Positions 1 to 64,000 of a stretch of 64,000 nt of DNA are shown here, in pieces; within the stretch, counting starts at the first letter, position 1, and every line of letters begins with the position of its first letter. Below the pieces are notes generated by a model. The model saw only the letters and a program-made list of their open reading frames with translations, did not search any database and was not told the DNA's origin. Made by a program: the position numbers and the translations under genes. The DNA comes from Parcubacteria group bacterium GW2011_GWA1_40_21 (lineage in GTDB: Bacteria > Patescibacteriota > Minisyncoccia > Phycocordibacterales > GWA1-40-21), in contig LBYO01000006.1 in the NCBI GenBank assembly GCA_000996205.1, forward strand, positions 1,969 through 65,968. The letters are read 5' to 3'.

Positions 1-1435
1 GAGAGGTTCTCTTGAGCTTGAAGTGAAGCAGATGATATTGGATGCCAAGGAAGCGGCGAAGAAAATCACCTCCGAAGCGGAAGGAAAGGCTGCCGAGACA
101 ATGAAAGAATTGAGAAACGAGATGAAGGAGAAGGAAGAGAAGTTGAAACAGACCGAGAACAGGCTGATAAAAAAGGAGGATCTTCTTGACCAGCGCCAGT
201 CGGATATAGACAAAGAAGTTGAATCAATAAAAGGCAAGATCGTTGAAATAAAAGAGATAAAAGAGAGGGCTGAAAACATTGAAAAACAGAGGAAGGTGGC
301 GCTGGCAAAACTGGCCAATCTCACGGAAGAAGAGGCGAAAACGGAAATAATCAATCTCGCCGAAAAGAAATACGAGGAAGATATTATGGTGAGAATAAAG
401 AAACTTGAGTCTGTCGGGCAGGAGAAAATGGATCATAAAGCTACGGAAATATTGACCTCCACAATCCAGCGCCTTAGCAGTTCCGTCGTTTCAGACATAA
501 TGTCCACTACGGTAAATATTCCCTCCGATGAATTGAAGGGGAAAATTATTGGCAAGGAAGGCAGGAATATTAAAGCTTTTGAGCGCGCGACCGGCGTTGA
601 GGTAATAGTTGACGATACCCCCGGCGCCATCATTATTTCCTCTTTTGATCCCGTTAGAAGACAAGTTGCCAGAATGGCTCTTGAAAACCTTATAGCCGAC
701 GGACGAATTCAGCCGGCAAAAATTGAGAGTATGGTGGAAAAGGCCAAGCAGGATGTGAACAAGATAATCAAGGAAAAGGGCGAACAGGCTGCTTATGAAT
801 GCGGAGTGTTTAATCTTGACCCGCGCATAATATCAATCTTGGGCAGGCTTTATTTCCGCACAAGCTACGGGCAGAATGTTCTTCAGCATTCTATTGAAAT
901 GGCGCACATAGCCGGAATGATTGCCGAAGAATTAAAAGCCAATGTCTCTATCGCGAAAGCCGGGGCTTTGCTTCACGATATCGGAAAAGCCGTTGACCAC
1001 GAAGTCGCTGGCACCCATGTGGATATCGGCAAAAGGATACTTCAGAAATTCGGCGCCAATGAAGAAATAATAAAAGCGATGCATTCGCATCACGAAGAAT
1101 ACCCTTACGAAACGGTAGAATCGATAATCGTTCAAGTGGCTGACACCATCTCCGGCTCACGGCCCGGAGCGAGAAGAGATTCCATTGAAAACTACCTGAA
1201 AAGGCTTCAAGAGCTTGAAGCTATCACTAATTCGTTTAAGGGAGTTGAGAAATCATACGCGCTTCAAGCCGGCCGAGAAATAAGAGTCTTCGTCGTCCCA
1301 GAAGAAGTTTCCGACCTTGAAGCCAAGAAAATGGCTAGGGAAATAGCCATTAGAATTGAGAACGAACTCAAATACCCGGGTGAAATAAAAGTGAATGTCA
1401 TCAGAGAATCCAGAGTCATTGAATTCGCCAGATAG
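1..1435 (+). CDS. rny: Ribonuclease Y (5'-partial; reading frame open to window start)
   Basis: KH domain (KGKIIGKEGRNIKAFE) followed by HD domain (LLHDIGKA...HH); N-terminal coiled-coil; no stop upstream of first Met, so N-terminus lies outside window. Confidence 0.9.
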   Translation, partial: RGSLELEVKQMILDAKEAAKKITSEAEGKAAETMKELRNEMKEKEEKLKQTENRLIKKEDLLDQRQSDIDKEVESIKGKIVEIKEIKERAENIEKQRKVALAKLANLTEEEAKTEIINLAEKKYEEDIMVRIKKLESVGQEKMDHKATEILTSTIQRLSSSVVSDIMSTTVNIPSDELKGKIIGKEGRNIKAFERATGVEVIVDDTPGAIIISSFDPVRRQVARMALENLIADGRIQPAKIESMVEKAKQDVNKIIKEKGEQAAYECGVFNLDPRIISILGRLYFRTSYGQNVLQHSIEMAHIAGMIAEELKANVSIAKAGALLHDIGKAVDHEVAGTHVDIGKRILQKFGANEEIIKAMHSHHEEYPYETVESIIVQVADTISGSRPGARRDSIENYLKRLQELEAITNSFKGVEKSYALQAGREIRVFVVPEEVSDLEAKKMAREIAIRIENELKYPGEIKVNVIRESRVIEFAR

Positions 1436-1444
1436 GTCAAGACT

Positions 1445-1520
1445 AGCTTCTTAGCTTGTAGCTTTTTAGGAAAGAATGAATTGCAAAACGAAACCTTCCT
1501 AAAAAACCTGCCTTCTTTTT
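1445..1520 (+). terminator. Intrinsic terminator-like hairpin after rny embedded in gene-boundary repeat (tagcttcttagcttgtagctttttagg...ccttcctaaaaaa)
   Basis: Inverted repeat tttttaggaa / ttcctaaaaa directly after rny stop; same 27-mer recurs at 63106. Confidence 0.45.
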
Positions 1521-1699
1521 TTTCTTTTTCCTTAACCTACCACCTATCACCTACCACCTTCTGCCTGCTATTGCGTAAAAAATGGCTTAATATATAATAC
1601 TCGGAGGCTTAAGTCCTGCGGAAATCATTTTTTGCGGGATGAATTAAAAGAGTAAAATCGGGTCGATTCATTATTAAGTTTAAAATTTAAAAATAACAA

Positions 1700-1819
1700 G
1701 GACTTGCGCATTTGGATGCAGTTCGAGGCGCGAGCGAGGCTTGCGACCAAGCTGTATTATTATACTGCGCGGGAGCAAACGAGCGAAGCAACGAAGAAAT
1801 GCGCCGAACGCGCAAGTCC
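1700..1819 (+). repeat. 120-nt structured repeat element, copy A (5' UTR of hup)
   Basis: Terminal inverted repeat ggacttgcgc...gcgcaagtcc; second copy of identical length at 24466-24585 with conserved ends and covarying closing stem. Confidence 0.6.
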
Positions 1820-1830
1820 TAAAAAATAAT

Positions 1831-2103
1831 ATGAATAAACAAGGCATAGCAGAAGCAGTACACAATGTTCTAAATGGAACTAAAGTTCAAGCAGAGCAAG
1901 TGGTAGACACAGTTTTTGATTCAATCGTTAATTCTTTGAAAAAAGGCGAGGAGGTGTCAATCGCCGGAGTTGGTATTTTTTCAGTAAAGCAAAGAGCCGC
2001 TAGACAAGCCAGAAATCCTCGAACGGGAGAAGCGATAAGCGTTCCAGCGATGAAAGTTCCAAAATTCAGAGCCGCCAAAGCTTTGAAAGATTCAGTTAAA
2101 TAA
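1831..2103 (+). CDS. hup: DNA-binding protein HU
   Basis: MNKQGIAEAV...GFGSFSV-like core, RNPRTGE, 90 aa; classical HU/IHF fold signature. Confidence 0.9.
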   Translation: MNKQGIAEAVHNVLNGTKVQAEQVVDTVFDSIVNSLKKGEEVSIAGVGIFSVKQRAARQARNPRTGEAISVPAMKVPKFRAAKALKDSVK

Positions 2104-2133
2104 TTTAAGTTTTATTTTCTCTAGAGAAAAGCC

Positions 2134-2166
2134 AGAACCCCGTTCCGCTATATAGCGGAACGGGGT
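2134..2166. terminator. Bidirectional rho-independent terminator (perfect palindrome gaaccccgttccgctatatagcggaacggggttc + T-run)
   Basis: Perfect 14-bp stem palindrome followed by ttgttttttatt; lies between convergent hup and SGNH hydrolase gene. Confidence 0.7.
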
Positions 2167-2180
2167 TCGCGGTTTGTTTT

Positions 2181-2780
2181 TTATTGTAATAAAACTTCTA
2201 TCTCTGTCTTTATTTTATCAAACATTTTCTTGTGCCCTTCAGTGTTGGGATGCAGACCATCGTCAAGATCAGCTATATCGATGATTCCGTCCATTGAAAT
2301 GAATTTAACATTATTCTCTTCGCAAAATTTCTTTATCGCCCCGTCAAAATGTTTAATATTTTCATTTGTATAAGATATATTAGGATTCAAAGAAAAAGGT
2401 TTTGTCTTTGAATCATCTACGGATGTTAGTCCGACAAAAACAATTTTATCAGCAAACCTCTTTGCGATTGCGTAAAGTTTTTTCAGATTGTTCTTAAATT
2501 CATCGAACAATACGCGTGAACTACTTACGGAATGAATAAACTGCGCATCATTAGTTCCTATGGCAAAAATAATAAGATTCGACTCTCGTGATTTTATCTC
2601 GATTTCAAGATGGGTAAGTAAATCAGTTGTGATTTCGTCAGAAATCGAAAGATTGTAAACAATAATATATCTATTTTTCTTTTCAAGATAATTTCTAAGG
2701 CGAGTAGCCCATCCTCCCCGTTCCGGGTCATATGCGCCCCAAGCTATGCTGTCTCCAAAAATGCAGATATTCATAATCAA
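2181..2780 (-). CDS. SGNH/GDSL family hydrolase
   Basis: N-terminal FGDSIAWG (GDS block) and C-terminal DGLHP (DxxH block). Confidence 0.7.
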   Translation of the reverse strand: MIMNICIFGDSIAWGAYDPERGGWATRLRNYLEKKNRYIIVYNLSISDEITTDLLTHLEIEIKSRESNLIIFAIGTNDAQFIHSVSSSRVLFDEFKNNLKKLYAIAKRFADKIVFVGLTSVDDSKTKPFSLNPNISYTNENIKHFDGAIKKFCEENNVKFISMDGIIDIADLDDGLHPNTEGHKKMFDKIKTEIEVLLQ

Positions 2781-2834
2781 TAATTTTTAAAAACTTTGTC
2801 AGCTGAATCATAATAACAATTCGAAGACTCACTG

Positions 2835-2905
2835 TGCGGGATGGGAGAATCGAACTCCCAACCTCGGTTTGGAAAACCGATATTATACCATTTAACCAAT
2901 CCCGC
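2835..2905 (-). tRNA. tRNA-Gly (anticodon TCC)
   Basis: Cloverleaf: acceptor gcgggat/atcccgc, T-arm gggag-ttcgatt-ctccc, anticodon loop tttccaa; no encoded CCA. Confidence 0.85.
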
Positions 2906-2984
2906 TTCCGCGATATCTTAACAAAATCCAAAGCCCGCCGCAAACGAGGGGCGGGCTTTGGATTAAAATCACCGTCTTTTTTGG

Positions 2985-3074
2985 CTATTCTTCATCCTCC
3001 TCTTCTTCGCAATCTTCACACTCTCCATCAATCATAACCCCACCGCATTTCTTACAAATTTCGTCGTCTTCCAT
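2985..3074 (-). CDS. Small acidic C4 zinc-ribbon peptide (MEDDEICKKCGGVMIDGECEDCEEEEDEE), below the 60-aa ORF-track cutoff
   Basis: CxxC...CxxC spacing, followed 30 nt downstream by a strong hairpin (aaagcccgcc...ggcgggcttt); no clear SD. Confidence 0.25.
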   Translation of the reverse strand: MEDDEICKKCGGVMIDGECEDCEEEEDEE

Positions 3075-3175
3075 ATTATTTTTTATTTTAGATAAACTAA
3101 AACTTTTATTAATAATAAGCCTAAGAAACCAACATAGACTTAAGCTTGCCCGCAATTCTAGCATTGGCCAAATTG

Positions 3176-3487
3176 TTAATCAATGCCAGTTTTACAACTA
3201 GAAGATATTTTAACAAAAGCGTCAAAATCATCTTCCTGGTTGACTCTGTTATTCCTTTCAAAACCGCAATTGACGCATCTTTGGACAATAATATTTTGAC
3301 CACTCTTAAGGAATGCGCTTATCGGTTTCATCATCCCTCCGCACTTCTCTTCCCTGTCGCCCGGATTCACATCAACATGTCTGCTCCAGAGGCATTTCGG
3401 ACAATGGTTAGTATAACCATTGCCTTTCACGCCGAAACTGCAATTTTCACAAATGAAATTTTCAATTTTTCTCTGAAATTTTTTCAC
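3176..3487 (-). CDS. RNHCP-domain zinc-ribbon protein
   Basis: Motif NHCPKCLWSRHVD plus multiple CxxC pairs. Confidence 0.55.
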   Translation of the reverse strand: MKKFQRKIENFICENCSFGVKGNGYTNHCPKCLWSRHVDVNPGDREEKCGGMMKPISAFLKSGQNIIVQRCVNCGFERNNRVNQEDDFDAFVKISSSCKTGID

Positions 3488-3490
3488 CGC

Positions 3491-4246
3491 TTATTTTTTC
3501 AATTCAACACTTTGAACAACAAGGTCGCTTGAATGAATTTTCTTCAGATTTTCGTAAATTAAAAATGAATAAATCGTTACCATCGGAGTCAGTAATGCAT
3601 AACCAATATAGATGTAAATTTTATCAATAACGAGAGTATCCGTGAAAACCGCCAGAGCATTAAACAAATACAAAAACAAGTAAGCAATTATTCCTATGAA
3701 TAAAAACCGCCAGAACACCGCCCTCCAATTTCCCTTGACATAATCTTTGCTTGCCGCCAAAGCTGCCCATCCCTTCTTATTCTCCGAAATAAATACGAAT
3801 GAAGCCAAGCTGAACCATATAAAGAAAATTAAGCCCGGGACAAAAAAGAGGAAAGTTCCGCCAGCTATAATAATCCCCGACAAAAAAGAAACCCAAAAAT
3901 ATGAAATTATCTTGCTCCAGCCTCGCCGATAAGATTCTTTAATGCCGATATTTTCTTCCCTGTCTTTAATGGCATAAAGCAAAGCAATCTGGCTCCATAA
4001 CTGAATTACGATAACACCTAAGGTTAGGAAGCCAGATAAGATTAATATTCCCAAACCAAGCATATTAAAAAAAGCGGAGTGCGCACGCAACAAACTTACA
4101 TCCAACAGGAGAAAGGCAGTCAGCAACAATGAGGCAAAAATAGGAAATGCCATAATTCCTAGAAAAACCCGAAGCCTCTTCTTGTATATCCCCCAAGCCT
4201 GATCCAATAAAATTTTTGCGTTTATCAGCAACATAATCTGTTGCAT
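3491..4246 (-). CDS. Polytopic membrane protein, function unknown
   Basis: 6+ hydrophobic segments; 4-nt spacing to downstream gene. Confidence 0.5.
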   Translation of the reverse strand: MQQIMLLINAKILLDQAWGIYKKRLRVFLGIMAFPIFASLLLTAFLLLDVSLLRAHSAFFNMLGLGILILSGFLTLGVIVIQLWSQIALLYAIKDREENIGIKESYRRGWSKIISYFWVSFLSGIIIAGGTFLFFVPGLIFFIWFSLASFVFISENKKGWAALAASKDYVKGNWRAVFWRFLFIGIIAYLFLYLFNALAVFTDTLVIDKIYIYIGYALLTPMVTIYSFLIYENLKKIHSSDLVVQSVELKK

Positions 4247-4302
4247 AAAATAATATCAGAAAATTTGAGTGCCCGCAATATCGCTAATTCCAATTCAAAA
4301 AA

Positions 4303-4334
4303 ATGGGTGTCACTCAGATATGAGTGACACCCAT
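4303..4334 (-). terminator. Rho-independent terminator (atgggtgtcactcagatatgagtgacacccat + T-run on minus strand)
   Basis: Perfect 13-bp stem; minus strand followed by ttttttt. Confidence 0.6.
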
Positions 4335-4357
4335 CCCACCGTCTATAAAATGAAATT

Positions 4358-4552
4358 TCAGAGAAGACCTCCTTGGATCAATTCTATATCAGTAGAGTCT
4401 TCGTCGTGGGTATGATTCAACTTAAAGCCCATGTTGAAATGAGTTAAAACTTTGCGCGAATCAGAATTGTTCTCTGGCACCGTCTCAAAACCGAAAGCCG
4501 CCGAATCACATCGCCACAAATTACCTTCACCGCTCTCCTGTTTCATTCTCAT
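4358..4552 (-). CDS. Hypothetical small protein
   Basis: ORF followed by terminator; no recognisable domain. Confidence 0.3.
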   Translation of the reverse strand: MRMKQESGEGNLWRCDSAAFGFETVPENNSDSRKVLTHFNMGFKLNHTHDEDSTDIELIQGGLL

Positions 4553-4608
4553 CCCCTTTCAATAAAAATTACCGATAATAAATAAACGGCTAGGAACACA
4601 ACCTGTTT

Positions 4609-4974
4609 TTATTTTCCAACAACAATCCCAGTTTCAATGCAATAGAGCATAGTTTTTTTGAATCTTTTTAGGTCAAACTTTCTCTTTTGACTAAGAAAAT
4701 TAAGAAAATCAATGAAAATATTCATCGGCATTTTTATTTCCTTAGAAACACCCTTGCCTCTCTTCTTTTCTTTTCCCTTAAAAAACCTTTCCCTCTGATC
4801 CAATAAGCTATTCCTGTTATAAAAGCGAAGCTCATTATCTCTATCCATAATGCCCGTAAACTGATTGAAAGTAATTTCATTGCCGACATATTTGGTCAAA
4901 AAAGTCTTTATTTCACTCAAAATAGCTTTATTATCAGTGGGAATAACAGCATCGGATTGATTGATTTTATTCAA
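4609..4974 (-). CDS. Hypothetical protein
   Basis: 121-aa ORF, basic; no recognisable domain. Confidence 0.4.
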   Translation of the reverse strand: MNKINQSDAVIPTDNKAILSEIKTFLTKYVGNEITFNQFTGIMDRDNELRFYNRNSLLDQRERFFKGKEKKRGKGVSKEIKMPMNIFIDFLNFLSQKRKFDLKRFKKTMLYCIETGIVVGK

Positions 4975-5101
4975 TTTTTGCTCCTCGCATTTAATTTTTG
5001 ATGGTGCTTAATAATGAAAAGAACTATTAACTTGAGTAAGTTTAAAACGATAATCAATAAGAAATCAAGCCCCCCCCTAACACAAACAGAAACCAGATTT
5101 G

Positions 5102-5174
5102 TCGGGGTGCCGGGATTCGAACCCGGAGTCGCTTGTTCCCAAAACAAGAATGTTAGCCGTTACACCACACCCCG
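5102..5174 (-). tRNA. tRNA-Pro (anticodon TGG)
   Basis: Acceptor cggggtg/caccccg, T-arm ccggg-ttcgaat-cccgg, anticodon stem cttgt/acaag loop tttggga (G37). Confidence 0.85.
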
Positions 5175-5357
5175 CGATAACTTTCCTAGCTTATCACAGC
5201 AAATTCAGATTCGCCAATTTTTGAACAAGTCTATCAAGTCCGTAAAGTTACACAGGACTTCTCTAGAAGTCCCGCCTTCGTCAGAGACTACGGACGGGCA
5301 CAGTACGGGCGTGGCAAGCAAGTTTATAAAGTAGAGATAAAATTAAATCAATATTTT

Positions 5358-6218
5358 TTATAATTCGCTTTTTTTAATGACGAAATTTTTAGCCAATGCT
5401 CGGCGGATTTTTTGCGCTCGCAATTTATTTCGGGTGATTATTATTCGCGCGACGTGGCAAGAGGTTGTGATTTTGCCTAGTTGGGCAAGTCTGTTTTCAT
5501 CCATAATATCAACTTCGGTCATCAGTTTGTTTATAGCTTCAGCGGTTTTTTTGTCATAACGAGCAATAATTATAAAATCTTCAACAACACATAAGTAATC
5601 AGTTATCGGAACATTATAAAATTCATCAATGGCAATCTGAACATTCCCTTTTTCGAACCCCTTTCTAAAATCACGGGCTAGCCGCGTATCTTTTCCAAGT
5701 GTTAAAAAAATCTTATAGCCTCTTTCTGCGACAGTTTCGTATAGATATGTTTCAAACAGCGGGCGATCATAGATAAACCATTCATGATGATTGAAAAAGA
5801 AAAATGGTTTGTCTTTGAAGCGGTCTGCCAAGGTCAATATTAAATGACCGCAATAAATATCCAATGATTCAGTATTTTTGAACCGGATTGATGTTTTTCT
5901 TTTAAAGGATAATGGATCAAAAATCGCGTTTTCTTTTTCAATCCCCATAGTTTTTTCGCTTTTCATTATAAAATGTCTCATTTGCGAAAGCCAAACGCAG
6001 TTGATTAAGATCAATCTTTTTTGTTTGATAATTATTTCTTCGCTTAACAAAGAGCGAAGCGCTTTATAAACAGCTTGTCTTGTCACCCCGTCTGTCTTTA
6101 AAAAGTTGGAAATGAGATCGTTTGTGTTTTGCGACTCATGAGCGACTTCGCGCACAATTTTCTCCTTTAGAGTGTTCGATGGAAATAACGCTTTTGTAAA
6201 CTTATAGTTTAACTTCAT
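5358..6218 (-). CDS. Hypothetical protein with N-terminal winged-helix DNA-binding-like segment
   Basis: GVTRQAVYKALRSLL helix-turn-helix-like motif near N-terminus; C-terminal 200 aa without recognisable motif. Confidence 0.45.
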   Translation of the reverse strand: MKLNYKFTKALFPSNTLKEKIVREVAHESQNTNDLISNFLKTDGVTRQAVYKALRSLLSEEIIIKQKRLILINCVWLSQMRHFIMKSEKTMGIEKENAIFDPLSFKRKTSIRFKNTESLDIYCGHLILTLADRFKDKPFFFFNHHEWFIYDRPLFETYLYETVAERGYKIFLTLGKDTRLARDFRKGFEKGNVQIAIDEFYNVPITDYLCVVEDFIIIARYDKKTAEAINKLMTEVDIMDENRLAQLGKITTSCHVARIIITRNKLRAQKIRRALAKNFVIKKSEL

Positions 6219-6316
6219 TGTTTTATGATAGTATTTTTTGAAGGTTTGTCAATGGCGATGTATTCTTTTTTCAGATTGTTCTTTATTAAGAAAACTTAAA
6301 AAGAAAGAGGTGGAAA

Positions 6317-6706
6317 ATGTTTTGCGGATTTAACGAAAAAATGCTGGAAGGTTTAAATAAATTCAACGAAGGATTAGTAGAACACGGTTTACTGTTCAAT
6401 TCTAAAAAGAACAACGAGTCAATTGAGCAGGCTATCAGAAGAGAGATTTCTGATATGACGAGGCTTCTCACAGAGACTTATCGAATTGATGATAGCGCAA
6501 AACGCCTTATGACCGAAGGTCTTGTTCAGTATGTTATGCATTTCTTTGTGCTCATGAGGAGAAAGAGTATAGAGGAATACAAAGATGTAGTAAAAAATAT
6601 CGGTGAATACTTCAAAGAGATGGATGACAAATATTATTCCGATTTTAATCAAAAGCCGGAAGACATGAGGGAAATCGCAGAGTTTCTTAATGAGATTCAA
6701 ATTTAG
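6317..6706 (+). CDS. Hypothetical protein
   Basis: 129-aa ORF with SD-like aaagaaagaggtgg upstream. Confidence 0.45.
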   Translation: MFCGFNEKMLEGLNKFNEGLVEHGLLFNSKKNNESIEQAIRREISDMTRLLTETYRIDDSAKRLMTEGLVQYVMHFFVLMRRKSIEEYKDVVKNIGEYFKEMDDKYYSDFNQKPEDMREIAEFLNEIQI

Positions 6707-6812
6707 AGATTAAACTGTCTCATCTTCAGAAAAAGCTAGTCAGTGATGGCTAGCTTTTTGTTATCTTCTGGTTTGATATTAAGTACCCTCTTTTCTGTGC
6801 CTAATGTTGCCA

Positions 6813-7253
6813 TTACAAGACGATGTCCTTTATGTGATCAATCTTTGCTGTTTTATTTTTTATATCCAAAAAAACCGTAATAGCGTCAAATTGCCACTTA
6901 TCATCTTCAGACATATTATTTTCAATCAAATAAGTCTGAATAGCCCTTGATAACCTTTTCAATTTCCAAGGATGAATGTTGTCTTCAGGCCTGTAACTGT
7001 CTAATGTTTCATGTTTAACACCCTTTTTTGTTTCACAAGAAACAAAATCTTTGTTTAACACAAAAGCCAAATCCCTTGAAACTGTTTTGACTTCAACAAA
7101 GTACATAACCTGATCTTTCTTGGCAATAATGTCTATTTCGCCCCATTTTTTCCAATAATTTCTCAATACAATTTGATAATCGTGTTTCATAAGAAACTTA
7201 CAAGCTGTTTCCTCCCCGATTTTTCCTACATTTTGATTGTGTTTATTGTTCAT
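6813..7253 (-). CDS. YraN/UPF0102-family endonuclease-like protein
   Basis: N-terminal GE..A..FL...Y.I..RN....GEIDIIA...VFVEVK pattern typical of UPF0102. Confidence 0.6.
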   Translation of the reverse strand: MNNKHNQNVGKIGEETACKFLMKHDYQIVLRNYWKKWGEIDIIAKKDQVMYFVEVKTVSRDLAFVLNKDFVSCETKKGVKHETLDSYRPEDNIHPWKLKRLSRAIQTYLIENNMSEDDKWQFDAITVFLDIKNKTAKIDHIKDIVL

Positions 7254-7293
7254 AATTTACCCCGAATCACGAAGTTGTTTGTGTCCGGTCTTC

Positions 7294-7330
7294 AATAATT
7301 CTGTGGCTATCTGATAGCCACAGAATTATT
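7294..7330. promoter_or_regulatory. Perfect 18-bp-arm palindrome (aataattctgtggctatc|gatagccacagaattatt), candidate operator
   Basis: Perfect inverted repeat 40 bp upstream of the YraN-like gene start; no T-run so not a terminator. Confidence 0.35.
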
Positions 7331-7700
7331 CTGCTTCAAAAGCTTTCACAAGAAACATCTTTTATAAATTTATAAAGTTTCACATGAAACAAGACGGATA
7401 AATACAGAATAATATTAACCAGTCAATGTCTTTTTGTTAAAACCTTTATTCTTAGCCATTTTTTAGTCTGAAAGACATAATCTTTAAGACAATTTTTAGC
7501 AGTTAGTGGGGGTGTCTTTTATCAACATATACACAGAATTATCCACAGTTTCTTGTAATAGCCAGCTTCTTGCTGTCTCTAAAGACTCATCTTATTTTGA
7601 ATCAAGGACTTACAATAAAAAATTTCAAAAAAATCTTTGACCTTTATAATTTTGAAACTAAAACAGGCTTATTGTCTTTGAATTACGGAACTCTCGTTTT

Positions 7701-7790
7701 CCGTCTTTGCGAGTCGGTATTCCGACGTGGCAATCCAGAGTTTGTCGCGCGTAATCCTGGATTGCTTCGGAATACCTCGCAAAGACGATG
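7701..7790 (+). ncRNA. Candidate structured RNA: roughly 90-nt near-perfect extended hairpin (three stems of 12, 9 and 9 bp)
   Basis: cgtctttgcgag/ctcgcaaagacg, gtattccga/tcggaatac, gcaatccag/ctggattgc; GC-rich island in AT-rich spacer; sigma70-like promoter ttcaaa-N17-tataat about 40 nt upstream. Confidence 0.3.
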
Positions 7791-7893
7791 TGAGAATATA
7801 TACGGTTTCGTAATTCAAAGTAATGTAAAAAATAGCTGTCCTATATAACAACAATATCTTTACCCCCTACCCGCCCAATTTGAAGACTCGCTG

Positions 7894-7964
7894 TGCGGGT
7901 AGGGAGAATCGAACTCCCGTCTTATCCTTGGCAAGGATACATTCTACCACTAAACCATACCCGC
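7894..7964 (-). tRNA. tRNA-Gly (anticodon GCC)
   Basis: Acceptor gcgggta/tacccgc, T-arm gggag-ttcgatt-ctccc, anticodon stem tatcc/ggata loop ttgccaa. Confidence 0.85.
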
Positions 7965-8035
7965 ATAATCGTATTTCAAACAGTTTTCAAAAAACTTGCT
8001 TTCATTATACTAAATAATTAAATATTTCAAAGTTT

Positions 8036-8383
8036 TCAGCCGTTGAGAACTTCAATGGACCTTTTTATAGCGACAAATCCATAACCCCATAAAAAGGGCA
8101 ACCAAAGTGGCATTAAACCAAATAAACTATTTCTTTGAAAAGTTTCAACGCCGGTGCTAACGAATAAATATTCCGAGACTATCATAATAAAAAGCCCGAA
8201 AGTGAATACAAGCAAGTCATTTTTGGTGTTTTTGATGATGAGCGAAACTGCGATAATGGCAATATATATGACAGCAAGTGAATAATCGTTGATAATCAAG
8301 GGTATTAAACCTATCATTATCAGGGTGGGAATTGCGATTATCGTTATATTTAAAGCCTTTTTCATTGGATTAAGACAAAACAA
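8036..8383 (-). CDS. Small membrane protein, function unknown
   Basis: Three hydrophobic helices. Confidence 0.45.
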   Translation of the reverse strand: MFCLNPMKKALNITIIAIPTLIMIGLIPLIINDYSLAVIYIAIIAVSLIIKNTKNDLLVFTFGLFIMIVSEYLFVSTGVETFQRNSLFGLMPLWLPFLWGYGFVAIKRSIEVLNG

Positions 8384-8551
8384 AAAGTTTGATATCGGTG
8401 CGCCCGGCAGGACATTCGAATCTTGCAGATTCAGTATCCTGATTGGATTTTTTGTTCGTTCAGAAACTCCAAAAAATACTCAATCAGGCTTCGAGTCCTG
8501 CGCGTCCCGATACCCATCGGGACTCAGGCGCTTATTTCGCGGACTCAATGT

Positions 8552-8623
8552 GCGCCTGGCAGGACTCGAACCCACAATACAACGTCCGAAGCGTTGCGTG
8601 ATATCCATTTCACTACAGGCGCA
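8552..8623 (-). tRNA. tRNA-Arg (anticodon TCG)
   Basis: Acceptor gcgcctg/caggcgc, D-stem gtga/tcac, anticodon stem caacg/cgttg loop cttcgga, T-loop ttcgagt. Confidence 0.75.
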
Positions 8624-8692
8624 ATTAGAACTCATCTAAATATAATACGCTATGTTAGGCGAAAATCAAAAAATGTAATAATATTATCTCAA

Positions 8693-10207
8693 ATGAAGGA
8701 AAATTTTGAGACAAAACTTTTTGCTGTGCCGGATGAAGTTTCAGGAATAACAAAAACCTTAAAAAAGGCTGGATTTGAGGCTTATCTTGTCGGTGGCTGT
8801 GTCAGAGATCTGCTTTTGGAAAGAAAGCCAAAAGATTGGGATATTACAACAAACGCAAAACCAGAAGATATTATAAGGCTTTTTAAGGAAACATTTTATG
8901 AAAATGATTATGGAACAGTTGGTGTTGTGAATGAAAATGTTTCAGATGAAACACTAAAAGTGGTGGAAGTGACTCCGTATCGGCTGGAGTCTGAATATTC
9001 CGATAAAAGACGCCCTGATTCGGTAATTTTCAGCGAAAAGATTGAAGATGATCTAAAAAGGAGAGATTTCACGATAAATTCAATAGCTTTGGATATAGAA
9101 AACCACCTAGGAGCAGGTAGCATTTATAAAGGACATATCATTGACCCTTATAAAGGACAAGATGATCTGGCGAAAAAAATAATTAGAACTGTTGGCGACC
9201 CTCACGATAGATTTAGCGAGGATGCCTTGAGATTGTTAAGAGCCGTGAGAATATCATCAGAATTAGGTTTCACGATTAACATAGATACGGAAAAAGCTAT
9301 TAAAATTCACGCTCCTTTACTGCAAAAGATTGCAAAGGAGAGAATAAAAGATGAGTTTGTTAGGGTAATAATGTCAGATAGTCCGATGGACGGGCTGATT
9401 TTGTGCCGAAAACTTGGATTATTGCAATATATAATTCCGGAACTAGAGAAATCAGTATCAGTGGAGCAGAACAAAGCTCACTCTTATGATGTGTGGGAGC
9501 ATTTATTAAGGACAATTCAGCATTCCGCCAAAAAGAAGTATCCGCTTGAAATCAGACTCGCCGCGCTTCTTCACGACATTTCAAAACCGGAAACAAGGCG
9601 GTGGGGAAAAGAGCAGAGTCAATACACATTTTACGGGCACGAAGTGGTCGGAGCTAGAGTCGCGACGAAAATATTATCCGATTTGAAATTGCCTAAAAAA
9701 ATAATTGACAAGGTCTCAACCCTTGTCAGGTGGCATATGTTTTTCTCTGACACGGAACAAATCACTTTGTCCGCAGTAAGAAGAATGATAGCCAATGTTG
9801 GGAAAGATAATATCTGGGATCTTATAAACTTAAGGATTTGCGACAGGATGGGAACAGGCAGGCCGAAAGAGAGCCCTTACAGATTGAGAAAATACAAGTC
9901 AATGATTGAAGAAGCTATGATGGATCCCGTGTCGGTCGGAATGATCAAAATTGACGGAAATCGTATAATAAAAATAACGAGCACGGCACCAAGCCCCAAA
10001 ATAGGCTATATTTTACATAGCCTTTTGGACGAAGTGCTGGAAAATCCGAAATTGAACACGGAAGAATATTTGGAAAAAAGAACACTGGAACTTGCCAAGT
10101 TGCCGGAATCGGAACTTAAAATACTAGGTGAAAAAGGGAAGGATAAGAAAGAGGAAGAGGAAGAAAAGAAAATTGAAGAAATAAGAAAAAAGCATTGGGT
10201 CAAGTAG
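8693..10207 (+). CDS. cca: CCA-adding tRNA nucleotidyltransferase with HD domain
   Basis: GGCVRDLLL...DWDI nucleotidyltransferase head, RRDFTINS, C-terminal HD (LLHDISKP); the track ORF start at 8423 overlaps tRNA-Arg, so the internal Met at 8693 is preferred. Confidence 0.85.
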   Translation: MKENFETKLFAVPDEVSGITKTLKKAGFEAYLVGGCVRDLLLERKPKDWDITTNAKPEDIIRLFKETFYENDYGTVGVVNENVSDETLKVVEVTPYRLESEYSDKRRPDSVIFSEKIEDDLKRRDFTINSIALDIENHLGAGSIYKGHIIDPYKGQDDLAKKIIRTVGDPHDRFSEDALRLLRAVRISSELGFTINIDTEKAIKIHAPLLQKIAKERIKDEFVRVIMSDSPMDGLILCRKLGLLQYIIPELEKSVSVEQNKAHSYDVWEHLLRTIQHSAKKKYPLEIRLAALLHDISKPETRRWGKEQSQYTFYGHEVVGARVATKILSDLKLPKKIIDKVSTLVRWHMFFSDTEQITLSAVRRMIANVGKDNIWDLINLRICDRMGTGRPKESPYRLRKYKSMIEEAMMDPVSVGMIKIDGNRIIKITSTAPSPKIGYILHSLLDEVLENPKLNTEEYLEKRTLELAKLPESELKILGEKGKDKKEEEEEKKIEEIRKKHWVK

Positions 10208-10244
10208 AGGGTTAAGCAGTACTCAAATTTTATAAATAAAGTCG

Positions 10245-10285
10245 AGCAATGAAAAAGTCGTTAAACGCGATCTTTGGGGGTTTAA
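10245..10285 (+). terminator. Hairpin terminator after cca (aaagtcgttaaac...gtttaacgacttt)
   Basis: 12-bp perfect stem 40 nt after cca stop. Confidence 0.5.
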
Positions 10286-10633
10286 CGACTTTTAAAGATT
10301 CGCTTTTATCTTAAATTAAATTTTTTTGCATAATATCCTAATGCTGTGGGTGTTGATATTTGCAAAATTTAATTTAATAATTTTTTAGCGATCTTTTTTA
10401 GAGAGTTTGGCCAACTCATTTTTGGAAAGAACTTTTTTCTTTCAAGCCGCTGTAGATTTTGCGCAACTTGAATCTGTAAACATTTTATCATCTATAAAGG
10501 ACATGTAAAGGACATAGCTGTGGATAACTAAAATAGTCGGAAGTTTGTAAAGTTATAAAGTCCATAAAGTGAAGGTATGTAGTCTTTTTTCTCACTTCTT
10601 ATTCTAACTTTATAAACTTGATGACTTTCTACT

Positions 10634-11404
10634 TTAAAACTCAAGCTCCAGCGAAATAGGGCAGTGGTCGGAGCCAAGGATGTTGTAAAGGACATCGGCT
10701 TTTTTCAAATCTTGTTTTAAATCTGCGCTGACGAAAAAATAATCCAATCTCCAGCCGACATTTCTGTCTCGGGCAAAAGTTTTCATATCCCAGTAAGTAT
10801 ATTTGTTTTTCGCTTCGGGATAAAAATATCTGAAGGTGTCAATGTACCCACAACCAACGACTTTATCTATCCAAGCCCTTTCAACCGGCAAGAAGCCTGT
10901 ATTGTTTTCATTTTCTTTCGGTCTGGCGAGATCAATTTCTTTATGAGCGGTGTTTATGTCTCCGCAAAATATTATTTTATGACCATTTTTCCTTAATTTT
11001 TCAATATAATTCATAAAAGCATCGTAAAATCTTAATTTATAGTCAAGACGCACTGGCCCGCCTCCTCCATTGGGAAAATAAATATTAATTAAGACAAAAT
11101 CTTTGAAGAATAAAGCCAAAAGCCTGCCTTCTTGGTCAAATTCTTCTATTCCCATTCCATATTCCACTTTATCTGGCTCTACTTTGGTGAAAACCGCCAC
11201 ACCACTATAGCCCTTTTTAATTTTGGAATGGTCAAAATAAGAATGATAACCTTGGGTATTTCTTACTTCATCCGGTAATTGTTCGGGGTGCGCTTTGGTC
11301 TCTTGAAGGCAGAAAATATCCGGCGATTCATTCTTAAACCATTCCCAACAACCCTTTTTATAACAAGCCCGCAAGCCGTTAACATTCCAAGAGATAAGTT
11401 TCAT
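10634..11404 (-). CDS. xth: Exodeoxyribonuclease III
   Basis: MKLISWNVNGLRA N-terminus and C-terminal GSDHCP motif of the EEP family. Confidence 0.9.
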   Translation of the reverse strand: MKLISWNVNGLRACYKKGCWEWFKNESPDIFCLQETKAHPEQLPDEVRNTQGYHSYFDHSKIKKGYSGVAVFTKVEPDKVEYGMGIEEFDQEGRLLALFFKDFVLINIYFPNGGGGPVRLDYKLRFYDAFMNYIEKLRKNGHKIIFCGDINTAHKEIDLARPKENENNTGFLPVERAWIDKVVGCGYIDTFRYFYPEAKNKYTYWDMKTFARDRNVGWRLDYFFVSADLKQDLKKADVLYNILGSDHCPISLELEF

Positions 11405-11434
11405 TACTTACAATAATATCACATTCACTCCACT

Positions 11435-11716
11435 CTATAGGCGTTTACTCGCTTTTTCATAAACGATTGACCTGTGTCCGATGTAGAATATTTTAACCTC
11501 TCGGCCTTCAATGCGATAAATTATACGATGATCGCCGACTCTTAATTTTCTGTATCCTTTCAGCGAGCGCCTAAGTGGCTTGCCGAACAATTCCGGACAA
11601 ACGGTCAGCTTTTCTCCAATGGCTTTTTTGATTTTATTTTTATCAAAATGGGATAATTTGGGAATATCTTTTTTCGCAACATCCGGGTGATAAACGATAT
11701 CAAAATTTACACCCAT
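11435..11716 (-). CDS. RelE/ParE-family type II toxin
   Basis: GYRKLRVGDHRIIYRIEG...IGHR pattern; overlaps upstream antitoxin ORF by 10 nt. Confidence 0.7.
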   Translation of the reverse strand: MGVNFDIVYHPDVAKKDIPKLSHFDKNKIKKAIGEKLTVCPELFGKPLRRSLKGYRKLRVGDHRIIYRIEGREVKIFYIGHRSIVYEKASKRL

Positions 11717-11928
11717 GCTTTTTTATTAGAAACGAATTTAACTTTTTCCTTATCTCTTTCTGACGCGATAATATCAAAAAATTCATCCTCTTCAGTTTCA
11801 ACTCCAATGCGAATAAGCTCCGCCGCCTTTGTGGCTTGCGGGACTTGATCTCTTTTTGCCAGTTTGGCAAGAATACTCTCCAATGGCGCCGAAAGGCTTA
11901 CATTCACTCTTTTCTTTGTTGTAGTCAT
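11707..11928 (-). CDS. Ribbon-helix-helix-type antitoxin
   Basis: 73-aa ORF with N-terminal RHH-like KRVNVSLSAPLESILAKLAKRD segment; translationally coupled to the toxin. Confidence 0.55.
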   Translation of the reverse strand: MTTTKKRVNVSLSAPLESILAKLAKRDQVPQATKAAELIRIGVETEEDEFFDIIASERDKEKVKFVSNKKAWV

Positions 11929-11982
11929 AACAATAATGTATCAAAAGTGTAACACCTGTGTCAATGGTCGCATAAACGCAGA

Positions 11983-12702
11983 TTAAAACATCGTCCACTC
12001 TATCGGCATTTGCCCAGTTTTAAAAAGATAATCGTTAGTTTTGGAGAAATGCTTAGAGCCGAAGAAGCCGGAGTTGGCGGAGTAGGGGGATGGGTGAGGG
12101 GCTTTTAGGACAAGGTGTTTTCTGGCATCTATCAGACTTTCTTTTTCTTGGGCGAATTTGCCCCAGAGAAGGAAAACGATATTTTCTCTTTTGTCGGAAA
12201 GCGCTTTGATGGCGGCGTTGGTAAGTTTTTCCCAGCCGAGATCGCGATGAGAGGCTGGCGAACTAGCGCGGACAGTAAGGATGGCGTTGAGCAATAAAAC
12301 ACCTTGCTTGGCCCAGCTTTCCAAATTGCCGTTTTTTGTTTTTGGCGGTTTAACCGCCAAGTCGCTTTCTATTTCTTTAAATATATTTACCAAAGACGGC
12401 GGGGGATTGACACCGTCCGGCACGGAAAAAGAAAGCCCATGCGCTTGCCCTTTGCCGTGATACGGATCTTGGCCCAGAATAACGACTTTGACTTTATCAA
12501 ACGGGGTGAGATTGAAAGCGTTGAAAATTTGCTTTGGCGGGGGATAAACAATAACGCCGGATTCCAATTCCTCCGCCAGCTTTTTCTTCAACTCCTTCAT
12601 ATACTCCGCGCCAAACTCTTCCATTAAAGCCTTTTTCCAGCCTTCTTCAATTTGGGGATTGAGCGTTGTTTCGGTGATCATAGCTATAAACAAGTTTAAC
12701 AT
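11983..12702 (-). CDS. ung: Uracil-DNA glycosylase
   Basis: VVILGQDPYHG...GQAHGLSFSV, HPSPYSA motifs. Confidence 0.9.
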   Translation of the reverse strand: MLNLFIAMITETTLNPQIEEGWKKALMEEFGAEYMKELKKKLAEELESGVIVYPPPKQIFNAFNLTPFDKVKVVILGQDPYHGKGQAHGLSFSVPDGVNPPPSLVNIFKEIESDLAVKPPKTKNGNLESWAKQGVLLLNAILTVRASSPASHRDLGWEKLTNAAIKALSDKRENIVFLLWGKFAQEKESLIDARKHLVLKAPHPSPYSANSGFFGSKHFSKTNDYLFKTGQMPIEWTMF

Positions 12703-12812
12703 TAAAAATACCAGATGTGCGCATCATATTATAAAAAGTTGACGAAGTAATAAAAGGCATATATTATTAATTAGAACTTTAAAAACCTTGATCTTTATTG
12801 AAAGGATATATT

Positions 12813-13103
12813 ATGGGTTTAGAACGATGCCTGTGGGAAATAATTGAGTCAAAAATGAGTTTACTGGGAGAAAAATGGGAAAATGTTACAAGAATTACTT
12901 TGTCAGAAGTTTCTCTTGCGGAGGCTTCCTGGCCAGAATCAAAAAGATATACCATTGCTGAATTTAAAAACTTCATTGAATCTGGCAAAAAAATTGCTTT
13001 TTACATATGGTGCAAGAATTTTCTTATCTATAAAGATAGAAATTTAAACCCCACACCCACAACCCCGCATCAATTATTCCATGTCCCATGGGTAACTTCT
13101 TAA
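12813..13103 (+). CDS. Hypothetical protein
   Basis: ORF with aaaggatat SD-like sequence; no domain recognised. Confidence 0.3.
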   Translation: MGLERCLWEIIESKMSLLGEKWENVTRITLSEVSLAEASWPESKRYTIAEFKNFIESGKKIAFYIWCKNFLIYKDRNLNPTPTTPHQLFHVPWVTS

Positions 13104-13201
13104 TGTTTCGTAAACTGCCTTCTCTGCTAAAAACAGTGCGGGCAGTTTTTATTTTTATATCCTATCTATATTCTTTCTCCTTGCCACTCGCATCACTTCG
13201 A

Positions 13202-14128
13202 TCAGCTTCGACGGGTGCGGTGAAAATTTTTATGAACATCGCGGAGCTGTTTGTCCGTTACATGGGTGTAGATTTGGGTGGTGGCGATGTTGGAGTGGCC
13301 GAGGAGGGCTTGGACGGAGCGGATGTCGGCGCCGTTGCTTAATAAATCAGTGGCGAAGCAATGGCGGATGACATGAGGCGTGACTTTTTTGGAAATTCCG
13401 GCTTTGATAGCGTAATGTTTGACGATCCTTTCTATTGATCTTGGTGTCAGTCTTAGGTTGTAGGTTGTAGGTTGTAGGTTGTAGGGGGGGGTCCTAACAA
13501 ACAAGGCATCGTCCATATCTTTTCTTTTGTCCAAATAATTTTTTACTGCCGTTTTGGCTTCACTGGAAAGAAAAACAACCCTAATTTTTTCGCCTTTGCC
13601 TCTAATGGAAAATTCGTCCGACTTCAAACTGATGTCTCTTGGCAGGGAACAAAGTTCGGAAACACGTAAGCCTGTGGAAAAAAATAATTCTAAAATTGCT
13701 CTGTCTCTTAATCCCTTTAGCTCGCTAGTGTCTGGAGCATTCATCAGCCGATTAAGCTCCTCCGGCGTGATGAGGTCAAGCGACCTTTCTCCGATTTTCG
13801 CGAGCTCAATCCTCTCCGGAGGCAAAGTTTTAATACCCCGCTTTATCATATACTTCAGAAAAGAACGGAGGGCGATCAAATAATAATTCTGGGTATTTTT
13901 CTTAAGATTTTCCTTTCGGCCGTCAATTGTTTCCCCTGATTCTTGGCGATTCAGCCACAGTCTATATTCTCTCAAAACATCATCAGTAATGCCTTTCGGG
14001 TCATTGAGTTTTGAAAAGTCAAAAAATCTGCTCAAATACCTGTCATAGTTGGCGACAGTTTTGAGGCTTCTTCCTTTCTCAATTTCCAAATGCTCCAAAT
14101 ATTGCCGCTTTAATTGCTCTAGTGTCAT
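13202..14128 (-). CDS. Tyrosine recombinase XerC/XerD-like, with internal repeat insertion
   Basis: C-terminal HVIRHCFATDLL...LLGHSNIATTQIYTHV catalytic box; contains heptamer tandem repeat plus C8 tract at 13455-13491. Confidence 0.85.
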   Translation of the reverse strand: MTLEQLKRQYLEHLEIEKGRSLKTVANYDRYLSRFFDFSKLNDPKGITDDVLREYRLWLNRQESGETIDGRKENLKKNTQNYYLIALRSFLKYMIKRGIKTLPPERIELAKIGERSLDLITPEELNRLMNAPDTSELKGLRDRAILELFFSTGLRVSELCSLPRDISLKSDEFSIRGKGEKIRVVFLSSEAKTAVKNYLDKRKDMDDALFVRTPPYNLQPTTYNLRLTPRSIERIVKHYAIKAGISKKVTPHVIRHCFATDLLSNGADIRSVQALLGHSNIATTQIYTHVTDKQLRDVHKNFHRTRRS

Positions 14129-14351
14129 AAATGTGTAGCCACATTATACTACTGATTAGTTTACAGGTTCTAGTGAATAGGTGTTAACCAAAAGAAGATG
14201 ACAATAATTTTCAATTATCAATTTTCAGTTTTTATTGAATTTCCAATTTCTAAATTTTCAACCTAAAACCTAACCACTAGAAACTAAAACCTGTTTGAAC
14301 GACGAAATGACAATCGCCAGTCGTGCTGATATAATAACTATAATTAAGCAA

Positions 14352-14855
14352 ATGAGATCTTCACAAAAATTTTTAAATAAGTTCCACAAGTCCAAATCAA
14401 AGGGTTTCGGTCTTATTGAAATTATTATCGGGTCGGCAATTTTGACGGTTTCTCTCATCGCCATATCAACTTATTTTCAAAAATCACTCCAGCTAAGCCA
14501 AGACAGCGGTAAGACAGTGCAAGCCGGCTTTCTTTTGGAAGAAGGCGTGGAGGTCGTAAAATTTTTTCGCGACACAAGCTGGGTTAATATTTCCGGATTA
14601 ACGGCGGGGACTTCTTATTATCTCCAATTTGACGGGACAAAATGGGCGACGACTTCTTCCAATGTTTTTGTTGACGGAATTTTTGAGAGAAAATTTGTCG
14701 TAGACAATGTGTCCCGCGATGCGAATGACGACATCGTTTCCTCCGGCGGAACAAATGACGCAGACACCAAAAAAGCAACGGTTTCGGTTTCGTGGCTCGG
14801 AAGAAATGGCACCACGACCAAATCAATTTCAACTTATATAACAAATATTTTTTAA
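14352..14855 (+). CDS. Type IV pilin-like protein (prepilin N-terminal methylation motif)
   Basis: KGFGLIEIIIGSAILTV class III signal peptide. Confidence 0.6.
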   Translation: MRSSQKFLNKFHKSKSKGFGLIEIIIGSAILTVSLIAISTYFQKSLQLSQDSGKTVQAGFLLEEGVEVVKFFRDTSWVNISGLTAGTSYYLQFDGTKWATTSSNVFVDGIFERKFVVDNVSRDANDDIVSSGGTNDADTKKATVSVSWLGRNGTTTKSISTYITNIF

Positions 14856-14859
14856 GAAT

Positions 14860-15390
14860 ATGCCAAAACAAAAAACAAAGCCGAAATATTTTCAAAAAGG
14901 GTTTTCTCTTGCAGAGATGATAATATATGCCGCGATTTTAAGCATTCTGACTATTGTTACGATCAATTCAACATTTTCCATAGTAAGATCATTCGCTGAA
15001 TTCAGAACAGCCAGAGATTTGAATTCATCGGCGGCTTCTCTTTTGGAAAGAATGACGAGAGAGATCAGAGCGGCAAACGGCATTGATCTAATTCAGAGCG
15101 CTCTCGGCGCGAATCCGGGACGGCTCACTCTTTTAACCAAAGATGTGAGTGGCGCCGATACCACAGTGGAATTCTACGTTGAAAACAGCAAACTTAAAAT
15201 CAGGGAAGGCGGAGCGGCAATGGGGTCGCTCGTATCGAGCAGTACCGCTGTGACCAGTTTCATTGTTCGTTCTTTGTCAAATCCGAATTCAGGCGCGATA
15301 AAGACCGAGCTCGGACTGACCGCTACGCGAGGGGGAGTTTCAAAAAGCGGCAATTTTTACAGCACGATACTTCTTCGAGGAAGTTATTAA
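14860..15390 (+). CDS. Type IV pilin/pseudopilin-like protein
   Basis: QKGFSLAEMIIYAAILSILTI prepilin motif. Confidence 0.6.
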   Translation: MPKQKTKPKYFQKGFSLAEMIIYAAILSILTIVTINSTFSIVRSFAEFRTARDLNSSAASLLERMTREIRAANGIDLIQSALGANPGRLTLLTKDVSGADTTVEFYVENSKLKIREGGAAMGSLVSSSTAVTSFIVRSLSNPNSGAIKTELGLTATRGGVSKSGNFYSTILLRGSY

Positions 15391-15401
15391 ATAAAAAAAA
15401 T

Positions 15402-16712
15402 ATGCCATTCAAATTTAAAAAAGAATTTTATTCAAAAAAAATTAGTTCCGAAAAAGGGGCGGCTCTTTTGATAGCTGTTCTTTTTTTTCTAATTATTTCC
15501 GTGACTATCGTCGTCAGCTCCAGCGGTCCAGTTATTGCCGACAGGAAAGCGGCGCAGAATCTTATCAAGAGCAAAGCTTCTTATTTCGCTTCGGAAGCTG
15601 GAGTGGAAGATGTTTCTTATAGGATTATCAAATCAAAAAATTACGACAATGAAGAAACTTTGATTTTGGACGGATACACCGCTTCATCAGCCGTCATTGA
15701 CAGTGGTGACGACAAAGAAGTGACGACAACAGGCAATGTCTCTAATCACATTAGAAAAACCAAAACGAAATTGATTCCCGGCACAGGCGCATCTTTCCAT
15801 TACGGCGTTCAGGTCGGAAACGGCGGACTTATTATGTCCAACTTTTCGCGCGTTGACGGAAATGTTTTTTCCAACGGGCAAATCAGCGGATCCAACAGCA
15901 ACATCATCAATGGAGATGTGATCTCGGCGGGATCATCAGGGCTTATCACAGGCATTCATACCGCAGACTCCGCTTATGCGCATACGATTACAAACTCCAC
16001 TGTAGGAGAAGATGCTTATTATCAAACCACTTCAGGAACATCCGTCGAGGGAGCTTCCTATCCGGGCAGTCCAGATCAGTCAATCGCACCTATGCCCATC
16101 TCTGATACCAAAATAGAAGAGTGGAAAAGCGAGGCTCTGGCGGGAGGTGTTCATACCTCGCCTTGCCCTTATTCTGTAAGCGGAACTGTTTCCATCGGAC
16201 CAAAAAAAATAAATTGTGATCTTAACTTAGATGGCTCAGACGAGGTTACTCTAAATGGCAATGTTTGGGTTTCGGGAAATATTACTTTCAGCAATTCTGC
16301 CATTTTGAAAATCAATCCTTCTTTGGGCGATAAAACTGTGGTTATGGTGGCTGACAAAGAGTCAAACAGAAGCTCAAGCGGCACGATATCTTTAGCCAAC
16401 AGCTCTCAATTTTTCGGCACGGGAAGCGTCAAATCTTACATACTTCTTATCTCTCACAATAATAGCGCCGAAATGGGAGGAGGAAATTCTGCAATCAATG
16501 TGGCGAACAGCGCTAACGGCAAAGTCCTCTTATACGCGCCGCACGGCACGATTAATTTATCCAATAGCATAAGCGTTAAAGAAGCTTCCGCTTATAAAAT
16601 TCAATTAAATAATTCTGCCAGCGTCCTTTATGAAACAGGCATAGCTAATTTGCTTTTTACAGCTGGTCCTTCTGGAGGATATTCCATAGATAGTTGGCAG
16701 GAAACACAATAG
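15402..16712 (+). CDS. PilX-like minor pilin / pilus-associated large protein
   Basis: N-terminal hydrophobic anchor EKGAALLIAVLFFLIISV then Gly/Ser/Asn-rich extracellular beta-rich region; third gene of a tight operon with the two pilins. Confidence 0.45.
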   Translation: MPFKFKKEFYSKKISSEKGAALLIAVLFFLIISVTIVVSSSGPVIADRKAAQNLIKSKASYFASEAGVEDVSYRIIKSKNYDNEETLILDGYTASSAVIDSGDDKEVTTTGNVSNHIRKTKTKLIPGTGASFHYGVQVGNGGLIMSNFSRVDGNVFSNGQISGSNSNIINGDVISAGSSGLITGIHTADSAYAHTITNSTVGEDAYYQTTSGTSVEGASYPGSPDQSIAPMPISDTKIEEWKSEALAGGVHTSPCPYSVSGTVSIGPKKINCDLNLDGSDEVTLNGNVWVSGNITFSNSAILKINPSLGDKTVVMVADKESNRSSSGTISLANSSQFFGTGSVKSYILLISHNNSAEMGGGNSAINVANSANGKVLLYAPHGTINLSNSISVKEASAYKIQLNNSASVLYETGIANLLFTAGPSGGYSIDSWQETQ

Positions 16713-16751
16713 CCCAAAACTCGAAGACTGTCGTATGTTAAGATATAACAA

Positions 16752-17516
16752 ATGAAAAAAATTATTATCGCGAATTGGAAAATGAATCCATCTTCCGCCA
16801 AAGAGGCGGAGCGGATTTTGAATGGAGTGAAAAAGACGGCCGTAAGGCTGAAAAAGACGCAAGTAGTAATTTGTCCGCCTTTTATTTATTTGAATAATCT
16901 GAAAAAAATTATCGGGAAGTCGGCAAATTTGTCATTAGGCGCGCAAAACGCGTTTTGGGAAGTTGAAGGAGCTTTCACGGGGGAAGTGAGTCCGGAGATG
17001 ATAAGAAATTACGGCGGTTCCTATGTGATTTTGGGCCACTCCGAGAGACGAGCTCTCGGCGAAACTGATGAAATAGTGAGTAAAAAGACATTAACTTGCT
17101 TAAAAACCGGATTAAAAACAGTCGTGTGCATTGGAGAAAAAATTCGCGATGAGCAAGGTGATTATTTGGTTTTCTTGAGAGACGAAATTCGCAACTCGCT
17201 TAATAAAATTCAGAAAAAATTCTTGAAAAGCGTAATAATCGCCTATGAACCGATCTGGGCGATAGGCAAGAAAGATACGGAAGCTATGAGTCCCGCGGAT
17301 ATTCACGAAATGGCTATTTATATAAAAAAGATTTTGTCTGAAATCTACGGACAAGAAAGCGCTCTTGCCGTGCCGATTCTATACGGAGGCTCAGTGGGAG
17401 GAGGGAATGCTGGAAACATAATTAAAAGCGGGGGAGTGGATGGTTTACTCGTCGGACATCAGAGCCTTAAGCCGGAAAACTTCAGTGAAATACTGATGTC
17501 GGCGGAAAACTTTTAA
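16752..17516 (+). CDS. tpiA: Triosephosphate isomerase
   Basis: ANWKMN, AYEPIWAIGTG-like, GGSV motifs. Confidence 0.9.
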   Translation: MKKIIIANWKMNPSSAKEAERILNGVKKTAVRLKKTQVVICPPFIYLNNLKKIIGKSANLSLGAQNAFWEVEGAFTGEVSPEMIRNYGGSYVILGHSERRALGETDEIVSKKTLTCLKTGLKTVVCIGEKIRDEQGDYLVFLRDEIRNSLNKIQKKFLKSVIIAYEPIWAIGKKDTEAMSPADIHEMAIYIKKILSEIYGQESALAVPILYGGSVGGGNAGNIIKSGGVDGLLVGHQSLKPENFSEILMSAENF

Positions 17517-17636
17517 TTCTTTATTTGCGAAAATTCCACTCTTTCATTCCCCCCTCCCCAGTTTTAAGTTTTAAGTTTTAGAAAATATCTGGAACCTAAA
17601 ACTGGGGAGGGAAAATCCAGATTTAGAAAATAAATT

Positions 17637-18770
17637 ATGGACTTTAAAACTATCAAAGATATCGAAAATTTGAGAGGCAAAAGGGTGCTTTTGAGGCTTG
17701 ATCTCAATGTTCCCATAATTGATGGGGTATTGCTAGATGATTTCCGCATCAAGAAATCGATGTCTACTCTGAACTTCCTCCGTGAAAACGGCGCCAAAAC
17801 CATAGTAATAAGCCACATAGAAAGCGTTGAAACAAAATCTTTAAAAGCTGTCTACGAATACTTATCTAAATTTTTTAATATCCTTTTTTTAAAAGACTAT
17901 TTCGGCGAAGAAACTAAAAAGGCCATAGACGGAATGAATGAGGGTGATTTTATTCTTTTGGAAAATTTGAGAATTTACGAAGGCGAAGAGAAAAGTTCCG
18001 AACACTTTGCCCGACAGTTAGCGTCGCTTGGAGAGATTTATGTCAATGAAGCATTTTCGGTTTCGCACAGACAACACGCTTCCATAGTCGGAGTGCCGAA
18101 GTTTCTTCCGAGCTATGCCGGAATTTTGTTTGAAGAAGAGGTTGCGAATTTATCCAAAGCCTTTAATCCAGAACATCCGTTTTTATTCATATTGGGCGGA
18201 GCAAAGTTTGAAACCAAAATGCCACTTATTGAAAAATTTCTTAAACTGGCGGATTTTGTTTTTGTCGGAGGAGCTTTGGCAAATGACTTCTTCAAAGAGA
18301 AAGGCTATGAGACGGGATTATCAGTTTTGTCAGCCAAAAAATTTAATCTGGGGAAAATGTTGGATTCAGATAAATTGCTTTTGCCAGCCGATGTCGTGGT
18401 AAAAAATAATCAAGGAGTTTTCATAAAAAGGCCGAGTCAAGTATTAAAGGAAGATAAAATTCTGGACGACGGACCCGCCACGATTTCAATGCTGGAGAAA
18501 AAATTATTATCGTCAAAATTCGTCCTCTGGAACGGACCATTGGGCGATTATGAAAAAGGTTTCCGAGAGGGTACGGTTGAGCTCGCGAGAGCAATCGCCA
18601 AAAGCGGTGCGAAGTCAATCATCGGGGGAGGCGACACTTTGGCCGTCGTTTCAAAAATGAATCTGGAAAACAAATTTTCTTTCATCTCCACCGGCGGCGG
18701 AGCGATGCTTGATTTTCTAGCGAACGAAACCTTGCCGGGGATTGAAGCGCTGGAACAAAGTTCTGGTTGA
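17637..18770 (+). CDS. pgk: Phosphoglycerate kinase
   Basis: RLDLNVP N-terminal motif and C-terminal GGGA...GGGD nucleotide-binding motifs. Confidence 0.9.
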   Translation: MDFKTIKDIENLRGKRVLLRLDLNVPIIDGVLLDDFRIKKSMSTLNFLRENGAKTIVISHIESVETKSLKAVYEYLSKFFNILFLKDYFGEETKKAIDGMNEGDFILLENLRIYEGEEKSSEHFARQLASLGEIYVNEAFSVSHRQHASIVGVPKFLPSYAGILFEEEVANLSKAFNPEHPFLFILGGAKFETKMPLIEKFLKLADFVFVGGALANDFFKEKGYETGLSVLSAKKFNLGKMLDSDKLLLPADVVVKNNQGVFIKRPSQVLKEDKILDDGPATISMLEKKLLSSKFVLWNGPLGDYEKGFREGTVELARAIAKSGAKSIIGGGDTLAVVSKMNLENKFSFISTGGGAMLDFLANETLPGIEALEQSSG

Positions 18771-18796
18771 AGGAAGTATTCAAGCCGTTTTAATTG

Positions 18797-19192
18797 TTAT
18801 AAAGCCTTTTTAATTTTTTCCGCAATCATTTCTTTTTCGCCTTCTCTGTATTCCTTCCTCGGCCAGAAGACGGGCATATTGTCGTTGAAATATCGAGGTA
18901 TGAGATGGATATGAAAATGCGGGACATCTATTCCGACAACAGAAAGAGCAACGAAATCGGCTGACATTGATTCTTTGATAACTTTAATCAATTTTTTTGC
19001 GTTCGTGAAGACAGCCGAAAGAGTATCGTCCGGAGTGCTTTCCATTTTTTCATAATGTTTTTTCGGTATGACAAGAGTATGTCCGAAATTAACAGGCTTA
19101 ATGTCCAAAAAGGCGACGACTTCATCGTCCTCGTAAATTTTCTCCGCCGGTATCGCTCCTTTTATTATTTTGCAGAATATACAGTCGTCCAT
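18797..19192 (-). CDS. HIT-family (histidine triad) protein
   Basis: CIFCKII, HFHIHLIP histidine triad. Confidence 0.8.
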   Translation of the reverse strand: MDDCIFCKIIKGAIPAEKIYEDDEVVAFLDIKPVNFGHTLVIPKKHYEKMESTPDDTLSAVFTNAKKLIKVIKESMSADFVALSVVGIDVPHFHIHLIPRYFNDNMPVFWPRKEYREGEKEMIAEKIKKAL

Positions 19193-19244
19193 AGTTGTAT
19201 TATATGATAAAATATATTTTATATAAAATCTCTAATTATAAATT

Positions 19245-20336
19245 ATGGAAGAATCTAATTTTGATAAAAAAGGCTTCTTTTTCTTCTTGAAGTTCACCGC
19301 TTTAATTTTTGTCTTGTTTTTCGCTGGCAAGTACGGACCCGGCCTAACCGAGAGCGATTTCATCATTGCCACAAACAGCGAATCGCGAAAAATAGAGCAA
19401 GTCGCGACGCTTATCGCTTTAAAACAATTTGACGAAACAGTGCAGACCAATTCGGCTTCGGTGCCGAAAAAAATAACTCTTGGATTTGTCGGAGACATAA
19501 TGCTTGACCGCGGGATGAAAAGCAGTGTGGAGAAATACGGCAACGGCGATTATATTTTCGCTTTTGAAAAAATAAAAGATTATCTCAACGGTTTTGATAT
19601 TCTGTTCGGAAATTTGGAGGGACCGATATCCGACAAGGGAATTAAATCGGGCTCAATTTATTCATTCAGAATGGAACCGCGTTCGGCAAAATCTCTGAAA
19701 GAGGCGGGCTTTGACATTTTGTCGGTCGCCAACAATCATATGGGCGACTGGGGGAGGGTAGCAATGGAAGATACTTTTCAAAATTTAAGAAACGCGGGGA
19801 TAAATTATTCCGGCGGAGGAGACAATAAGGAAGAGGCTTATGATGTAAAAACGATTCTGGCGGGCGACACGCAAATTGCCTACCTATCTTTCAGCGAATT
19901 TGGAAAAGGTTATCTTGAAGCGACGGACAGCTTCGCCGGTATTGCTATTATTTCAGATGAAAAACTAAAGTCTGGCGTGGAAAAAGCCAGAGCTGAAAAC
20001 GACATTGTGATAGTGTCTTTCCACTTCGGCGAAGAATACAAAAAAGAGCCGAGTAATTATCAGAAAATCATCGCACGGAAAGCCATTGACTATGGAGCCG
20101 ACTTGGTCGTCGGACATCACCCTCATGTCGTGGAAACGATAGAAATTTACAAAGACAAGTATATTGCATACAGTTTGGGAAACTTTGTCTTTGACCAGCA
20201 TTTTTCAAAAGAGACGATGGAAGGACTAGTGCTCAAAGCAACGATTGAAAATAAAAAAATCGCCGATGTCTCTTCTGACAAAATCATAATAAACAAATAC
20301 TATCAGCCGGAGCTTGCGGCCGACTCGTTGGAATAG
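19245..20336 (+). CDS. CapA/PgsA-family metallophosphatase (poly-gamma-glutamate synthesis-like)
   Basis: GFDILSVANNHMGDWG, GHHPHV motifs, N-terminal TM anchor. Confidence 0.75.
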   Translation: MEESNFDKKGFFFFLKFTALIFVLFFAGKYGPGLTESDFIIATNSESRKIEQVATLIALKQFDETVQTNSASVPKKITLGFVGDIMLDRGMKSSVEKYGNGDYIFAFEKIKDYLNGFDILFGNLEGPISDKGIKSGSIYSFRMEPRSAKSLKEAGFDILSVANNHMGDWGRVAMEDTFQNLRNAGINYSGGGDNKEEAYDVKTILAGDTQIAYLSFSEFGKGYLEATDSFAGIAIISDEKLKSGVEKARAENDIVIVSFHFGEEYKKEPSNYQKIIARKAIDYGADLVVGHHPHVVETIEIYKDKYIAYSLGNFVFDQHFSKETMEGLVLKATIENKKIADVSSDKIIINKYYQPELAADSLE

Positions 20337-21145
20337 CGATTATTTAAAGGTTTTTCCTCAATTATTTTTTTAACATAAGCGTTAAGATCTATTTTTTGAG
20401 AATTATCCTGTATGAAAGCGAACAAACTTTTGAACGTTTGGACAATGGAATTATTTTTTATAAAAATCACTTTTTCTTCTTCCGGATTAACGATAAAAAC
20501 ATAATTGCCGCACATTATGATATCTATATAAAAATCAATAAACCGATCGGGAACAATGTGCGTGACAATGAGCCTGTCGGCGTGAGATTCCAATTCGTCT
20601 ACTGTTAACTTTTTAAAAATATCCAAAGCGCTTTCTCCGATTATTCCTTCCATAATGACGCCTTTCCTCTTAAAGGCTTTGTGAAAATCAAAAAAGTACT
20701 CCCTCTCTATTTTTTCAAGCGCTCTTTTGGCCGATTTATTTCCCTGAATGACATAGACTCTTTCGTTGCGGCCGACCTTTAGAATATTTTTGTATGCTTC
20801 TTTGATTCTTTCTTTTCCGTTATACATCTCTACTCCAATGCCTTGTCCCTCAATGCCTCCCAATATATCCGTCTTGCTTTCAAAATCTGACAGCAATTTT
20901 CTTAGCCTTTGGGAAAGAGCGGTTTGAGAGAAAATTTTCCACTCGTAATGGCCGTTTACGGCAATTCTTTCAACCAGTTCTCTTTTAGCCATTTTCTTCA
21001 ATAAAAAATGAACGGTGGTTCTGGGAATTTTTGTTTCTAAAGCGATATTTGTAACGGTGGAATGCGGAATTGAGCCAATAAAGTCAATGACTCTAGTCTC
21101 TTCTTTGGATAACGCCAGTAATTTTATGGCTTCTTTGTTGAACAT
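20303..21145 (-). CDS. Putative transcriptional regulator with N-terminal winged HTH (TrmB/MarR-like)
   Basis: EETRVIDFIGSIPHSTVTNIALETKIPRTTVHFLLKKMAKRELVER wHTH; start moved to internal Met at 21145. Confidence 0.5.
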   Translation of the reverse strand: MFNKEAIKLLALSKEETRVIDFIGSIPHSTVTNIALETKIPRTTVHFLLKKMAKRELVERIAVNGHYEWKIFSQTALSQRLRKLLSDFESKTDILGGIEGQGIGVEMYNGKERIKEAYKNILKVGRNERVYVIQGNKSAKRALEKIEREYFFDFHKAFKRKGVIMEGIIGESALDIFKKLTVDELESHADRLIVTHIVPDRFIDFYIDIIMCGNYVFIVNPEEEKVIFIKNNSIVQTFKSLFAFIQDNSQKIDLNAYVKKIIEEKPLNNRYSNESAASSG

Positions 21146-21376
21146 ATTTTTGTTTTTGCGGACTTGTTGAAATAAATTCAAATTTATGACAATTTTCTTG
21201 TCAAGTTTTTGAATAAAATAAGGCTCAAAACAAGCCTTTTTTAAAAATATAAAAAATTGTTGATATTTTATTGTTCTTAGGTGTAATCTCACATCAGATT
21301 TGTGATTAGCACATTTACATTAATTTAATTGAAAAACCCTCGTAAAATTTTACTATCTGAAGAATAGAAGAAAGGA

Positions 21377-21667
21377 GTGAATATGCTTATGGGTGGTAGC
21401 TTCTCATCAGATGAAACTACAACAGAGCCAAAACCTAGAAAAAAAGGAGCTAGAATAGAGTATGTCAGTAAGGAGGCAACAGAAGATATGATCCCGTATT
21501 GTCAAACCATAAAAAACACAGCGTTTTTAATTTACAAAGGGGAAATAATTGCTAAAGGTTATCCCAGAAGAGGCGAAATTTCGGCATTAGAATCACTTGT
21601 TTGTTTGTATCCAGATTTATTCACCCGAAATGAATCCAAAATTAAAAAGAGAAAGAGGGGGGTGTAA
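21377..21667 (+). CDS. Hypothetical protein
   Basis: aaggag SD 8 nt upstream of ATG. Confidence 0.4.
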   Translation: MNMLMGGSFSSDETTTEPKPRKKGARIEYVSKEATEDMIPYCQTIKNTAFLIYKGEIIAKGYPRRGEISALESLVCLYPDLFTRNESKIKKRKRGV

Positions 21668-21668
21668 A

Positions 21669-22010
21669 ATGTCTTATGAAACACTTGAAAAAGTTTCTTC
21701 GCTGGTAGAGGCTCAAAAAAGCGCAAGAGCGCGGGCTCTTGCAAAAAAAATTAAAGACCCCTATTGGCGGTCAGTGTCTTTTTCAACTATTTTTGCGCTA
21801 ACGGCCAAAAAAGAAGATATGAAGGAAGCGATTGATTCTTTTAAAAAGATAAATCGCAATGATGAGTTGTATGATCAAAAGCGCAACAAGGCAATGCAAG
21901 TCATGAAAATAGCCAAAAAAAAGGTGGAAAAGACGCATCCCGAAAGCAAGTTTAAAAAGGATTTAGAAGAAACTATGAAAGAACTTGGACCGCTACTTTT
22001 CTTAAAATGA
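21669..22010 (+). CDS. Hypothetical basic protein
   Basis: ATG 1 nt after upstream stop; followed by terminator. Confidence 0.4.
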   Translation: MSYETLEKVSSLVEAQKSARARALAKKIKDPYWRSVSFSTIFALTAKKEDMKEAIDSFKKINRNDELYDQKRNKAMQVMKIAKKKVEKTHPESKFKKDLEETMKELGPLLFLK

Positions 22011-22031
22011 CAATGTATAATCATAACACCC

Positions 22032-22062
22032 TGCACAAATACTAACGCGCAGGGTGTTTTTT
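22032..22062 (+). terminator. Rho-independent terminator (acaccctgc...gcagggtgt + T7)
   Basis: 9-bp stem, loop, then tttttttat. Confidence 0.65.
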
Positions 22063-22238
22063 TATAAACACTGCCAATTCAGAGTTAGGGGCTGATTTAT
22101 TGGAAGAAACTTCGACAAAATCATTCTTGTTGCGTGATATAATCCGCCTATGAAAAAATATTCAGTGCGAAAAGAAATACCGGATAGTGCGAGAGAAAAT
22201 CTAGAATCATATCCGGAAATTTTGAGGCGTCGGAAATT

Positions 22239-23891
22239 TTGAGGCGTTTGCTTTTTTATCGGGGAATAGAAAACAACGATGATGCGGAAAAATTTCTGAA
22301 TCCCGATTATGACAGCGGGACTCACGACCCATTTCTTATGAAAGATATGGATAAAGCGGTTGAAAGAATTTTGAAAGCGATTGAGCAAAATGAAAAAATA
22401 ATAATTTACAGCGACTACGACGCAGATGGGATTCCGGGCGCAGTCGTCCTCCATGACTTTTTTAAAAAAATCGGTTTTAACAATTTTGAAAATTACATTC
22501 CGCACAGGCACGAAGAAGGATTCGGACTAAATATGGAAGCGGTGGAGGAGTTCGGAAAAAGTGGCGCAAAACTTTTGATAACAATAGACTGCGGAATCGC
22601 CGATGTGAAAGAGGTGGAACGGCTGAATGAGTTGGGGATTGATGTCATCATCACCGACCATCACGAGCTTGGAGAAAAGATCCCGCCCGCATACGCGATT
22701 TTAAATTCCAAGCAAACGGAATGTTTTTATCCGGAAAAAATGCTATGCGGAGCGGGTGTTGTGTTCAAGCTCGTTCAAGCATTGATAAGCAAAAAAAATA
22801 TTGATTGGCAATTGAAAGAAGGCGCGGAAAAATGGTTTTTAGATATGGTCGGACTCGCCACGCTTTCAGATATGGTTCCTCTTACCGGAGAAAACAGGGT
22901 CTTCGCTTACTACGGTTTGAAAGTTTTAAGAAAATCTCCGCGCGTCGGACTTATGAAACTTTTGAGGAAAATTAAAGTTGAGCAGAAGAATATTACCGAA
23001 GATGATATCGGTTTCACGATAACTCCCCGAATAAACGCCGCTTCAAGAATGGATGCGCCGATGGACGCTTTCAGGCTTCTTGCGACATCCGATGAGACAT
23101 TGGCTGACGAGTTAAGTTCTCATTTGAATAAAATAAATGACGAGAGAAAAGGACTGGTCGCGTCAATGGTCAAAGAGATGAAACATATCATTTCATCGCG
23201 CGCGGATGGCGCGGAGAAAAAAGAAGCGATTGTGATGGGCAATCCGAAATGGAAACCGTCGCTCTTGGGACTTGCCGCGAATACTCTTATGCAAGAAAAT
23301 TTTTGTCCGGTATTTATTTGGGGAAGAGAGGGAGAAAATATTTTGAAAGGCTCGTGTCGTTCACCGGGAAATGTGAGTCTGATCAATCTGATGAAGTCCT
23401 TGCCGAAAGGAATTCTCCGCGACTATGGCGGACATTCTATGTCTGGCGGTTTCAGCGTGAGCCACGAAAAAATTCATTTGCTTGAAGAAGAAATAATCAG
23501 CGCGCTCAAGAAAATAAAAATTGAGAGTGGTGAATTTTCACAGGAAATTTTCATAGACAAAAAATTATTTGTTGATGACGTGAACTGGGAAACTTATAAC
23601 ATTCTTGAGAAACTCGCACCGTTCGGCGCGGGCAATCCGAAACCCCTCTTTCTTTTTGAAAAAATAGAAATCGCGAGCGTGAAAAATTTCGGCAAAGAAA
23701 AAAATCATTTGGAAATTTCTTTCAGAAAAGAAGACGGCAAAAATATTTCCGCCATCGGATTTTTTATGAAAGGCGATGAATGGGGAATAGAACTTAAAGA
23801 AGGAGAAAAAATAAATCTGGTCGCCACGATGGAGAAATCAATGTTCCGCAATTTTCCGGAGTTGCGACTTCGCATTGTGGATATATTGTAA
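22239..23891 (+). CDS. recJ: Single-stranded-DNA-specific exonuclease RecJ (5' end disrupted by 17-bp tandem duplication; TTG start as annotated)
   Basis: DHH motif (DHH at ITDHHE), DHHA1 C-terminal domain; a separate upstream 31-aa ORF (22150-22242) becomes contiguous with recJ if one copy of cggaaattttgaggcgt is removed. Confidence 0.85.
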   Translation: MRRLLFYRGIENNDDAEKFLNPDYDSGTHDPFLMKDMDKAVERILKAIEQNEKIIIYSDYDADGIPGAVVLHDFFKKIGFNNFENYIPHRHEEGFGLNMEAVEEFGKSGAKLLITIDCGIADVKEVERLNELGIDVIITDHHELGEKIPPAYAILNSKQTECFYPEKMLCGAGVVFKLVQALISKKNIDWQLKEGAEKWFLDMVGLATLSDMVPLTGENRVFAYYGLKVLRKSPRVGLMKLLRKIKVEQKNITEDDIGFTITPRINAASRMDAPMDAFRLLATSDETLADELSSHLNKINDERKGLVASMVKEMKHIISSRADGAEKKEAIVMGNPKWKPSLLGLAANTLMQENFCPVFIWGREGENILKGSCRSPGNVSLINLMKSLPKGILRDYGGHSMSGGFSVSHEKIHLLEEEIISALKKIKIESGEFSQEIFIDKKLFVDDVNWETYNILEKLAPFGAGNPKPLFLFEKIEIASVKNFGKEKNHLEISFRKEDGKNISAIGFFMKGDEWGIELKEGEKINLVATMEKSMFRNFPELRLRIVDIL

Positions 23892-23991
23892 AGGCTATCA
23901 TTTTCCACTTTATAAACTTTATAACTTGATGAACTTTATAACTATTCGCCCGTGTTATAATTTACCCTGTTAAATAATTTTAAATTTTTTA

Positions 23992-24249
23992 ATGTTTTAC
24001 TACACTTATATTTTAAAATCCTTAAAGGACAATAAAATGTATACTGGTTACACAAAAAATTTAAAATTACGATTTGAGCGGCACAATAAAGGTCTGGTAG
24101 AATCGACTAAAGACAGAAAACCATTTACACTTATGTATTATGAAGCTTGTTTGAATCAGCAAGATGCTACTCACCGCGAAAAATATTTAAAAACTTACAA
24201 TGGAAAGAGGTTTATCAGAAACAGGCTCAAATCGTATTTAACAGGGTGA
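23992..24249 (+). CDS. GIY-YIG nuclease family protein
   Basis: YTYILKS...YTGYT...LRFERHN GIY-YIG signature. Confidence 0.7.
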   Translation: MFYYTYILKSLKDNKMYTGYTKNLKLRFERHNKGLVESTKDRKPFTLMYYEACLNQQDATHREKYLKTYNGKRFIRNRLKSYLTG

Positions 24250-24252
24250 ATT

Positions 24253-25119
24253 ATGAAAAACGAAATTTTAATCTGGAGCGACGGGTCATCAAGAGGCAAT
24301 CCGGGACCGGGAGGGTGGGGGGTTGTAATCGTTTCACCAGAAAAGGAAGTCGTTGAGCTTGGCGGCGGAGAGGAACATACGACGAATAATAAGATGGAGC
24401 TTGCGGGAGCCATTTCCGCTCTCTCTTATGTTGAGAAAAATATTTCTTCAAACCTGAATCACATAGGACTTGAGCAGTTGGATGCAGTTCAAGGCGCGAG
24501 TGAGAAGCGACCGAGCCATACTTCGCAGTATGGTGAGGGAGCATCGGAGCGAAACAACGAAGAAATGCGCCAAATTCTCAAGTCCTATCATATATTGATT
24601 CACACCGACTCAAGTTATGTGATAAACGGAATTACAAAATGGGTGCATAACTGGCGAAGAAATAATTGGCTGACTTCAGAGAAAGAAGAAGTTTTGAATC
24701 GCGATCTTTGGGAAAAATTATTTTCTCTCACTCAAGACAAAAAGATTGAATGGAAATATGTCGCCGGACACAGCGGGACCCCGGGCAACGAAAGATGCGA
24801 TGATATCGCCACGGCATACGCCGATGGAAACAATCCTTCCCTGTACAAGGGAATGCTGGCAAATTATTCCGTTCCGCTTTTTGACCTCTCAAAAGTTTCA
24901 TCGGCGGACAAAAAAAGTAAATCGCGGTCTAAAGCGAAAGCTTATTCATATTTGAGTATGATTGACGGAATAATTATGAAACACAAGTCGTGGGGAGAAT
25001 GCGAAAAAAGAGTCAAAGGCAAAAGCGGAGCGAAATTTAAAAAAGCTTTAAGCGCTGAAGAGGAGGAAGAAATTTTAAAAGAATGGGCTGTAACTGTGAA
25101 TTACAAAACTCCGTTATGA
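24253..25119 (+). CDS. rnhA: Ribonuclease HI with in-frame 40-aa insertion and C-terminal dsRNA/RNA-DNA hybrid-binding-like extension
   Basis: SDGSSRGNPGPGGWG, ELAGAISAL, HTDSSYV, GHSG...NERCDDIA catalytic blocks; C-terminal AYSYLSMIDGIIMKHKSWGECEKRVKGKSGAKFKKALSAEEEEEILKEW resembles the Cauli_VI/dsRHbd fold. Confidence 0.8.
   Translation: MKNEILIWSDGSSRGNPGPGGWGVVIVSPEKEVVELGGGEEHTTNNKMELAGAISALSYVEKNISSNLNHIGLEQLDAVQGASEKRPSHTSQYGEGASERNNEEMRQILKSYHILIHTDSSYVINGITKWVHNWRRNNWLTSEKEEVLNRDLWEKLFSLTQDKKIEWKYVAGHSGTPGNERCDDIATAYADGNNPSLYKGMLANYSVPLFDLSKVSSADKKSKSRSKAKAYSYLSMIDGIIMKHKSWGECEKRVKGKSGAKFKKALSAEEEEEILKEWAVTVNYKTPL
24466..24585 (+). repeat. 120-nt structured repeat element, copy B (in-frame inside rnhA)
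   Basis: Terminal inverted repeat ggacttgag...ctcaagtcc; first 37 nt and last about 30 nt about 90% identical to copy A (1700-1819); identical length 120 nt (40 codons, no stop). Confidence 0.6.
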
Positions 25120-25351
25120 GCGGAAACTTGCACAGCACGGCGGCGCGACCTGCCCGCCAATGCCTGAGCGATTACAGTGGTAATCTTAATCTTAATAAAG
25201 TTCCACATTTGTATTATAATCTTTTTGCAATACATGGCGCATTGGGGCGAAGGCAGGCGGGGCAGAGCAAATTTTCAGCAGATTTCAGCAGAAAATTATG
25301 CGTGTTCCGCGAATAATGGAGTTTCGTAATTCACAATCTGTAAAGTAAAAA

Positions 25352-25382
25352 ACGGGACAAGTTCCACAGAACTTGTCCCGTC
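25352..25382. terminator. Bidirectional hairpin terminator (gggacaagttccacagaacttgtccc)
   Basis: 10-bp perfect stem flanked by A-run and T-containing tail between convergent rnhA and minus-strand gene. Confidence 0.6.
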
Positions 25383-25693
25383 TAATCTTCTCCGCCCAAA
25401 AACGAACACTCGAAATATTCGTCTAAGTGTTTAAGAGAGTTTTCGTCATTTAATCCCCACGCAATTAGAAAAATCATATAGGCTCCGACGGATGCCAATT
25501 TCAAATCCTGAAGTTTAGGATCAAATTCTGAAGCATATGGATTTTTTTCTTGCCAATCTTTAAGTTTCCTATTTGCGCTAAGAAAACCTTTCGTAGCAAG
25601 ATTGGCGAGATTGGCAGTACGATAAAATTTTAGGCTACTTATAAAGAACAAGAATGGCAGACTCCCAAGAATTACAGCTGAAAAAATTATCAT
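25382..25693 (-). CDS. Hypothetical membrane protein
   Basis: Two hydrophobic helices. Confidence 0.4.
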   Translation of the reverse strand: MIIFSAVILGSLPFLFFISSLKFYRTANLANLATKGFLSANRKLKDWQEKNPYASEFDPKLQDLKLASVGAYMIFLIAWGLNDENSLKHLDEYFECSFLGGED

Positions 25694-25768
25694 TTGGTAA
25701 AACCTCCTTTCTTCAATTAGAATAAATTATATTTGCAATAAGTCAAAGAAAAAAGCTAGCATTTAGAA

Positions 25769-27286
25769 ATGGAAAATGCAAAACCGTTTTATATCCTTGC
25801 TTTCGGATTCACGGGCGGAATATTTTTGAACTCGTTTCACAAGATGGGTTTTTCTTTTTTCCTTTTATCTTTGCTTATTTCTTTGGCGATATTTGTTTAT
25901 GGAAAATTTCTACACTCTGACGCATTAAACAAAAAGACGATTTTTCTAGCATCTTTTTTTATTTTCGCTTTCGCTCTAGGATTATTGCGATATGAAATTA
26001 AAGACTTGCCCAACCGAGACACAATGCTCCAAGAAAATCTAGAACAGAAAGTGATTGTGGAAGGCGTTGTTTCGGACGAGCCGGACAAAAGAGAGAACGG
26101 AGTCAGACTGACTGTAAGTTTCCAAAATATTATAGATGAGGAAAAAACTTTTCCGGTAAAAGCCAAAGGTATAATGACCGCCGATTTTTATCCCGAATAC
26201 CGCTACGGCGACATCTTAAGAATAGAAGGGAAACTCAAGAAACCGCAAAATTTTCAGAATGAAAACGGAAAAACTTTTGACTATGTTTCTTATTTGGGTA
26301 AGGACGATGTTAGCTATGAAATATCTTTTCCAAAGATTGAGATCATCTCGCGAGGGAACGGCAATTTTATAAAAGCGAAATTATACGATTTTAAAAATAA
26401 ATTCATCGGTAATTTCAGCCAGTCCATACCCGAGCCGCACTCGTCTCTCTTAAGCGGACTTCTTCTTGGGGCGAAACAATCGCTAGGAAAAGACTTGCTG
26501 GAAGATTTCAGAAAGGCGGGGGTGATACACATCATCGTTTTGTCGGGCTACAACATCACGATAGTTGCTGAAGCAATTATGTCCGCTTTTTCTTTTCTTC
26601 CGAAATTCGGCAGTATCTCTTTCGGCGCCTTGGGCATTGTCCTCTTCGCGATTATGACCGGCGGAAGCGCGACTGTCATCCGTGCCTCGGCGATGGCGCT
26701 TTTGGTCGTCCTTGCCAGAGCGACAAGAAGGCAATACGACATCACTCGCGCTCTAATCATCGTCGGACTTTTTATGCTTGTTCAGAATCCCAAAATTCTT
26801 GTTTTTGATTCGTCGTTTCAGCTTTCTTTTCTCGCCACGCTCGCTTTGATTTATGTCTCGCCGATAGTGGAGAGAAAATTGCAATTCATCACGCCAAGAT
26901 TCAAGCTCCGAGAATTCGCCACCGCCACAATCTCAACCCAGATTTTCGTCCTGCCACTTCTTCTTTATAAAATGGGGGAGCTGTCGCTCGTCGGACTGCC
27001 CGTCAATATTTTGATTCTGGCTTTTATTCCTCTCACTATGCTTTTCGGTTTCTTGGCGGGAGCGGTGTCTTTCATAAGCGTCGCGATTTCTCTCCCATTC
27101 GCTTTCATTTCTTACGCCCTCCTTTCCTACGAACTAAAAATTGTAGAAATTTTTTCCTCCCTCCCCTTCGCCTCAATCTCAATCCCGTATTTCCCGATGT
27201 GGCTTATGATCGGGGTTTATGCGGTGTATGGGGTGGTGATTTATAGGATGAGAGATATTGCAAACTCCATCAGCACAGAACATTAA
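25769..27286 (+). CDS. comEC: ComEC/Rec2 DNA-internalisation channel (membrane competence domain only)
   Basis: Multi-TM; conserved HIIVLSGYNITIV...ASAMALLVVLA competence-domain blocks; lacks C-terminal MBL domain, which is encoded separately at 33315. Confidence 0.8.
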   Translation: MENAKPFYILAFGFTGGIFLNSFHKMGFSFFLLSLLISLAIFVYGKFLHSDALNKKTIFLASFFIFAFALGLLRYEIKDLPNRDTMLQENLEQKVIVEGVVSDEPDKRENGVRLTVSFQNIIDEEKTFPVKAKGIMTADFYPEYRYGDILRIEGKLKKPQNFQNENGKTFDYVSYLGKDDVSYEISFPKIEIISRGNGNFIKAKLYDFKNKFIGNFSQSIPEPHSSLLSGLLLGAKQSLGKDLLEDFRKAGVIHIIVLSGYNITIVAEAIMSAFSFLPKFGSISFGALGIVLFAIMTGGSATVIRASAMALLVVLARATRRQYDITRALIIVGLFMLVQNPKILVFDSSFQLSFLATLALIYVSPIVERKLQFITPRFKLREFATATISTQIFVLPLLLYKMGELSLVGLPVNILILAFIPLTMLFGFLAGAVSFISVAISLPFAFISYALLSYELKIVEIFSSLPFASISIPYFPMWLMIGVYAVYGVVIYRMRDIANSISTEH

Positions 27287-27329
27287 ACGACCCAATTAGT
27301 CCATTATTTATTCGCCTGAACGGGCTTTA

Positions 27330-27356
27330 AAAAGTGTTCCTAGTACATTAGAAACT
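27330..27356 (-). terminator. Hairpin terminator (gttcctagtacattagaaactaggaac)
   Basis: 9-bp perfect stem; minus strand followed by T-rich tail. Confidence 0.5.
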
Positions 27357-27388
27357 AGGAACTAAAAAAAAGAATGTCATCACAAAAT

Positions 27389-27784
27389 CTAATGATTGAT
27401 TTTACCATCCGGATCAATGTGAGTAATGCAGAAAAATTGACCGCGTTGATATCCAAAAACACGAAATAAGTCGGCTTGTTCGACACGAAAATGAAAATAA
27501 TACTGCTCGACAAATTTTCGTTCCGATGAATTTTGTGTGTGAATGAGAGTGAAATTTTCGCTATCTGGCCTTTCTGTTGTTATCCCATTTTTTCGCGGAA
27601 GACTGGCAAACTGACCCCAAGTTAGTTTTTCAATATGCTGAAGTCTTTTAAGAAAATTTGAGGCATCTTCCCGAGTCAGATTAAAAAGAATATTTTTTGT
27701 CTAGTGAACAATCGCATATAGAAAAAATCACCTTGGATTCAGCGTATTGAAGATCAAATTTTGTCGGCGTTTCTAGTTCATCCA
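27389..27784 (-). pseudogene. Disrupted ORF downstream of Panacea-domain gene (frameshift at an A6 run; no ATG in the long frame)
   Basis: 33-aa ORF MDELETPTKFDLQYAESKVIFSICDCSLDKKYSF* (27784-27680) followed in +1 frame by a roughly 100-aa start-less open frame (27699-27389). Confidence 0.3.
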
Positions 27785-27805
27785 TAGGCAGGCGCCCTAT
27801 CTTGC

Positions 27806-28282
27806 CTATTTGTTCAGCAGTGGAGCGTAATATTCTTTAATCGCTTTGTTAGAGATAATTTTACTTGTTGATTTATTCGCTTCTTTCCACGGAGTGTGAG
27901 CGTGGGTAATATCCACCAACTTGCTTGCGGAGTATCCGCCAAAAGTCCCCCAAACTTTTTTAAGGGTTTCCTTATCTTCATCGGACAAAGATGATTTGTC
28001 TTCCTCGCAAATAATCGGATTGCTTCCATTGTGTCGAAATTTTCGATAAACATCCGGGACAACAGGTCCGTATTCCCATGCTTCAATATTATCGGAAAAA
28101 AGCGGTTTGCCGATTTTTGACAAATAATACGCCTGCGCGAAATAAAGCACCTTTTGGAGCTTTAGGTTTGTTATTCCTTCTCGTTCTTTGTTGTCGCCTA
28201 CAAACGCTTGCGAAGCAAGGTATATAAAATACTTGGCGACATTGCCAGCAGTATACGGAGATTTTATGGGACGAGTGATCAT
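27806..28282 (-). CDS. Panacea-domain (DUF4065, SocA/PanA-like antitoxin domain) protein
   Basis: KLQKVLYFAQAYYLSKIGKPLFSDNIEAWEYGPVVPDVY matches the Panacea/DUF4065 core. Confidence 0.7.
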   Translation of the reverse strand: MITRPIKSPYTAGNVAKYFIYLASQAFVGDNKEREGITNLKLQKVLYFAQAYYLSKIGKPLFSDNIEAWEYGPVVPDVYRKFRHNGSNPIICEEDKSSLSDEDKETLKKVWGTFGGYSASKLVDITHAHTPWKEANKSTSKIISNKAIKEYYAPLLNK

Positions 28283-28538
28283 TGATTACAGTATAGCAAA
28301 TGATAATTGTCCAGCAAGCGAAATTTTCCTAAGCACAAAAAATAAAAGGTGTCCGACACCCATTACCCTCTCCCTCATTATTTTGTTGTCTTTAGCTTGG
28401 TTTAACAATAACTTTAATCATAAGTTAGTAAAAATGAGTAAAATTATAACGAAGATTGTGATAGATATTATCGTTACAATAAACCATGGCAAATATGCTA
28501 TGAACGAATTTCGTTTTTGGGAAATAGTTTTTTGTCCA

Positions 28539-28826
28539 TCACCAATCCTTTCTATATTTTTTCGCGTGTTCCTCTGCTTGTTCAAATTCGTAAAGATAGC
28601 CAATCAAACTAATTGGAATAAATACAAGCAAGACAATAAGTAAAACGCGTACACAAATTGTTAATGGCAATAAATTTTCTCCAAATGTTGCAACTACTAA
28701 AAGTGTTGCTGATAAAGCACTGACTTGAGGAAGCAACTTATATCTTTCCCAAACTGAATCTCGTAATAACTCATGAAAAATTTCTAACCTCCTTAAATCC
28801 ATTTCCCGTTTTTCCTCTTGATCCAT
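28539..28826 (-). CDS. Small two-TM membrane protein (possible toxin partner of the Panacea gene)
   Basis: 95 aa, acidic-then-hydrophobic, immediately upstream and co-directional with the Panacea gene. Confidence 0.3.
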   Translation of the reverse strand: MDQEEKREMDLRRLEIFHELLRDSVWERYKLLPQVSALSATLLVVATFGENLLPLTICVRVLLIVLLVFIPISLIGYLYEFEQAEEHAKKYRKDW

Positions 28827-28864
28827 ATTTTAAATAATTATTTTTTTAGTTTCTTAAAAAACAC

Positions 28865-30025
28865 TTAAAATACTTGCCATTTAATCGTGTCTCTACCAAT
28901 TTTCCCAAATCGGTCTCTTACTTCTACAGTCGCCCTGTGCATGCCTCGGCTGTATTGAGTTGTGCTTACATCCCATTTCTGTAGATTCCCTGCAATACTA
29001 TAATTTTCGTCCCAATTAAGACCATCACTGTCATCAAGATCAATTCTATACTCAAGTTCGTCATTGTCTGGGTCTGTCGCTTTAGCTATAAAGAGAAATG
29101 TTGTCCCCCCTGGTGCTGATGTAGGATCGACTGAAAGTCTGACTATCGGTGCTCCGTTTAGAGCTAGGTTTCTCGCTTTTTTGTTTGCCAATATTGGCAA
29201 ATCGCTAATGTTAATAATATTGTTAATACTCTGTATCATTCCCTGGATTTCATAATTTCCTAATTTTACAGCTGTCGGAATTCCCATGACACAAAGATTG
29301 TTTTTATATTCTGCTATTGCTAATCCGCCAGAATTTCCGCTATCGACTTTTGCTGTGACAAAATAATTGTAATCGGGATAGATACTGGTTGGATTATCAT
29401 CGTAAGAAGAGATTATACCATTTGTTACAGTCAAGTTTATTGATGTAACATCACCAGCTTGAGTTTGTGTCATCGTTTGTGTTGTGGCTGGGAAACCAAT
29501 GACGAAGACTGAAGTGGCGAGTGGTAAATATTTTGGACAAGGTTTGAAACTTTCATCTATCAAAGGAACACCATCTGTTACCCCGTTATTATATGTGACT
29601 TTCTTCAATCCAATTATTGCATAATCAATAATCTCATTAATTTCAACTAAAGCGCTACCAATATCCAAATTATATATTGCTCCGTCGGGCTTATCCGTAT
29701 CGGAATTATTTGGATTGTCATAAAGCAATTGACACCTCACCGCTCCCTCGATAACATGATAGTTCGTTAGAAATTGGTAATTATTATATTTCCATATTGA
29801 TCCCGAACCTGACCAACTATTTCCTTTCCCATCATTACATGAAATGTAGCCAACATATTTAAGATATTTGTTGATATTATTTATTGAATTATCGGTCACC
29901 GGCTTTTCTACTGAATAGCTTTGATATTGTCTCACCCCCCAATACCCTCCACCTCCTAAAACTAAAGCGCCAGCGAAAATTGCGATAAGAAGTAGTATTT
30001 GAATAAATCCTTTTTGGTTTGTCAT
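28865..30025 (-). CDS. Secreted trypsin-like (S1) serine peptidase with C-terminal Ig/PKD-like domain
   Basis: Signal anchor; TNYHVIEGA (His), D, GNSGGLA (Ser) catalytic triad blocks; C-terminal DPDNDELEYRIDLDDSDG beta domain. Confidence 0.6.
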   Translation of the reverse strand: MTNQKGFIQILLLIAIFAGALVLGGGGYWGVRQYQSYSVEKPVTDNSINNINKYLKYVGYISCNDGKGNSWSGSGSIWKYNNYQFLTNYHVIEGAVRCQLLYDNPNNSDTDKPDGAIYNLDIGSALVEINEIIDYAIIGLKKVTYNNGVTDGVPLIDESFKPCPKYLPLATSVFVIGFPATTQTMTQTQAGDVTSINLTVTNGIISSYDDNPTSIYPDYNYFVTAKVDSGNSGGLAIAEYKNNLCVMGIPTAVKLGNYEIQGMIQSINNIINISDLPILANKKARNLALNGAPIVRLSVDPTSAPGGTTFLFIAKATDPDNDELEYRIDLDDSDGLNWDENYSIAGNLQKWDVSTTQYSRGMHRATVEVRDRFGKIGRDTIKWQVF

Positions 30026-30099
30026 TCTATAAAATACCCAATATCCTTATTATAAATCTTCGCAAAGGTTTGAAGTTCAATAACATCAACCCTTTGCTG

Positions 30100-30243
30100 T
30101 CACGATTCAACATTGGAAATATGTGATTGAGGGCGCTTCAATTTCTTGGCGACTTGCACTTGTGTCAATCCAGCATCCTCGCGAGCTTTCCTCAATCTCT
30201 CGACAAAGTAGGCGTACTTTTTGGTGTGAATTGACTTGACCAT
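30100..30243 (-). CDS. XRE-family helix-turn-helix transcriptional regulator (47 aa, below the 60-aa ORF-track cutoff)
   Basis: KARE.AGLTQVQVAKKL.....ISNVE Cro/C1-type HTH. Confidence 0.5.
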   Translation of the reverse strand: MVKSIHTKKYAYFVERLRKAREDAGLTQVQVAKKLKRPQSHISNVES

Positions 30244-30269
30244 AATACTATTATCGCCTGTGCAAATAA

Positions 30270-30761
30270 TCAATGAAATTGAAATTTTAATTCCATCCTT
30301 AATGTTTCTGACAAATATTTATTCTTTGAATATTTAATAATCTTCACCTTTTGGAAACCACATCGTTCATAGACTTTAATTGCCCTGAAATTGGTTGGTC
30401 TTACCTCCAAATAAATTTTAGAGATTCCGTTTTTTTTCGCCCTCCCAATAAGAATCTTGATTGCTCTTGAGCCAAGGCCTTTACTCCAATATTTTTTCTC
30501 TCCAATTACAATCTGCGTTTCGTGCCAATCATTTTGCTTTTTAACTAATGATATATGACCAATAACTTCTTTGTCCGCAATCACCATAAAATTATAATCA
30601 TTTTTGTTGTTTAGTATCGCCTGAAAATATTTATTAACTTCTTGATCTGAAATCATTTTTAGAATACCGCTTGTCAATTTAAGCAGTCCTTTGTCCCTCC
30701 ACCATTTCGCAAAATAATTTTTGTCAGACGGCTTGATTTTTCTCAAGTGAATTTTAATCAT
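30270..30761 (-). CDS. GNAT-family N-acetyltransferase
   Basis: QIVIGEKKYWSKGLGSRAI...VYERCGF acetyl-CoA binding motif A/B. Confidence 0.8.
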   Translation of the reverse strand: MIKIHLRKIKPSDKNYFAKWWRDKGLLKLTSGILKMISDQEVNKYFQAILNNKNDYNFMVIADKEVIGHISLVKKQNDWHETQIVIGEKKYWSKGLGSRAIKILIGRAKKNGISKIYLEVRPTNFRAIKVYERCGFQKVKIIKYSKNKYLSETLRMELKFQFH

Positions 30762-30786
30762 AAATAAAAAAATAGGGCTGAGAGCA

Positions 30787-30820
30787 GTATATCACTTTCT
30801 CTCAGCCCTGCGCACACTTC
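30787..30820 (-). terminator. Rho-independent terminator (gggctgagag...ctctcagccc + T7 on minus strand)
   Basis: 10-bp perfect stem 8 nt after the small-peptide stop, followed by ttttttt on the minus strand. Confidence 0.65.
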
Positions 30821-30827
30821 CACTTGA

Positions 30828-30926
30828 TTAGTGGCAGTTGCTAGGTCGCCGACAAGTGCAGAGCACCTTCCTCTTTGGAAGACTCTTCACCGTCAGATTC
30901 AGACTTTTCTTCATCTGCGACTTCAT
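30828..30926 (-). CDS. Candidate Cys-rich precursor peptide (MKSQMKKSLNLTVKSLPKRKVLCTCRRPSNCH), below the 60-aa ORF-track cutoff
   Basis: Strong SD aagggggtga 7 nt upstream of ATG; 36 nt downstream of radical-SAM stop; terminator immediately after; basic leader and C-terminal CxC...CH. Confidence 0.35.
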   Translation of the reverse strand: MKSQMKKSLNLTVKSLPKRKVLCTCRRPSNCH

Positions 30927-30962
30927 TGCTATCACCCCCTTTCTGTCTAATTTAGTTTGAAA

Positions 30963-32381
30963 TCACGCCAACGCAGTTTCGGTATCTATTTCTCGAAGTT
31001 GTTCGGTGAGAAGTTCGCAAGTCATTTGACGATAGAAATCACACATCCGTTCAATTTTCGCGGTGTTGGTTGCGCGAGAGAATTCTTGAGTAATCACGCA
31101 CCCTCCTCCGCATTGGCCTTCAATCATACATCCTTTGCACATTTTCATCGTGCCTGTTAGATGTTCACGAACAAAATTGGAGTATCGGCTATCAGAAGCG
31201 CAGAACGACTCGATTTGAGAAATTGTTCCGAGCCGTGTCGCGCTATAACCGCATCCGTAAATATCCCCTGAAGGACTAACGCACATATTATTTCCCCGAA
31301 CCATTCCACAGAATGCGACATGCGAATCCAGCGTTGAATCATTTAGATTCTCGGCTGGTCTGGACCAAAAACCGGCAATTTCAATATCGAGATTTTTGGC
31401 ATATTGCCGTAAATACATTAATTTACCGACAATATTTTTAATTGGTGTTTGAACCATACCGATAATATCAATATCGATTCGAACTTCCTTCATGTCTCGG
31501 TCATTAGCCCAATCAATTATTTTTTCATCTATGAACTGGAAATTCCAATCGTTGATCGTGACGGCTATACCCTTCATTGGATAACCTTTTTCTGCCAGAT
31601 TTTCAAATCCTTGCGTAATGATTTCAAATGTACCACCTCCGGATTTTGTAAGTCTTACAAGATCGTTACCATCACGAAGACCATCTAGACTTGATGCTAT
31701 TTCTACATTATATTCTTTAAGTTTTTCCGCGATTTTGGGAGTAATCAAAGAGGCATTTGTGTTGATTGAAAAACAAAAATCAAACTCTCTGCCGTAATTC
31801 AATTGACAATATTCAAGCACTTGCTCGATTACTTCCCACGCAAGAATAGGTTCACCTCCTCCAAAATTTATTTCCGCTATCTTTTTACTGTGCTTTCGTA
31901 AAATCTTTAGATATTTTTCTATTGTTTCTTTTGCAATCTCGAAATTCATGAATTTTTTCGGATTTTTTACCCTATCAGACATTTCGAGATTATTAAAGTG
32001 AACGCAATACGAACATCGAAAATTGCACGCCTCGGACATAATGAGTTCAAGGTAATTGATAAGAGATCCGTCATTGATGAATTTTTCTCGCCCTTTCATA
32101 TGCTTCGCAAGAAACTTTCTTTCGTCAAAATATCTCGGGATAAGATAGTAACTTTCAATCAAATCTTGGATGGCTTTTCTGCTATTTTTGTCGCATTTGT
32201 ATTCATCAAGAACAGAATTGAGCTGATGCGGACTGGAGAAAACATCAAGGAAGGATAATATTTCCGTTGAAACAATTTTGGGATTTCCAAAAAGAGAATG
32301 CCAAATTATTGCTTTATCTTTACTTTTAACTATTTGAATAAACTGCGATTTGATCAGGGTTTTATCTTTTGTAGTTAACAT
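30963..32381 (-). CDS. Radical SAM/SPASM-domain peptide-modifying enzyme with roughly 110-aa N-terminal extension
   Basis: CNFRCSYC (CxxxCxxC) at aa about 118; C-terminal SPASM motif CKGCMIEGQCGGGCV (Cx2Cx5Cx3C) plus upstream Cys pairs. Confidence 0.85.
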   Translation of the reverse strand: MLTTKDKTLIKSQFIQIVKSKDKAIIWHSLFGNPKIVSTEILSFLDVFSSPHQLNSVLDEYKCDKNSRKAIQDLIESYYLIPRYFDERKFLAKHMKGREKFINDGSLINYLELIMSEACNFRCSYCVHFNNLEMSDRVKNPKKFMNFEIAKETIEKYLKILRKHSKKIAEINFGGGEPILAWEVIEQVLEYCQLNYGREFDFCFSINTNASLITPKIAEKLKEYNVEIASSLDGLRDGNDLVRLTKSGGGTFEIITQGFENLAEKGYPMKGIAVTINDWNFQFIDEKIIDWANDRDMKEVRIDIDIIGMVQTPIKNIVGKLMYLRQYAKNLDIEIAGFWSRPAENLNDSTLDSHVAFCGMVRGNNMCVSPSGDIYGCGYSATRLGTISQIESFCASDSRYSNFVREHLTGTMKMCKGCMIEGQCGGGCVITQEFSRATNTAKIERMCDFYRQMTCELLTEQLREIDTETALA

Positions 32382-32542
32382 TTAGACACATCCTTTCGTT
32401 AAGATTATGATTCTATAGTTTATAAAAGAGCTTATATTACTGATTTGTTTATATCACCATTTGTCTGAAAATGTCAATTACAATTCAAAATCTTGATATT
32501 ATAAAATTTTCTACGCAACAATTTTAGCTCGCTCTTATAACT

Positions 32543-33145
32543 TCAGTAATCATGCATAATTTTCTTAAAATTCTCCTCCGCGACATCCCAATTTATATTT
32601 TCAAAAAAGGCTGAGATGTATTCTTTTTTTTGAGAGGGGAGATAGTCAATCATAAAGCTATGCTCCCACATATCGATTCCCATTATGAAAGAGAGACCTG
32701 AGAGATTACCGAGGTGGTGTTCGTCAACCCATGCGTTGAGCAGGCTTTTTGTTTGCGGGTCATAGAATAAAACTGCCCAGCCGATGCCGCGAGTCGTGGC
32801 GACTGTCTTGAATCGGGTAAGCCAATTTTCAAAACTGCCCCAAGTTTCAGTAATTTTTTCTCTAAGTGGGCTTTTGTCGTCCAAAGATTTCGCTCCGCCT
32901 TCGAGTAAGCGGAAATAATATTCGTGATTCCTCATCCCGCAAAACTCAAAACCAAAACGCCTTTGAAGCTCGCTTGTCGCATAAGCGTTTTTCTCTGCAT
33001 CTTTGGGCATTTCTTCAATCTTTTCAAGAATCAAATTGGAATTTTTCACATATCCGGCATAGAGCTTGAGATGCTCCTCAATATTCTTCGCCGATATTCC
33101 TTTCAAGACAGGTAAATCAAATTTTATTTCTTCAAATTTTTTCAT
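32543..33145 (-). CDS. sodA: Fe/Mn superoxide dismutase
   Basis: LPYAY..LEPHI-like N-terminus, H...H, WEHAYY-like (MWEHSFMIDY) and D..H metal ligands. Confidence 0.9.
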   Translation of the reverse strand: MKKFEEIKFDLPVLKGISAKNIEEHLKLYAGYVKNSNLILEKIEEMPKDAEKNAYATSELQRRFGFEFCGMRNHEYYFRLLEGGAKSLDDKSPLREKITETWGSFENWLTRFKTVATTRGIGWAVLFYDPQTKSLLNAWVDEHHLGNLSGLSFIMGIDMWEHSFMIDYLPSQKKEYISAFFENINWDVAEENFKKIMHDY

Positions 33146-33199
33146 AATTTTATGTTAGACTATTGATAATAGAAAAATTGTATCATAAGCGAGAATATG

Positions 33200-33264
33200 A
33201 TTTATGCAATTGCATAAATATAAATGGTACATAATTTCAGCTATCGCTGAAATTATGTACCATT
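33200..33264. promoter_or_regulatory. Two adjacent perfect palindromes in the divergent sod / MBL-gene control region
   Basis: atttatgcaattgcataaat (20 bp) and aatggtacataatttcagc-tatc-gctgaaattatgtaccatt (19-bp arms). Confidence 0.4.
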
Positions 33265-33314
33265 TTATAGGTGTCTAGTTATAATTAGAAAAGAAATAGG
33301 TATTAATTCAAATT

Positions 33315-34166
33315 ATGACATCGTCCAATAAATTCAAGTTTTATTTTTTGCTCGGATTTTTGGCGGTTAATATTTTCATCTGGCATACGGTCGTGATGGA
33401 AGACAGGCGGGGGATGCTGAAAGTTTCATTTTTGGATATCGGGCAGGGTGATGCGATTTTTATAGAAGCACCGAATGGCAATCAGGTCTTGATTGATGGT
33501 GGGTCAAATAGAGCGGTATTGAAAGAGCTCGGCAAGGTGATGCCTTTTTACGACAGGACGATTGACGCGGTGATTGCCACCCATCCGGATAAAGACCACA
33601 TCGGCGGGCTGGTTGAAGTATTAAAAAATTATCGCGCGGATATGGTGATGGAGCCGGGCGTTTCTTCCGACACCGGTGTCTATCAAGAATTGGAGAAAAC
33701 CATTGCTGACAAAAAATTACCAAGAATATTGGCGAGAAGAGGAATATCGCTTAATCTGGGTGATGGCGCGCGGCTCAATATTTTATTTCCCGACAGAGAC
33801 ACAGACGAATGGGAGACCAACACCGCTTCAATCGTGGCGAAGCTCGTTTACGGCAACAATTCTTTCCTCCTCACGGGCGATTCGCCGACAGCGATAGAAA
33901 ATTATTTGTCTATGATTGACGGGCGAAATTTAAAAAGCGATGTCTTGAAAGCGGGTCACCACGGCTCCCGAACATCCACTTCGGAATCTTTCGCCAACCT
34001 CGTGTCTCCGGAGTACGCGGTCATCTCCGCCGGCAAAAACAACCAATACGGTCATCCGCACAAAGAAGTGCTAGACATTCTGGAGAAAATAAAATCTGTA
34101 ATACTTAAAACTTACGAAAATGGGACGATTTCGTTTAGTTCGGACGGGGAGCGGATTAGGTTTTAG
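33315..34166 (+). CDS. Metallo-beta-lactamase-fold ComEC C-terminal-domain protein (stand-alone)
   Basis: LDIGQGDAIFI, HPDKDHIGG (HxHxDH), LKAGHHGSRTS blocks of ComEC MBL domain; N-terminal TM anchor. Confidence 0.8.
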   Translation: MTSSNKFKFYFLLGFLAVNIFIWHTVVMEDRRGMLKVSFLDIGQGDAIFIEAPNGNQVLIDGGSNRAVLKELGKVMPFYDRTIDAVIATHPDKDHIGGLVEVLKNYRADMVMEPGVSSDTGVYQELEKTIADKKLPRILARRGISLNLGDGARLNILFPDRDTDEWETNTASIVAKLVYGNNSFLLTGDSPTAIENYLSMIDGRNLKSDVLKAGHHGSRTSTSESFANLVSPEYAVISAGKNNQYGHPHKEVLDILEKIKSVILKTYENGTISFSSDGERIRF

Positions 34167-34221
34167 GTAGTAGGTATAGTAGGTGGTAGGCGGTATGGAA
34201 GAGGAAAAAACAACAAAAAAA

Positions 34222-34446
34222 CTAAAAAAGTTTTTCGATCTCATCTCTTTCAATTCCGGCTTGCTTTAAAATGCTTAAAATCGTACCCTTGGGCAAATCT
34301 CTGGTGTGATAAGGAATAGTTACTCGTCTTTTACGCTCCTTGTTATAAAAAATATAATGACTTCCTGTTTTATGATCCAATTGAAAACCTAATTTTTCAA
34401 TCATTTTAATTAACCTCTTTGGGGTTAAAACCGGCAATTTAGGCAT
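34222..34446 (-). CDS. hicA: HicA-family toxin (mRNA interferase)
   Basis: KLGFQLDHKTGSHYIF...VTIPYH...LPKGTILSILKQAGI. Confidence 0.75.
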   Translation of the reverse strand: MPKLPVLTPKRLIKMIEKLGFQLDHKTGSHYIFYNKERKRRVTIPYHTRDLPKGTILSILKQAGIERDEIEKLF

Positions 34447-34687
34447 AGATGATTTTTTTAGTTTCTATGTTTACTGTGGTTACAAAGTTATCAATATCAG
34501 AAGGAATTGATTCTTTGTGTTTTTTAAGGCTATAAATATAGCCCTTAATGGCATCTTTCGCCATCATCTTCGCTTCCTCAAGATTTTTTCCGTAAGTGAT
34601 GCAACCCGGCAGGCTTGGAACAAGCACAGTAAAACCTCCCTCTTGTTCAGGTCTGAATATCAAATTATAATGCAATGTTTTTGTCAT
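34439..34687 (-). CDS. hicB: HicB-family antitoxin
   Basis: YNLIFRPEQEGGFTVLVPSLPGCITYGKNLEEA UPF0150 pattern; 8-nt overlap with hicA. Confidence 0.75.
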   Translation of the reverse strand: MTKTLHYNLIFRPEQEGGFTVLVPSLPGCITYGKNLEEAKMMAKDAIKGYIYSLKKHKESIPSDIDNFVTTVNIETKKIIYA

Positions 34688-34918
34688 GCTTCAATACTAT
34701 AACCAGATGACTCAAAAATCAATGATGTTGGACACCGAGTGTCCAACAGAATCACAGCTATCAGCTTTTAGGTTTTAGCTTTTAAAATTCCAAGAGAGCC
34801 TTTGAAATTTTAAAAAGATTGGTTTACTCAAGAAATTTGATAAAAAGCGCTTAAAATGCTAGTTTTAAAAAAGAAAGTTATTTAATTTGTTGTTTGAAAT
34901 TTTATAGGAGGATTGATA

Positions 34919-35581
34919 ATGCGTTATTATCGCTGTTCTATTTTTAACAGATTTGACCGTTTGGTGGGAAAACTAAATGATGAAACGGATCCTTACGGTT
35001 CGCTTATTAAACAGGGAAAAGCTACAGATGTTGAAAAGAGATCTTTGGAGGTCTACATTAAGGGAATGGCTGTGCTAAAGCATAGGTATTTCTACTACAA
35101 AAAGATAATTTTAGGAAAGATAGGATACTCACAAGAAATGGGAACAGAGTCTACTTACAAAAGCAGGGCTGTATCTGCATTGAAGGCGTGTCATACTAGA
35201 GGGTGCGAAATAAAAGAGGATTTCAATATTTTGATAACTATTGAAATTCCACAGAGGTATAAAGGCGACTTAGAGACATTGTTTAAGCTTCAAGAAAAGA
35301 AGAAAGAAGAAAAGAGTAAGTTTATGAAAGAGTGCCTTGATATCGCCGTCTCTTCTTATCATGTTTTTGAAAGTATAGAAAATAGCATTGTCTCCGATTG
35401 TGAGATGCTCCGTTTTTGTGTTTGTAAGGAGGACGATATGCCCCCATACTTACATGGGTGTATGGAAAAGGGGAAGGATATCCTGATGTTGGACAAAGAG
35501 GAACAAGAGAAGATGTGGAATGAAGCGATGGAGAAAACCGGCGAATTCATCGGCTCGCTCATTAAAAACAAGAGGGGGTGA
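34919..35581 (+). CDS. Hypothetical Cys-containing protein
   Basis: Strong SD aggagga 7 nt upstream; terminator hairpin at 35600-35628. Confidence 0.5.
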   Translation: MRYYRCSIFNRFDRLVGKLNDETDPYGSLIKQGKATDVEKRSLEVYIKGMAVLKHRYFYYKKIILGKIGYSQEMGTESTYKSRAVSALKACHTRGCEIKEDFNILITIEIPQRYKGDLETLFKLQEKKKEEKSKFMKECLDIAVSSYHVFESIENSIVSDCEMLRFCVCKEDDMPPYLHGCMEKGKDILMLDKEEQEKMWNEAMEKTGEFIGSLIKNKRG

Positions 35582-35651
35582 AAAAATCTCTCGAAAAAAA
35601 GAGGTAGAGATTGAAAAATCTTTACCTCTTTATATATAAGCCACTATTCAT

Positions 35652-35894
35652 CTAAACAAGCCCCGCTTTCTTAAGAGTGGCATAGGCGCCATTTTTTTGG
35701 ATGGTTTTGATTGCTTTGGCAGAGAGAGTGAGAATGATAAATTTGTTCAACTCGGGAATGAAAATCCTTTTTTTCTGCATATTGGCATACTTCCTGACTT
35801 TTCCTGTCGGGTTGAATTGCGTGGCGCGAGTGCGGTTGCTATAACCGCCGGCGACGAGAGAGCTTTTTTTAGTTATGGGACAAATTTTTGCCAT
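35652..35894 (-). CDS. rpmB: 50S ribosomal protein L28
   Basis: MAKICPITKKSSLVAGGYSNRTRATQFNP...RIFIPELN matches L28 family. Confidence 0.8.
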   Translation of the reverse strand: MAKICPITKKSSLVAGGYSNRTRATQFNPTGKVRKYANMQKKRIFIPELNKFIILTLSAKAIKTIQKNGAYATLKKAGLV

Positions 35895-35986
35895 AGATTT
35901 TAATTTAAAATTCAGATCTGGATTCCCGCCTGCGCGGGAATGACAGAGCAGATTTGATTTGGATATGCTAACATAAGTTTTATAAT

Positions 35987-36607
35987 ATGCAAGAAACGGA
36001 AATTATATTTTCAATAATCATACTCATAATGTCGGTGGTTGTGCATGAAGTGTCGCACGGCTACGCGGCATTATTTTTCGGCGACGAAACCGCTCGTTAT
36101 CAAGGACGGCTAACCTTGAATCCTCTTAAACATCTTGATTTGACAGGTTCTGTCATTGTTCCACTTTTGCTTATTATATCCAAGTCGGGGTTTGTCTTCG
36201 GCTGGGCAAAACCTGTTCCGATTAACCCTTATAATTTCAGAAACAGGAAATGGGCGGAGCCGATTGTCGCTTTAGCCGGCCCGCTTTCCAACATTTCATT
36301 GGCGATTGTTTTCGGTTTGCTTATAAGATTCGGAGGATATCTTGGCATATTAAGCCCCTCTTTCCTGTATATTGCCGGCTATGTTGTCATAATAAATCTC
36401 GTCCTCGCAATATTCAATCTCATACCGATTCCACCGCTTGACGGGTCACATCTTCTTTTTTCCGCTCTTTCCGAAAGATACGCCCGTCTCAAAGAAACGC
36501 TTCGCCGTTTCGGTTTCATCTTCGTGCTAATTTTCATAATTTTCCTCTGGCCGTTCCTTGTTAAATACATTTTTTATATAGCGTCGTTAATAACGGGGCA
36601 ACAGTGA
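35987..36607 (+). CDS. M50-family (site-2 protease-like) zinc metalloprotease, small form
   Basis: HEVSHG HExxH in first TM, multiple TM helices, LIPIPPLDGS motif. Confidence 0.7.
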   Translation: MQETEIIFSIIILIMSVVVHEVSHGYAALFFGDETARYQGRLTLNPLKHLDLTGSVIVPLLLIISKSGFVFGWAKPVPINPYNFRNRKWAEPIVALAGPLSNISLAIVFGLLIRFGGYLGILSPSFLYIAGYVVIINLVLAIFNLIPIPPLDGSHLLFSALSERYARLKETLRRFGFIFVLIFIIFLWPFLVKYIFYIASLITGQQ

Positions 36608-36775
36608 GTCAAAAGTCTATAAAGTTCGTAAAGTTTATAAAGTGAGGACAGGAGTATTTGTAAAAACTTGATAACTTTATGAACTTGATAATTTTTAACT
36701 TTTTTGCTTCAGCTTGGTAGCTTAACTAGCCAGAAAAGCTAGTTAATTTTTTTAAAAATAAAATAATTCGCGAGA

Positions 36776-37195
36776 ATGCCGACAATAAATCAATTAGTAA
36801 GAAAAAACAGAAAAAAAGTCAGCCGCAAGATTAAAGCGGTGGCTTTGATGCGCAGTTTTAATACCATAAAAAATAGACCTAGATTTTTCCCGTCTCCTTT
36901 TAAAAGAGGCGTTTGCGTAAAAGTAACGACCAAAACCCCGAAAAAGCCTAACTCAGCCATTAGAAAAATCGCCAGAGTCAGACTAACTAACGGATTGGAA
37001 GTGACGGCTTATATCCCGGGAATCGGACACGCTCTTCAGGAGCACTCTGTTGTTCTTCTTAGAGGGGGAAAGGTGAAAGATGTCGGCCTTCGTTATACTA
37101 TTGTGAGGGGTATGCTCGACGCGACGGGAGTAGAAACAAGAAGAAAAGGAAGAAGTCAGTATGGGACGAAGAAACCGAAAAAAGATAAAAAATAA
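36776..37195 (+). CDS. rpsL: 30S ribosomal protein S12
   Basis: PTINQLVRK...PKKPNSA(L/I)RK canonical S12. Confidence 0.95.
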
Positions 37196-37201
37196 CAAAA
37201 A

Positions 37202-37672
37202 ATGAGAAGAAAGATAAAAAATAAAAAAGAATTGCGGCCAGACTCGGTTTTTAATTCAACCAAAGTCGCGAAATTCACCAATTACATAATGGAAAGAGGC
37301 AAGAAAACAGTTGCCCGCAAAATTGTTTACGACGCTATGGAATTAATCAAGGAGAAAACAAAGACGCAAAACCCGCTAGAAATTTTTGACACCGCCCTTA
37401 AAAATACTGTTCCTAACTTGGAAGTAAAATCAAGAAGAGTAGGAGGAGCAAATTATCAAGTTCCTATAGAAGTGACACCGCAAAGAAAAATAGCCCTGTC
37501 GATGAAATGGATTATTGACGCCGCGAGAAACAAGAAAGGGGCATCTATGAGCAAAAAGCTTGCGGATGAAATAATAGCCGCCAGCAAAAACGAAGGCGAG
37601 GCGGTCAAGAAGCGAGAAAATACCCACAAAATGGCCGAGGCCAACAAGGCATTTGCCCACTTTGCGTGGTAG
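37202..37672 (+). CDS. rpsG: 30S ribosomal protein S7
   Basis: 156 aa, canonical S7 blocks (RVGGANYQVP). Confidence 0.95.
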   Translation: MRRKIKNKKELRPDSVFNSTKVAKFTNYIMERGKKTVARKIVYDAMELIKEKTKTQNPLEIFDTALKNTVPNLEVKSRRVGGANYQVPIEVTPQRKIALSMKWIIDAARNKKGASMSKKLADEIIAASKNEGEAVKKRENTHKMAEANKAFAHFAW

Positions 37673-37679
37673 GTTTGTG

Positions 37680-37800
37680 GGAAGCAAAGTAGCTTTTTAG
37701 CTTGTAGCTGTTTAGGGAAGATTAGGATTTAGAAAACCTAAAAAGCTAAACAGCTACAAGCTACCTACCTTCTTCAAATTTCTTCCTAAAAAGCTAATAA
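37680..37800. repeat. Gene-boundary inverted repeat cluster (agcttgtagct family) between rpsG and fusA; probable terminator/attenuator
   Basis: agctttttagcttgtagctgtttagg ... cctaaaaagctaaacagctacaagcta ... cctaaaaagctaataagctacaagcta. Confidence 0.5.
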
Positions 37801-37826
37801 GCTACAAGCTAAATAGTTAAAAAATT

Positions 37827-39968
37827 ATGAACAGAGACTATCCATTGGAAAAAGTTAGAAATTTCGGGATTATCGCCCATATTGATGCCGGAAAGACGAC
37901 GACTTCCGAGCGTATTTTGTATTACACAGGTTCGTCCCACAAGATAGGAGAAGTGCACGAGGGTGAGGCGACCACTGACTGGATGGAGCAGGAAAAAGAG
38001 AGAGGCATCACCATCACCGCCGCCGCTATCACTTGTTTTTGGGTGCCAACTTATGAAAAAGGCGATGCGAGCAAAAAGCACAGATTTAATATTATTGACA
38101 CGCCGGGACATGTGGACTTCACTGTGGAAGTGGAACGCTCTCTTAAGGTTTTGGACGGCGGAGTAGTCGTCTTTGACGGAGTGGCTGGCGTTGAACCTCA
38201 ATCGGAAACAGTCTGGAGGCAAGCTGACAAATACCATGTCCCGCGAATCTGCTTTATCAATAAATTAGACAGAACGGGCGGAAGTTTTGAAAAATCTTAC
38301 AAATCCATCTTGGACAGGCTCACTAAAAACGCCGTGAGAATGCAGATTCCAATCGGCGAGGAAGATAAATTTGAAGCCGTGATTGACCTTCTCAAAATGA
38401 AAGCTTATTACTTTGAAGGAGATATGGGCAGTACGATAAGAGAAGAGGAAATCCCGTCAACTCATATTGAAGACGCTAAAAAATTCAGAGCGGAGCTGGT
38501 AGAAAAAATCGTTGCTGAAGATGATACGCTGATGAGCGACTACTTGGATGGAAAGGAAATAGCCGTCGCTGATCTAAAAAGAGTTTTGAGAAAAGCCACT
38601 ATTGGCGAGAGAATCGTGCCTGTCTTTACAGGTTCAGCCTTAAAAAATAAAGGCGTCCAGCTTGTTCTTGACGGGGTTATTGATTATTTGCCGTCGCCCC
38701 TTGATATTCCTCCGGTGAAAGGCGCGGATCCGAAAACGGGCGAGCCTATGGAAAGAAAAGCGTCAGACAGCGAACCGTTTGCCGCGCTGGCTTTCAAGTT
38801 GCAGTCAGACCCTTATGTCGGACAGCTTACTTATTTCAGAGTTTATTCCGGAACGATAGAATCGGGTTCGTATATTTACAACGCAACGACAGGCGAAAAA
38901 GAGAGACTCGGAAGAATCGTCCGAATGCACGCCAATCAAAGAGAGGAAGTCAAAAAAGTTTTTGCCGGAGAAATAGCCGCGGCTGTCGGACTCAAAAATA
39001 CAAAAACCAGCCACACTCTTTGCGATGAAGAAAAACCAATTTTACTGGATAAGATTATATTTGCCGAGCCTGTCATATCTTTGAGAATTGAACCTAAAAC
39101 AAAAGCCGATCAAGAAAAAATGGGTTTCGCGCTCAAGAGGTTGTCTGATGAGGACCCTACTTTTAAAGTGAAATCAGACACCGAGACTGGCGAGACTCTT
39201 ATAATGGGAATGGGAGAGCTTCACCTTGAAATTATGGTAGACAGGATGAAAAGGGAATTCAGCGTGGAATCGAATGTCGGCAAGCCTCAAGTCGCCTACA
39301 AAGAAACAATTATTTCTGAAGCAGAGGCGGAACACAAATACATCAAGCAGTCAGGAGGAAAGGGTCAGTACGGACATGTCAAAATCAAAATCAAACCTCT
39401 TCCAAAACTTGATCCCGATGCAAAAGTCTCGAAAAATACCAAGAGGTCAGAAGGATTTGAATTTATAAACTCAATCAAAGGAGGTGTTATTCCTATAGAA
39501 TTTATTCCTGCCGTTGAAAAGGGCGTGAGAGAGGGTATGGAAAGAGGAATTCTAGCGGGATACAAAGTGGTTGATATATCTTGTGAATTGCTTTTCGGTT
39601 CCTATCACGATGTTGACTCATCCGAAATTGCTTATAAAATTGCCGCCTCTCAAGCTTTTCAAGACGCCGCCAAGCGCGCGAAGCCTGTTATTCTTGAGCC
39701 GATTATGAAAGTGGAAGTCGTGACGCCGGAAAAGTTTATGGGCGACATTACCGGCCACTTGAGCTCAAAGCGCGCCCAGATTGAAGGTATGGAAGAGAGG
39801 GGAATGAACAAGGCCATAAAAGCTAAAGTTCCTCTATCAGAAATGTTCGGCTATGTGACGACCCTCCGTTCAATGTCCGAAGGCCGCGCCTCATCAACAA
39901 TGGAATTTGACCACTACGACATCGTCCCTCCGAATGTCGCCCAAGAAATAATTGAGGCGAGAAAATGA
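37827..39968 (+). CDS. fusA: Elongation factor G
   Basis: [22 protein letters not shown]-domain motifs; 713 aa. Confidence 0.95.
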
Positions 39969-39972
39969 AGAG

Positions 39973-40112
39973 TCGCTCGCATTCTCTTTTTAAAAACACG
40001 AATATCCGTCTGCTGATGGATTTCTCTGCTCGTCAATCAAGAAAATAATCAACTTAAGAAAGTTGTTATTTTCTAATTTCCTGCGCAAGGTTTTTAAAAA
40101 GAGAAGGCTTGC
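39973..40112. mobile_element. MITE-like roughly 145-bp element, copy 1
   Basis: About 90% identical to 52031-52180; about 20-bp terminal inverted repeats (tcgctcgcattctcttttaaaaa / tttttaaaaagagaa[t/g]gc); internal hairpin. Confidence 0.5.
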
Positions 40113-40141
40113 TTTAATCGGTAAGAAAAAGAAATTTGAAA

Positions 40142-40169
40142 TTGACACATAAAGTCCATTGTATATACT
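40142..40169 (+). promoter_or_regulatory. Sigma70-like promoter for dinJ-yafQ (TTGACA-N16-TATACT)
   Basis: Consensus -35 and near-consensus -10, 9 nt upstream of ATG region. Confidence 0.45.
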
Positions 40170-40177
40170 ATGGATAT

Positions 40178-40453
40178 ATGAAAACGATGATCAACATAAA
40201 GGCGGACAAGGAAGTGAAAGAAAACGCGCAGGAGTTGGCAAGGGACTTGGGACTGCCTTTGAGCGGCATAATAAACGCGTTGCTTAAAGAATTTGTCCGA
40301 AACAGAAGCGTGTCTTTTTCCGCCGTCCCAAGGATGACTCGCGCCCTTGAAAATGTCTTGGGTAGGGTGGAAGATGACATTAAAAAGGGCAGGAATATGT
40401 CGCCTGTTTTTTCTTCTGCTGAAAAAGCCAATGAATACCTCGATATTTTATGA
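40178..40453 (+). CDS. RelB/DinJ-family antitoxin
   Basis: MINIKADKEVKENAQELARDLGLPLSGIINALLKEFVR matches DinJ/RelB. Confidence 0.65.
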   Translation: MKTMINIKADKEVKENAQELARDLGLPLSGIINALLKEFVRNRSVSFSAVPRMTRALENVLGRVEDDIKKGRNMSPVFSSAEKANEYLDIL

Positions 40454-40710
40454 AAATAATATTTCATAAGAATTTTGAAAAACAATACAAAAAGTTTCCC
40501 GACAAGACGAAACAGAAAGTAAAAGAAAGGAACATTTTGTTTGGAAAAGATCCATATGATCCGATATTGAATAACCATGCCCTAAACGGCAAATATATGG
40601 GTTATAGGAGTATCAGTATTACCGGAGATATAAGAATAATCTACAAATTTTTGGACAAAGACACGGCTTTGTTTTCAGAAATAGGCACTCACAGCGATTT
40701 GTATTCCTAA
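40450..40710 (+). CDS. YafQ/RelE-family toxin
   Basis: HAL.GKY.GYRSISITGDIRIIY pattern; 4-nt overlap with antitoxin. Confidence 0.7.
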   Translation: MKIIFHKNFEKQYKKFPDKTKQKVKERNILFGKDPYDPILNNHALNGKYMGYRSISITGDIRIIYKFLDKDTALFSEIGTHSDLYS

Positions 40711-40770
40711 ACAGCCTAAAAAACGAAAAAATTTGCGGAAAATATGTATTTATGCTATCGTAGCAATGTT

Positions 40771-41040
40771 ATGCTTACAAAGACAAAAAAAACAAAAATC
40801 ATAAAGGAAGTGGCGATTCACGACAAAGACACGGGCTCTCCTGATGTTCAAATCGGCGTTTTGACGAAAAGGATTGAAGAATTGGCGGCTCATCTTAAGA
40901 AAAATCCGAAAGACAAGCACTCAAGACGCGGACTTTTGGGGATGGTTGCTGATAGGCAGACTCATATGAAATATCTCCAGAAGACAAACATAAGAAGATA
41001 CAATTCCTTGATGAAAAAATTGGAATTAAAGAAAAGCTAA
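40771..41040 (+). CDS. rpsO: 30S ribosomal protein S15
   Basis: DTGSPDVQIGVLTKRIEELAAHLKKNPKDKHSRRGLLGMV canonical S15. Confidence 0.9.
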   Translation: MLTKTKKTKIIKEVAIHDKDTGSPDVQIGVLTKRIEELAAHLKKNPKDKHSRRGLLGMVADRQTHMKYLQKTNIRRYNSLMKKLELKKS

Positions 41041-41092
41041 TATAAATTTAGCTTCTTTTCCTAAAACCTACAACCTAACACCTAATTAAACT

Positions 41093-41629
41093 ATGTCAGT
41101 CATCAAACACAAAGAACAAAGAGTCGGTATTTTTATTGATACTCAAAATCTCTACCACAGTTCCAAAAATCTATATAATGCTAAAGTGAACTTCGGTCAA
41201 ATCGTCAAAGATGCTCTGGCGGGAAGACGGCTGGTGCGCGCGGTGGCTTATGTCATCACCACCGAAAGTGGCGAGGAGAAAAGCTTTTTTGAAGCGCTGG
41301 AAAAAGTCGGGATTGAAACGAAGACGAAAAACCTCCAGATTTTTGCCGGTGGCGCAAAAAAGGCGGATTGGGATGTCGGACTTGCTGTTGATGCGATAAA
41401 GCTCGCTCCAAAACTTGATACGGTGATCATAATTTCCGGCGACGGAGACTTTATCCCGCTCGTGGAATATCTTCAAGTTAATGAAGGATGTCAGGTGGAA
41501 GTTATCGCTTTTGGAAAATCTGCATCAGCCAAACTCAAAGAAGCCGCCGATGATTTCATAGACCTAGACCAAAATGCCAGAAAATATCTTATGGGCTTCG
41601 GCGGGGGAAGGGAGAGGGGGAGGAAATAG
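41093..41629 (+). CDS. NYN-domain (LabA-like/PIN-like) protein
   Basis: RVGIFIDTQNLYH...DVGLAVDAI...IIISGDGDF NYN signature. Confidence 0.7.
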   Translation: MSVIKHKEQRVGIFIDTQNLYHSSKNLYNAKVNFGQIVKDALAGRRLVRAVAYVITTESGEEKSFFEALEKVGIETKTKNLQIFAGGAKKADWDVGLAVDAIKLAPKLDTVIIISGDGDFIPLVEYLQVNEGCQVEVIAFGKSASAKLKEAADDFIDLDQNARKYLMGFGGGRERGRK

Positions 41630-41671
41630 AAATAATTCGTTCTAATAACTTGCAGGATAGAATTTTTAAAG

Positions 41672-42286
41672 ATGGAAAAGATTGATGTAGAAAAATTATT
41701 GTCACAACTTGAAGAAAAAAGACCGGTTTTTCATTCAGAAGCTGATCTCCAACATGAACTGGCGTGGTTGTTGCATAATGAATTTCCAAGATCAAGTGTC
41801 AGATTGGAAAAACCATACACAAGTGAAAGCGGAAAATCAGAATATGTTGATATTTTTGCAGGCATTATTGGTAAAAAATATTTCATAGAATTAAAGTACA
41901 AAACCAAGGAACTGAAACCGAAGAAGGAAATTAATGGGGAAAAATTTCATCTCAAAAATCAAGGTGCTCAAGATTGTGGGCGTTATGATTTTTGGAAAGA
42001 TGTTTCAAGAATAGAATCCAAAGTTGCTGAAACTAATAATAGTTTTGGGTATGTAATATTTTTAACCAACGACCATTCTTATTTAAGAGAACCAAGAAAA
42101 ACAAGTCTAACTTATAATTACAGAACGACAGATGGCAGAAAAGTCACTAAGTGTAGTTTAGGATCACTTAAGGGGTATAATAAAGGCAGAGAAAGAAACA
42201 TAAAAATAAAAAATTCTTATGAAATTAAATGGAAAAATTACGGCAATCATGATTTTAAGTTTTTACTTTTGGAAATAAAGAAATAA
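41672..42286 (+). CDS. Hypothetical protein with PD-(D/E)xK-nuclease-like motif
   Basis: YVDIFAG...IELKYK (D...ExK) arrangement; otherwise unrecognised. Confidence 0.35.
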   Translation: MEKIDVEKLLSQLEEKRPVFHSEADLQHELAWLLHNEFPRSSVRLEKPYTSESGKSEYVDIFAGIIGKKYFIELKYKTKELKPKKEINGEKFHLKNQGAQDCGRYDFWKDVSRIESKVAETNNSFGYVIFLTNDHSYLREPRKTSLTYNYRTTDGRKVTKCSLGSLKGYNKGRERNIKIKNSYEIKWKNYGNHDFKFLLLEIKK

Positions 42287-42350
42287 AAAAATAGCTAAGT
42301 TATTCAATTTTTTTGCAAAAATTTGACGGATACTATATGATTATGGGCAA

Positions 42351-42536
42351 ATGTTAACTACAACCAAAGAAAAAAAAATAACAAACAAGGAAGAAATTGA
42401 ACAGCTTCAGACAAAAGCGGCTATTTTGGATGACTTGGTGGAATTTATTGAAGATAAATATCTCGGGCATTTAATGCGTATTGTGGAAAAAGAGCCAAAT
42501 ATTTCGCTTAAAAAAGCTAGAACAATGCTCCGCTAA
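42351..42536 (+). CDS. Putative antitoxin of ParE/RelE toxin
   Basis: 61-aa acidic helical ORF ending at the toxin start codon. Confidence 0.45.
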   Translation: MLTTTKEKKITNKEEIEQLQTKAAILDDLVEFIEDKYLGHLMRIVEKEPNISLKKARTMLR

Positions 42537-42808
42537 TGGATATTTTATTTAAACCGAGCTTCATTAAGGATTTTAACGAACTTCCCGCCAAGACAAAGGC
42601 GGATGTAAGAAAAATATGCATGGAAGATTTTTTAGCCGCCAAAAATCTGACGGAATTAAAATATGCGGATTTGAATTCAATCAAAGGATTTAAGGGTTAT
42701 TATAGAGTAAGAACTGGAGATTATAGAATTGGCTTCAAAAAAGAAGGTCAATTCATTATTTTTATGAGAGTTAGGCACAGGAAAGACATTTACAAATTTT
42801 TCCCTTAG
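42536..42808 (+). CDS. RelE/ParE-family toxin
   Basis: GYYRVRTGDYRIGFKKEGQFIIFMRVRHRKDIY. Confidence 0.7.
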   Translation: MDILFKPSFIKDFNELPAKTKADVRKICMEDFLAAKNLTELKYADLNSIKGFKGYYRVRTGDYRIGFKKEGQFIIFMRVRHRKDIYKFFP

Positions 42809-42864
42809 TCAAAAGTGTGTTAAAAAAATTTCCACTACTGTAAAAACTCTGCTAAAATTGGGGG

Positions 42865-44985
42865 GTGAAAAAGAAAGAATACTCAATGGAGGTGGGAGGG
42901 AAGATTTTGACCGCGATTTTCAGCGATTTGGCGGAGCAGTCTAACGGCTCTGTGATGATTAAATACGGCAACACTGTCGTCCTTGTGACTGCGGTGATGT
43001 CTGCAGAGACGAAAGACGGACTGGATTATTTTCCACTTATTGTTGACTATGAAGAAAGATTCTACGCCGGAGGGAGGATTCTTGGTAGTCGGTTTGTCCG
43101 CCGGGAAGGCAAGCCGTCTGATGAAGCGATACTAAGCGGACGAGTGGTGGACAGAACGATTCGTCCGCTTTTTGAAAAACATATACGAAATGAAGTGCAG
43201 GTTGTTATCACGATTCTTTCCCTTGACGAATACGATCCTGATGTTTTGGGAGTAATTGGGGCGTCGCTGGCTTTGGGAGTTTCCGATATTCCGTGGGAAG
43301 GGCCGGTGAGCTCGATGAGAATTGGGAAACATAACGGCTCCGATGAATTTGAAATAAACCCGAATTACAATTTTAGAAACGAAAAAAATTACGATTTTGA
43401 TTTGGTCGCCTGTGGGAAAGATGGAAATATAAATATGATTGAGGTTGGCGCGAGTGAGGCAAAAGAAGAAGTTGTTAAGAGTGCATTGGAACGAGCCTCG
43501 CAAGAAATAGAAAAAATCCAAGAATTTCAGAAAAAAATAATCGCGGAAATCGGCAAGAAAAAGAAAATTATTGAAAAACCGAAAATTCCGGACGGATTGG
43601 CGGAAGTTTTCAAAGAAAAGATTGAGAAACGATTGAACAATTCCATTTTCTCTCAATCTGACGCGGAAAATTCTGACAATCTCAAAAAAGAATGGCTGGA
43701 AATTTTCAAAGAAAAATTTCCGAAAGATAGTCTTAATATCGCCGATTCCTATCTTGAAAAAGCGATAGACGAGCTTGTCCACAAAGAAGCGATTGGGAAC
43801 GGAAGAAGGCCGGACGGCAGGGGAGTTGATGAAATAAGGCCTATTTACACGGAAGCCGGCGGAATTTCTTCTGTTCTTCACGGCTCTGGCATTTTCTACA
43901 GAGGGGGCACGCATATATTATCGGTGGCGACATTGGGCGGACCGCAGGATTCTCAAATAATTGACAGTATGGAGGAACAACAGACTGACAAACATTTCAT
44001 CCATCATTATAATTTCCCCCCATTTTCAACGGGAGAAACGGGAAAAATCGGCGGGACAAACAGAAGAATGATAGGTCACGGCGCGCTTGCCGAAAAAGCT
44101 CTTTTGCCTGTGATCCCGTCGCAAGAACAATTCCCTTACACGATAAGAATTGTCTCCGAATCAATGGCGTCCAACGGCTCCACTTCAATGGCATCGGTTT
44201 GCGGAGGAACTCTCGCTCTTATGGACGCCGGGGTTCCGATAAAAGCTCCAGTCGCCGGTATCGCATCAGGGCTTATGATGCGCAGTCCGACCGAATATAA
44301 AGTACTCACAGATATTCAAGGCTACGAAGACCATCACGGAGATATGGATTTCAAGGTTGCCAGCACGAGAGAGGGGATTACAGCGATACAAATGGATATA
44401 AAAGTAAGCGGAATTCCGATTCCGATAATAGCGGAAGCTTTGGAAAAAGCCAAAATCGCCTGTTTGCATATACTGGACAAAATCGAGGGAGCGATAAGCG
44501 CGCCAAGAAAAGAAATCTCGCCGAATGCTCCGCGCGTTGTCATCATCAAAATAAAACCCGACCAGATAGGCCTCGTCATAGGCACCGGAGGGAAAACCGT
44601 AAATGAGATAAAAGAAAAAACCGGAGCCGAGATTGATATTGAGAATGACGGCACAGTTTTCATAACCGGCAGAAATGACTCGGCCACCAAAGCCCAGAAA
44701 ATAATTGAAGAAATGACCCGCGAATACAAAGTCGGAGAAAAATTTGGAGGCGAAGTGACAAAAATTTTTGACTTCGGAGTCCTTGTTCGAATCGCCCCGA
44801 ATGTTGAAGGATTGGTCCACATTTCAGAAATTGCGCCGTTCAGAATAGAAAAAATTGATAAAATTATAAAAACAGGAGAGAAAGTCGCGGTCATTATAAA
44901 GGAGATTGACGAGATTAAAAATAAAATCAGTCTGTCAATCAAAGATGTTGACCCGAATTTCGCGAAGAGGAAAGGACTGGCTTAA
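42865..44985 (+). CDS. pnp: Polyribonucleotide nucleotidyltransferase
   Basis: Two RNase PH domains, KH (GTGGKTVNEI) and S1 (GGEVTKIFDFGVLV) domains. Confidence 0.95.
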   Translation: MKKKEYSMEVGGKILTAIFSDLAEQSNGSVMIKYGNTVVLVTAVMSAETKDGLDYFPLIVDYEERFYAGGRILGSRFVRREGKPSDEAILSGRVVDRTIRPLFEKHIRNEVQVVITILSLDEYDPDVLGVIGASLALGVSDIPWEGPVSSMRIGKHNGSDEFEINPNYNFRNEKNYDFDLVACGKDGNINMIEVGASEAKEEVVKSALERASQEIEKIQEFQKKIIAEIGKKKKIIEKPKIPDGLAEVFKEKIEKRLNNSIFSQSDAENSDNLKKEWLEIFKEKFPKDSLNIADSYLEKAIDELVHKEAIGNGRRPDGRGVDEIRPIYTEAGGISSVLHGSGIFYRGGTHILSVATLGGPQDSQIIDSMEEQQTDKHFIHHYNFPPFSTGETGKIGGTNRRMIGHGALAEKALLPVIPSQEQFPYTIRIVSESMASNGSTSMASVCGGTLALMDAGVPIKAPVAGIASGLMMRSPTEYKVLTDIQGYEDHHGDMDFKVASTREGITAIQMDIKVSGIPIPIIAEALEKAKIACLHILDKIEGAISAPRKEISPNAPRVVIIKIKPDQIGLVIGTGGKTVNEIKEKTGAEIDIENDGTVFITGRNDSATKAQKIIEEMTREYKVGEKFGGEVTKIFDFGVLVRIAPNVEGLVHISEIAPFRIEKIDKIIKTGEKVAVIIKEIDEIKNKISLSIKDVDPNFAKRKGLA

Positions 44986-45005
44986 TTTCATATAATAAAT
45001 GAAGT

Positions 45006-46154
45006 ATGGAAAATAACGATCAAAATAATTTGAGTGCGCCACTTAAAGAAAACCCCGCAACTGACTCGGCAATCTCAACCCAAAATGCCAGCCCGCAAAT
45101 AAAAACGGCGAACCTAAATCAGAAAAGAGATGAATTGCTGTCCAGCGGTCAAATCAAGGAAGAAGTTTTGAGTTACTTAAACGAATTGGGCGAGGAAAAT
45201 TATCCGCCGTTTGCCGAAAATACCTCTACTCCGCGGGAGGAGGAGAAAAATACCGTTAAGCAAAGCATCGTAAGAACTTTTAAAAGCGACGCGGAAGAAG
45301 CCATAAAAACGGAGAGGATGTCTTCCGTGAGCATCGCCATCGCCGAAGAAAAAAGGAGGCAGAAATATCAAAAAACCTCGCCGTCCAACGACGCTCCAAA
45401 ATCTAAAAAGGCCTTGCTCTTTATTACCAGTCTGCTGTTTGTGTTAGCTGGAATTGGCGCTTTTAATTTCAATTACATAAAAGAAAAAGTAAGCGTCGCG
45501 CCAACAACCAAGAAATCGCTTAGGCCGACGCTCCTGCTGACGGCGGACTCGAATTCCGAGCTTAATTTGAGCGATTTCGGTAAAAAAGATGCCGGCAATT
45601 TTCTGTCCAAATTTATAAACACAGCCGACTTTGAATCAAATTCAATACAAAATATTTATATCGCAAAAACCATTCTTGAAAAAGAAAAAGAAACAAAGAA
45701 ATTGGTGGGGACTAAAGAATTTTTGCCTCTCATAAGCTCTAAAATTCCGGACATTCTTTTTCGCTCGTTGTCGCCGGAGTATATGCTCGGCATCCATTCT
45801 TGGAACGGCAACCAGCCGTTTATAATATTGAAAACCGAATCTTACGAAAACGCTTTTGCCGGAATGCTGTCGTGGGAGAAAAATATTGCCGGAGATTTAA
45901 GCGCGTTGTTTCCCAGAAATATCCCGCCGTTAACGCAAGAAATAACCGCCACCACCGAGCAAGTTCTTTCATACAAAAAAGATTTTGAAGATGTCTTGGT
46001 GAAAAACAAGGACACCCGAGCTTTGAGAGATGAAAATGGCGAAATTTTCTTGATTTATTCTCTTCCGGACAAAGAAACTGTCATAATCACATCAAACACG
46101 GACACGCTGTCCGAACTGCTTGACAGGCTTACACGCTCGCGAGCGGTCAGATAG
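45006..46154 (+). CDS. Hypothetical membrane-anchored protein
   Basis: Single TM (ALLFITSLLFVLAGIGAF) after acidic/Ser-rich N-terminus. Confidence 0.5.
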   Translation: MENNDQNNLSAPLKENPATDSAISTQNASPQIKTANLNQKRDELLSSGQIKEEVLSYLNELGEENYPPFAENTSTPREEEKNTVKQSIVRTFKSDAEEAIKTERMSSVSIAIAEEKRRQKYQKTSPSNDAPKSKKALLFITSLLFVLAGIGAFNFNYIKEKVSVAPTTKKSLRPTLLLTADSNSELNLSDFGKKDAGNFLSKFINTADFESNSIQNIYIAKTILEKEKETKKLVGTKEFLPLISSKIPDILFRSLSPEYMLGIHSWNGNQPFIILKTESYENAFAGMLSWEKNIAGDLSALFPRNIPPLTQEITATTEQVLSYKKDFEDVLVKNKDTRALRDENGEIFLIYSLPDKETVIITSNTDTLSELLDRLTRSRAVR

Positions 46155-46263
46155 TAAAGAAGCCATCGCGGAATAAATTTCTAATTTCTAATCAAATTCA
46201 AATTTCTTAAACCTACAACCTACTACCTAAAACCTACAACCTTCTTCGCGCGTCTAGTATATT

Positions 46264-47634
46264 CCAATCCCCTAATGTCCCCTGAAATCACTTTTCGGTA
46301 ATGATGGGTTTTTTAATATTTTTTTCTAATTTTAACTTTGCTTTCTGCATTTCCTCCGCGAAATCATTGTCGCTCTTAGCATACGCAATTTCATCAAGCA
46401 TTGCAAAAGTAACACCTTCCTTCAAGTACTGTTCCGCTTTTTCCAAAGACTTGAAATTCTCATAGGGAACAAATGTTTGGTCGTACTTCTTCCTGATCTT
46501 TCCTCGCTTGTCCGTGTAATTCGTTGCGTATAAACAGACACGATGATAATTGAGGTAAACATTAAAATAATCGGCATAGAATTCATTGATGGCTCCCGCG
46601 CTACTTTTATTAATAAAGTTTCGTCCCATATGTTTGCGAATAACCGAACCGTTTTTTCCTTCAACAAGCGCATTGTCGGTACTCTTCCTCGATCTGCTTT
46701 TTGTTTGTTTAATCAAGAGTCGCGCCAATATTCTTTCCACTACTTGATTAATATATTCGCTGCCATTGTCAGAATGAAAGTTGATGATGACAAAAGGAAA
46801 CATCGAGAGGAGCATTTCAAGCAAGGGCTTCATATATTCATCAGTAATCTGCGGTACGCAACCAACCAGTTCCCATTGAGTGACTTCATCCACTAGATTG
46901 ATGTGATATACACCTTTATCGCCGTCCAAATCTCCCTGATGCACCGAATCTACCCTTATGTAGCCCGGTTTCCCGTAAGGTACGGGTTTCTTCCTTTCCC
47001 CGATATTCGCATTCACTGGGTTTGTTTTTGAGTATTTAATTGCTTCTGAAGAAAGATACTGTCGGTTGTTCTTCCTTAAGTTGTAAATATGCGACACTGA
47101 AATTTTTGCAATATTCGCATATGCTTCTTTCCCAAAAGTTACGAACTCTCTGACGAGCGTTTGTTTTACGGAACGGCCATTGGGGGTCTTGTGCGCGACA
47201 TCAGTCTTGATGAGCAACGCTATGTCTTCCGGTTTGTAAATACGAACCGAAGCGCCGAATGTCTTCCTCTTCACAAAATACAAGCCATCCTTTTTCCATT
47301 TTTTGATTAACCGTTTCATCTGCTTCTGCTCGTACCCCGTCACTTTTTCAAGAAACATTTTTACTGTTCCTTTGTCTTTCTTGCTCAGCTGTTGGTACCC
47401 AACGCTAACTAAAGACGCGCGTATCAATGTGTATTTTTCTTCTCGAGATTCCACATCAAACTCCATATGACGGCTTCCTTCCAAAAACTTCTTCATTTCC
47501 TCCACTTTTGTTATTTGTATGTTTTTCATAATAATCATAAGCACCATTATGAAAAGTCCCTCTTGTAACGCAACACCTTTCAGGGGACATTAGCGTTAAA
47601 ACGGGATACCGTTTCAGGGGACATTAGGGATTGG
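46264..47634 (-). mobile_element. Insertion sequence with DDE transposase and roughly 23-bp terminal inverted repeats
   Basis: Left ccaatcccctaatgtcccctgaaa / right tttcaggggacattagggattgg; extra subterminal copy of tttcaggggacattag at 47571. Confidence 0.8.
46288..47547 (-). CDS. DDE-type transposase (integrase-core/rve fold)
   Basis: HSDNGSEY, DDE spacing, N-terminal HTH. Confidence 0.85.
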   Translation of the reverse strand: MVLMIIMKNIQITKVEEMKKFLEGSRHMEFDVESREEKYTLIRASLVSVGYQQLSKKDKGTVKMFLEKVTGYEQKQMKRLIKKWKKDGLYFVKRKTFGASVRIYKPEDIALLIKTDVAHKTPNGRSVKQTLVREFVTFGKEAYANIAKISVSHIYNLRKNNRQYLSSEAIKYSKTNPVNANIGERKKPVPYGKPGYIRVDSVHQGDLDGDKGVYHINLVDEVTQWELVGCVPQITDEYMKPLLEMLLSMFPFVIINFHSDNGSEYINQVVERILARLLIKQTKSRSRKSTDNALVEGKNGSVIRKHMGRNFINKSSAGAINEFYADYFNVYLNYHRVCLYATNYTDKRGKIRKKYDQTFVPYENFKSLEKAEQYLKEGVTFAMLDEIAYAKSDNDFAEEMQKAKLKLEKNIKKPIITEK

Positions 47635-47670
47635 AGAAGACTCGTCTTTGCAATTATTTTTCCTTTTGTT

Positions 47671-48063
47671 ATGATTTTCAATATGAAATTAGATTTAAAA
47701 CATTTTAAGGCAAAACTTGAAGAGGAGCAGGCAAAGCTGGAAGGCGAGCTTAAAACCGTAGGCAGAATAAACCCTTCCAATCCAAACGACTGGCAGGCAG
47801 TACCATCAGATATGGAAGCGGATGCCGCTGACAGGCTTGAAGTTGCCGAGTCAATTGATCAATTTGAAGAGAATACCGCTATTTTAAAAGAATTGGAAAT
47901 ACAGCTGAATGATGTAAAACATGCCCTGAAAAAGATTGATGATGGCACTTACGGTTTGTGCGAAGAGGATAAAAAACCAATACCAGCCAATAGACTAGAG
48001 GCAAATCCAGGCGCCAGAACCTGCATAGATCATGCAAGGCATACAAAAATTGACATAAGTTAA
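47671..48063 (+). CDS. DksA/TraR-family C4 zinc-finger protein
   Basis: Coiled-coil then C-terminal Cys4 finger (GTYGLCEEDKKPIPANRLEANPGARTCIDH). Confidence 0.7.
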   Translation: MIFNMKLDLKHFKAKLEEEQAKLEGELKTVGRINPSNPNDWQAVPSDMEADAADRLEVAESIDQFEENTAILKELEIQLNDVKHALKKIDDGTYGLCEEDKKPIPANRLEANPGARTCIDHARHTKIDIS

Positions 48064-48128
48064 TTTTTATTTAAATTCAGAACGGTTCTATTCATTCCGC
48101 GCGAACGGAAACCGTTTCAAAATAATCA

Positions 48129-49700
48129 ATGAGCTTCGCCAAAGTATACAGCGCCCAAGTTTCGTTGCTTAAGGCGCAAATAGTCCATATTGAAGTTGAT
48201 CTGTCTAAGGGACTGTATGCTTTTTCAGTAGTCGGATTGCCAGATAAAGCGGTGGAAGAATCAAGGGATAGAGTATCCGCCGCGATAAAAAATTCCGGTT
48301 TCAAATCTCCAAAGCAGAAAAATCAAAAAATCGTTATCGCGCTCGCGCCGGCCGACCTTAAAAAAGAAGGGCCGGTGTTTGATTTGGGAATGGCTTTGGC
48401 TTACCTTCTGGCTTCAGAGGAAATAAAATTCAATCCCTCCGGAAAAATATTCCTTGGCGAGCTGTCTTTGGACGGAGAAGTCCGCAAGATAAGCGGGGTC
48501 TTGGCGATTGCGGAAGAAGCCAAAAAACGCGGGTTTGAAGAAATATATTTGCCTAAAGAAAATGCCCGCGAAGCGGCGCTCATTGGCGGCATAAAAATTT
48601 TTGGAGTAAAAAATATTCAAGAAGTCATCGCTCACCTCAACGAAAAACAGGCAGACAACGAAGAAGATGAGCAAACGGAAATTAAAATTAAACTTAAGCC
48701 AGAACATCCCACCAGGATTGAGACTAAAGAGGAAGAATGCGAAATAGATTTTTCTGAAATAAAAGGACAGGAAATGGCGAAGAGGGGACTGGAAATTGCC
48801 GCCGCGGGCGGACACAATATCGCGATGTATGGTCCGCCCGGCACAGGAAAGACGATGCTCGCTAAAGCTTTCAGTCATATATTACCGCCTCTTTCGTTTG
48901 ACGAGGTGTTGGAAATCACAGCCATACATTCCATAGCCAGAACGCTTCAAGGAGATTTGGTCAGCAACCCTCCGATGAGGTCGCCCCACCACACTGCCTC
49001 TTATGTCTCAATGGTTGGCGGTGGCGCGGTGCCGAAGCCCGGGGAGGTGACATTGGCGCACAGGGGCGTTTTGTTTCTTGACGAATTCGCCGAGTTTGAC
49101 AGACGAGTCATAGAAACATTGAGACAGCCGCTTGAAGAAAGGGAGATAAATATTTCGCGGGCAAAAGGCTCATTTAGCTTTCCGGCAAATTTCATATTGA
49201 TTGCCGCGATGAACCCGTGTCCTTGCGGAAATTACGGAACAAAAGGGAAGGAATGCGTTTGCGCGCCGATAAATTTGGTGAAATATCAGAGAAAAATATC
49301 CGGACCGATAATAGACAGGATTGATATGTGGCTTGAAGTTTCAAAAGTAGACCATCAAAAACTTTCCGACAACAAAAGCGACGGCGACACGACAAAACAA
49401 ATAAAGAAGAGAGTGGTTGGAGCGAGAGAAATTCAGAAAAATAGATTTTCTGATTCAAAAAGAGGAATAAAAACGAACAGCGAAATGAACACGCGAGACC
49501 TCGGCAAAATTATAAATTTAAAAAAGGAAGTCAAAGAAATTTTGAACGCGTCGGCAGAAAAATTGGACTTATCGGCGCGAGCGTATCACCGCATCATCAA
49601 GCTTTCTCGCACCATAGCCGACCTTGCCGGGGCAGAGGAGATAGAAACCAATCACATTCTTGAAGCTCTTCAATATAGGCCAAAAAAGATGGCTGTTTAG
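48129..49700 (+). CDS. comM: YifB/ComM Mg-chelatase-like AAA+ ATPase
   Basis: N-terminal Lon-like domain, Walker A GPPGTGKT, sensor motifs, C-terminal domain. Confidence 0.9.
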   Translation: MSFAKVYSAQVSLLKAQIVHIEVDLSKGLYAFSVVGLPDKAVEESRDRVSAAIKNSGFKSPKQKNQKIVIALAPADLKKEGPVFDLGMALAYLLASEEIKFNPSGKIFLGELSLDGEVRKISGVLAIAEEAKKRGFEEIYLPKENAREAALIGGIKIFGVKNIQEVIAHLNEKQADNEEDEQTEIKIKLKPEHPTRIETKEEECEIDFSEIKGQEMAKRGLEIAAAGGHNIAMYGPPGTGKTMLAKAFSHILPPLSFDEVLEITAIHSIARTLQGDLVSNPPMRSPHHTASYVSMVGGGAVPKPGEVTLAHRGVLFLDEFAEFDRRVIETLRQPLEEREINISRAKGSFSFPANFILIAAMNPCPCGNYGTKGKECVCAPINLVKYQRKISGPIIDRIDMWLEVSKVDHQKLSDNKSDGDTTKQIKKRVVGAREIQKNRFSDSKRGIKTNSEMNTRDLGKIINLKKEVKEILNASAEKLDLSARAYHRIIKLSRTIADLAGAEEIETNHILEALQYRPKKMAV

Positions 49701-49813
49701 CACTGTTTAGCACTGTTGCAATATAAGATTAAGTACTGTAAGTTATTTGCAGATTGTTACCTAGAAGATCTTTTTAAATAAACGCACCTAACCTTCAAGA
49801 AAGGAATAAGGGA

Positions 49814-50163
49814 ATGAACATTAGTCTGGTTAAAGAATTTCCACATTTCTTATTTGCCTCTGATGCTGACAGATTCTTGCAAAATTTTAAAAATAACAAA
49901 GATATAGTCTCTCAGCTTAACAATCGCCGTATACATAAGGTAAAATTTGAGCAATTACTTAGTAGTGGCGGTTTAGGTATAGAAGAAGATGGTTCATTTT
50001 GATTTATCTGGAATACCGCCAATAGTGGTTTGCGGATTATCAGAACAAAATGAAGAAGATGTTGAAAAATTTTGTGACACATTTTCTGAATTATGGCTTG
50101 AACAAGTTGGTAAAGAGAATATTATTTGTCGTATTAAAAACGAACGGCAACTGCTATTCTAAA
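49814..50163 (+). CDS. Two overlapping small hypothetical ORFs (49814-50002 and 49990-50163), possibly one frameshifted gene
   Basis: 62-aa and 57-aa ORFs overlapping by 13 nt in different frames. Confidence 0.25.
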
Positions 50164-50215
50164 AAATGGAAATAGATTGTTTTTAATAGGGAAATATTTT
50201 TTAAGGAGAATGCCG

Positions 50216-50668
50216 ATGCGAAAAGACGGGGGAAATAAGGAAAATCATGTCCTAGTTGAGGATGTCGTCAGGAAGGCTACCGCAGACGGGGGAGTTACAA
50301 TCATAGCCGGGGCACTTGAACAGGGGTGCTTGATGACAAATCTGGCATTGCTGTTGGCGAGTTCAGAGAAAAAAGTTACTATAACTATAACCAAGGTGCC
50401 TTATGGGCCGGGAATTCCTGAAGAAGTCAGAAAGGGTTGGGTAGGAGCTATAATATCTGAGGCTCTTGGGCCATTTACGACTAGCGCATCACCGATAGTT
50501 AGTGAAAGTTCGGATAAGACGTTTTTTGTTAAAGGTTTTGCTGTTGAAACTTCTGTAGCATTGGAATCATTAAAAATTGTCAATGTGATGTCTTGGAAGT
50601 GGTTTTTAAACAGAAGACTTTCAGAATATCTATTTTTTAATGAGGAATGTTGCCGGATTATTACCTAA
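50216..50668 (+). CDS. Hypothetical protein
   Basis: SD aaggaga upstream of ATG; no domain recognised. Confidence 0.4.
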   Translation: MRKDGGNKENHVLVEDVVRKATADGGVTIIAGALEQGCLMTNLALLLASSEKKVTITITKVPYGPGIPEEVRKGWVGAIISEALGPFTTSASPIVSESSDKTFFVKGFAVETSVALESLKIVNVMSWKWFLNRRLSEYLFFNEECCRIIT

Positions 50669-50707
50669 GAACAGTTAATCTAAAAAAATATTTATCTCTT
50701 AAACGAA

Positions 50708-50735
50708 AAGGCGAGCTCTATGCTTCGCCTTTTTC
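50708..50735. terminator. Bidirectional hairpin terminator (aaaggcgagctctatgcttcgccttttt)
   Basis: 9-bp stem flanked by A-run and T-run between convergent genes. Confidence 0.6.
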
Positions 50736-50774
50736 TTATTAACTCTTCTCTTTTATATTTCCACAAATATATTA

Positions 50775-51764
50775 TTAAAACGGATTCTTGGCGCCACGGA
50801 CTTCAAAGTGGAGGTGGGGGCCGGTGGATCTGCCGGTGGAGCCGACATAGCCTATTATATCTCCCTGCGCGACATACTGGCCTTGATAAGAAATATTTTT
50901 GGACATATGCCCGTACACTGTTTGGGTTTTATTAGGATGTTCCATTACGACATATTGGCCGTAACCGCCGTTCCAGCCGTAATTCTTGGTTATTAAAATC
51001 ATACCCGAAGCGGATGCGTATATGGGAGTGCCTGTCGGCGCCGCCAGATCAACGCCATTATACCCGTGAAGCCCTTGACTCTTTCTTCCTCCTTCAATCG
51101 GACGAATATAATAACCCGCATAAGATGGACTGTTCGCGCCTCGTATCTTTTTATTGGATCCTTTCGGGCTGGCGGCGGTTGGCTCTATTCTTCCGTTTGG
51201 AATGATTATCGTGTCGCCGACGGCAAGTGATGAGTCAGCGTTTAAGTTGTTGTACTGGAGAACTTCTTCAAGATCACCTTTATATTTTGCCACTATTTTC
51301 TTAATACTGTCTCCCGACTTTACCGTATACTTAACCCCCGAAATCGGAAGAATGATAAGAGTTTGTCCTTCTTTGATATATGAACCGCTTTTAAGGTCGT
51401 TAGCCCACTCAATGGTGCCCGCAGAGACATTAAACATTTTTGCGATTGAAGATATTGAATCGCCTTTCTGCGCTATATAGGTGCTTATCATTCCGTCAGA
51501 ACTGCCTTCTTCTATGTCGGCGGCAGTGCCGGAAGGGCCGGTTTCAGAAAGCAAAGCTTCGTCTTCAACTATGGTAATGTCTCCGCCTCCTTTTGCCGCA
51601 TTAGGGTCGGAATTCGGCACAGCTTGGAGCAGGGATATATTTTGAGAATTGGTTTCCGCCAGCAATACTTCTTGTTTAATGTCTTCGTCAGAAAATATGT
51701 TTGAAAAAAAAGAAATCACGCTCGCGTCAGCCGTCGCGGGGAAGCTAAACAGCGCCAAACTCAA
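50775..51764 (-). CDS. LysM-domain M23-family peptidoglycan endopeptidase
   Basis: Two LysM repeats (YIAQKGDSISSIAKMF..., YTVKSGDSIKKIVAKY...), M23 HxH (GPHLHFEV); annotated TTG start; frame stays open about 200 nt upstream without ATG, so true start uncertain. Confidence 0.75.
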   Translation of the reverse strand: MSLALFSFPATADASVISFFSNIFSDEDIKQEVLLAETNSQNISLLQAVPNSDPNAAKGGGDITIVEDEALLSETGPSGTAADIEEGSSDGMISTYIAQKGDSISSIAKMFNVSAGTIEWANDLKSGSYIKEGQTLIILPISGVKYTVKSGDSIKKIVAKYKGDLEEVLQYNNLNADSSLAVGDTIIIPNGRIEPTAASPKGSNKKIRGANSPSYAGYYIRPIEGGRKSQGLHGYNGVDLAAPTGTPIYASASGMILITKNYGWNGGYGQYVVMEHPNKTQTVYGHMSKNISYQGQYVAQGDIIGYVGSTGRSTGPHLHFEVRGAKNPF

Positions 51765-52030
51765 AACAAGCCTTGTGTATAAAAGGCCTAAAAATAACGA
51801 TTTTATCGTCCGATTCGCTCGTTTTACTGAAAAATGCGAATCAGAGTCTTGTGGTTGTAGTAAAATAAGCTTAATTTCATTAAAGTTATTGCAGTCTTTC
51901 TGGGAAATGGCTTTATTGAGCCATTTTCTGCCAAAATCTGGCAGAAAAGAATGAAAAATCCGTAAATTCAGACTAGATACTCAATATAGCTTTTAGACAG
52001 AGGAAGTCAACGAAGAAAAACGGCACCTGT

Positions 52031-52180
52031 GGATAACTTTTCGCTCGCATTCTCTTTTAAAAAGCACGAATATTTTCCTGCTGGAAAATTTTTCTGCTCG
52101 TCAATCAAGAAAATAATCAACTTAAGAAAGTTGTCATTTTCTAATTGACTGCGCAAGGCTTTTAAAAAGAGAATGCTCGC
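52031..52180. mobile_element. MITE-like roughly 145-bp element, copy 2
   Basis: See copy 1 (39973-40112); intact terminal inverted repeats tcgctcgcattctcttttaaaaag / cttttaaaaagagaatgctcgc. Confidence 0.5.
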
Positions 52181-52263
52181 TTTTGGCGGTGGAGAATATT
52201 TCTGTTTCCTACAACCTACCACCTAAAACCTACAACCTTCTTCTTGTGTGGTATAGTTTTCCG

Positions 52264-54273
52264 ATGGATTATTTAAAAGACCTGAATGAGAAACAAAAAG
52301 AAACTGTTTTGCATAAAGACGGTCCGCTTCTTATTCTTGCAGGAGCAGGCTCGGGGAAGACGAAAACGATTACTCACAGAATTTTCCATCTTGTGAGCGA
52401 AGGTGTTTCTCCTCGCCAAATTTTGGCAATCACTTTTACCAACAAAGCGGCGAAAGAAATGAGGGAGAGGGTGCTTGATTTGCTTAAAAAACTTCCAGGA
52501 GCTTTGCCGGCTATCCAAGTTGGCGCGAACAACGAAATCAGTAAAAATTTCCAATTTCCAATTTCCAATTTCCAAAAAGATGAAATCCCGTTCGTAAGCA
52601 CTTTTCATTCTCTGGGCGTCCGGATTATCAAAGAAAATTCCAAAGAGCTTGGAATTCCTCGCCATTTTACTATTTTTGACAAAGGAGATTCGCTGAAAGC
52701 CGTTAAAGAAATACTGAAAGAGCTGGACATTGATTCCAAGCAATTTGAACCGTCAAAAATTTTGGGAATAATTTCCAGGGAAAAAGGCGCTCTGACAACC
52801 GCCGAGAATTATTTAGAAAAAGCGGGCGCTTTCAAGGGCTACTCTCTGAACAAAGTGGTATCCGATGTTTGGACGCTTTATGAAAAAAGATTGGGGCAAG
52901 AGAAATCTCTGGATTTTGATGACCTTTTGCTGAAGACATACCGACTTCTTCGCAAAAGCAAGGAAATTTTGGATTATTACCAAAATTTATGGCAATACAT
53001 TCACATTGACGAATATCAGGACACGAACAAAGCTCAATATGAAATAATAAAACTTCTTGCGGCAAAAAACAGGAACATCTGCGCCGTCGGCGACATTGAT
53101 CAGAATATCTACAGCTGGAGAGGCGCTGACATCCAAAATATTCTGAATTTTGAAAAAGATTATCCCGAGGCGAAAGCAGTAATTTTGGAGGAAAATTATC
53201 GCTCAACCCAGACGATACTCGCGGTGGCGAACGGCATCATAGAGAAGAACACAATGCGAAGAAAGAAAAATTTGTTCACCAAAAATCAAGAGGGCGACAA
53301 GGTGACTCTATTTGAAGCTCATAATGAAAACGAAGAGGCGCGCTTCATCGCGGAGAAAGTCAAACGACTTATCGCGGACGGAGTCGCCCCAAAAGAAATC
53401 GCCATTCTTTACAGGGCCAATTTTCAATCCAGAGTCATTGAAGAAGCTTTTTTAACTCTCAATCTTCCTTATCAGCTTCTCGGCGTCAAATTTTTTGAGA
53501 GAAAAGAAGTTAAAGACACGCTTTCTTATCTGCGCGCCGCGCTAAACAGAGACAGCTTGAGCGACATCAAAAGGGTGATAAATTTTCCGACGAGAGGGCT
53601 GGGAAAAGTGACGCTCGCCAAGGTATTCGCCGGCAGAGAGGCGGAACTGCCAGCCGGAACCAAAGCTAAGGTGGCGAATTTTTACGGTCTTTTGGATAAA
53701 ATAAAAGAAAATGTTTTATCCTTAAAACCTTCGGAGCTTGTGCGGTTTATTGTCAAAGAAAGCGGGATTGAAACTGAACTGAAAGACGGAAGCGATGACG
53801 ACAAAGAAAGACTGGAAAACATAATGGAACTCGCTACTATGGCGAAGAAATACGATTATCTGCCGTACGGAGAAGGTGTTGAAAAGCTGATTGAAGAATC
53901 GGCTTTGTCTACCGACCAAGACTCTCTTGAAAAAGAAAGCGGAGCGGTCAAAATGATGACTGTTCACGCTTCAAAAGGTCTTGAATTTGATTATATTTTC
54001 ATTTCCGGTCTTGAAGAAGATCTTTTCCCGCACCAAAGAATCGGTGGCGGCGCGAAAAGCATTGAGGACTCGGAGGAAGAACGGCGCTTGTTTTATGTCG
54101 CCATAACGAGAGCCAAGAAAAAACTTTTTCTTTCTTACGCGAGGTCAAGAACGATTTTCGGCTCGCTTCAGATCAACAGTCCGTCCCAATTTATCTCCGA
54201 CATAGAACCTGAATTTCTGGAGGAAGAAAAAAGTTTTGAGTATCGAGAAAAAATAATTTATATGGATTTGTGA
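52264..54273 (+). CDS. pcrA: ATP-dependent DNA helicase PcrA/UvrD-family, with in-frame heptamer-repeat insertion
   Basis: GAGSGKT Walker A, TFHS, DEYQDTN, VGDIDQNIYSWRGA, TVHASKGLEFD, VAITRAK motifs; start moved to Met at 52264 (track ORF start overlaps repeat array). Confidence 0.9.
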   Translation: MDYLKDLNEKQKETVLHKDGPLLILAGAGSGKTKTITHRIFHLVSEGVSPRQILAITFTNKAAKEMRERVLDLLKKLPGALPAIQVGANNEISKNFQFPISNFQKDEIPFVSTFHSLGVRIIKENSKELGIPRHFTIFDKGDSLKAVKEILKELDIDSKQFEPSKILGIISREKGALTTAENYLEKAGAFKGYSLNKVVSDVWTLYEKRLGQEKSLDFDDLLLKTYRLLRKSKEILDYYQNLWQYIHIDEYQDTNKAQYEIIKLLAAKNRNICAVGDIDQNIYSWRGADIQNILNFEKDYPEAKAVILEENYRSTQTILAVANGIIEKNTMRRKKNLFTKNQEGDKVTLFEAHNENEEARFIAEKVKRLIADGVAPKEIAILYRANFQSRVIEEAFLTLNLPYQLLGVKFFERKEVKDTLSYLRAALNRDSLSDIKRVINFPTRGLGKVTLAKVFAGREAELPAGTKAKVANFYGLLDKIKENVLSLKPSELVRFIVKESGIETELKDGSDDDKERLENIMELATMAKKYDYLPYGEGVEKLIEESALSTDQDSLEKESGAVKMMTVHASKGLEFDYIFISGLEEDLFPHQRIGGGAKSIEDSEEERRLFYVAITRAKKKLFLSYARSRTIFGSLQINSPSQFISDIEPEFLEEEKSFEYREKIIYMDL

Positions 54274-54355
54274 TACGAAGAAGGTTGTAGGCGTTAGGTT
54301 GTAGGTTGTAGGTTGTAGGAAGAAAAAGTCAAAGTCATTTCTAAAAATAAATATT

Positions 54356-55249
54356 ATGAACAACTTTTCAAATTTAAAAGCTAAAAAATCGCTCGGGCAA
54401 AATTTTTTGAAATCAAAAAATGCCATTTTTGCGATGATTAAAGCAGGAGATGTGAGTGAGAATGATATCGTGCTGGAAGCCGGTCCGGGCAAAGGCGTCC
54501 TCACGGAAGAATTGCTCAAAAAAGCCGGCAAGGTCATTGCCGTTGAAAAAGACGATATGCTGGTAGAATTCCTCCGCGATAAATTTAAACTAGAAATAGA
54601 AAGTGGGAAACTAGAACTCGTTCACGGCGACATCTTGGAGTTTAATCCCGCAACCTACCACCTACCACCTACCACCTACAACCTTCCCCTCACAACCTAC
54701 AACCTTCAACCTACAACCTTCCCCTCACAACCTACAACCTTCAAACTTATCGCCAACATCCCTTATCACATCACCGGCCAATTTTTAAGAAAATTTCTGT
54801 CCGGCGACATTCAGCCTTCCAAAATGGTGATTCTCCTTCAAAAAGAAGTGATGGAAAGAATTATGGCGAATGACGGCAAAGAAAGCATACTTTCCATAAG
54901 CGTAAAAGCTTATGGCCGACCGAAAAATATCGGCAAAGTTTCCAAAGAAAACTTTTCTCCGAAGCCAAAAGTTGACTCGGCGATACTTCTCATAGACAAT
55001 ATCTCGCGCGATTTTTTCACTTCGTCTGTCCAAAATAACGAAGATAAATTTTTCCAGATTGTTAAAGCCGGTTTTGCTCACAAAAGAAAAATGCTGGCTG
55101 GAAACTTAGAACATTCCAAGGACTCCCTTTGGAAAGGGAGAAACCGAGAGGAAATTGAAAAGATTTTTGAAACTTGCAAAATACCGCCGAAATCCAGAGC
55201 GGAGGATATAAAACTGGAACAGTGGAAGCGCTTAAGTTCCATGCTTTAA
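54356..55249 (+). CDS. rsmA: 16S rRNA adenine dimethyltransferase RsmA/KsgA with roughly 30-aa repeat-encoded insertion
   Basis: LGQNFL, EAGPGKGVLT SAM motif, NIPYHIT; insertion 54649-54745. Confidence 0.9.
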   Translation: MNNFSNLKAKKSLGQNFLKSKNAIFAMIKAGDVSENDIVLEAGPGKGVLTEELLKKAGKVIAVEKDDMLVEFLRDKFKLEIESGKLELVHGDILEFNPATYHLPPTTYNLPLTTYNLQPTTFPSQPTTFKLIANIPYHITGQFLRKFLSGDIQPSKMVILLQKEVMERIMANDGKESILSISVKAYGRPKNIGKVSKENFSPKPKVDSAILLIDNISRDFFTSSVQNNEDKFFQIVKAGFAHKRKMLAGNLEHSKDSLWKGRNREEIEKIFETCKIPPKSRAEDIKLEQWKRLSSML

Positions 55250-55386
55250 GCCATTTAGCCAAAACCGACATGCAATGTCGGTTTTGGCTTTACTGTTGGA
55301 AATGTACTTGGAAACGAAACATCCAAGTAAAGTGCGAAATTTGGCAGTCGGAGTACCAAGCGCAAAGTGAATGAAACGGCAGGCAG

Positions 55387-55785
55387 TTAAGGCAAACCTG
55401 TTCCGACTTTATTCATAAGACCATAATTCGGCATAAGAACACAGGCTGTGCCCACATACTGCCAACAAACTTGAGGAGCCGCGGGAACATAGGAGCCTAA
55501 ATGCCAAGTGGCTGGAATGCCAATTGCAAAATCGCCATACAGAGTAGTATAGCCCGGCTGATAAACAAGAGCGCCGGTCTTAGGCAAAGGCAACGGAGAT
55601 AAAGGAGCAAACCATATCCATAAATTAGCGCTGCAAGTGCAAGGCAATGTAAAAATAACAAACCCGCCGAAAGGTAGCCCTGGCACCGCAGTCCCCGCTC
55701 CAATAGCAAACAAATTAACAGGTATTACCCACAGAAGAATCATTAATAAAATCAAAAATTTTTTCGTAAAAAAATTATATATCAT
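55387..55785 (-). CDS. Hypothetical secreted/membrane Cys-containing small protein
   Basis: N-terminal hydrophobic signal; Pro/Gly-rich. Confidence 0.4.
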   Translation of the reverse strand: MIYNFFTKKFLILLMILLWVIPVNLFAIGAGTAVPGLPFGGFVIFTLPCTCSANLWIWFAPLSPLPLPKTGALVYQPGYTTLYGDFAIGIPATWHLGSYVPAAPQVCWQYVGTACVLMPNYGLMNKVGTGLP

Positions 55786-56906
55786 TAAAATTTAATTTTA
55801 AAACTCGCTGGTTCTTTATTATAACCGTTCTCGTTCACAACATAAAACGAAACCTCTATCGGCATATTTTTCGCGCTTTTTTCGTTATTCATTTTTGCCA
55901 TTTGTTGCATTGCTGACGCTTTGAATTTTAGAGTTTTGCCGTCAAGCGAGGGTATATTCATTATGTTTCCGAACATTGAATATATGCTGTTTCCGCTTGC
56001 AGTAAAGCCTTTGCCTGAAACCGTTATTTCACTGTCAATGGTCGCCTCCGATGGCTCAACTTTTCCCACAACAGGCCTTTCTGACGGACTGTCCGTGACC
56101 TCAATATATATTTTTATGGTTTCGCTTTTACTGTTTCCGTTCCCGTTTGTCACCCAAATGCTGTATTCCCCGAGTGTCAAATCTTTCGGAACAATAAATG
56201 ATATTTTGGTTCCATTTTCACTGGCGGAAAGATCAGGAACGGAATTATTTTCCCCAAGATGAACAGTGTTTGATTTCGGGGTAAATCCTTCTCCTTCCAA
56301 AATGACAGTTTTGCCGGGCGACACTTGATACTCCGAAGTGGAGTAAGCTCTGACAATAGTGGAATTTTCAGATGAAGATGAAGAACTTTTTACCACTGAC
56401 AATTTTTTGGCTTCTGAACTATTGCTTTTGCTTGAATTCTGACTAGACTGGCTGGATTTTGAAGAATATTTTGACAAAGAACTGCTATTCGCGACAACAG
56501 ATTTTGAGGAGCTTTTGTTGTCGGCTTCCAGTAAATAATTCAGCTTTAACCGCGTTGCCACACCCACAAAACCCGTGCCTGATTTTAGCCCGAATGACTG
56601 CAAAACATCAGAAGCGTACATTTCTTGAAATTTTATAACCGCATTCTTGGTTAGTTGGCCGAAATAAGCGGTTTCATTGCCAGAAGATCCAGTGCCAGAA
56701 GAAGAAATTTTCGTAGCAGGATTTTTGTTTAAAAATTTCTGCAAAAATCTAACATCTTCATTATTATCCCCGATTTTAAGGTCTTTGTTAAAAATTTTAA
56801 CACCCTCTTCCGCTGAAACAAGCTGGAGTTCAAAAGCAAAAAGCTCCAGAGAAAAAAGAAGTGGGAAAATTAAGCCTAAAAACAAAAATTTTTTATAATT
56901 ATGCAC
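55785..56906 (-). CDS. Secreted protein with peptidoglycan-binding-like domain, Ser-rich linker and C-terminal Ig-like domains
   Basis: Signal peptide; LKIGDNNEDVRFLQKFLN...TAYFGQLTKNAVIKFQ PG_binding_1-like; poly-Ser linker. Confidence 0.5.
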   Translation of the reverse strand: MHNYKKFLFLGLIFPLLFSLELFAFELQLVSAEEGVKIFNKDLKIGDNNEDVRFLQKFLNKNPATKISSSGTGSSGNETAYFGQLTKNAVIKFQEMYASDVLQSFGLKSGTGFVGVATRLKLNYLLEADNKSSSKSVVANSSSLSKYSSKSSQSSQNSSKSNSSEAKKLSVVKSSSSSSENSTIVRAYSTSEYQVSPGKTVILEGEGFTPKSNTVHLGENNSVPDLSASENGTKISFIVPKDLTLGEYSIWVTNGNGNSKSETIKIYIEVTDSPSERPVVGKVEPSEATIDSEITVSGKGFTASGNSIYSMFGNIMNIPSLDGKTLKFKASAMQQMAKMNNEKSAKNMPIEVSFYVVNENGYNKEPASFKIKF

Positions 56907-57061
56907 GATAGAAATTTTATCTAAGTATTATATATCAGCATTATTCAAACAAAAAATGAAGTGTAAAGACAGCTGTGAGACTATCCACAGAAATTGACCC
57001 CGCTTGCTGTCTAGTAAACCTTTTCTTTGGTATAATTTCATTAAGTTTCATTTAGAATAAT

Positions 57062-58024
57062 TTGAAATCGCGATCTAAAAAAATAATTTTATTATTTTTG
57101 ACTTTTTCCGCGCTGGGAGGGGTTTCTTTTCTGTTGCTCAAACCTAAAAAAGAAGTGGCGACAAAGGTCGTGTCGGAAGTCAAAGTGATAAAAAATCCGG
57201 TGGAAGTTTTAGATATTGATTCCGATGCCGACGGGCTGAAAGATTGGGAAGAAACCTTGTGGAAGCTTGACCCAAAGAATCCCGACACGGACGGCAATGG
57301 CATACCGGACGCGGAAGAAGTCAAAAAGAAAATGGCGGAGATTGACTCAAAGGGCGAAATGGAAAGTTCAGGCGATGGCGCCGCGGAAAGCGAATCCTAC
57401 ACGACCGATACGGAAACGGATGTTTTAAGCAAGAAGCTTTTTGCCGAATATATAAATTTGAAACAATCGGGAAATTTCAACGAGGAGGCGGTGATAGCCA
57501 CAGTGAACAACTTGGTAGCCGAAGAAATTCAAAACAAAAAAGATACTCAGTATTATTTTCTAAAAAATATAAAAACTTTTTCCCCCGAAAACAAAACACT
57601 GTTAAAGTCTTACGGAAATTCTTTCGCTTCAATCCGAACCAAATACAAAAATCAGTATATTCAAAACCCATTGGTGAAAGAAGGAGGGGTTGCCAATTTG
57701 CTTGATCCGGAATTTCTTCAGGGATTGGTCAGAACTTCAGAAGTTTACAGAAATATGGCCGTAGAATTGTCAAAAATCGCGGCACCGAAAGGCCTGACTG
57801 ATACTCATTTGGAAATTCTGAATAATTATATGGCGAGCTCGGACGGACTCAAGGAATTAAGCGCGCTATCAACTGATCCTGTCTTGGGAATGATAGGGAC
57901 ACAGAGGCACATTGAAGCCGAAGGAAAAGAAAAAAACTTGTTAAGCGATGTGGCTGAATATCTGTCTGAAAACGGCATAATTTTCTCCGGAAACGAAGCC
58001 GGAAATATGTGGAACAATATATGA
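57062..58024 (+). CDS. Hypothetical secreted protein with Asp-rich calcium-binding-like repeats
   Basis: Signal anchor; DSDADGLKDWEE...DPKNPDTDGNGIPD. Confidence 0.45.
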   Translation: MKSRSKKIILLFLTFSALGGVSFLLLKPKKEVATKVVSEVKVIKNPVEVLDIDSDADGLKDWEETLWKLDPKNPDTDGNGIPDAEEVKKKMAEIDSKGEMESSGDGAAESESYTTDTETDVLSKKLFAEYINLKQSGNFNEEAVIATVNNLVAEEIQNKKDTQYYFLKNIKTFSPENKTLLKSYGNSFASIRTKYKNQYIQNPLVKEGGVANLLDPEFLQGLVRTSEVYRNMAVELSKIAAPKGLTDTHLEILNNYMASSDGLKELSALSTDPVLGMIGTQRHIEAEGKEKNLLSDVAEYLSENGIIFSGNEAGNMWNNI

Positions 58025-60174
58025 ATTTCTTTTTTAAAAACAAAAAAACACTTTCTTGTCTCTTAATCGTTCCGATTATAATATCTTTGGCTTTTTCATC
58101 TTTGGCGGTAACAAAAGTTTACGCCATTGATACTGTTCCACCCGTCCCCGTTTCGGACGATGCTTTGAGGTCAAAATTCGTCGGGGTGACGGTGATGGGC
58201 TATACCGTGCCGGGCTTCAGCTGGAACGGAATTTACAATCTAGTGATGAAAACATTGCTCGCCCAGATCACGGACAGCATAGTCAATTGGATAAACAGCG
58301 GTTTTGAAGGGAGTCCTTCATTTGTCACCGACCCGAAAAGTTTTCTCGTTGATGTCGGAGATGAAGTGGTGGGAGAGTTTATAGATGAAATGACTTCATT
58401 TGGCTGGCTTTGCGATCCGTACAGATTAAATATTAAAATCGCGCTGTCTTTGGGAATAGGCAATTTTAAACGGCAGAGAAAATGTACTTTGACTGGAATT
58501 ATTAAAAATTTTGATAATTTCGTTAATGGCACTTTCAAGGAAGGCGGATGGAAAGGCTGGTTTTATCTGACCACTAATCCAAACGCAAATCCCGGGACCG
58601 CTTTCTTGAGTATGCAGGCCGAACTTCAAAAAAGAATGCAACAAAAGAATGATTTGGAGGTTAAGAAGCTGGACTGGGGCAGGGGTTTTCTATCGTGGAG
58701 AACATGCGAGCAGTATGCCACAAAAACTTCCGCGCCGTCTGATGCCGGTCCTGGCCTTGAGTATACTGACCAAACCGATAAGAAGGATAAGTCCAATGAG
58801 AACCAAACTTGCACGAAATATAGCGACATAAAGACACCCGGCACGGTCATTGAAAGCCAGCTTGAACACACGCTTGGCACAAGCTTGAGGCAATTGGAGC
58901 TGGCTGATGATATAGACAAAATAGTCGGCGCACTTGTCCAGCAATTGGTAAAAACGGTTCTTACGAAAGGCTTGTCCAGTATGAATTCATCGGAAGGGTG
59001 GGAAGGCACATCAAGCGACCTTGAAGAAGAGAGCTCAAATACGAAAATAACCGGAACTTGCTCGGCTGACACCAGATCGGCCCTCACGGGAGAAACGGTT
59101 GAATGGACGGTTTATGCTGTAGGAGGTCCGTCTGGTAAAAGCCCTGAATACAAGTGGAATGGAGCTGAAATCAGCACGAATACTAAAACTGAAAAACGCA
59201 CATTAAGCATTGCTTATGATAGCGCTGGAACAAAGAAAGCGCGGGTAACAGTCAAAAAAGGCAATAAGAGCGCGACTATAAAATGCAGCGGTTCAGTCAA
59301 AGTTTCCGCCGGAGATGATTCTGATGTTGCTTCGGGAACTAACGGCTATTGTTCCGCCAACAAATCGGCGATCAAGACGGGCGGCAGTGTCCAGTGGAAA
59401 TGGACACCATACTCGTCCGACGGCTCTTACGACAGCGCCACTTACGAATGGAAGGATGAAAATGGAAACGCGATTGAGGATGCCGGTAGCGCCAAATCAG
59501 TCACCATCGCTTACTTTGAAACGGGGGAAAAGTCAACCAATGTGACAGTCACCAATGACGGAGCGAGTTCCGATTATGATTGCGGGGCGGTTGATGTTTC
59601 AGGCGAGGAAGAATCTTCATCGTCTTCAGAATCTTCAGAGATAACGGCTGATTCTTGCTCAGTAGATAAAACAGCCGCTCTGGTAAATCAAACAGTCAAA
59701 TGGAGCGCTGAATTGGCGGATAGCGGTGAAAGCGCTACTTATAATTGGCTTTCGGATGACACAGACGGTCCGTCTGGCGACACAAAATCAGTTGAAATCG
59801 GCTACACAACCGCCGGGACCAAATCAGCGAGCGTTGAAATAACAAAAGGCGACACGACAACCACGGTGTCTTGCTCAAATTCGGTTGAAATAACAAACAC
59901 CAAATTGTCCGCTTCGTGCAGTGTTGATCTTACGGCTGGAACCGTTGACACCGGAAATAACGACGGCACGGAATTCACTTGGACGGCGACGGCCTCCGGC
60001 TGGACTGGCGACTACGGCTATAGCTGGTCGGGAACGGACGGTCTTGTCGGAAGCGGAGACACGAATACGACAACATACACAGAAGCGGGAAATAAAACAG
60101 CCCGAGTGACAGTCACTTCTGGCGATGAAAGTGTCACGGTAAACTGCGGCACGGCTCGGGTGTTTTCAGAGTAA
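58009..60174 (+). CDS. Large secreted protein with four tandem Cys-bracketed Ig/PKD-like repeats (T4SS-locus surface protein candidate)
   Basis: Signal peptide; four roughly 85-aa repeats each beginning CS.. and ending ..C. Confidence 0.5.
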   Translation: MEQYMNFFFKNKKTLSCLLIVPIIISLAFSSLAVTKVYAIDTVPPVPVSDDALRSKFVGVTVMGYTVPGFSWNGIYNLVMKTLLAQITDSIVNWINSGFEGSPSFVTDPKSFLVDVGDEVVGEFIDEMTSFGWLCDPYRLNIKIALSLGIGNFKRQRKCTLTGIIKNFDNFVNGTFKEGGWKGWFYLTTNPNANPGTAFLSMQAELQKRMQQKNDLEVKKLDWGRGFLSWRTCEQYATKTSAPSDAGPGLEYTDQTDKKDKSNENQTCTKYSDIKTPGTVIESQLEHTLGTSLRQLELADDIDKIVGALVQQLVKTVLTKGLSSMNSSEGWEGTSSDLEEESSNTKITGTCSADTRSALTGETVEWTVYAVGGPSGKSPEYKWNGAEISTNTKTEKRTLSIAYDSAGTKKARVTVKKGNKSATIKCSGSVKVSAGDDSDVASGTNGYCSANKSAIKTGGSVQWKWTPYSSDGSYDSATYEWKDENGNAIEDAGSAKSVTIAYFETGEKSTNVTVTNDGASSDYDCGAVDVSGEEESSSSSESSEITADSCSVDKTAALVNQTVKWSAELADSGESATYNWLSDDTDGPSGDTKSVEIGYTTAGTKSASVEITKGDTTTTVSCSNSVEITNTKLSASCSVDLTAGTVDTGNNDGTEFTWTATASGWTGDYGYSWSGTDGLVGSGDTNTTTYTEAGNKTARVTVTSGDESVTVNCGTARVFSE

Positions 60175-60182
60175 AAATTTCA

Positions 60183-62273
60183 ATGAAAAAATTCATACCC
60201 TACATTTTAATAGCGGCGATGATAAGTGTTTTTTTGATAATTTCTTTTTCGGGCCCATTTTCCGGAACAATGTCAGGACCGAAAAAAGCTTTGGCATCAG
60301 AGGGTCATTGGTATAGTGGTTATTGGTATGACTCAACACTTGATGCTTTTGTTAAATTTGGCAAAGATGTTTACGATGAACCTTTACGCCTAGTTCCAGG
60401 TTATGCAGTAGGAGAAAATGTTGCAGCTTGGGGAGATTGGGGCAAAATAACCGACGCGACGATTGGTCAGATGGTCGCGTGGATTTCCAGTTTTACTTGG
60501 TATATTTCAGCCAAAATATTCACCTTTAGCGGTTTTCTTTTAGATTACGCGGTGGATTTCTCGGTGAAAGATTTTAAGGAGCATATAGACCAAATAAAAG
60601 TCATAAACACGGGATACAAAATAGTCCTCAATGTCGCGAATATGCTCTTTATTTTCATTCTGCTATACATTGCCATTAAGACGATATTAGGGATGGGGGG
60701 TGACACAAAAAAACTTCTAATCAATATTATTGTGGTGGCGCTTTTTATAAACTTCAGTCTTTTTATGACCAAAGTCATCATTGATGCGTCTAATATCGTA
60801 GCTATGGGATTTTACAATGCCGTGCAGACCGAAATGGGAACAGCTAAAGTCAATATGGATGGCAATGAAGAACAAAAAAAGCTAATATCCACCGGCTCTA
60901 TCTCCACCGCTATGATGGCAGGTTTGAGATTGCAAACCCAAATACCTTCTCCTGATTCGTCTTACAATAAAAAAGACTCCTACAAAGGTCTTACTAATTT
61001 CAACATAGCAATGAACAACTTTGGCGGTTCCGCGCTGTTTCTTATTTCGGCTTTTGTGTTTCTGTCCGTTGCCATTCTGTTTATTGTCAGGTTCGTTGCT
61101 CTTTTGTTTTATCTGCTTTTTTCTCCTGTCGCTTTTCTTGGAATGATTTCTCCTGAACTGAAAGAGTACTCTGCAAAGTGGTGGAAAGGTTTGCAAAGCC
61201 AAGCATTATTCGCCCCCGCTTTTCTTTTTATGGCTTATCTGATTTCTGCCATAGTTAATTCCGGTCAATTATGGAATGCGGTCGGCGGAGATGATTCCAC
61301 ATCTACTTTTTATGACGCTTTTTCTTCGTCAAGCCCCGGAGCTTTCAGTATAATAATGAACTATGTGATATTGATAGCTCTGATGATTGGCGCGCTTATC
61401 CTTGCAAAACAAATGGCGGGTCAGGGCTCAGCCGGAGTGTTAAAATACACCGGCAAATTCCAAAGCTGGGCGCAGGGGGTGGCGGGGAGAAATACACTCG
61501 GTAGGGCGGCTTATCTAGCGGGCAATAATAGATATATAGGTAAACTTATGGCAAAGTCTCCAACTTTGGGCACATTCGTCAAATCAAAGTTTGATAGCGT
61601 GGCGGATACAAAATTCGGCAGCAAAACTGGCTATGCGACAGCGCTGAAAAAGAACATTGAACAAAAGAAAAAAATGGCTGATTTTGTCGCTAAAAGCAAA
61701 GTAGGGGAAACAGACAAGCTGATAAGAAAAGAAGAAGATCGACTAGACAAGATGGAAGATCTAAAAGAATTGAAAGACAATGTTGATAAGGCGCAAAGGG
61801 AAGTAGAAAGACTTAGAAATCTGGAAGTGGACATGAGAGCCCTTGGATCGTGGACTAATGCTGACATAGCCATCGCTGATTCAGCGCGCGAAACATTGCA
61901 AAGAGAAGAAGCTTTGTTTGAGAATAGACTTGATGCAGAATCAAGGATAAAAGATGCTACATCTTACAAAAAGAAAGTTCAAGACAAAATGAAAAAACAA
62001 TATGCAAAAAATATTGAGTTTGCCAGCTGGGGTGAAGGTTTTGGCTTTTTAGATAAAATATTCCGATCAGGCGCAGACGCGGCGGCAGAGATAAGAAAAC
62101 CAAAAGGTCCTTATGATAAAACTTTTAAGGATATGCTAAAAGAGTACAACGATGAACAAAGTAAAACAGCAGGTGGCGCTGGAGGAGCTGGTACCGCAGG
62201 AGGTGGAGGGGCGACAGGCGCAACGGGAAGCGGGGCTGGCGGCACAGGTGGCGGAGGAACGGCTCATCCTTAA
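60183..62273 (+). CDS. VirB6/TrbL-like polytopic membrane protein with C-terminal coiled-coil and Gly-rich tail
   Basis: 6-7 TM helices in first 400 aa with TrbL-like spacing, charged coiled-coil, terminal (GGA/GGT)n tail. Confidence 0.5.
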   Translation: MKKFIPYILIAAMISVFLIISFSGPFSGTMSGPKKALASEGHWYSGYWYDSTLDAFVKFGKDVYDEPLRLVPGYAVGENVAAWGDWGKITDATIGQMVAWISSFTWYISAKIFTFSGFLLDYAVDFSVKDFKEHIDQIKVINTGYKIVLNVANMLFIFILLYIAIKTILGMGGDTKKLLINIIVVALFINFSLFMTKVIIDASNIVAMGFYNAVQTEMGTAKVNMDGNEEQKKLISTGSISTAMMAGLRLQTQIPSPDSSYNKKDSYKGLTNFNIAMNNFGGSALFLISAFVFLSVAILFIVRFVALLFYLLFSPVAFLGMISPELKEYSAKWWKGLQSQALFAPAFLFMAYLISAIVNSGQLWNAVGGDDSTSTFYDAFSSSSPGAFSIIMNYVILIALMIGALILAKQMAGQGSAGVLKYTGKFQSWAQGVAGRNTLGRAAYLAGNNRYIGKLMAKSPTLGTFVKSKFDSVADTKFGSKTGYATALKKNIEQKKKMADFVAKSKVGETDKLIRKEEDRLDKMEDLKELKDNVDKAQREVERLRNLEVDMRALGSWTNADIAIADSARETLQREEALFENRLDAESRIKDATSYKKKVQDKMKKQYAKNIEFASWGEGFGFLDKIFRSGADAAAEIRKPKGPYDKTFKDMLKEYNDEQSKTAGGAGGAGTAGGGGATGATGSGAGGTGGGGTAHP

Positions 62274-62303
62274 ACTAAAGATCTAAAATAATACAAATTA
62301 AAA

Positions 62304-63107
62304 ATGAATTATAGCGAACAAATATTAAAAGCCAGATTTGAACAGCTTCCAGAGGATGTGAGAAGCGCGATAACGGCTACGCCTTGGAATGAAAAATTAA
62401 AACAGATTTCAGACAAGCACAATCTGCACATAGACCAAGCGGGACATCTCGGAGAAGAAACGGCTATAGTGATGTTCGGTCTTGACCACACCGATAATCT
62501 AGTCGCAAACATTGCCAAACATGTTGAAGTGTCGGAAGAAAAAGCTGAAGCGATCGCGGAGGATTTGAATCGGGAAATTTTCTTGAAGGTGAGGGAGTCG
62601 CTTAAGAAAATATTTGAGGAAAGAGATGAGAGGGCAGGCGGTAGCTTTTTAGCTGGTAGCTTATTAGGGAAGACTGAAGAAAAAGAAAGCGAAACGGAAA
62701 CGGATGAGACCCTGAAAAGGGAAGACATTTTGCGGGAAATTGAGGACAAAGAACATCACAATCTGCCAGCCGTTAACAAGCAAGAACTCCACTTGGAGGC
62801 GAGGCCTCCAAGTGAGATTAGCGCGCAAGTTTCTTTTCAGAACCAAAAGATGGCGGACAGCGCCAAAAGAGACAAACCAGCCGAAATGATTGTTATCCGC
62901 CCCGAACAACCCCAAAGACAACCTGCGATGCCACAAGGGGAAGCAATGAAAACAATGAAGGGCGATATTTTCAAGAACAAGATGAGCGGAACAGTGAATA
63001 TGCCGAGAGAAACAATTGAGATAAATGACGCCAAGACGCCAGCTAAAAAGTTGCCATCGGATATTAGTAATAAAATAGATCCTTATCGGGAGAAAATAGG
63101 AAAGTAG
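62304..63107 (+). CDS. Hypothetical acidic protein
   Basis: 267 aa, highly charged; between VirB6-like and PrgI-like genes. Confidence 0.45.
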   Translation: MNYSEQILKARFEQLPEDVRSAITATPWNEKLKQISDKHNLHIDQAGHLGEETAIVMFGLDHTDNLVANIAKHVEVSEEKAEAIAEDLNREIFLKVRESLKKIFEERDERAGGSFLAGSLLGKTEEKESETETDETLKREDILREIEDKEHHNLPAVNKQELHLEARPPSEISAQVSFQNQKMADSAKRDKPAEMIVIRPEQPQRQPAMPQGEAMKTMKGDIFKNKMSGTVNMPRETIEINDAKTPAKKLPSDISNKIDPYREKIGK

Positions 63108-63303
63108 CTTCTTAGCTTGTAGCTTTTTAGGTAAGAAAAGAATTGAAGTGGAAATTTATCTTTTGGTAAAAATTTAAGTTATACTAAAGAGGAAAGCCTT
63201 TTATCAGAAGTGATGAAGATGCTCAACAAAATGCTTTCTTCTTTAAAAAGTTCTCAACTTTCTTAACCTAAAAAGCTAATAAGCTGCAAGCTAACAAGCT
63301 AGT

Positions 63304-63738
63304 ATGAAATTCCAAGTCCCGCAATTTATTGAAATAGAAGACAAGATATTCGGGCCTTTGACCTTGAAGCAATTTATTTACCTTGCCGGAGGGGGCGGAA
63401 TTTCTTTCGTCATTTATTCCATAATTCCTTACCTTGTCATAGCTTTATTTTTCATCATACCGGTTATGCTTTTCTCTGTTGCTTTGGCTTTCTATAAGAT
63501 AAATGGCAAGCCGTTCATATTCATTCTTGAGTCGGCCGTGAAATACACTTTGAGCAACAAACTTTATCTGTGGCAAAAAAGAGAAAAAGTTATAACAAAA
63601 AAAGACAGCATTTCCAACGACAACTCATCCCTCCTCAAAGTACCTAAACTGTCAGAAAGCAAGCTCAAAGATTTAACTTGGAGTTTAGATATAAATGAAA
63701 ATATCAATCCGATTACGAGAGATAGTAAAAGGTTATAG
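63304..63738 (+). CDS. PrgI-family (VirB3-like) small membrane protein
   Basis: FGPLTLKQFIYLAGGGGISFVIYSIIPYLVIALFFIIPVMLFSVALAFYKINGKPF matches PrgI family pattern. Confidence 0.55.
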   Translation: MKFQVPQFIEIEDKIFGPLTLKQFIYLAGGGGISFVIYSIIPYLVIALFFIIPVMLFSVALAFYKINGKPFIFILESAVKYTLSNKLYLWQKREKVITKKDSISNDNSSLLKVPKLSESKLKDLTWSLDINENINPITRDSKRL

Positions 63739-63904
63739 GTGCTAGGCGTTAGGTTTTAGGGGTTAGGAAAGAAAAGATAAGATTGGGAATATAAAAAATA
63801 TGTTATAATTTTTAAAAGTTGCAGGTTGCTGTTTTACAACTTTCTTCACTCTCGCCCTAAAACCTAACACCTATAACCTTCTTAAAAACCTACAACCTAA
63901 AAAA

Positions 63905-64000
63905 ATGCCAACCAAATCAAAAGCAACACAGGATTTCGTGCCGATCAAAGAGGTGAGGGACGGCATTGTTATCTTGAAAAACAATTCAATGCGGGCAATC
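63905..64000 (+). CDS. VirB4/PrgJ-like conjugal transfer ATPase (N-terminal fragment, truncated by window end)
   Basis: MPTKSKATQDFVPIKEVRDGIVILKNNSMRAI is the characteristic VirB4/TraE N-terminal box; follows PrgI-like gene as in Gram-positive-type T4SS. Confidence 0.5.
   Translation, partial: MPTKSKATQDFVPIKEVRDGIVILKNNSMRAI

What the first reader, a model, noticed from the sequence alone, without database searches (positions are those of the whole stretch)
54649..54745. Heptamer tandem-repeat array (CCTACAA/CCTACCA family) inserted in-frame inside rsmA/ksgA
The same CCTACAA-like 7-mer array that decorates many intergenic regions here (for example 46193-46240, 52208-52250, 54286-54320, 63735-63900) occurs inside the KsgA coding sequence, between the conserved HGD block and the NIPY catalytic motif. 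It is translated as ATYHLPPTTYNLPLTTYNLQPTTFPSQPTTF. Seven-nt units are frame-neutral only in multiples of three, so the ORF survives only with specific copy numbers.
Basis: seen in the sequence. Interest (0 to 1): 0.6.

Follow-up and report, generated by a model that had tools for sequence, protein, structure and literature searches.

The report
In-frame heptamer repeat inside KsgA
A 7-base DNA repeat that litters the spaces between genes in this tiny groundwater bacterium has also grown inside the ribosome-methylating enzyme KsgA (and two other housekeeping genes), where it survives only in frame-preserving amounts and adds a floppy surface loop; it is a new example of a known kind of bacterial repeat.

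Summary
Window 54645-54749 is a degenerate CCTACAA/CCTACCA array of about 13 units, read in frame inside rsmA/ksgA between motif III (HGD) and motif IV (NIPY).

- **Not chance:** the same unit forms at least 10 other arrays in the 64 kb window, against about 0.4 matches expected.
- **Clade-specific:** it is absent from 1.29 Mb of 80 other Paceibacteria species.
- **Frame rule holds:** the H..NIPY segment is 27 aa in most orthologues and 34, 41 or 48 aa in 13 of the 34 closest. Those are steps of 7 aa, or three heptamers.
- **Recent turnover:** two strains 98% identical differ by exactly 63 nt (nine units) at this site.
- **Orientation rule:** only the CCTACAA orientation is stop-free. The reverse carries TAG in every unit.
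- **Disordered loop:** AlphaFold gives pLDDT below 50 for the insert and above 90 for the rest of the protein.

Best reading: this is a coding outpost of an STRR/TAACTGA-like heptanucleotide repeat family. It grows and shrinks by slippage or recombination and is tolerated in a permissive loop. Low synonymous divergence inside the array hints at nucleotide-level homogenisation. It is a new member of a known kind, of moderate interest.

The parts
54356..55249 (+). rsmA/ksgA ORF (297 aa, stop included). All catalytic motifs are intact.
   Evidence: ORF list. Pfam PF00398 E 2.7e-49. AF2 model with mean pLDDT 83.5, whose top Foldseek hits are KsgA/Dim1 structures.
54645..54749 (+). In-frame heptamer array, about 13 units of CCTACCA/CCTACAA/CCTTCCC/CTCACAA/CCTTCAA. 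It encodes residues about 98-129 (ATYHLPPTTYNLPLTTYNLQPTTFPSQPTTF), a net +63 nt over the 27-aa baseline loop.
   Evidence: TRF, scan, orthologue alignments, and pLDDT below 50 for residues 105-127.
54653..54679 (+). Longest perfect run inside the array, (ACCTACC) x 3.9.
   Evidence: Exact-copy scan.
54660..54744 (+). 35-nt (5-unit) higher-order duplication within the array, 2.4 copies at 94% identity. It is also present in L106, so it is older than the split between those two lineages.
   Evidence: TRF on the window and on L106.
54280..54325 (-). Intercistronic array between the uvrD stop and the ksgA start. The + strand reads GAAGAAGG(TTGTAGG)n, the stop-containing orientation. It is complementary to the coding array and to the array upstream of uvrD.
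   Evidence: Copy number is 0-7 in syntenic relatives. Pairing is shown.
52205..52243 (+). Array (CCTACAA)x4 immediately upstream of the uvrD start region. It is syntenic in relatives with 2-4 units.
52546..52575 (+). Second in-frame heptamer array, with a different unit (AATTTCC x 4.3), inside UvrD/PcrA. It is translated ISKNFQFPISNFQ and lies in a stretch 19 aa longer than in L107, L108 and L110.
   Evidence: TRF and UvrD alignment A2.
13445..13491 (-). Third in-frame array, (CCTACAA)x4.6, inside the XerC/D-like tyrosine recombinase ORF 13202..14128(-). It is translated PPYNLQPTTYNLRL in a variable loop.
   Evidence: Orthologue loop variants, including +7 aa forms, are.
46205..46247 (+). Intergenic array between convergent genes. 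A 37-nt stretch is nearly identical to 52207-52243.
41057..41086 (+). Intergenic array ending 7 nt before the ATG at 41093.
1533..1559 (+). Intergenic array (ACCTACC type).
34155..34177 (-). Array in TAGG orientation overlapping the stop codon of ORF 33315..34166.
63736..63767 (-). Array in TAGG orientation starting at the stop codon of ORF 63304..63738.
63856..63900 (+). CCTAAAA/CCTACAA array downstream of a promoter-like TGTTATAAT. It forms an inverted pair with 63736-63767.
55257..55289 (+). Intrinsic-terminator-like hairpin after ksgA. None was found between uvrD and ksgA, so co-transcription of the two genes is possible.

Best explanation
The array is a coding-region outpost of a clade-specific family of heptanucleotide tandem repeats (unit CCTAMAA, reverse TTKTAGG). 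That family is otherwise found between genes in this Parcubacteria/Paceibacteria lineage.

**How it arises (inferred).** Arrays grow, shrink and can be lost by slipped-strand mispairing or unequal recombination between units. At ksgA the codons for the conserved Ser/Thr-Tyr-Lys at the start of beta-strand 4 (TCC TAC AAG) themselves spell one CCTACAA unit. That gives the repeat a foothold directly before the NIPY motif.

**Why it survives in a gene (shown).** Purifying selection acts as a filter in three ways.
1. Only net changes that keep the reading frame persist, mostly three units (21 nt, 7 aa: PTTYNLQ).
2. Only the CCTACAA orientation is tolerated, because the complement has TAG in every unit and therefore in all three frames.
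3. Only permissive positions are tolerated. Here that is a surface loop between motif III and motif IV, which many lineages vary in length.

**What it produces.** The product is a roughly 21-residue Pro/Thr/Tyr/Asn/Leu/Gln-rich disordered loop on an otherwise normal KsgA. No role for the inserted peptide itself is supported; that it has none is inferred. The unusually low nucleotide divergence of the array suggests ongoing homogenisation between units (concerted evolution) rather than free drift (inferred).
For: **Family membership and significance:**

**Clade specificity:** the double-unit pattern gives 0 hits in 1.29 Mb from 80 other Paceibacteria species, against 21 in the window and 1-15 per locus in close relatives.

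**Quantised loop lengths:** 27 aa (15 proteins), 34 (4), 41 (1) and 48 (8) among the 34 closest orthologues. Heptamer units are visible in the DNA of every close relative.

**Recent turnover:** L001 and L115 are 98.2% identical over 4.6 kb.
- They differ by exactly 63 nt in ksgA, bounded by CCTACAA. This leaves TCC TAC AAG CTT in L115.
- They differ by 2 units (14 nt) in the intergenic array upstream of uvrD.
- So intergenic arrays change by any number of units, and the coding array changed by a multiple of three.

**Orientation rule:** both CCTACAA-type coding arrays are in the sense, stop-free orientation. This follows from reading the sequence directly.

**Generality:** in-frame arrays also occur in a XerC/D-like gene, with +7 aa variants in orthologues, and in UvrD.

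**Permissive loop:**
- pLDDT is below 50 for residues 105-127 and above 90 elsewhere.
- Other lineages carry unrelated inserts giving segments of 34-77 aa at the same place.
- The corresponding B. subtilis residues 106-122 are not among the rRNA-contacting loops (loop1, loop12, loop14, beta6-beta7 linker) listed for the 30S-KsgA complex (preprint 10.1101/2021.09.15.460497).

**Homogenisation:** between the window and L106 the loop has 7 differences in 99 nt, and the rest of the gene has 139 in 762 (Fisher p = 0.004). Synonymous/nonsynonymous codon changes are 2/4 in the loop and 61/42 elsewhere.

**Precedent:** heptanucleotide repeats are the commonest long SSR class in bacteria. TAACTGA arrays behave the same way: one orientation carries stops, and 11 ORFs carry the other orientation (PMC4679880).
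Against: - No read-level data were available, so slippage is inferred from comparison of assemblies and was not observed directly.
- Six of the 34 closest orthologues have loop lengths off the 7-aa series, so other indels contribute.
- Simple local slippage does not by itself explain why the same unit appears at many unlinked loci, or why a XerC loop of similar length was replaced rather than extended. A dispersal or conversion step is needed and its mechanism is unknown.
- The low synonymous divergence could reflect selection on the nucleotide sequence, meaning a function, rather than concerted evolution. Only one of the eight pairwise comparisons is significant, and alignment within repeats is biased towards similarity.
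- Distance of the loop from the rRNA interface is inferred from the published list of contact loops, not measured on coordinates.
Confidence: 0.72

Rival explanations
1. The coding array is a functional nucleotide-level element rather than passenger DNA. As RNA, (CCUACAA)n would pair with the intercistronic (UAGGUUG)n array 330 nt upstream, enclosing the ksgA start region. Alternatively it would serve, like the intergenic arrays, as a platform for a protein that reads 7-nt units, so tuning uvrD-ksgA expression.
For: - The MFE fold of 54270-54760 pairs the two arrays, with z = -5.95 against shuffles.
- uvrD is bracketed by 36-nt, 92% complementary inverted arrays.
- The arrays are syntenically conserved upstream and downstream of uvrD in several relatives.
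- Array DNA diverges less than the rest of the gene, with few synonymous changes.
- No terminator was found between uvrD and ksgA.
- CspB-type proteins bind heptamer repeats one protein per unit (cited in PMC4679880).
Against: Co-occurrence of the two arrays is not conserved.
- L115 keeps the 7-unit spacer array but has lost the coding array.
- L110 and L113 have coding units but no complementary spacer array.
- L003 has the spacer array but a non-complementary AGCTAAC-type coding array.

Complementarity is automatic for any two arrays of one family in opposite orientation. There is no expression or structure-probing data.
Confidence: 0.12
2. The array is a contingency (phase-variation) locus. 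Gain or loss of single 7-nt units switches KsgA off and on by frameshift. This would modulate 16S rRNA dimethylation, ribosome quality control or aminoglycoside (kasugamycin-type) sensitivity.
For: - The unit length is not a multiple of three.
- Copy number does change between near-identical strains.
- From established knowledge, not tested here: ksgA loss is viable in many bacteria and gives kasugamycin resistance.
Against: - The array is degenerate (76% matches), and the longest perfect run is 3.9 units. That is a poor substrate for frequent slippage.
- Every full-length orthologue and cluster member recovered is in frame.
- The observed strain difference is nine units, which keeps the frame.
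- The same repeats sit in uvrD and a xerC/D-like gene, which are not typical contingency genes.
- One short contig (L114) breaks inside the array but looks chimeric rather than frameshifted.
Confidence: 0.05
3. The inserted peptide is an adaptive protein module. The flexible PTTYNLQ-type linker would be selected for a new interaction, for example with the unusual CPR ribosome or with a partner protein.
For: - The 48-aa form is retained in several lineages of 76-81% identity.
- Tandem-repeat-derived disordered regions are proposed to be functional in Borg elements (PMC9879509).
Against: - Protein-level constraint in the loop looks relaxed: 4 nonsynonymous against 2 synonymous changes, compared with 42 against 61 in the rest of the gene.
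- The insert is absent or shorter in close relatives, and was lost cleanly in a 98%-identical strain.
- The same peptide appears in unrelated enzymes simply wherever the DNA repeat is read in frame.
- It is predicted to be disordered, with no conserved contact.
Confidence: 0.06
4. The arrays are copies of a small mobile element (MITE/RPE-like) that inserts as a unit, including into genes. They would then not be locally grown microsatellites.
For: - Two intergenic copies (46211-46247 and 52207-52243) share a nearly identical 37-nt sequence, including the non-repeat end CCTTCTTC.
- The same unit occurs at many unlinked loci and replaced a XerC loop.
- Other relatives carry a GC-rich hairpin element in frame in the very same KsgA loop (L005).
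- Rickettsia palindromic elements are a precedent for in-frame selfish DNA (own knowledge; mentioned in PMC10969869).
Against: - The arrays have no terminal inverted repeats, no target-site duplication and no fixed length.
- Copy number varies unit by unit at syntenic sites.
- The G-free strand cannot form a hairpin.
- The ksgA array shares degenerate internal units with orthologous arrays, so it evolved in place for a long time.
Confidence: 0.08

Closest known systems
TAACTGA heptamer direct repeats of marine Beggiatoaceae, some cyanobacteria and Bacteroidetes (MacGregor 2015, PMC4679880)
   Same: - Arrays of 7-nt units in a few to several copies, dispersed and mostly intergenic, close to start and stop codons.
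- One orientation carries stop codons in all frames and often overlaps gene ends.
- The other orientation is open and is occasionally found inside ORFs.
- Indels between strains come in 7-nt increments.
- The mechanism of spread is unknown.
   Different: - The unit (CCTACAA) and the phylum (Patescibacteria) differ.
- Here the stop-free orientation lies upstream of genes and the stop-containing one downstream.
- ORF-internal copies here sit inside the catalytic domains of conserved housekeeping enzymes (KsgA, XerC/D-like, UvrD). In Beggiatoa they are mostly at the ends of proteins or in hypothetical proteins.
STRR heptanucleotide repeats of heterocystous cyanobacteria, and GGGAATC/GGGGAYT repeats of Xanthomonas and Nostoc (PMC4692102); heptanucleotide long SSRs in general (Mrazek et al. 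2007, as cited)
   Same: - Genome-specific heptamer units.
- Strong over-representation of period 7 relative to other periods.
- Intergenic bias and variable copy number.
   Different: - The units here are G-free on one strand, so G-quadruplex formation does not apply.
- Those families are reported as under-represented in coding regions. Here 3 of the 5 most regular arrays in 64 kb are coding.
Rickettsia palindromic elements (RPE) inserted in frame in protein-coding genes (own knowledge; mentioned in PMC10969869)
   Same: Repetitive, apparently selfish DNA is tolerated in frame within conserved genes of a reduced genome, at positions that do not disrupt the fold.
   Different: RPEs are palindromic elements of about 100-150 bp and fixed length, inserted as units. 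Here the sequence is a tandem array of 7-nt units with unit-wise length variation and no palindrome.
Borg tandem repeats creating intrinsically disordered regions (PMC9879509)
   Same: Fast-evolving nucleotide tandem repeats occur both between genes and inside ORFs. Inside ORFs they create disordered, P/T/S-rich stretches.
   Different: All Borg repeats in ORFs have unit lengths divisible by three. Here the unit is 7 nt, and the frame is kept only through copy-number combinations.
Contingency loci (phase-variable SSRs) of host-adapted pathogens
   Same: A simple repeat whose unit length is not a multiple of three lies inside a coding sequence.
   Different: The array here is degenerate, sits in housekeeping genes, and no out-of-frame allele was seen.

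Membership tests
RsmA/KsgA 16S rRNA adenine dimethyltransferase (host gene) | Match to the RrnaAD family profile above threshold | tested here: met
   PF00398 scores 168 bits (cut-off 24), E 2.7e-49, covering residues 7-294.
RsmA/KsgA 16S rRNA adenine dimethyltransferase (host gene) | SAM-binding motif I (GxGxGxLT), motif II (E.D), motif III (D) and catalytic motif IV (N-[IL]-P-Y) are present | tested here: met
   EAGPGKGVLT, VEKDD, HGDIL and ANIPY are all invariant in the alignment of 42 orthologues.
RsmA/KsgA 16S rRNA adenine dimethyltransferase (host gene) | Two-domain KsgA/Dim1/Erm fold | tested here: met
   AF2 gives pTM 0.81. The top Foldseek hits are KsgA structures 6IFW, 3TQS, 6IFT and 7V2Q, with probability 1.00.
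RsmA/KsgA 16S rRNA adenine dimethyltransferase (host gene) | Dimethylation of A1518/A1519 with the insert present | not testable with these tools
   Needs an enzymatic or complementation assay.
Heptanucleotide long simple sequence repeats (STRR / TAACTGA-type) | Head-to-tail tandem copies of a 7-nt unit | tested here: met
   TRF period 7, 13.4 copies.
Heptanucleotide long simple sequence repeats (STRR / TAACTGA-type) | The same unit forms many dispersed arrays in one genome, far above chance, while other periods do not | tested here: met
   37 matches against 0.42 expected. Period 7 gives 5 arrays and periods 4-6 and 8-12 give none.
Heptanucleotide long simple sequence repeats (STRR / TAACTGA-type) | Mainly intergenic, close to gene starts and ends, with an orientation bias set by stop codons | tested here: met
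   Nine of the 11 CCTAMAA-type arrays are intergenic. TAGG-orientation arrays start at or after stop codons, and the coding arrays are in the stop-free orientation.
Heptanucleotide long simple sequence repeats (STRR / TAACTGA-type) | Copy-number differences in 7-nt steps between close strains | tested here: met
   L001 and L115 (98.2% identical) differ by 14 nt upstream of uvrD and by 63 nt in ksgA. Syntenic arrays have 0-7 units.
Heptanucleotide long simple sequence repeats (STRR / TAACTGA-type) | Sequence identity of the unit with a described family (STRR1-3, TAACTGA, GGGAATC) | tested here: not met
   The unit is CCTACAA/CCTAAAA, with AGCTAAC and AATTTCC as co-resident families. It is therefore a new family of the same kind, not a member of a named one.
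Phase-variable contingency locus | Long perfect repeat tract prone to frequent slippage | tested here: not met
   The longest perfect run is 27 nt (3.9 units), and the array overall has 76% matches.
Phase-variable contingency locus | Out-of-frame alleles coexisting with in-frame alleles | tested here: inconclusive
   None was found among the orthologues and cluster members examined. However, protein databases under-report frameshifted genes, and no reads were available.
MITE / RPE-like in-frame mobile element | Palindromic or terminal-inverted-repeat structure and a fixed element length | tested here: not met
   The array strand lacks G entirely within its units and cannot self-pair. Length varies by units at syntenic sites.
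Borg-type amino-acid tandem repeats | Nucleotide unit length divisible by three | tested here: not met
   The unit is 7 nt, whereas all Borg TRs in ORFs are divisible by three.

The most novel reading that the evidence does not exclude
The heptamer arrays, including the one inside ksgA, could be working parts of a clade-specific cis-regulatory system. In this reading, inverted array pairs bracket genes. The array sequence is kept at the nucleotide level even inside a coding region. The arrays would act through long-range RNA (or single-stranded DNA) pairing, or as multi-site platforms for a protein that reads 7-nt units. The coding array would then be an integral regulatory element of the uvrD-ksgA transcript rather than junk.
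Probability: 0.1. Interest if true: 0.7.

Novelty: new member of a known kind. Interest (0 to 1): 0.4.

Why it matters
- **A clean natural example of selection filtering a repeat.** The unit is not a multiple of three. Orthologues differ in steps of 7 aa, only one strand orientation is allowed in genes, and a strain-level 63-nt excision restores the ancestral length.
- **Repeat-driven protein length variation in CPR bacteria.** Ultra-small Patescibacteria genomes carry lineage-specific heptanucleotide repeat families that reach into the catalytic domains of conserved enzymes. This helps explain some of the odd insertions seen in CPR proteins.
- **Practical consequences.** Such arrays can mislead gene callers: the uvrD ORF is artificially extended through one. 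They can also break assemblies (L114) and distort alignments and phylogenies built from housekeeping genes.
- **A possible regulatory layer.** If the nucleotide-level conservation reflects function, the arrays would be a new regulatory layer in organisms that cannot yet be studied genetically.

Tried and rejected
- **Metagenome scan for KsgA relatives.** It gave only three close loci, and the rest were gut bacteria at about 30% identity. It was of little use.
- **GTDB species-representative scan with the alignment.** It returned 80 Paceibacteria loci, but none above 57% identity. They served as a background set, not for tracing the insert. The first regular expression for the loop was too strict and was replaced.
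- **Genome-specific unit identity.** I tested whether all loci of a genome switch unit together. This is rejected. L003 has a CCTACAA-type intergenic array but an AGCTAAC-type ksgA loop. The window and L108 carry both families.
- **Conserved pairing between the spacer array and the coding array.** Co-occurrence fails in L115, L110, L113 and L003.
- **Phase variation.** No out-of-frame alleles were seen and the tract is degenerate.
- **L114, the contig of P0243.** I examined it as a possible frameshift allele. Its 5' part is unrelated repeat-rich sequence joined inside the array, so it is more likely a chimeric assembly or a rearrangement. It could not be resolved.
- **Resemblance to the anti-Shine-Dalgarno sequence or to 16S helix 45.** I considered this by eye. 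Only 5-nt matches were found, and it was not pursued.
- **Rfam.** There are no hits other than four tRNAs.
Full report
**1. The observation**

The stretch 54645-54749 is a degenerate 7-nt tandem array. TRF reports 54651-54744 with period 7, 13.4 copies and 76% matches. It also reports a 35-nt higher-order period at 54660-54744 (2.4 copies, 94% matches). Written as units, the array reads CCTACCA x3, CCTACAA, CCTTCCC, CTCACAA, CCTACAA, CCTTCAA, CCTACAA, CCTTCCC, CTCACAA, CCTACAA, CCTTCAA.

The array lies inside ORF 54356..55249 (+). Its 297-aa product is a clear RsmA/KsgA (PF00398, E 2.7e-49). The array is read in frame as ATYHLPPTTYNLPLTTYNLQPTTFPSQPTTF, between HGDIL (motif III) and ANIPY (motif IV).

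The same unit family is strongly over-represented in the window:
- CCTACAACCTTC with up to 1 mismatch gives 16 hits against 0.17 expected.
- ACCTACAACCTAC with up to 2 mismatches gives 37 hits against 0.42 expected.
- Under one stringent periodicity criterion, period 7 yields five arrays. Periods 4-6 and 8-12 yield none.

The ksgA array is identical in an independent assembly (L002). The protein is on record from 14 contigs, so it is not an assembly artefact.

**2. Source organism**

The XerC-like protein of the window is 100% identical to one from 'Parcubacteria group bacterium GW2011_GWA1_40_21'. KsgA relatives are labelled Parcubacteria, Patescibacteria or Paceibacter. The window has 39.9% G+C.

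**3. It is an insertion, and it is quantised**

The segment from the motif III histidine to NIPY has these lengths among the 34 closest KsgA proteins:

| Length (aa) | Proteins |
|---|---|
| 27 | 15 |
| 34 | 4 |
| 41 | 1 |
| 48 | 8 |
| 37, 39, 40 or 50 | 6 |

It is also 27 aa in 51 of 77 more distant Paceibacteria proteins. So 28 of the 34 closest proteins lie on a series with steps of 7 aa, which is 21 nt or three heptamers.

Eighty other Paceibacteria species mostly have the equivalent of 27 aa with non-repetitive sequence. B. subtilis KsgA has 17 residues where this protein has 34.

The DNA of close relatives shows heptamer units in every case:
- L106 and L001 have 48 aa.
- L107 has 40 aa.
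- L108 has 37 aa.
- L110 has 27 aa, made of CCCACAA CCCACAA CCTAAAA CCTAAAA CCTACAA.
- L003 has 27 aa, but encoded by a different heptamer. AGCTATA AGCTAAC AGCTAAC AGCTATA AGCTAGT AGCTAAC spells SYKLTANSYKLVAN.

**4. Recent turnover**

L001 and L115 are 98.2% identical over 4.6 kb. L115 lacks exactly 63 nt, nine units, of the ksgA array. The deletion is bounded by CCTACAA, and the L115 site reads TCC TAC AAG CTT, which is Ser-Tyr-Lys-Leu.

The L001 array shares the degenerate unit pair CCTTCCC-xTCACAA with the window and L106. The array is therefore older than these lineages, and L115 is best read as a clean loss.

The same two strains differ by two units (14 nt) in the intergenic array upstream of uvrD. 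So intergenic arrays change by any number of units, and the coding one changed by a multiple of three.

The conserved Ser/Thr-Tyr-Lys at the start of beta-strand 4 can be spelled nCC TAC AAR. That spelling contains one CCTACAA unit, which is a plausible foothold for the repeat at this site. This last point is inference.

**5. Orientation rule**

Three units of CCTACAA read CCT ACA ACC TAC AAC CTA CAA (PTTYNLQ), and so cover all three frames without a stop. The complement TTGTAGG contains TAG, and so puts a stop in every frame.

Accordingly, both CCTACAA-type coding arrays are in the sense orientation. Arrays that start at or just after stop codons read TAGG... on the gene's strand (34155-34177, 54280-54325, 63736-63767). 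This parallels the TAACTGA repeats of Beggiatoaceae (PMC4679880).

**6.

- **XerC/D-like recombinase.** The array 13445-13491 (-) is (CCTACAA)x4.6 inside ORF 13202..14128, a tyrosine recombinase (PF00589, E 1e-44). It is translated PPYNLQPTTYNLRL. Orthologues show several states of the same loop:
  - the same form;
  - +7 aa forms (P0133, P0139);
  - an AGCTAAC-type form, KLTANSYKL (P0136, P0143);
  - a non-repetitive loop, QTANPNSEKVQKSKTL.
- **UvrD/PcrA.** The array 52546-52575 is (AATTTCC)x4.3 inside uvrD, translated ISKNFQFPISNFQ. It lies in a stretch 19 aa longer than in L107, L108 and L110, whose UvrD proteins are otherwise 87-90% identical.

Three of the five most regular period-7 arrays in the window are therefore coding.

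**7. Distribution of the repeat family**

A double-unit CCTAMMA pattern has 21 hits in the window and 1-15 in each close relative's locus. It has none in 1.29 Mb from 80 other Paceibacteria species, and none in L112, whose KsgA is 66% identical.

Other Paceibacteria do have period-7 arrays, but with other units. Heptamer repeats thus seem general in the group, with lineage-specific units.

Units are not strictly genome-specific. L003 combines a CCTACAA-type spacer array with an AGCTAAC-type ksgA loop. The window and L108 carry both families.

**8. Effect on the protein**

The AF2 model is confident overall (mean pLDDT 83.5, pTM 0.81, and above 90 over most of the core of the fold). It matches KsgA, Dim1 and Erm structures. 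Residues 105-127, the insert, have pLDDT below 50 and no secondary structure. They lie between a short helix (98-101) and beta-strand 4 (130-134).

Other lineages carry unrelated inserts at the same point, giving segments of 34-77 aa. One of these is a GC-rich hairpin element read as RLFGGQA (L005). The site is therefore generally permissive.

The corresponding B. subtilis residues (106-122) are not among the rRNA-contact loops described for the 30S-KsgA complex. Those are loop1, loop12, loop14 and the beta6-beta7 linker (preprint 10.1101/2021.09.15.460497). This point is indirect, because I could not measure it on coordinates.

**9. Constraint on the array**

| Window vs L106 | Differences | Synonymous / nonsynonymous codon changes |
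|---|---|---|
| Loop | 7 of 99 nt | 2 / 4 |
| Rest of the gene | 139 of 762 nt | 61 / 42 |

The difference in divergence gives Fisher p = 0.004. The loop looks relaxed at the protein level but unusually uniform at the nucleotide level. That is what concerted evolution among repeat units would give, but selection on the nucleotide motif would give the same pattern.

Other pairs mostly trend the same way but are not significant, apart from window vs L001 (p = 0.04). One pair (window vs L108) goes the other way. Alignment within repeats also favours similarity.

**10. Surroundings**

Arrays upstream of uvrD (2-4 units) and just after its stop codon (0-7 units) are syntenic in relatives. In the window they form a 36-nt, 92% complementary inverted pair around the gene.

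The spacer array is also complementary to the ksgA coding array. The MFE fold of 54270-54760 pairs them, with z = -5.95. The pairing partners do not co-occur consistently across relatives, so I treat the pairing as probably incidental.

A terminator-like hairpin follows ksgA (55257-55289). None lies between uvrD and ksgA.

**11. Explanation and comparison with known systems**

The best-supported reading is that this is a coding outpost of a clade-specific heptanucleotide repeat family. The family is of the same kind as cyanobacterial STRRs, the TAACTGA repeats of Beggiatoaceae and cyanobacteria, and the GGGAATC repeats of Xanthomonas.

Growth and loss by slippage or recombination is inferred. 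Filtering by selection for frame, orientation and a permissive position is shown by the comparative data.

It is not any of the following:
- a member of a named repeat family, because the unit differs;
- a palindromic MITE/RPE-type element;
- a Borg-type repeat, whose units are divisible by three;
- a contingency locus, on present evidence.

How the same unit comes to occupy many unlinked sites remains unexplained, here as in the literature.

**12. Verdict**

It is a new member of a known kind. Interest is moderate (0.4), resting on:
- the clear 7-aa quantisation;
- the strain-level excision;
- three housekeeping enzymes affected within 64 kb;
- the hint of nucleotide-level homogenisation inside a coding region.

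Noticed in passing
window 13445-13491 (-), inside ORF 13202..14128: A second in-frame CCTACAA array lies in a XerC/D-like tyrosine recombinase, translated PPYNLQPTTYNLRL. Orthologues show +7 aa variants, an AGCTAAC-type variant (KLTANSYKL) and non-repetitive loops at the same position.
   Followed up: yes
window 52546-52575 (+), inside uvrD 52264..54273: A third in-frame heptamer array uses a different unit, (AATTTCC)x4.3, translated ISKNFQFPISNFQ. It lies in a UvrD stretch 19 aa longer than in L107, L108 and L110.
   Followed up: yes
window 13486-13493 (-): A run of eight C (sense strand GGACCCCCCCCTAC, codons ACC CCC CCC) directly precedes the XerC array inside the coding sequence. A homopolymer of this length could itself be slippage-prone.
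   Followed up: no
window 52208-52243 and 54277-54312: uvrD is bracketed by inverted heptamer arrays of 36 nt that are 92% complementary. The match includes the non-repeat flanks CTTCTTC/GAAGAAG.
   Followed up: partly
window 52240-52266; also L106, L107, L108, L110, L001, L113, L115: The motif TGTGGTATAGT, which resembles an extended -10 element (TGnTATAAT), is conserved 6 nt before the uvrD ATG in all relatives. That holds even where the upstream array is replaced. It suggests a leaderless uvrD mRNA with the heptamer array sitting at about -35 and upstream. The ORF listing extends the uvrD ORF through the array from a TTG at 52183, which is probably spurious.
   Followed up: partly
window 1444-1470 and 63105-63131: Two nearly identical copies of TAGCTTCTTAGCTTGTAGCTTTTTAGG lie directly after stop codons (ORFs ending at 1435 and 63107). 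A similar motif is in L108 at 18791-18813. This is a second dispersed repeat family (TAGCTTN).
   Followed up: no
window 63268-63301, 37690-37823; L108 19297-19331, 19931-19966: AAGCTAA/CTAAAAAG arrays with period 7-8 lie immediately upstream of start codons. They are related to the AGCTAAC unit that encodes the KsgA loop in L003 and L026.
   Followed up: partly
L005 2670-2745; proteins P0015, P0017, P0092: In some relatives the same KsgA loop carries an in-frame GC-rich hairpin element instead. CCCGCCTCTTCGGCGGGCAAGCTACAA occurs twice in L005, with a stem of about -11.8 kcal/mol, and is read as RLFGGQA.
   Followed up: partly
L110 9925-9965; L108 about 10850-10890; window about 55335-55360: A palindromic element, GGTACTCCGACTACCAAG...CTTGGTAGTCGGAGTACC, occupies the uvrD-ksgA spacer in L110 and the region downstream of ksgA in L108. 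The window downstream of ksgA has what looks like a half-copy (GGCAGTCGGAGTACCAAGCGC).
   Followed up: no
proteins P0008 (336 aa) and P0017 (347 aa): P0008 (336 aa) carries extra inserts elsewhere in the protein, for example HSRTGGNPDSRWPNLDPRFHGDDREGGNDIAEPF after the DNISRDFF motif; these look like other translated repeat elements. P0017 (347 aa) is similarly over-long, but its extra sequence was not examined.
   Followed up: no
window about 55112-55145 (KsgA residues about 253-262, SKDSLWKGRN): A short segment near the KsgA C-terminus is present in the window, P0004 and P0010 but absent in most relatives (EHLAKSKEQIE). It is another variable spot in the same protein.
   Followed up: no
L114 1-215: A 1.1-kb contig from another Rifle sample joins unrelated sequence, rich in period-7 repeats (TTCTTCG CTTCTTC CGTTCTTA AGTTCTT AGCTTCT), to the ksgA 3' part. 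The join lies exactly inside the array. This is either an assembly chimera at the repeat or a real rearrangement.
   Followed up: partly
window 17548-17615: (AGTTTTA)x3 is flanked by the inverted C-rich and G-rich arms CCCCCCTCCCC ... GGGGAGGG in the spacer before the gene at 17637. It looks like a hairpin with a heptamer array in its loop.
   Followed up: no
window 14206-14292, 46176-46247; L113 2213-2328: AT-rich heptamer arrays (AATTTTC, AATTTCT) often lie directly next to CCTAMAA arrays in the same spacer. L113 has only the AT-rich type in its uvrD-ksgA spacer.
   Followed up: no
L094 10298-10322 (Kaiserbacteria), L026 274-299, L078: More distant Paceibacteria also show period-7 structure with other units (AAGCTCG, AGCTAAC) in the same KsgA loop. 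The SYKL-x-AN region seems recurrently prone to heptamer periodicity.
   Followed up: partly

Follow-up and report, generated by a model that had tools for sequence, protein, structure and literature searches.

The right end of the window (the whole stretch of 64,000 nucleotides that was analysed) holds the upstream half of a type IV secretion system (T4SS) cassette. We conclude with good confidence that this locus is a chromosomal, vertically inherited T4SS of the Patescibacteria type, belonging to a Parcubacteria/Paceibacteria bacterium and derived from single-membrane conjugation machinery (MPF-FATA). In component set and chromosomal position it agrees with the Patescibacteria T4SS clade of Quiñonero-Coronel et al. 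(2025), and its close homologues are all from Parcubacteria/Patescibacteria. Up to 65 of the 80 related genomes share its gene order, which is therefore not a chance arrangement.

Layout of the cassette and its chromosomal slot

Positions 57062-64000 contain six co-directional reading frames, all on the + strand and in the order given by the first-pass annotation, which had also proposed that they form a conserved T4SS core and that the cluster runs on past the window. Both proposals hold. Contigs that are 100% identical to the window (0 mismatches over 10,697 bp) provide the downstream sequence and a full gene list with Pfam labels: a 212-aa TrsD-like protein, the body of a VirB4 ATPase whose P-loop is intact, a small protein with 3 TM segments, a secreted Ig-like protein, a VirB2-like pilin and a protein anchored in the membrane. 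The sequence of the locus is identical in four independent assemblies. Altogether ten core genes, c to m with the split VirB4 included, make up the cassette and share a single strand; they encode a TSP3 anchor, a variable surface protein, an extended VirB6, a cytoplasmic DPYRE protein and PrgI/VirB3, followed by the six downstream products in the order just listed.

The cassette lies beside the replication origin, between ksgA on one side and yidC-rnpA-rpmH on the other. The latter genes start ~140 bp past the last cassette gene and are followed, across the rpmH-dnaA boundary, by dnaA-dnaN; the dnaA end carries rpmH and DnaA-box-like sites. Comparison with 80 species-level Paceibacteria genomes shows that the order uvrD-ksgA-(a,b)-c-d-e-f-g-h-i-j-k-l-m-yidC-rnpA-dnaA recurs wherever the contig reaches, although VirB6 identity is as low as about 28-50%. 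Some of this synteny is owed to the origin region being syntenic in general: the upstream LysM-M23 and ComM-like genes are conserved as well.

Genes a and b (55387-56906, - strand) are transcribed divergently from the cassette and encode a small secreted Cys-containing protein of 132 aa and a 373-aa protein with a PG_binding_1 domain, a Ser-rich linker and Ig-like domains. Of the 80 related loci, 22 have gene a and 26 have gene b detected at the same place, and the membership of both in the secretion system is uncertain. Upstream of uvrD, a cell-wall hydrolase gene with Pfam LysM and Peptidase_M23 annotation (50775-51764, - strand) is kept at the same position in 40 related loci; some VirB1-like proteins bear M23/LysM domains (PMC12102498), and this gene, linked to the cassette by position only, is a possible VirB1-type helper. 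Two of the intergenic spacers, neither assigned a strand, contain inverted repeats. In the f-g spacer (63107-63303) the arms (63120-63140 and 63258-63278) surround AT-rich, promoter-like DNA, and in the g-h spacer (63729-63904) 25-nt arms composed of heptamer repeats (63729-63761 and 63855-63880) enclose an AT-rich segment containing TGTTATAAT. The single Rfam match in the g-h spacer was rejected as a spurious hairpin hit.

Membrane, ATPase and pilin components

Gene e (60183-62273, + strand) encodes a 696-aa polytopic membrane protein of the extended VirB6/TrbL-like type, with six hydrophobic segments, a Gly-rich tail and a long C-terminal region that is charged and helical. The protein alone has no Pfam match (TrbL/VirB6 PF04610, E<=1), but 13 of 31 aligned homologues match PF04610 (best E 5.7e-8), and precomputed PF04610/PF19590 labels are found on many homologues. 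An AF2 model of residues 1-450 (pLDDT 76.4, pTM 0.71) retrieves with Foldseek, at PDB ranks 1-5, only chains of the R388 TrwJ/VirB5-TrwI/VirB6 stalk complex (8rt9_F, E 8.5e-4, probability 1.00; 7o3v_F, TMt 0.50), and the next hits have probabilities <=0.2. Judging from their modelled length of 260-272 residues, the matched chains would be TrwI and not TrwJ. The initial VirB6-like assignment is thus supported at the family level and by the predicted fold. The R388/Agrobacterium VirB-type systems (MPF-T) differ in several respects: the R388 fold is matched only modestly (TM-scores of 0.41-0.50 with target normalisation), the VirB6 here bears a ~250-aa C-terminal extension, and no homologues of VirB5, 7, 8, 9, 10 or 11 were recognised, although some orthologues of the pilin also touch Pfam TrbC/VirB2.

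The product of gene g (63304-63738, + strand) is a PrgI/VirB3-like protein of 144 aa with two transmembrane segments in a hydrophobic stretch at residues 24-68, and its match to Pfam PrgI PF12666 (46.1 bits, cut-off 27; profile positions 6-87 of 91) bears out the original PrgI-like call. It occurs in 63/80 related loci, where the TrsD-like gene follows it directly. That gene, h (63905-64000, + strand), contributes its first 32 codons to the window and is complete in the identical contig (L002 10602-11240). Its scores include 28 bits to NCBIfam TrsD/TraD (below the curated cut-off of 200), E 6.2e-13 to VirB4_plasma, a match to conju_CD1110 model positions 2-118, and a precomputed Pfam TraC-like label (PF26593); these matches identify gene h as TrsD-like and homologous to the VirB4 N-terminal domain. 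The window end had been read as the N-terminus of a VirB4-like ATPase, which is right as to domain homology but not as to the gene, as the ATPase is encoded separately by the next gene (L002 11273-13186). VirB4 scores above cut-off to NCBIfam conju_CD1110 (381.6 bits, cut-off 325) and 94 bits to Pfam P-loop_TraG, and its best NCBIfam models are MPF-FATA types. It has a Walker A (AKSGAGKS) and a Walker B (LLVIDEA) motif, and motifs of these two kinds are present in 55/55 and 53/55 full-length orthologues respectively. The two outcomes that would have overturned the first-pass annotation, downstream DNA without a VirB4 ATPase body and profiles failing to back PrgI or VirB6, were thus looked for and did not occur. 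The VirB2-like pilin (T4SS_pilin, 39.8 bits) is encoded ~1.8 kb downstream of virB4.

Surface proteins and uncharacterised cassette genes

Six uncharacterised genes (c, d, f, j, k and m) are conserved parts of the cassette with no clear match to any named T4SS component tested, VirB5/TrbJ-type pilus-tip proteins for gene d among them, and no VirB8-like or VirB1-like component was recognised within the cassette. The first, gene c (57062-58024, + strand), encodes a 320-aa membrane-anchored protein with a single N-terminal hydrophobic segment (residues 6-28), bacterial TSP3 repeats (Ca-binding, Asp-rich) and a conserved C-terminal domain of unknown function, in agreement with its earlier description as a secreted Asp-repeat protein. 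Pfam TSP3_bac is matched by 16 of 25 orthologues (best E 6.7e-14), and a PDB sequence-profile search hits Bap in its Ca-binding repeats (E 4.6e-6). The long start is favoured because orthologues keep an 'SKKII' N-terminus. Gene c is present in 61/80 related loci, always immediately upstream of gene d.

Gene d (58021-60174, + strand) encodes a secreted protein with a signal-like N-terminus. Its reading frame opens with a GTG at 58009, giving the 721 aa previously assigned, but the ATG at 58021, which is called in public assemblies and matches homologue P0121, is the likely true start; the product is then 717 aa long and the start overlaps the gene c stop by 4 nt. A conserved N-terminal module of ~270 aa with two conserved Cys pairs is followed by four PKD-like repeats of ~75 aa each, bracketed by Cys at 351/426, 448/525, 550/622 and 637/713; both profile scores for the repeats are below the Pfam cut-offs (PKD 21.3 bits, cut-off 23.5; PKD_4 20.4 bits, cut-off 27). 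The four Cys-bracketed repeats first reported as Ig-like are present, but only the N-terminal third of the protein is conserved, with conservation among orthologues confined to residues ~68-334. Sorting the C-terminal parts of 58 orthologues gives 31 unrelated groups; these parts range in length from 1 to 644 aa and carry PKD, F5/8-C, InlB B-repeat and Big domains, and the family contains 6,174 clusters at E<=1e-3. Gene d thus looks like a conserved N-terminal module joined to an adhesin-like C-terminus of high variability. A small number of gene d homologues match, over their first ~35-45 residues, DUF4141 of Bacteroidetes conjugative transposons, whose gene adjoins a VirB6-type gene (traJ) as gene d does here (gene tables, PMC10434189). 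P0236 scores 32.7 bits (cut-off 30), and only three family members, P0236 and P0238 included, are found at E<=0.01. The match spans the signal peptide and a short 'VPVxD' motif, and the gene d protein of the window itself has no DUF4141 match. We regard this similarity as a lead and not as a relationship.

Gene f (62304-63107, + strand) encodes the acidic protein noted in the first-pass annotation (pI 5.45, mildly acidic), which is 267 aa long, lacks hydrophobic segments, is predicted to be cytoplasmic, and matches no Pfam family. A conserved ~100-aa N-terminal domain (residues 5-108) is separated by a variable low-complexity linker from a C-terminal DPYRE motif. In an alignment of 23 orthologues D259, P260, Y261 and E263 are invariant and R262 is nearly so, and 55 of 63 orthologues have DP[YFWL][RK] among their final 40 residues.

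Relatives, mobility and proposed function

Nothing essential differs between this locus and the T4SSs of the Patescibacteria clade, which have TrsD and VirB4, PrgI, VirB6 and a VirB2-like pilin but no relaxase, and in Paceibacteria lie near dnaA, dnaN, rnpA, ksgA and rpmH (PMC12102498, Microb Genom). The separate TrsD-like and VirB4 genes, the lack of a nearby relaxase or T4CP, and the position are all shared. There is one pilin gene here as opposed to an array of 2-11 in Saccharimonadia and Microgenomatia, and PMC12102498, in whose synteny figure genes lacking profile hits are coloured grey, reports no adhesins whereas gene d looks adhesin-like. Among Gram-positive MPF-FATA systems, the VirB6-VirB3-VirB4 order is that of pCF10 prgH-prgI-prgJ, VirB4 falls within the C. 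difficile CTn2 CD1110 family by score, the separate N-terminal VirB4-like TrsD fits the pGO1/pSK41 TrsC-TrsD-TrsE type, and the envelope is likewise single-membraned with no VirB7/9/10 outer-membrane core. Unlike those systems, the locus has a VirB2-like pilin, is chromosomal, origin-adjacent and vertically inherited, and has no recognised relaxase, T4CP, VirB8-like (PrgL) or PrgK-type hydrolase.

The homology to Gram-positive conjugation genes, with top NCBIfam matches to the CD1110 family, to VirB4 and pilin-like proteins of Mycoplasma ICEs and to TrsD of staphylococcal plasmids, raises the question of whether the locus is an integrative conjugative element, intact or degraded. No relaxase, coupling protein (T4CP, VirD4/TcpA) or element-type integrase was found among the called genes of the 64-kb window and 10 kb beyond; the sole integrase-family gene in this span is a XerC/D-like tyrosine recombinase 43 kb away (13202-14128). 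No tRNA target was found in this span either, and there is no flanking direct repeat other than a genome-wide heptamer repeat and no GC shift (0.40-0.46 compared with 0.34-0.45 elsewhere in the window), and the same slot from ksgA to yidC-rnpA-dnaA is occupied in dozens of species. Relaxases are present in just 103 of 3,035 genomes (PMC12102498). A coupling protein or relaxase may lie elsewhere in the present genome; VirD4-like genes are far from virB4 in most Patescibacteria (PMC12102498). An integrative conjugative element is largely refuted and very improbable, and the evidence points to a dedicated apparatus. We give still less credence to a pseudogenised remnant, which could be suggested by the two VirB4 reading frames and the palindromic element, a ~110-nt hairpin-repeat copy, in the spacer between TrsD and VirB4. 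TrsD-like and VirB4 are separate in 58/58 orthologous loci, in all three relative frames, so the split is ancestral and is rejected as a sign of decay. Moreover, the P-loop motifs are intact, the four assemblies agree, plasmids of the pGO1 type likewise encode TrsD separately, and no T4SS component is more abundant in Patescibacteria than TrsD (PMC12102498).

A different reading of the same genes, changing only direction and substrate, is that the apparatus imports host DNA or nucleotides to feed a cell unable to make nucleotides, as with Helicobacter pylori ComB and archaeal Ced. Such a role has been proposed for the Saccharibacteria T4SS (PMC11665869), the absence of a relaxase in the searched span fits it, and the window encodes ComEC (25769-27286) and a ComM-like ATPase (48129-49700). 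These two genes, though, are 8-31 kb off in a housekeeping context, no VirB7-10 homologues and no CedA/CedB-type or ComB-type components were seen, and the match to the CedB model is weak (36.6 bits, cut-off 700). Furthermore, deletion of comEC in Southlakia epibionticum abolishes competence while viability is kept, yet the T4SS is essential (PMC12857230), and its essential role is therefore not exerted through ComEC. We consider import unlikely.

Returning to the dedicated Patescibacteria-type T4SS, we propose a mechanism drawn throughout from homology. TrsD and VirB4 would dock on membrane-embedded VirB3 and VirB6 and supply the energy for assembling a channel and a short VirB2-type pilus across the single-membrane envelope. 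Contact with the host bacterium would be made by the secreted proteins, chiefly by gene d via its variable adhesin-like C-terminus, and the apparatus may then move macromolecules between epibiont and host instead of mobilising its own DNA. Epibiotic growth of S. epibionticum, a Saccharibacterium, requires its T4SS (SEML1_0006-0019; Wang et al. 2023, Cell, PMC10633639). These essentiality results come from Saccharimonadia, a different class from that of the bacterium studied here.

Most ultra-small bacteria of the candidate phyla radiation carry such a T4SS cluster beside the replication origin, and because publications of 2023-2025 already describe this system, the finding, though correct, is not new. 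The modest additions are the six conserved uncharacterised cassette genes, the conserved/variable split of gene d, and the DPYRE motif of gene f. We tentatively raise the further and rather doubtful idea that the Paceibacteria T4SS is a fixed ten-gene machine in which the six unannotated members replace the missing VirB8, VirB5 and adhesin, with gene d as the host-recognition subunit and gene f as an adaptor or substrate. If so, gene f would be recognised by TrsD or VirB4 through its C-terminal DPYRE peptide, and the constant N-terminal module of gene d would dock on the stalk of VirB6 and pilin, while its C-terminus would be swapped between species to suit different hosts, much as one expects of a VirB5 tip adhesin or of the receptor-binding protein of a phage.

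Components of the secretion cassette

The segment from 57062 to 64000, which the first-pass annotation had assigned to a Gram-positive-type type IV secretion system (T4SS) with an Ig-repeat protein, is filled by six reading frames in the same direction (genes c–h, + strand). When the window proteins are searched by themselves against Pfam and NCBIfam, PrgI alone passes: the 144-aa product of gene g (63304–63738) matches PrgI/VirB3 at 46.1 bits against a Pfam cut-off of 27, which bears out the PrgI/VirB3-like assignment made from sequence alone. Gene c (57062–58024; 320 aa) has a single hydrophobic segment at its N-terminus and Asp-rich repeats, which at the family level are bacterial thrombospondin-type-3 repeats (TSP3_bac in 16 of 25 orthologues, best E 6.7e-14); the family also has a Ca-binding repeat match in a PDB sequence-profile search. 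The gene d reading frame opens with a GTG at 58009, and its likely start is the ATG at 58021 (717 aa, with a signal-like N-terminus) because the start is called there in public assemblies and matches the homologue P0121. The protein carries four Cys-bracketed repeats of ~75 aa (351/426, 448/525, 550/622 and 637/713), with PKD matches slightly below the Pfam cut-off. Gene f (62304–63107; 267 aa, pI 5.45) lacks a hydrophobic segment.

The product of gene e (60183–62273; 696 aa) has six hydrophobic segments; its C-terminal region is charged and helical, and its tail is Gly-rich. Searched singly it has no Pfam or NCBIfam matches, and a PDB sequence-profile search with its family returned only coiled-coil noise. 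Many of its 342 homologues carry precomputed TrbL labels (PF04610 or PF19590), and 13 of the 31 members of the family alignment match TrbL/VirB6 (best E 5.7e-8). Structures were predicted for two items, this membrane domain and the N-terminal module of gene d. Comparison of the AlphaFold2 model of gene e residues 1–450 (74 sequences; pLDDT 76.4, pTM 0.71) with the PDB using Foldseek gives five top matches, each of them a chain from the R388 TrwJ/VirB5-TrwI/VirB6 stalk complex (8rt9_F, E 8.5e-4, probability 1.00; 7o3v_F, target-normalised TM 0.50), with probabilities of ≤0.2 thereafter. From their modelled length we infer that the matched chains are VirB6 and not VirB5. The earlier VirB6-like assignment is thus supported by both family and fold, and a C-terminal extension of ~250 aa makes the gene e product what PMC12857230 terms an "extended VirB6".

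Searching for proteins identical to PrgI identified 22 public contigs, the matching sources being named "Parcubacteria group bacterium", and these extend the locus beyond the window. Four of them (L002–L005) have no mismatches to the window over up to 10,697 bp, and one GenBank record, LBYE01000004.1, differs at 147 positions. The last 32 codons of the window (63905–64000, + strand) had been read as the N-terminus of a VirB4-like ATPase; they are instead the start of a TrsD-like gene of its own (gene h, 212 aa), with matches to the TrsD/TraD family and to VirB4 models in their N-terminal part, and with TraC-like as its precomputed Pfam label. The ATPase body anticipated downstream is present as the next gene: gene i encodes a 637-aa VirB4 (conju_CD1110, 381.6 bits against a cut-off of 325, model positions 185–733 of 752; P-loop_TraG, 94 bits), labelled "Type IV secretory pathway VirB4 component-like protein" in the GenBank entry for this genome. 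It is followed by gene j (~130 aa, three TM segments), gene k (346 aa, secreted, with weak Ig-like signals), gene l (210 aa; T4SS_pilin, 39.8 bits, resembling a pilin-like protein of a Mycoplasma ICE) and gene m (~414–438 aa, membrane-anchored; two of its orthologues give faint PD40 signals). The analysis thus shows the identities of five core parts of the system, PrgI, TrsD, VirB4, VirB6 and the pilin.

We considered whether the VirB4 split reflects a frameshift or pseudogene and rejected this reading. TrsD-like and VirB4 products lie in different ORFs in all 58 orthologous loci having both, with all three relative frames represented; full-length VirB4 orthologues retain Walker A (55/55) and Walker B (53/55), and four independent assemblies agree exactly. 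The split is neither an assembly nor a decay artefact. Orthologue alignments start only at residue 34 of the 637-aa ORF, and therefore the true VirB4 start is probably the Met at 11372 of contig L002.

Genomic context and conservation

When each species was represented by a single genome, scanning recovered 80 loci with a VirB6 relative, mainly in Parcubacteria/Paceibacteria lineages, and we compared 18 proteins of the locus with the six-frame ORFs of these loci using phmmer. The order uvrD-ksgA-[a,b]-c-d-e-f-g-h-i-j-k-l-m-yidC-rnpA-dnaA, where a and b are divergent genes (55387..56906, - strand) beside the cassette, is kept almost wherever the contig extends. Many loci are truncated; genes c, d, f, g and h are present in 61, 65, 62, 63 and 60 of the 80, and genes i, j, k, l and m in 57, 38, 47, 43 and 40, respectively. 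The six genes without a name (c, d, f, j, k and m) therefore belong stably to the cassette, although position alone is weaker evidence than it looks because LysM-M23 peptidase and ComM-like genes farther upstream are syntenic too. The LysM plus Peptidase_M23 hydrolase (50775–51764, - strand) lies directly upstream of uvrD, a placement shared by 40 related loci, and might provide the missing VirB1-type activity that opens the cell wall; the link is by position only, in a region that is syntenic throughout. The ComM-like Mg-chelatase-family ATPase (48129–49700) is syntenic with the cassette in 29 related genomes, and a ComEC-type competence channel (25769–27286; DUF4131 and Competence domains) is encoded in the same window.

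The possibility that the cassette belongs to an integrative conjugative element was evaluated with Pfam-labelled gene calls across the entire window and 10 kb beyond. These are of housekeeping character (S12, S7, EF-G, PNPase, RecJ, TIM, PGK, ComEC, the ComM-like ATPase, UvrD/PcrA, KsgA and toxin-antitoxin pairs), and they include neither a relaxase nor a VirD4/TcpA-type coupling protein. The sole tyrosine recombinase in this interval is XerC/D-like and lies 43 kb from the cassette, the extended locus contains no tRNA, and the cassette shows no GC shift and no flanking direct repeats except a dispersed heptamer. On the evidence of this interval we therefore reject the conjugative element in favour of a dedicated system, a distinction for which the first-pass annotation had pointed to a relaxase or coupling protein. 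Gene m is followed by yidC(-), rnpA(-), rpmH(-), dnaA(+) and dnaN(+), with DnaA-box-like sites in the dnaA-dnaN interval, and the cassette thus occupies an origin-adjacent context free of conjugation genes.

The dispersed heptamer (AACCTAC/ACCTACA variants; AGGTTGT on the other strand) is found at 13455–13480, 14261, 34158, 41066, 46211–46240, 52210–52240, 54290–54320, 54650–54745, 63730–63765 and 63855–63900, and ACCT(N1-2)AACCT has 21 occurrences, compared with 0.84 in shuffles. The arrays are often inverted pairs, and the ~100 nt between them is intergenic, AT-rich and promoter-like, as in the f|g and g|h spacers; Rfam searches of the spacers gave only spurious miRNA-precursor hairpin matches, all under gathering scores. 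The array at 54650–54745 is in frame within ksgA (54356–55249) and encodes a ~35-aa 'PTTYNL'-type insert; KsgA has 297 aa here, and its median length among related genomes is 262 aa. In an ungapped comparison over 10.7 kb, contig L001 (GCA_000995985.1), the GenBank strain variant, departs from the window at 147 positions, some of which a spacer indel may account for. Its PrgI|TrsD (g|h) spacer has 21 additional bases, so that the length of this repeat-bearing spacer varies between close strains, and a shorter VirB4 (598 aa) is called. A near-perfect ~110-nt palindrome follows the last cassette gene (L002 16920–17030, window-equivalent ~70223–70333; RNA fold -62.9 kcal/mol, z -13.5), with a degraded copy (80% identical, z -6.6) in the TrsD|VirB4 spacer (L002 11245–11360, window-equivalent ~64548–64663), through which the annotated VirB4 ORF runs for 33 codons. 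The element looks MITE-like and has no copies within the 64-kb window.

Unnamed genes and variation among relatives

Conservation of gene d is limited to residues ~68–334, a module marked by conserved Cys pairs and by motifs that include WINxGFEGxPxFxTDP as well as TPGxVIExQL, in a family of 6,174 clusters (50% identity, E≤1e-3). The region that follows ranges from 1 to 644 aa and falls into 31 mutually unrelated groups among 58 orthologues, with C-terminal PKD, F5/8 type C, InlB B-repeat, Big_3/Big_9 or Bact_surface_Ig-like domains; a relative with 53% identity has two repeats compared with four here. The N-terminal module has no Pfam family beyond DUF4141, which matches only the first ~35–45 residues of three relatives and is a lead; the gene tables of PMC10434189 likewise place a DUF4141 gene beside traJ in Bacteroides conjugative transposons. 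The module may be VirB5-like; its AlphaFold2 model is of low confidence (pLDDT 65.7, pTM 0.32) with no fold matches. PDB sequence-profile searches gave coiled-coil noise alone for families d and m and a weak Ig match for family k.

Gene f has a conserved ~100-aa N-terminal domain and an unconserved linker before a DPYRE(P) motif (~63078–63092) that lies a few residues short of the end of the protein. In a 23-orthologue alignment the D, P, Y and E are invariant and R nearly so, and DP[YFWL][RK] lies within 40 residues of the C-terminus in 55 of 63 orthologues. A DP[YFL] motif shared with pilin and VirB6 tails was rejected, not being conserved in those families. The small three-TM gene j product has one invariant Asp.

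The VirB2-like pilins of 14 of 44 related genomes have an additional ~150–200 aa at the C-terminus (for example, L014:16572–17450, L030:17032–17919 and L037:17624–18589), an extension that the 210-aa pilin here lacks. Nine aligned extensions have invariant H, D and H-x-H residues and end ...HWHV..., by eye like the zinc site of LAS-type peptidoglycan peptidases; Pfam and PDB sequence-profile searches do not support this reading and we do not adopt it.

Relationship to known systems and proposed role

The cassette has the architecture described by Quiñonero-Coronel et al. (2025; PMC12102498), who report a Patescibacteria-specific VirB4 clade nested in MPF-FATA, TrsD as the commonest partner, PrgI, VirB6 and VirB2-like pilins near virB4, an almost complete absence of relaxases, and a Paceibacteria locus close to dnaA, dnaN, rnpA, ksgA and rpmH. 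The finding is therefore correct and of a kind already known, and the locus introduces no new type of system. Epibiotic growth requires the Saccharibacterial counterpart, which has pilins and in which coupling and relaxase proteins are absent (Wang et al. 2023; PMC10633639). That the locus encodes a T4SS, and one that is non-conjugative, we regard as highly probable.

TrsD and VirB4 would energise a VirB3/VirB6 membrane platform that builds a VirB2-type pilus or conduit across the single-membrane envelope; the secreted or anchored products of c, d, k and m may form or decorate its extracellular part, with gene d the likeliest host-binding element, and the system would exchange macromolecules with a host bacterium. 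A 2024 perspective describes the role of the T4SS as "completely unknown" (PMC11665869), and reviews offer two ideas, effector delivery or uptake of DNA or nucleotides (PMC11665869; PMC12857230). Export and import are inseparable on these data, and import of DNA or nucleotides as the specific function seems unlikely; we favour a role in host interaction that does not involve transfer of the bacterium's own DNA.

Few machines have been demonstrated to be essential to a candidate-phyla-radiation bacterium living as an epibiont. The T4SS is one of them, and this locus is a clean, complete example from the Paceibacteria. These are the largest class and, to our knowledge, one for which no genetics exist. 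The comparison narrows the parts worth testing to the six conserved unnamed genes, among them gene d and gene f: the variable end of gene d could explain host specificity, and the conserved C-terminal peptide of gene f could be a docking or secretion signal.
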